Assembly (NCBI GenBank): GCA_964347045.1
Contig: CAYFXC010000013.1
Location: 46,420-58,206, forward strand
DNA from: an uncultured archaeon
GTDB taxonomy: Archaea > Asgardarchaeota > Hermodarchaeia > Hermodarchaeales > Hermodarchaeaceae
DNA: 11,787 nt
Direction: 5' to 3'
Both the position numbers and the translations under genes were made by a program. This document shows, in pieces, positions 1 to 11,787 of the stretch (position 1 is its first letter; each line of letters starts with the position of its first letter). Under the pieces are notes generated by a model. It had not been told where the DNA came from. It did no database searches and was given only the letters and a program-made list of their open reading frames with translations.

Positions 1-785
1 AGAAGTAAAACCAGCCCAACGATGAGGATGATCACGGCTACCACGCCGATGCCAAGACCAACCACTTCAATGGGAATGGGGGGAAGCGGCACCCCACCTG
101 TTGTTCCCCCTGTTGGCGTTGTTGTCCCGGTAGTCCCGGTAGTGGTTCTTGAAATTTCATCATAGACCCGGATGTTGTCAATGTATCCACCTTCGGTGAA
201 CCTGATGGCAAAATCAGATGAGGTATCAATGTGGGTTGATTGCCCTGATATTCGATGGGTGCCATCGATCCACACATTAAACTGTCCAGTGGCATCTCGG
301 GTCACCGTAACATCAAAGACGGTACCCAAGATGATAGTGACGGAATACGAGCCCATGCTGTTGCGGGTTCCTGATTCATGTCGGTATAACCGAATCCAGC
401 CATCGTTCGGATTGAACATGATGAGATAGCCCGTTCTTGGAAATGAGAGACCAACACCGCTAGTATCTGTAGCCATAAACGCCACAGCTCCACCCGCTAT
501 CGTATCGATGCAAATTGTAAAGCGCCATTCACCAACAGCAATGGTGCTCGGGTGGCATGCGTAGTTCCATACAGCTGTGCCAGATTCCATTCGAAGGACT
601 GTCGCTGAGAAGGAACCGTCTAACACGGTCCATCCGTCGTAGTTGCCGTCGTTGAAGTTATCTGACCAGACAGGAGTTTGCATTGCCCCAGCTGAGGGGA
701 ACCCCCGAAACAGGCTCAATAAGAGCAGGCAAAGGGTCATAACTGTAGACAATGAAATTATCCATTTCTTTTTCAAAGAAACCAT
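1..785 (-). CDS. Secreted/surface protein (signal peptide, probable beta-sandwich domain, Thr-rich linker, C-terminal TM anchor); runs off the left edge
   Basis: Not in the ORF track because it has no stop in the window. Hand translation from ATG 785 (RBS GGAGGA 794-799): MVSLKKKWIISLSTVMTLCLLLLSLF...WSDNFNDGNYDGWTV...FNVWIDG...IDNIRVYDEISRTTTGTTGTTTPTGGTTGGVPLPPIPIEVVGLGIGVVAVIILIVGLVLL. A ConA/LamG-like fold is inference. Confidence 0.85.
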   Translation of the reverse strand, partial: MVSLKKKWIISLSTVMTLCLLLLSLFRGFPSAGAMQTPVWSDNFNDGNYDGWTVLDGSFSATVLRMESGTAVWNYACHPSTIAVGEWRFTICIDTIAGGAVAFMATDTSGVGLSFPRTGYLIMFNPNDGWIRLYRHESGTRNSMGSYSVTIILGTVFDVTVTRDATGQFNVWIDGTHRISGQSTHIDTSSDFAIRFTEGGYIDNIRVYDEISRTTTGTTGTTTPTGGTTGGVPLPPIPIEVVGLGIGVVAVIILIVGLVLL

Positions 786-862
786 ATTCACATTCCTCCA
801 AGGGGTCACCCCTCCAATTTTGAGGATAACCCCCACCAGGTATCCGAAAATGGCATAAACTA

Positions 863-875
863 GGATATAAGCCCG
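863..875 (-). promoter_or_regulatory. Possible archaeal TATA box (TTATAT) for the ORF starting at 785
   Basis: The + strand reads ggatataagcccg. Similar contexts occur at 7028-7040 (ggatataacaccg) and 10669-10674 (atataa), each about 65-85 nt upstream of a minus-strand start. Confidence 0.35.
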
Positions 876-1013
876 TGTAACCACAAGAAGCATACAAAGT
901 ACGAAAACATGCCTTGAGCCCGCTCTTTTAGAAACCAACATGGTAGTAAACGGAAATCAGTTGATACATTCGAAAGAACCAACTGGTGTGCAATCAAGTC
1001 CATTGGAGCAAAA

Positions 1014-1982
1014 TTAGAATTCAACATGGTGATTGGATACTTGCACCCCTACCAACTCGGCTAGGCGAAGGTAGCCGGGGCCAACAAAAAATTTTTGCGG
1101 GCGCACAATTTCCGACCCCACTCGCTTGGCGAATTCCACCTTTTTCGTCTTGGTAGTAATGGCTTCAATCGTTTGGAGATCTTTTGCCGTACAAAAATGT
1201 ATTAAAGTGGGTCTGTTAGCGAACAACCAGGTATTCCAGTACTCAAATGGATTTTGTTCCATCACCCATTTAGTAACTTCCTGAGGAGACGCCTTCGTTT
1301 CATCAAAATCAATGTAGAGATTAAAAGGGATTACACCACCAGCACTCATCTTGGTAAAGATACTGAAATACAATCCACCCCCCTTTATGAGATCTCGAAG
1401 CACCTGTCGCACTCGTCGTGAAGTGAGATTAATCTCTTTGGCAATCTCTGTAGCAGGAATCCGCGCATCCTCTAATAAGTAACGGAGAACCTGCAATTGG
1501 GACGTGGTGAAGCTGACTTTATTACCCCGATAGGCATACTGAGAACCAAAGAGTAAGGGCGTGGGCGTTACCGGATATATGAAATCAATCACCACTTCCT
1601 TCACAGACATCAACCCCCGAAGGAAGCGTCCCAACTCAAACAGCCCCACTGGACCAACGACTTGCGCAAGCACAATGATTTTCCGAGGGTCAATCCGCAA
1701 GACTATTACCACCGAAGGGTGAGTGCCGATCAGATCGAAGAAGGCTTCATCCTGTTCCGTCCCATCCGTAGTCAATTCGGCAAGGCAATAGTCTGCATCC
1801 CTCATTGCTAAAGATAACAGCACATAGGGCCGACTCAGAAACCCTACCTCCCGGAGCAGGGTCACACGCTTTTTTACACTCGTCGCCGTCAACCCCAGTT
1901 TCTTTGCAATACCTCGATACGTTGCCCGACAATTAACATAGAGCTCAATCAAGATACCCTTATCCACCATATCCAGAACCAA
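1014..1982 (-). CDS. Tandem (double) Lrp/AsnC-type winged-helix transcriptional regulator
   Basis: Two HTH modules (DKGILIELYVNCRATYRGIAKKLGLTATSVKKRV and QLQVLRYLLEDARIPATEIAKEINLTSRRVRQVL), each followed by a RAM-like alpha/beta region. TTG start with GAGGGTG upstream. Confidence 0.85.
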   Translation of the reverse strand: MVLDMVDKGILIELYVNCRATYRGIAKKLGLTATSVKKRVTLLREVGFLSRPYVLLSLAMRDADYCLAELTTDGTEQDEAFFDLIGTHPSVVIVLRIDPRKIIVLAQVVGPVGLFELGRFLRGLMSVKEVVIDFIYPVTPTPLLFGSQYAYRGNKVSFTTSQLQVLRYLLEDARIPATEIAKEINLTSRRVRQVLRDLIKGGGLYFSIFTKMSAGGVIPFNLYIDFDETKASPQEVTKWVMEQNPFEYWNTWLFANRPTLIHFCTAKDLQTIEAITTKTKKVEFAKRVGSEIVRPQKFFVGPGYLRLAELVGVQVSNHHVEF

Positions 1983-2073
1983 TCAAAGCACCCTCGACGC
2001 CACCTACTATACTTCCAACTCCGTAAAATACCTCACGGAAAACTCCCCGCATCCCCACTCAACCACTAGACAT

Positions 2074-2105
2074 AAAAAAAGAGAGAAAAGGGAGGCAGGC
2101 CTCCC
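2074..2105 (-). terminator. Hairpin plus poly-T terminator after actin-tail copy A
   Basis: The minus strand reads GGGAGG-cctg-CCTCCC-ttttctctcttttttt. Confidence 0.7.
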
Positions 2106-2119
2106 AGAAGACCAAGCGT

Positions 2120-2176
2120 TTAGAAGCACCGATGGATAACTCCAGCACCCTGCTCCATGGATTCTTTCTTCGTCAA
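2120..2176 (-). repeat. Actin-like 3'-end remnant, copy A (LTKKESMEQGAGVIHRCF*)
   Basis: Hand translation, stop TAA at 2120-2122. The frame is closed upstream by a TGA near 2222, so it is not the end of a long gene. Confidence 0.8.
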
Positions 2177-2306
2177 CGAAATCGCGGCATCCTCTTTTTT
2201 CCGAATTAATACCTCATATTTTCAACTGGATGACAAGACTTCACGTATAAAAAGCGAAACTTATCCTAACCTAGCCCAGAGGGTTATCTAAGAACCAATT
2301 TGAACT

Positions 2307-3512
2307 TCAAACGCGAATTTCTTCACCTACCCTCAATTGATGATAGGTGGCCCCAAAGCTTTCGTGAAACATTCTGAAACTGAGTGGCGAACTATCATGT
2401 GGTGATAAGGCAACAATCTTCAGTTGTTGTTGTTTCAAAAGAGCAATATTAGCTTGCAATTCACTCTTTGTGATACGTTCCCATGGCAGTTTTCCTGTCC
2501 CAAAATACGAATAGGGGCTCATTCCTGCAATTTCAATTGGACCGCCTTCAACAGGGTAATGGAGTCCGCCAATTATACCATAAATCGGCTCATCAAATAG
2601 CGCTGCAGCCCGGTCAAGAAGTTTTGGTAAGCGCTGGTGCCCACACCCTACTATTAGTACAATGCCCTTATTTTCCACATTAACTGCTAGTGCCTGTTCG
2701 TATTCTATCCCGGAACTTAAGAAAAACATCGCATTCGCTATGCTCCCAATGGTCGCAACACCTGTTCCGACTACTATTGGGTCTTTTGCATGAATTGGCT
2801 CTATTCCAGGATACTTCATCGGCACAGGAGTGTACACTGTGATATGTGATAAGTCAAGTTGTGTGCCACTCAGTGAAAACGTCATCTTTTCTGTCCATTT
2901 GATTCCCCCAGTATGATCCCCATGATTGTGCGAAATCACAATCGTATCAATGCTACTAACTTTGACACCCAACTGCTTCATATTCTGTAAGAGTGGCGAC
3001 GGGTCTTCCTGCAGTGGATTCAATCCCAAATCAAACAAAATCGTGTTCTCATCCGTCTGGATCAGATACGACACACCAAGTTCCTTCTTCAAATTGTCCC
3101 GACTTGTATGCCAATCAATCAACGGTAAAATCGACAGATGCTCAGTTGTGCCGATATCTGTTAACTTGGAGTACGTGCTCTGCTCCCATTCCTTCAATGC
3201 CAGCCGTTCCCCCTGGTGAAACTTCTTCAATTCTTTCTTAAGCTTCTTATCTTCAAATAAATACCGAAGGGTAACCTTAACTCCGATTTTAAAAAAGGGT
3301 GCCAAAAACTCTTCAATGACCGCTCGTGGAGGAATAATTGTTTCACCCAGTTCAAAGACGACACAACTAGTGATACCATGGACCGGTTCAGGCATCGACG
3401 ACGGAGGAACAATGAATTTGATCTCTTTCCTCGTAGAAACGCGCTCCTTCCACGAGTTAATATAATCTTCCAACTCTGCTGGAGGAACTTCAACCAACGC
3501 GATATACCGCAT
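2307..3512 (-). CDS. MBL-fold metallo-hydrolase (DHPS-like/MJ0301-type subgroup) with an N-terminal extension
   Basis: GVSYLI...ILFDLG, ISHNHGDHTGG (HxHxDH), EQAL, GCGH, IIGGLH and PHD motifs. Confidence 0.85.
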   Translation of the reverse strand: MRYIALVEVPPAELEDYINSWKERVSTRKEIKFIVPPSSMPEPVHGITSCVVFELGETIIPPRAVIEEFLAPFFKIGVKVTLRYLFEDKKLKKELKKFHQGERLALKEWEQSTYSKLTDIGTTEHLSILPLIDWHTSRDNLKKELGVSYLIQTDENTILFDLGLNPLQEDPSPLLQNMKQLGVKVSSIDTIVISHNHGDHTGGIKWTEKMTFSLSGTQLDLSHITVYTPVPMKYPGIEPIHAKDPIVVGTGVATIGSIANAMFFLSSGIEYEQALAVNVENKGIVLIVGCGHQRLPKLLDRAAALFDEPIYGIIGGLHYPVEGGPIEIAGMSPYSYFGTGKLPWERITKSELQANIALLKQQQLKIVALSPHDSSPLSFRMFHESFGATYHQLRVGEEIRV

Positions 3513-3687
3513 AACTCATCCCAGTAAGATGTTACCACGGTGGATAAAAAAAATTCCAGCTCCAAAACAGTTCGTTCGCTTCTACACCAACGGAGTAACT
3601 ATCACCTACTTTTCATTTAAAGATATGAAAAGCTCAAAAAAGAGAGAAAGAAGGAGACACCTCTTTAGAAAAAGAAAAAACAGCCTC

Positions 3688-3746
3688 TTACAAGCATCGA
3701 TGAAAAACGCTAGTGCCCTGCCCAGATATTCCTTTTTTATAGACAC
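3688..3746 (-). repeat. Actin-like 3'-end remnant, copy B (VSIKKEYL/fs/QGTSVFHRCL*)
   Basis: The minus strand reads gtg tct ata aaa aag gaa tat ctg g-g cag ggc act agc gtt ttt cat cga tgc ttg taa, with a 1-nt deletion in the Glu codon. An imperfect hairpin and ctctctttttt follow at 3636-3666. Confidence 0.75.
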
Positions 3747-3799
3747 GGGTTTGATTCATAAGGTAAAATTGAAAAGTAATGTGAACAGAGGTTGGATTT

Positions 3800-4060
3800 A
3801 TGTCCGAACAAGCAATAAAAACACCGGTTGGAAAGGTCACTAACTATTACTCAAAAATCAATGTAGCCGTCATTGAATTATCCGCCCCTTTGAAAAAGGG
3901 TGAGGAAATCGCCATAAAGGGCGCAACTACGGACTTCACGCAAACAGTGGAATCCATGCAAATTGAACGCGAAGCCATTGAATCCGCACAATCTGGTCAG
4001 GCTATCGGTTTAAAAGTCAAGGATCGGGTTCGGATAGGCGATACCGTTTATCGGATATAG
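3800..4060 (+). CDS. Small beta-barrel protein (U32 peptidase C-terminal domain / translation-factor domain II-like)
   Basis: VGKVTNYYSKINVAVIEL...LKKGEEIAIKG.TTDFTQTVESMQIE...A..GQ.IGLKV..RVR.GD.VY pattern, with a GAGGT RBS. Confidence 0.8.
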   Translation: MSEQAIKTPVGKVTNYYSKINVAVIELSAPLKKGEEIAIKGATTDFTQTVESMQIEREAIESAQSGQAIGLKVKDRVRIGDTVYRI

Positions 4061-4088
4061 TGAAATTAACTTATTGGAGGAACCTTTC

Positions 4089-4607
4089 ATGGATGCCCTT
4101 GAAGCCATCATCACTCGTACATCAATCCGTAATTTCACCAGCGACCCTGTTTCAGATGAGCAAATCGAAACGCTATTAAAAGCCATGATTGCGGCGCCCA
4201 GTGGAGGCAACAAGCAACCGTGGCGCATCTTCGTGATCCGAAACACTACTATCAAACACCAATTAGCCAAAGGAGCCGGGAACCAAGATTTTGTCGCAAA
4301 GGCACCAGTCGTTTTCGTTGTTTGCCGCGTGCCAGATGAATCCGGTGAGCGCTATGGCAACCGTGGTCGCAATCTCTACTCCATCCAAGACACCGCGGCA
4401 ATGACGCAAAACCTACTCCTTGCCGCACATGCAATAGGATTGGGAGGATGCTGGGTGGGAGCGTTCAAAGAAGCCGCCATTGCTATGGCTATCAATACCC
4501 CGATTAGCGTCATCCCCGTTGCCATCATCCCCATCGGAAAACCTGCAATTCCCAGAACACCCCGAGGTCGAAGACCATTGGACCAGATAGTCCAATTTCT
4601 CGATTAA
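4089..4607 (+). CDS. Nitroreductase family flavoprotein
   Basis: RTSIRNF, APSGGNKQPW and QNLLLAAHAIGLGGCWVG motifs. Start moved to ATG 4089 because GGAGG at 4076-4080 is the likely RBS. Confidence 0.92.
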   Translation: MDALEAIITRTSIRNFTSDPVSDEQIETLLKAMIAAPSGGNKQPWRIFVIRNTTIKHQLAKGAGNQDFVAKAPVVFVVCRVPDESGERYGNRGRNLYSIQDTAAMTQNLLLAAHAIGLGGCWVGAFKEAAIAMAINTPISVIPVAIIPIGKPAIPRTPRGRRPLDQIVQFLD

Positions 4608-4972
4608 CATTAGATAACTACCACAGCCTGCCTCCCATGTTCTCTCATTCCAACTTGGTGTGCTGGCCCTACCTATTACGTTAATACACTCATGTCGACT
4701 CTCGTTACAAGAATAAACGACATCCCTATGCCCCTGAAGAAAAACACCAGAAACCCCAACAGGGGCTCATAAATTAAACCTGAACTAAACATATGGTCCA
4801 TTGCATCACGAATGGCAATTTCGGCATTAACAATTCTATGAAAATAAGACAAGCATATGTAGAAACCCATCCTCTCATTAAACGAAGAACTTTTTTTGCC
4901 AATTGGCTACTACCTCCTTCTTGGCCAGCGCCAATACAAATCCACCTTTCGCACAAAGGAGGACGCTCTAGT

Positions 4973-5779
4973 ATGGATGAATATTATGAAGCGAACAAAC
5001 GCCGATGGAACGAGCTGGTAGAGATTCATGCCAATTCAGCAGAATACGATTTGGACGGATTCTTAGCCGGAAATACAAGCCTTCACCAAGTGGAACTCAA
5101 CGCCCTGGGCGATGTTACAGACAAGAGCCTGCTACACCTGCAATGCCACTTTGGACTCGATACCCTCAGTTGGGCCCGGTTGGGTGCTAAGGTGACAGGT
5201 GTCGACTTCAGCGAGACTGCAATTGAACTAGCCAAAAAACTGGCTAAACGAGTTGGTCAAGAGGCGACCTTCATTTGCTGCAACCTCTATGATCTCCCAA
5301 ACATCCATACGGACCAATACGACATCGTCTTCACCAGCTTTGGCGTCCTCTGCTGGCTCCAGGATGTTGATACTTGGGGGCGTATCATCGCCCAGTACCT
5401 GAATCCAAGGGGCATCTTCCTTCTAGTAGAATCCCATCCCATCGTACACATTTTCGACGACGACCACCCCACGCAACTGAAAATCAAATACCCCTATTGG
5501 CACACGACCGAACCGCTAAGCTACGATTTCGATGGCACCTACGTTGAGAGCGCCCAGAAACTCACCAATACTCGTGGCTACGAATGGCACCACACCATCA
5601 GCGACATCCTCAATGCCCTACTACGCGCTGGGCTAACTATCCTTGAAATCCACGAATACCCTCACCTTCCCTGGAAACCCTTCCCCTTTGCACAAAAAAC
5701 CCACAAAGAAGAATGGCGACTAGATGGTGACCCCCTACCATTATGCTGGAGCATAAAAGCTACCCAACAAGACAGATAA
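4973..5779 (+). CDS. Class I SAM-dependent methyltransferase
   Basis: LLHLQCHFGLDTLSWARLGAKVTGVDFS motif I/II and YDIVFTSFGVLCWL. The likely start is MDEYYEAN at 4973, after GGAGGA. Confidence 0.9.
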   Translation: MDEYYEANKRRWNELVEIHANSAEYDLDGFLAGNTSLHQVELNALGDVTDKSLLHLQCHFGLDTLSWARLGAKVTGVDFSETAIELAKKLAKRVGQEATFICCNLYDLPNIHTDQYDIVFTSFGVLCWLQDVDTWGRIIAQYLNPRGIFLLVESHPIVHIFDDDHPTQLKIKYPYWHTTEPLSYDFDGTYVESAQKLTNTRGYEWHHTISDILNALLRAGLTILEIHEYPHLPWKPFPFAQKTHKEEWRLDGDPLPLCWSIKATQQDR

Positions 5780-5832
5780 AACGCAAAACAGAAAAGATAG
5801 ACATTAACCTCTAAGGGAACAACCAAGACCCA

Positions 5833-5939
5833 TTAGAAGAACCAATGGATAACGCTAGCACCCTGCTCCCCATATTCCTTCCAGCTTACACCAATGGCTT
5901 TTTAAAAGAAATAAAAATGCGAATGCTATTATGAATCCA
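5833..5939 (-). repeat. Actin-like 3'-end remnant, copy D (longest): WIHNSI...F../fs/..VSWKEYGEQGASVIHWFF*
   Basis: Stop at 5833-5835 and KEYGEQGASVIH at 5845-5880. A WIxxSI motif in another frame starts 62 nt upstream of the KEY Glu codon (63 nt expected from actin WIGGSI). There is an in-frame stop at 5902-5904. Confidence 0.8.
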
Positions 5940-5959
5940 AGTATTGTCGGTGAAACCTA

Positions 5960-6355
5960 ATGAAGCAAAGTAAAGGAAGAATAACACGTCTTTGGCTCGG
6001 TATGGTCGAAGTATCAAATTTAGACCAAGCACTCCAATTTTACCATGAGGTTCTTGGCCTACCGATTGCACTCGACGCCAGAATGTTTGACCATGCCGAA
6101 GTTGGCCCCGAAGAACCGTTAGCAAAAATCGGGATACACGCCACGGGCAAAAAGGTAGAAAAAATACGCCCAACTGGCCTTGTCTTCGATACAGATGACA
6201 TCAACGCCCTTTACGAAAGGCTAACCCTACACAGAGTAAAATTCACCATGAAACCAACCAAAATGCCATGGGGAGGCATCTCCGCAAAATTCCTTGACCC
6301 TGACAACAACGAGTTCGAGGTTGTGCAAGACCCCAATCATTACTCACGAAAATAA
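5960..6355 (+). CDS. VOC (glyoxalase/bleomycin-resistance) family protein
   Basis: VSNLDQALQFYHEVLGL ... FDTDDI ... MPWGG...FLDPDNNEFEV motifs. Confidence 0.9.
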   Translation: MKQSKGRITRLWLGMVEVSNLDQALQFYHEVLGLPIALDARMFDHAEVGPEEPLAKIGIHATGKKVEKIRPTGLVFDTDDINALYERLTLHRVKFTMKPTKMPWGGISAKFLDPDNNEFEVVQDPNHYSRK

Positions 6356-6362
6356 AATCACC

Positions 6363-6393
6363 AAAAAAGAGAGAGGAGGTGTTTTCCACCTCC
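6363..6393 (-). terminator. Hairpin plus poly-T terminator between convergent genes
   Basis: The minus strand reads AGGAGGTG-gaaaa-CACCTCCT-ctctctttttt, the same style as the terminator after copy A. Confidence 0.7.
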
Positions 6394-6414
6394 TTCATTT
6401 GACTGAGAAAATGG

Positions 6415-6963
6415 TTACAGCCAATTAGGCGGAACCCACTCAATATCTCCTTCAAAGATTTCATCCGGTATGGGATCTGGATTATCCCATCCAAAGGCGA
6501 TGTCGTAGTGACCAACAGCTTGCGGGGGAATATAGTAGCGAAATATAATGTAGTAAAAGATTATTCCGTCACCCCAATCTTCACAGATGATTTCGTCGAA
6601 CCGCCAACAATCGGCCATATTAATTTCCTCACCATTAAAGAAGAATTCGAGATCCCAGGCTTCGAGGAATATGATTTCAGCTACAATTCTTTGCTCGAGT
6701 TCACTTTCATGGACAATGTCAGCCCAGCCGAAGCCAATCGTCAGCCATGTCCCAACCTTTATTTGCCCGCTAAAGAGCTCAGGAACCCAAGGTACATAGT
6801 AGTAACCTCGCGTGAACAAGAAAGGCTCATTAGAATGAATATTCGCATTGATCTTTTGGATTCCGTGTCCGTTGGGGAACGTCGCAATGGTCTGTGGAAT
6901 TAATGCGAATACTAGTACACTGGCAAAAAGGAGTAGAGGAAGAATAGCTTTACTTCTTTGCAT
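6415..6963 (-). CDS. Secreted hypothetical protein (acidic, aromatic-rich)
   Basis: ATG 6963 follows GGAGGG (6974-6979). Signal-peptide-like MQRSKAILPLLLFASVLVFALIPQTIA. No family recognised. Confidence 0.75.
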   Translation of the reverse strand: MQRSKAILPLLLFASVLVFALIPQTIATFPNGHGIQKINANIHSNEPFLFTRGYYYVPWVPELFSGQIKVGTWLTIGFGWADIVHESELEQRIVAEIIFLEAWDLEFFFNGEEINMADCWRFDEIICEDWGDGIIFYYIIFRYYIPPQAVGHYDIAFGWDNPDPIPDEIFEGDIEWVPPNWL

Positions 6964-7088
6964 TATAGACCTACCCTCCACATTTATTCGCTGATTTCTC
7001 AGCGATCACCCAGAATAAATGCCGGTGGGATATAACACCGCTATCAAATTCACCATGATAACACTATCTAAAAAAACAAAAGGTCACA

Positions 7089-7129
7089 TTCGAAGGCACC
7101 GGTGAATCACGCCAGCGCCTTAACATATT
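7089..7129 (-). repeat. Actin-like 3'-end remnant, copy E (*GAGVIHRC/fs/F)
   Basis: The minus strand reads taa ggc gct ggc gtg att cac cgg tgc c ttc gaa: Gln codon mutated to TAA, a 1-nt insertion and a lost stop. A poly-T tract follows at about 7070-7076. It lies directly after the protease stop codon. Confidence 0.75.
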
Positions 7130-9853
7130 TCAGTTATTCATTGAGGCTTTCGTGCTTGTCCCGCTAGCTAAAGTGGCAACTGTCAAATTCGATGAAACTG
7201 ATGAAATTGAGGGGTATCGAGAGAGAAATTCAAGGTATTCGATTAAATCATCGATCTTCATGCAAAGCTCTTGTTGTGCCTCTGGATTTATGATCCAGTC
7301 GTTCTGGGGTTTTCCATCAACTTGACCATCCATCTTTCCACGGATATTGTGTCGCAAGTCTTCTAGGGCACAGCGATATACCTTGTTGTCCAGCATTTTT
7401 GCAATTGCTCGAAACATGTTGTTGAACGCGTTCTTTCGTTGTGTTGGATTATTTTTGAATGCGTTGTCGGGCAGAGCTTGAATGAGCTGGTTGATATCGA
7501 AGAGGGCGTCATTGGCGGTATTTACTGTGACCTGTATCGTAAGAGATACTGAACTGCCATCATCGTCTGTGATTGTTACTGTCACCGTATAGGTTCCAGG
7601 ATACGCAAATGCGTGTTCGGTTAGTGCGGTTCCGGTTGCATCGGGTTCAAGGTTCTCTTCGGTGATAATTCCAAGTACTACTATTCCGTCGCCAAAATCC
7701 CATGTTGCTGTGTGAACATCTAACCAGCCAGGGTCAGAGAAGCTGACAGTGAATGCTAATGTATGGACTATTGGGAGAATAAATTGGGGATTTGGCTGAG
7801 TCAAATCAACAGGTGTAGTCATCGTGGGGGCTACATTGAACACTGTGACAAGCAGTTCATTTGTTCCAACTCCACCATCATCGTCGGTCACCGTAAGAAT
7901 CACTGTATACACACCATTGTCTCCAAACGTATGCGTGGGTGTTAACGTCCCAGAGACAATAGGAGACCCATCTCCAAAGTTCCACTCAATAGTATGAGTG
8001 TCAAGAATGCCGGGGTCAGTGAAACTCCCCATAAAGACCACTTCAGCGCCCTCATCGGCATCCTGATCTGGCCCCGCATCCACCAAGGGAGCCACATTGC
8101 TAACAATCACGATGATTGTTCCTGTACCTATTCCTCCATCGTCATCAACTACAGTCAAGATGACAGTGTAAACACCATTTTCAAGATAGATATGCGTGGG
8201 TGTTAACGTCCCAGAGACAATAGGAGACCCATCTCCAAAGTTCCACTCAATAGTATGAGTGTCAAGAATGCCGGGATCCCAGAATTCACCAGAGAAGGCG
8301 ACGGTGTCACCTTCATCAACTGTTTGATCTACGCCTGCATTTACTATAGGTGCCCCATTCAGCACGGTCACTGTCGTTGAGTACGTATCTGTTGATCCAT
8401 CATCATCAGTGACAGTCAAGGTCACAAGGTAAGTTCCATCCTCAACAAATGTGTATGTTGGATGTTGAACTGTGCTAGTACCAACATTATCGCCAAAGTT
8501 CCAACTCCAAGCCACAATATCATCAAAAGATGAGACAGAAAGGTCATGAAAAGAAATCACATAACCCTCAACCGGAGTGAAGGGATTCCAATTAAAATCA
8601 GCTGTAGGATGATGGTCAAGAACCGTAACTTGAATCGTATCTGTTCCTACATCACCATGTTCATCAGTAACCGACAGAGTGACGGTATACACTCCGTTCT
8701 CGGGAAAGACATGGGAGGGTTTTAATGTTCCAGTCACACTGGGTGTACCGTCGCCAAAGTCCCATGCATAGGAATGTCTCCAACGTTCTCCAGGATTAGA
8801 GAAATTTCCATTGAAATATACTCTGCTTCCTTCAAGTACACCGGTTTGATCTGCGCCTGCATCTACTTTCGGCGGAATACCCGGACCTGCACCTAATGCA
8901 TAGATTCTTTCAATGTGCCACTTTCGGATATTCAGAAATGAGTAATTCCTGATGTGCCATTTACCACCAGACTTGTACACTTCATAGTACTGCAATTTGT
9001 TAGGAAATTCATGAGCATCACGCCAAGGACGAAACATATCATAATTCTTGTTATCATCGGAGTCAGTAATCCAGATTCCTTTGTAATATCTAGAATCGGA
9101 TTTTGGATACGAAGTATCATAATTGAACCCCCAGCAAGTGATAGCATGTCCTCGACGCGTCCCCCAGATATTTGTGTAGGATATACTTAATCCAATTCCA
9201 TATCCAGCTCGCAAGAACTTATCAATCGCCGGTAAGATATTACTCTCATCATCTGCAGATTCAAAATAGGCCAGGTATTCCCATGTTGACCAGAAGTTAC
9301 CGCCGCCTGCAACATTAACAGATGCGAAACTAGAATCGGGGACTATTTCTGTGCCGTCAAACCACCAATTGTAGGCATATCTCGTAGAACCTGCTTTATC
9401 GGTCCAATGGTCCTGAAAATGGGCGAATATCTCATCTGTGTTATCCATTCCACCGACCAAACCCCAACCGGTCCACTCTAAGACATTAGAAGCAGTTGCC
9501 GCCCAGCACAAATCATCATCATCGCGATCCCAGAATGCCTTTTCAGCATCGCACCAATTCCGAACACCACTATAGTCGACATCAATCCTGTATCGAGTGC
9601 CACTGGGAGCAGCAGCTGTCACAGGAAAAAGATCCTCATAACCGATTTTTACACGTGCAGTATGTTCAGCAGCACTGTTCTCAGTGCTAAAAATAGAATC
9701 CGAGGATTCGTTACGAACACCATCGGCTAGATAACCAGCAGCAGTGTTTACGATATGAGAAGGCACATCGACCACCGTGACCAAGCCTAACGCCGACACC
9801 AATACCGCCACAAAAACCAGTCTTTTCAAGCTTCGGACTTTTCTAAAATTCAA
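7130..9853 (-). CDS. Secreted IdeS/Mac (peptidase C66)-like cysteine protease with five PKD domains and a helical C-terminal domain
   Basis: Signal-like N-terminus. DAEK...DDDLCWAATASNVLEW (Cys116), HAITCWG (His236) and IWITDSDD (Asp264/266) parallel the IdeS motifs DDLLCGAATAGNMLHW, HVINLWG and IYVTDSD. Five W[DN]FGD / GxYxVxLxVxD repeats. TTG start with a GGGAGGG RBS. Confidence 0.85.
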   Translation of the reverse strand: MNFRKVRSLKRLVFVAVLVSALGLVTVVDVPSHIVNTAAGYLADGVRNESSDSIFSTENSAAEHTARVKIGYEDLFPVTAAAPSGTRYRIDVDYSGVRNWCDAEKAFWDRDDDDLCWAATASNVLEWTGWGLVGGMDNTDEIFAHFQDHWTDKAGSTRYAYNWWFDGTEIVPDSSFASVNVAGGGNFWSTWEYLAYFESADDESNILPAIDKFLRAGYGIGLSISYTNIWGTRRGHAITCWGFNYDTSYPKSDSRYYKGIWITDSDDNKNYDMFRPWRDAHEFPNKLQYYEVYKSGGKWHIRNYSFLNIRKWHIERIYALGAGPGIPPKVDAGADQTGVLEGSRVYFNGNFSNPGERWRHSYAWDFGDGTPSVTGTLKPSHVFPENGVYTVTLSVTDEHGDVGTDTIQVTVLDHHPTADFNWNPFTPVEGYVISFHDLSVSSFDDIVAWSWNFGDNVGTSTVQHPTYTFVEDGTYLVTLTVTDDDGSTDTYSTTVTVLNGAPIVNAGVDQTVDEGDTVAFSGEFWDPGILDTHTIEWNFGDGSPIVSGTLTPTHIYLENGVYTVILTVVDDDGGIGTGTIIVIVSNVAPLVDAGPDQDADEGAEVVFMGSFTDPGILDTHTIEWNFGDGSPIVSGTLTPTHTFGDNGVYTVILTVTDDDGGVGTNELLVTVFNVAPTMTTPVDLTQPNPQFILPIVHTLAFTVSFSDPGWLDVHTATWDFGDGIVVLGIITEENLEPDATGTALTEHAFAYPGTYTVTVTITDDDGSSVSLTIQVTVNTANDALFDINQLIQALPDNAFKNNPTQRKNAFNNMFRAIAKMLDNKVYRCALEDLRHNIRGKMDGQVDGKPQNDWIINPEAQQELCMKIDDLIEYLEFLSRYPSISSVSSNLTVATLASGTSTKASMNN
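7930..8275. repeat. Exact 85-bp direct repeat between PKD domains 3 and 4 (7930-8014 and 8191-8275)
   Basis: Identical tatgcgtgggtgttaacg...caagaatgccggg at a 261-nt offset, encoding PGILDTHTIEWNFGDGSPIVSGTLTPTH. Confidence 0.95.
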
Positions 9854-10166
9854 CTCTTTCCCTCCCTTCGAGGTACTCCAATCGGGTCTCCAATAGCCAC
9901 GCCATTTCCCAGACCTTCATTAATTGGCAAAACGGTAATGGAATCCGACACGAATCCATCGGAAAGGGTCGGCTCCATTGCCATTCTGACCATAAACAAC
10001 TAACTCGCCTAATGTTGCATAAAAATATTAGGACCCTTTTTTTGAATCGAAAACAGTAAAGAAAGTGTTAAAGATGACCCGACTTATTGTAAATAGAAAA
10101 ATCGAAAAAAACTGCTAATTACTCCATTCAAAGAAAACTGAACAAAAAATCCCTGATGTAAAACAT

Positions 10167-10190
10167 AAAAAAGGGAAGAACACGCCTCCC
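10167..10190 (-). terminator. Hairpin plus poly-T terminator after actin-tail copy F
   Basis: The minus strand reads GGGAGG-cgtgtt-CTTCCC-tttttt (one G-U pair). Confidence 0.65.
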
Positions 10191-10204
10191 AACAAACAGC
10201 CACT

Positions 10205-10240
10205 TTAGAAGCAGAGATAGATCACGTCAGCGCCTTGTTC
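10205..10240 (-). repeat. Actin-like 3'-end remnant, copy F (EQGADVIYLCF*)
   Basis: The minus strand reads gaa caa ggc gct gac gtg atc tat ctc tgc ttc taa. D, Y and L are each one substitution away from G, H and R codons. Confidence 0.75.
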
Positions 10241-10262
10241 ATGAACAAAGTTAGCCGAGTCT

Positions 10263-10587
10263 TCAAGGTTCCTTACCCTCCATTTCGGCACTTCCCGCTC
10301 CAAAGGAAAGGGGTGGCAATGGGTTTTTTTGGACAACGGATGTGGAGTGGTAGGATTTTGTTACCCTGAAGACCCAGCTTTGGTCAATGTCCAAGATCTG
10401 TGTCCTTCGTGTGTTTGTTCGGATTCCCAAGTTGTAAGCGTGCTTAGTGTCGTGAGGTGACGACGGCGAAATTGATTCGATCACGGGAAGTACCTCGTGG
10501 GTTTTTGGCTCCTGTCACAGCACGTTCAGCGACGGTCATTTCGCCAACTTTCTTCTGTGTGTGTCTGGTTTCTTTCTTACCAGCCAT
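10263..10587 (-). pseudogene. Small ORF (10444-10587, 47 aa) or frameshifted hypothetical gene
   Basis: Strong RBS GGAGGGTGAT before ATG 10587 (MAGKKETRHTQKKVGEMTVAERAVTGAK...). Removing one A from the AAAAA run at 10502-10506 joins it to the 10263..10484 frame. Confidence 0.45.
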
Positions 10588-11140
10588 TTTTTATCACCCT
10601 CCAATTGTGAGGACAACCTCCACCAGATGCAAGATGGCAGACGGTGACATATAAGCTGGCGTGAAGTCACAGATTTACAAAAGTACACAGCATTATAAGA
10701 CGGGAAACCAGAATGTCAACCTAGTAACCGCCCCTTGTGTTCGAACCAGTGAGCACATTCGAACTGAATCCAACCTCACTGTGTTTTGGCATGAGGGTTA
10801 GATTGGCTGAATAATTGTTCCCAAAAGCAATACAGTAAAATTAGAACACTCATTTTTGCGGACTTGATCCTTTGATACGGTGAGGAGCTTATGATATGCC
10901 TTAAGTAAATCTGAGTACTCCACATTCAGACCTCCAATTGCACGTAAAACTCAGTTTCCCAGCAATAACGCTGTGTAAGTAGCTGAGGTTCTGGTACAGA
11001 AGTATTTCAATAGCCTTGAACAACTCAATGCCTAAAAAGCTCAGAAATCGATTCAAATAATACAGTTTGTAGACCGATAGGTTCCCAAAGTGGAATACTC
11101 GTATTTTCCATAAATTTCGAACTTTGCTTCCATTGAGTAG

Positions 11141-11787
11141 TTACAGGCCGGCTTCAGTGAGTAGCTCTTCAAGGCGGAGATGGGACAGCCCCTTATAAAG
11201 CCGCACTTGCAACCGGATGAGAATATCCACATCCTTAGCCCAAGGTGCTACCTTAACAAGCCTTGCGATTGGTTCAACCCACCGAAATTGTTCCATAACA
11301 AAATATGCCCACAGGACAGGTTCTTCGACGATTAGATTTGAATGGGAATAAGAATAGAAGCATTTCTCAGCAAGCCATTCTTCAATTTCAGCTAATTCAG
11401 CGACACTTTCACGCAGGTGAATGCGAAGAATTAAACAATACCAACCTGATGGTTGATGTAATGTTCGGATTGTGAAATGCACCGCACCACTCTCATAGAG
11501 TTCCTTGAGGAGTTTCCGAACCGTTTTTGCCGATAGCTTCGATTGCCGAGCAATCTGAGGGACTGGCATCCGCGCATCGATGGTCAAGCAGCGCAATACC
11601 CGCAGCTGATTATGAGAAAAGGTCGCTTTCTGGCCATATCTAAAAATCTTACTAAGTGGGTTTATTACGATTGCTGGAAATAATAAGGTTGAGAGTTTCA
11701 CCTTTGTGACGCCTTCAAGCCCCCGGAGAAAGTTACCTAGCTCGTAGCGACCCTGCGAACCTACAACCTCACACTCTGCAAGATAGT
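11141..11787 (-). CDS. Second tandem Lrp/AsnC-type regulator, 5' part beyond the right edge
   Basis: The frame is open to the edge. YLAECEVVGSQGRYELGNFLRGLEGVTKV aligns with VLAQVVGPVGLFELGRFLRGLMSVKEV of 1014..1982. The second HTH is QLRVLRCLTIDARMPVPQIARQSKLSAKTVRKLL. Confidence 0.85.
   Translation of the reverse strand, partial: YLAECEVVGSQGRYELGNFLRGLEGVTKVKLSTLLFPAIVINPLSKIFRYGQKATFSHNQLRVLRCLTIDARMPVPQIARQSKLSAKTVRKLLKELYESGAVHFTIRTLHQPSGWYCLILRIHLRESVAELAEIEEWLAEKCFYSYSHSNLIVEEPVLWAYFVMEQFRWVEPIARLVKVAPWAKDVDILIRLQVRLYKGLSHLRLEELLTEAGL

Follow-up and report, generated by a model that had tools for sequence, protein, structure and literature searches.

Repeated actin gene ends behind the actin gene of a Hermodarchaeaceae archaeon, probably former working tails of several alleles

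Tail copies and cargo genes of the actin locus

The window (i.e., the whole stretch of 11,787 nt analysed here, from contig C13 of an uncultured Hermodarchaeaceae archaeon) carries five minus-strand copies, designated A, B, D, E, and F, of a unit of about 120 nt that comprises the last 20 codons of actin, the 3'UTR, and a terminator hairpin; five degenerate-pattern matches were found in the window against 0.03 expected. Tail A (2061..2182, minus strand; profile match E = 1e-32) is a complete unit with actin codons 362-381, the stop codon at 2120-2122, the 3'UTR, the hairpin GGGAGGCCTGCCTCCC, and a T-run, and, counted against the resident actin tail, it shows 9 differences among its 20 third positions and 3 among the 40 remaining sites. 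Tail B (3630..3749, minus strand; E = 4.5e-21), with its stop at 3688-3690, is a decayed unit with a 1-nt deletion and a degenerate hairpin, and its positional relatives in G011 and G003 adjoin the same 86-aa cargo gene. Tail D (5770..5896, minus strand; E = 2e-21; stop at 5833-5835) is truncated at its 5' end, starting from tail position 16, and its hairpin has decayed; both the truncation point and the glyoxalase cargo are common to G008 and G013. Tail E (7075..7121, minus strand; E = 1.5e-7) is a fragment reduced to GAGVIHRC and its surroundings, with a nonsense change, a 1-nt insertion, and no hairpin, and tail F (10144..10265, minus strand; E = 6.6e-21; stop at 10205-10207) has a 1-nt deletion, retains the hairpin, and has GAA CAA GGC in common with the resident tail. 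The first-pass annotation had lettered the copies from A to F; however, the window holds five copies and not six, and the profile search detected no copy "C" there even at E = 100. A further reach of copy D into actin ("WIxxSI") was likewise not supported, since the 120 nt upstream scored no better than shuffled sequence (z = 0.5); upstream actin homology of its orthologues in G013 and G008 was marginal (z = 3.1-3.5).

Unrelated cargo genes lie between the tails. A metallo-beta-lactamase-fold gene (2307..3512, minus strand; Pfam PF00753) separates tails B and A, and its orthologue in G013 has 84% nucleotide identity, a dS of 0.51, and different flanking tails. Three genes between tails D and B (3800..5779, plus strand) run antisense to the tails: an 86-aa EF-Tu-domain-2-like gene that is also present in four congeners (dS 0.47-0.57), a nitroreductase, and a methyltransferase. 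In the cargo between tails E and D (5960..6981), a glyoxalase gene occupies 5960-6355 on the plus strand, and a 188-aa gene without known family occupies 6415-6981 on the minus strand; glyoxalase together with tail D forms the second slot in G008 and G013 (dS 0.45-0.55). The gene between tails F and E (7130..9853, minus strand) encodes a secreted protein of 907 aa that contains five PKD domains, and after tail A lies a double winged-helix (AsnC-type) regulator-like gene (1014..1982, minus strand); the array contains six such paralogues, this one included. Another double winged-helix gene (11141..11785, minus strand) is cut by the contig end and represented by its C-terminal two thirds, its N-terminal part being located at the end of the actin-carrying contig C30; genes of this type begin 45-100 nt past a tail terminator. 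The cassettes measure 0.8-3 kb with cargo genes on both strands, and their orientation relative to the tails is constant while their order is permuted between congeners. Furthermore, cassette dS between species is 0.45-0.95, against 1.4-2.2 or saturation for core genes.

In this genome, about 18 tail copies follow the only complete actin gene (contig C30), all of them on C30 and C13 and co-oriented with actin. The resident tail (C30:3985-4110) completes the 381-aa actin, and the first stranded tail, T01 (C30:5781-5822), comes after an endonuclease block in G000, G013, G008, and G005. Contigs C30 and C13 represent one locus, since a single gene is split across their ends; a 69-kb congener contig contains in one piece actin, the endonuclease gene, cassettes matching C30 and C13, and the C13 flank, and the sister genus G016, where about 2 kb separate actin from homologues of C13:26.5-28.3 kb, further supports this assignment. 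The bin contains the actin 5' region in two versions (C24 and C30), so the true resident tail of the array in the window is uncertain. None of the orphans tested extended upstream of codon 362 (profile start at or before position 30), and the orphans bear frameshifts and nonsense changes and lack an in-frame start codon.

Codon periodicity and origin of the stranded tails

Variation among the tails is concentrated at third codon positions. Minor-allele cells at positions 1, 2, and 3 numbered 11, 8, and 21 in the window, 24, 19, and 72 in this genome, and 126, 98, and 392 among 66 tails of ten congeners. Within EQGAGVIHRCF, variable columns in the window made up 9 of 11 at third positions and 9 of 21 elsewhere (Fisher p = 0.039), and third positions had a higher entropy than first and second positions (p = 0.0175); the same excess reached p = 5e-6 for 15 tails of this genome and p = 1e-7 for the 66 tails of the genus. 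In all these counts the tails are relatives and not independent samples, and detection is less sensitive for tails that have changed much at positions 1 and 2. The formal count of third-position changes by which the first-pass annotation proposed to judge its reading accordingly yielded an excess at window, genome, and genus level. The codons on which that reading was built are also accurate, as GAGVIHRC is GGT GCT GGA GTT ATC CAT CGG TGC in A (2126-2149, minus strand) and GGC GCT GGC GTG ATT CAC CGG TGC in E (7096-7119, minus strand), the five differences being silent and confined to third positions. EQGA reads GAG CAG GGT GCT in A and D and GAA CAA GGC GCT in F, E and F as well as B and D have the codons in common that had been attributed to them, and the superimposed lesions are real, comprising a 1-nt deletion in each of B and F and, in E, one inserted nucleotide together with a CAA-to-TAA change.

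RNA structure had been named as a cause that could explain the silent pattern; however, RNAalifold applied to 26 tails recovered only the terminator hairpin, which with its T-run is the best-conserved non-coding part of the unit. A GU-rich helix in the coding part was weak (covariation term -1.05), with double-sided change absent in eight of nine pairs and seen in one sequence in the ninth, and RNA pairing therefore does not account for the periodicity.

Since the copies in the window differ mainly at silent positions, they appear to have once been working gene ends from different actin alleles, and we consider it fairly probable that all five are former functional actin 3' ends, drawn from several alleles of the genus and stranded in a row behind actin. 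The first stranded tails of four species likewise differ mainly at third positions (5, 3, and 14 changes at positions 1, 2, and 3), as former resident tails would be expected to do, and the intact orphans T02, T03, and T07 diverge from the resident solely at third positions (10-12 of 20), the 38-40 other sites being unchanged, a silent-only divergence by which duplication in place plus decay is rejected (p = 3e-4 to 1e-3). For T01 the contrast is less clear, with differences from the resident at 4 of 15 third positions and 3 of 30 others; a common breakpoint near position 47 in the first stranded tail was discarded, as it is merely where the G000 copy is truncated. In this context, the proposal that the tails were under protein-level selection before being orphaned holds in that most divergence accrued as coding sequence, and the claim that local duplication and decay are inadequate holds for T02, T03, and T07, but tails B, D, E, and F taken singly are compatible with duplication in place (2:1 null, p = 0.4-0.6). 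A separate replacement in this genome for each tail, as had been suggested, is thus not borne out by these four, and tail D was inherited with its glyoxalase cargo in three species, in all of which its decay is even across the three codon positions and without periodicity.

Two distinct 3'UTR types, each found among resident and orphan tails, alternate along the array, and neither silent distance nor decay grows with distance from actin. Position in the array does not reflect age, some tails move together with their cargo, and certain distal orphans (A, T15, and T07) are very well preserved. All intact tails encode a genus-specific peptide, so any donors would lie within the genus; donor assignment from 12-20 informative sites is weak. 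The actin body is itself a mosaic, with clustered silent changes (runs z = -4.7 to -6.0).

Endonuclease-like gene and competing explanations

A 377-aa gene whose product is predicted to adopt a LAGLIDADG homing-endonuclease fold (C30:4114-5247, minus strand) ends 4 nt past the actin terminator on the opposite strand, and is followed by a 147-aa gene, for which no family or Atlas lead was obtained, and then by the first stranded tail. The structural model (pLDDT 84.8) displays the double alpha-beta-beta-alpha-beta-beta-alpha arrangement, its top 50 Foldseek matches are all LAGLIDADG proteins, and VIA-align gave Z scores of 12.5 for I-Tsp061I (rmsd 3.5, 187 aligned) and about 10 for I-DmoI; the top structural match is WhiA (13.6), a non-nuclease regulator, which counts against a nuclease reading. 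Two acidic residues are invariant in 12 homologues, D128 in LTDGxAG and E255 in MSxEG, where they close helices 114-128 and 241-255, respectively. Searches of Pfam, NCBIfam, and PHROG gave no match for the protein at E <= 0.01, and its family has only 14 detectable homologues. The block adjoins actin in G004, G005, G008, and G013, and the gene is under purifying selection (dN/dS 0.15-0.17); with a dS of 0.7-1.0 between species, the block seems to have been in place for long and not to be a recent invader. In G004, G008, and G005, orphan tails have C-terminal stumps of the endonuclease gene next to them, and no stump was found beside the orphans of this genome. In the sister genus G016 (contig C23), a single tail with core genes about 2 kb downstream represents an empty site, and no match to the endonuclease protein was detected in that genome. 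Consequently, the suggestion of successive imports is partly supported: the LAGLIDADG-fold gene beside the resident tail, the stumps that adjoin orphans of relatives, the empty site in G016, and a cassette dS well below that of core genes all speak for import.

These data suggest a selfish endonuclease-like gene beside actin as the probable agent that stranded the tails in succession. The putative enzyme would cut susceptible actin alleles near codons 362-363, ATG TGG, where silent recoding is impossible, and repair of the break would copy a donor segment containing a new tail, a terminator, and the endonuclease gene. The actin body and an old tail would provide the left and right homology, respectively, so that the previous tail would be pushed downstream; repeated rounds would stack tails and cargo genes, and later recombination among co-oriented tails, within or between species, would shuffle both. 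Most cassettes are ordinary cargo without a nuclease gene, which counts against the stacking model, as it leaves their capture unexplained. A broader version is conceivable and put forward tentatively, in which a homing endonuclease acting on ATG-TGG would be the motor of an integron-like gene-capture platform that stacks, shuffles, and exchanges cassettes between species, with actin as its fixed docking point.

Constant cassette orientation with permuted order, the sharp common 5' border of the orphans, and the small cassette size (0.8-3 kb) would also be expected of integron-like cassettes, the tail-plus-terminator serving as the recombination site of a site-specific recombinase and the periodicity being a relic of actin origin. 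We consider this unlikely, since Pfam and NCBIfam scans of the array ORFs found no recombinase in or beside the array, the sole trace being a weak N-terminal SAM-like domain without catalytic domain (C30:9874-10695), and cargo genes occupy both strands; moreover, constraint would be expected throughout a recombination site, yet undecayed orphans differ only silently, and the endonuclease stumps suit a nuclease history. The idea that the tails are att scars of a tyrosine integrase was reduced to this rival, an integrase not having been found in the array.

Purifying selection on the tail would produce a third-position excess even if the orphans were snapshots of the resident tail duplicated in place over time, without import and perhaps with gene conversion exchanging sequence between the resident and its orphans under the filter of selection on actin, and this account would accommodate the fit of window tails B, D, E, and F to the 2:1 null as well as the fact that silent divergence of resident tails between species (25-35% of codons) is not significantly above that of the actin body (21-23%). 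It is nevertheless improbable in our judgement, given the absence of decay at 38-40 non-silent sites of T02, T03, and T07 when 50-60% of their third positions differ from the resident, the flat profile of silent distance and decay along the array, the alternating UTR types, the cassette dS far below core dS, and the mosaic actin body. Present-day selection, rather than recent origin, could explain the preservation of orphans retained as cassette terminators or landing pads, in keeping with the conserved hairpin and T-run, the double winged-helix genes that start 45-100 nt past a tail terminator, and the excellent state of the distal orphans A, T15, and T07; a terminator, however, needs neither 60 coding nucleotides nor codon periodicity, orphans carry frameshifts and nonsense changes without an in-frame start codon, and tail D decays evenly at the three codon positions in three species, so that retention for function seems very unlikely.

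Known systems and significance

Tail-replacing endonuclease elements are known from fungal mitochondria as single events. These mORFs are endonuclease ORFs that carry a foreign gene C-terminus, described at atp6 of Allomyces macrogynus and at atp6, atp9, cox2, and nad3 of Glomus, with one duplication per gene in the published cases; carried and native C-termini encode similar protein and are diverged in nucleotides, which was taken as a sign of horizontal origin (PMC3630166). The actin locus resembles them in the LAGLIDADG-type endonuclease gene at the 3' end of a conserved gene, the carried C-terminal segment that keeps this gene whole while the native C-terminus is stranded downstream, the protein-similar and nucleotide-diverged copies (T02, T03, and T07 against the resident), and the existence of an empty-site relative (G016). 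It differs in its archaeal chromosomal setting with actin as host gene, in an endonuclease gene that is convergent behind the terminator instead of fused in frame, and in about 18 stacked tails with unrelated cargo between them and cassettes shuffled and exchanged between species. Seg and Mob genes are free-standing, lie between other genes, and spread by break repair with co-conversion of flanking markers, their carrier being protected by sequence differences at the target. They encode free-standing homing endonucleases of T-even phages (PMC2988022). The endonuclease-like gene beside actin is likewise free-standing, and its proposed spread would follow a similar course. Unlike the actin locus, these phage systems are not known to duplicate gene ends or to form arrays, and their enzymes are of the GIY-YIG and HNH types, not LAGLIDADG.

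With integrons and CALINs, the actin array has in common small accessory cassettes split by one co-oriented repeat beside a fixed anchor, and a content and order that vary between close relatives. In contrast to integrons, no IntI-type recombinase turned up when the array ORFs were scanned against Pfam and NCBIfam; the repeat, a coding tail followed by an ordinary GC hairpin and T-run, is not attC-like and has no conserved pairing in its coding part; cargo occurs on both strands; and repeat variation is codon-periodic. In tandem islands at tRNA and tmRNA 3' ends, each element restores the target 3' end and leaves displaced partial copies as direct repeats; as a rule each encodes or encoded a tyrosine integrase, and these islands are much larger. 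The actin array is similar in the restored 3' end and the displaced partial copies, but its elements are smaller and its target is protein-coding; the scanned array ORFs, on C30 and within the window, included no tyrosine integrase or remnant of one.

Our literature search found no paper on such elements at an archaeal chromosomal gene or at actin. In Asgard archaea, the closest known relatives of eukaryotes, tail replacement would have run many times at actin, and its repeated rounds would have resulted in a readable stack of old gene ends interspersed with accessory genes. It is the variation at silent sites that turns this stack into a record, in which the tails would be the working ends of different alleles, and together with the low cassette dS this variation points to the region behind actin as a hotspot of interspecies gene flow. 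If the endonuclease is active, cassettes would accumulate here by a new, simple path that needs no integrase, and the locus would also illustrate, in nature, how selection can act on the silent sites of an essential gene.

Actin tails in the window and the third-position signal

When the window was searched with a degenerate pattern for the GAGVIHRC codons, five minus-strand sites were detected (2126, 3694, 5839, 7096, and 10211), where 0.03 were expected by chance. In its sequence context, each site closes a reading frame resembling ...KKEYMEQGAGVIHRCF-stop; in four of the five copies, a short 3'UTR comes next, and then a hairpin (GGGAGGC/GCCTCCC) and a T-run. Unit borders were set by a profile built from the five copies, which placed tails A (2061-2182), B (3630-3749), D (5770-5896), E (a fragment, 7075-7121), and F (10144-10265) on the minus strand; the profile search identified no sixth copy in the window.

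The first-pass annotation had proposed silent-site differences among these copies, and the codon strings it quoted were all exact when checked against the window sequence. Indeed, an excess of third-position differences was found in the window, genome, and genus counts. Compared with the resident tail, which is attached to the complete actin gene, the 14 orphans of the genome differed at 24, 17, and 101 sites at codon positions 1, 2, and 3, respectively. With each column counted once, minor-allele cells at these positions were 11/8/21 in the five window tails, 24/19/72 in the genome, and 126/98/392 across the genus (66 tails, ten genomes), while only 18-23% of random single-base changes in the tail sequence would be silent. 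Entropy at position 3 was above that of the other positions (p = 0.0175 for the window, 5e-6 for the genome, and 1e-7 for the genus), and variable columns in the EQGAGVIHRCF block of the window comprised 9/11 third-position versus 9/21 other columns (p = 0.039), these p-values being indicative only, since the tails are mutually related and heavily decayed ones are harder to detect. RNA structure, the alternative explanation, was not borne out: RNAalifold on 26 tails found only the terminator hairpin, and no compensatory pairing in the coding part. Judged from the tail sequences, the third-position pattern is genuine and stems from codons rather than RNA.

The actin locus and the extent of the array

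The source bin (Hermodarchaeota, 2.58 Mb, 83 contigs) carries a sole complete actin gene at C30:2903-4048 (Pfam Actin, E = 1.8e-134), the C-terminus of which is exactly the tail peptide. About 18 tail units were identified genome-wide, all co-oriented with actin; they sit beyond the 3' end of actin on contig C30, or on the minus strand of C13, which holds the window (C13:46420-58206). Three observations link C13 to actin. C30 breaks off after the opening 77 codons of a double winged-helix gene, and the final 214 codons of such a gene stand at the end of C13. On a 69-kb congener contig, actin, the same first-slot genes (the block next to the resident tail), and cassettes homologous to those of C30 and C13 are joined in a single piece to a flank that shows synteny to C13:30-34 kb. 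In the sister genus (G016), homologues of C13:26.5-28.3 kb are found about 2 kb from actin, which has a single tail there, without orphans. Therefore, the array is an accretion in which tail units occupy at least 25 kb, out of 40 kb or more between actin and its ancestral neighbour. The actin 5' region is present in two versions in the bin (C24:3-398 and C30:2903-3300), which encode identical protein and show 13 silent differences, all in codons 88-132, with upstream genes only 76% identical. Either the bin mixes two populations or the second locus is real, so that it is not certain which resident tail belongs to the array of the window.

Double winged-helix proteins (AsnC-type HTH, 320-370 aa) account for six genes of the array, among about 15 genomic paralogues (window 1014-1982 and 11141-11785; C30:8722-9720, 10809-11921, 13661-14656, and 15753-15986); each begins 45-100 nt past a tail terminator, and their mutual identity is only 25-33%. 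A plus-strand 30-nt element (CCCTCCAATTNTGAGGA...CCACCAG), matching the 'CCCTCCAATTG' element of the same contig, occurs at 810-839 and 10597-10626 of the window in copies 90% identical, just upstream of two unrelated minus-strand ORFs and overlapping a GGAGG box. About 900 nt (window 10266-11140) lack an ORF of at least 75 aa and may represent a non-coding RNA or the remains of a gene; positions 10621-10826 are 84% identical to a stretch of the array of congener G011 (L041:8985-9190). Other cassette products include a 907-aa secreted protein (window 7130-9853), with five PKD domains and an N-terminal region of about 330 aa without a Pfam match, and a 273-aa protein (L001:9874-10695, on C30, minus strand) with DUF4332 and helix-hairpin-helix, which weakly matches the N-terminal SAM-like domain of tyrosine recombinases (XerA-like, E about 0.01) and has no catalytic domain.

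Origin of the orphan tails and exchange between species

By itself, third-position excess is compatible with a history without import. Under duplication in place, every site of an orphan is free to change, and silent changes alone accumulate in the resident, so per-site differences at third positions can be at most about twice those at other positions. Three array tails exceed this limit against the resident: T02 (11/20 third-position differences, 0/38 elsewhere; p = 6.5e-4), T03 (10/20, 0/40; p = 1e-3), and T07 (12/20, 0/39; p = 2.8e-4). The same test gave p = 0.02 for T15 and p = 0.07 for A. Thus, the earlier claim that local duplication plus decay is insufficient holds for T02, T03, and T07 (p <= 1e-3), but not for the window tails B, D, E, and F taken singly (p = 0.4-0.6). 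Since barely decayed orphans stand beside a resident about 55% different at silent sites, the sequences indicate that either the resident or these orphans must derive from a working allele that had long been separate.

Other observations point the same way. Along the array, silent distance and decay show no rise with distance from actin. The 3'UTR is of two unrelated types, each found among resident tails of different species and among orphans of this array. The nearest working tails of the orphans belong to different species, namely G005 for T02, T03, and T06, G013 for D, G011 for T08 and T15, and this genome (G000) itself for E and F, a comparison that is descriptive only, with 10-20 informative sites each. 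All intact tails encode a genus-specific peptide, and therefore the donors would lie within the genus.

No orphan with a profile start no later than position 30 (the set tested) retained sequence upstream of codon 362, and the tail border coincides with ATG TGG, a codon pair without silent alternatives. In four species, differences in the first stranded tail fall mainly on third codon positions (5/3/14), which would be expected of a former working tail of the lineage concerned; tail D, which moves together with a glyoxalase gene in three species, shows even decay (6/4/3). In G011, the 3' part of the actin frame (L041:11815-11990, on contig C32) is interrupted by two short inserts, one of 28 nt after ...IVAPP, with a helix/3-nt bulge/4-bp helix/3-nt bulge arrangement like the tRNA-type intron motif, and one of 30 nt that coincides precisely with the tail border (codon 362/363) and has a short CAGCG.A..TGG duplication flanking it; this gene is spliced, or else it is broken. 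The G016 actin frame is likewise interrupted, by a 28-nt insertion behind codon 48 (L045:3216-3243, on contig C23) that may be another mini-intron.

Cassettes common to several species keep their orientation and are permuted in order, glyoxalase plus tail D standing in slot 2 of the G008 and G013 arrays and near slot 12 in G000. Between-species dS was 0.45-0.95 for the glyoxalase, 86-aa gene, MBL, regulator, hydrolase, and DDAH cassettes, 1.4 and 3.0 for two distal cassettes, and 1.4-2.2 or saturated for eight core genes upstream of actin. Moreover, silent changes are clustered in the actin body (runs z = -4.7 and -6.0). Between G000 and G013 (L036), the 147-aa first-slot gene (L001:5244-5687) shows dS of 0.26 next to 1.0 for the adjacent 377-aa gene, denoting a recombination breakpoint inside the block. 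On this sequence evidence, the actin locus is mosaic, with DNA exchanged between species.

A LAGLIDADG-fold gene in the first slot and the making of the array

The 377-aa gene (C30:4114-5247) lies on the strand opposite to actin, 4 nt beyond the resident terminator, and is followed by the 147-aa gene and the first stranded tail. Its product matched no Pfam, NCBIfam, or PHROG family and has only 14 detectable homologues, among which the LTDGxAG and MSxEG motifs are invariant. In the AlphaFold model (pLDDT 84.8), D128 and E255 stand at the ends of two helices, and the best 50 PDB matches are all LAGLIDADG proteins (structural Z of 12.5 to the archaeal intron endonuclease I-Tsp061I, 13.6 to WhiA, and about 10 to I-DmoI). 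Purifying selection acts on the gene (dN/dS 0.15-0.17). Homologues also hold the first slot in G004, G005, G008, and G013, and C-terminal stumps of the gene directly adjoin orphan tails in G004, G008, and G005; the tail of the G004 stump is near-identical to the resident tail in UTR and hairpin and differs at eight third positions. In this context, the modelled fold makes this protein, a putative endonuclease, the likely agent of tail stranding.

By analogy, the array is best read as the work of a tail-replacing homing-endonuclease element of the fungal-mitochondrial kind. Against this reading, the first-slot block is old in these lineages (dS 0.7-1.0), no endonuclease stump adjoins orphans in this genome, divergence of the resident tails does not exceed that of the actin body, and cargo capture is left without explanation. 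A site-specific recombinase is an unlikely maker of the array; that the orphans are snapshots formed in place, with filtered gene conversion, seems slightly less probable still, and their retention for function is the most doubtful of these proposals.

No published description of an actin-tail system was found in the literature searched. The tail-replacing element that we favor has its model in fungal mitochondria, where a LAGLIDADG ORF brings a C-terminus of foreign origin and leaves the native one stranded (PMC3630166). Unlike those elements, the one suggested here would have acted on an archaeal chromosome, at actin, and repeatedly, with cargo lying between the tails.
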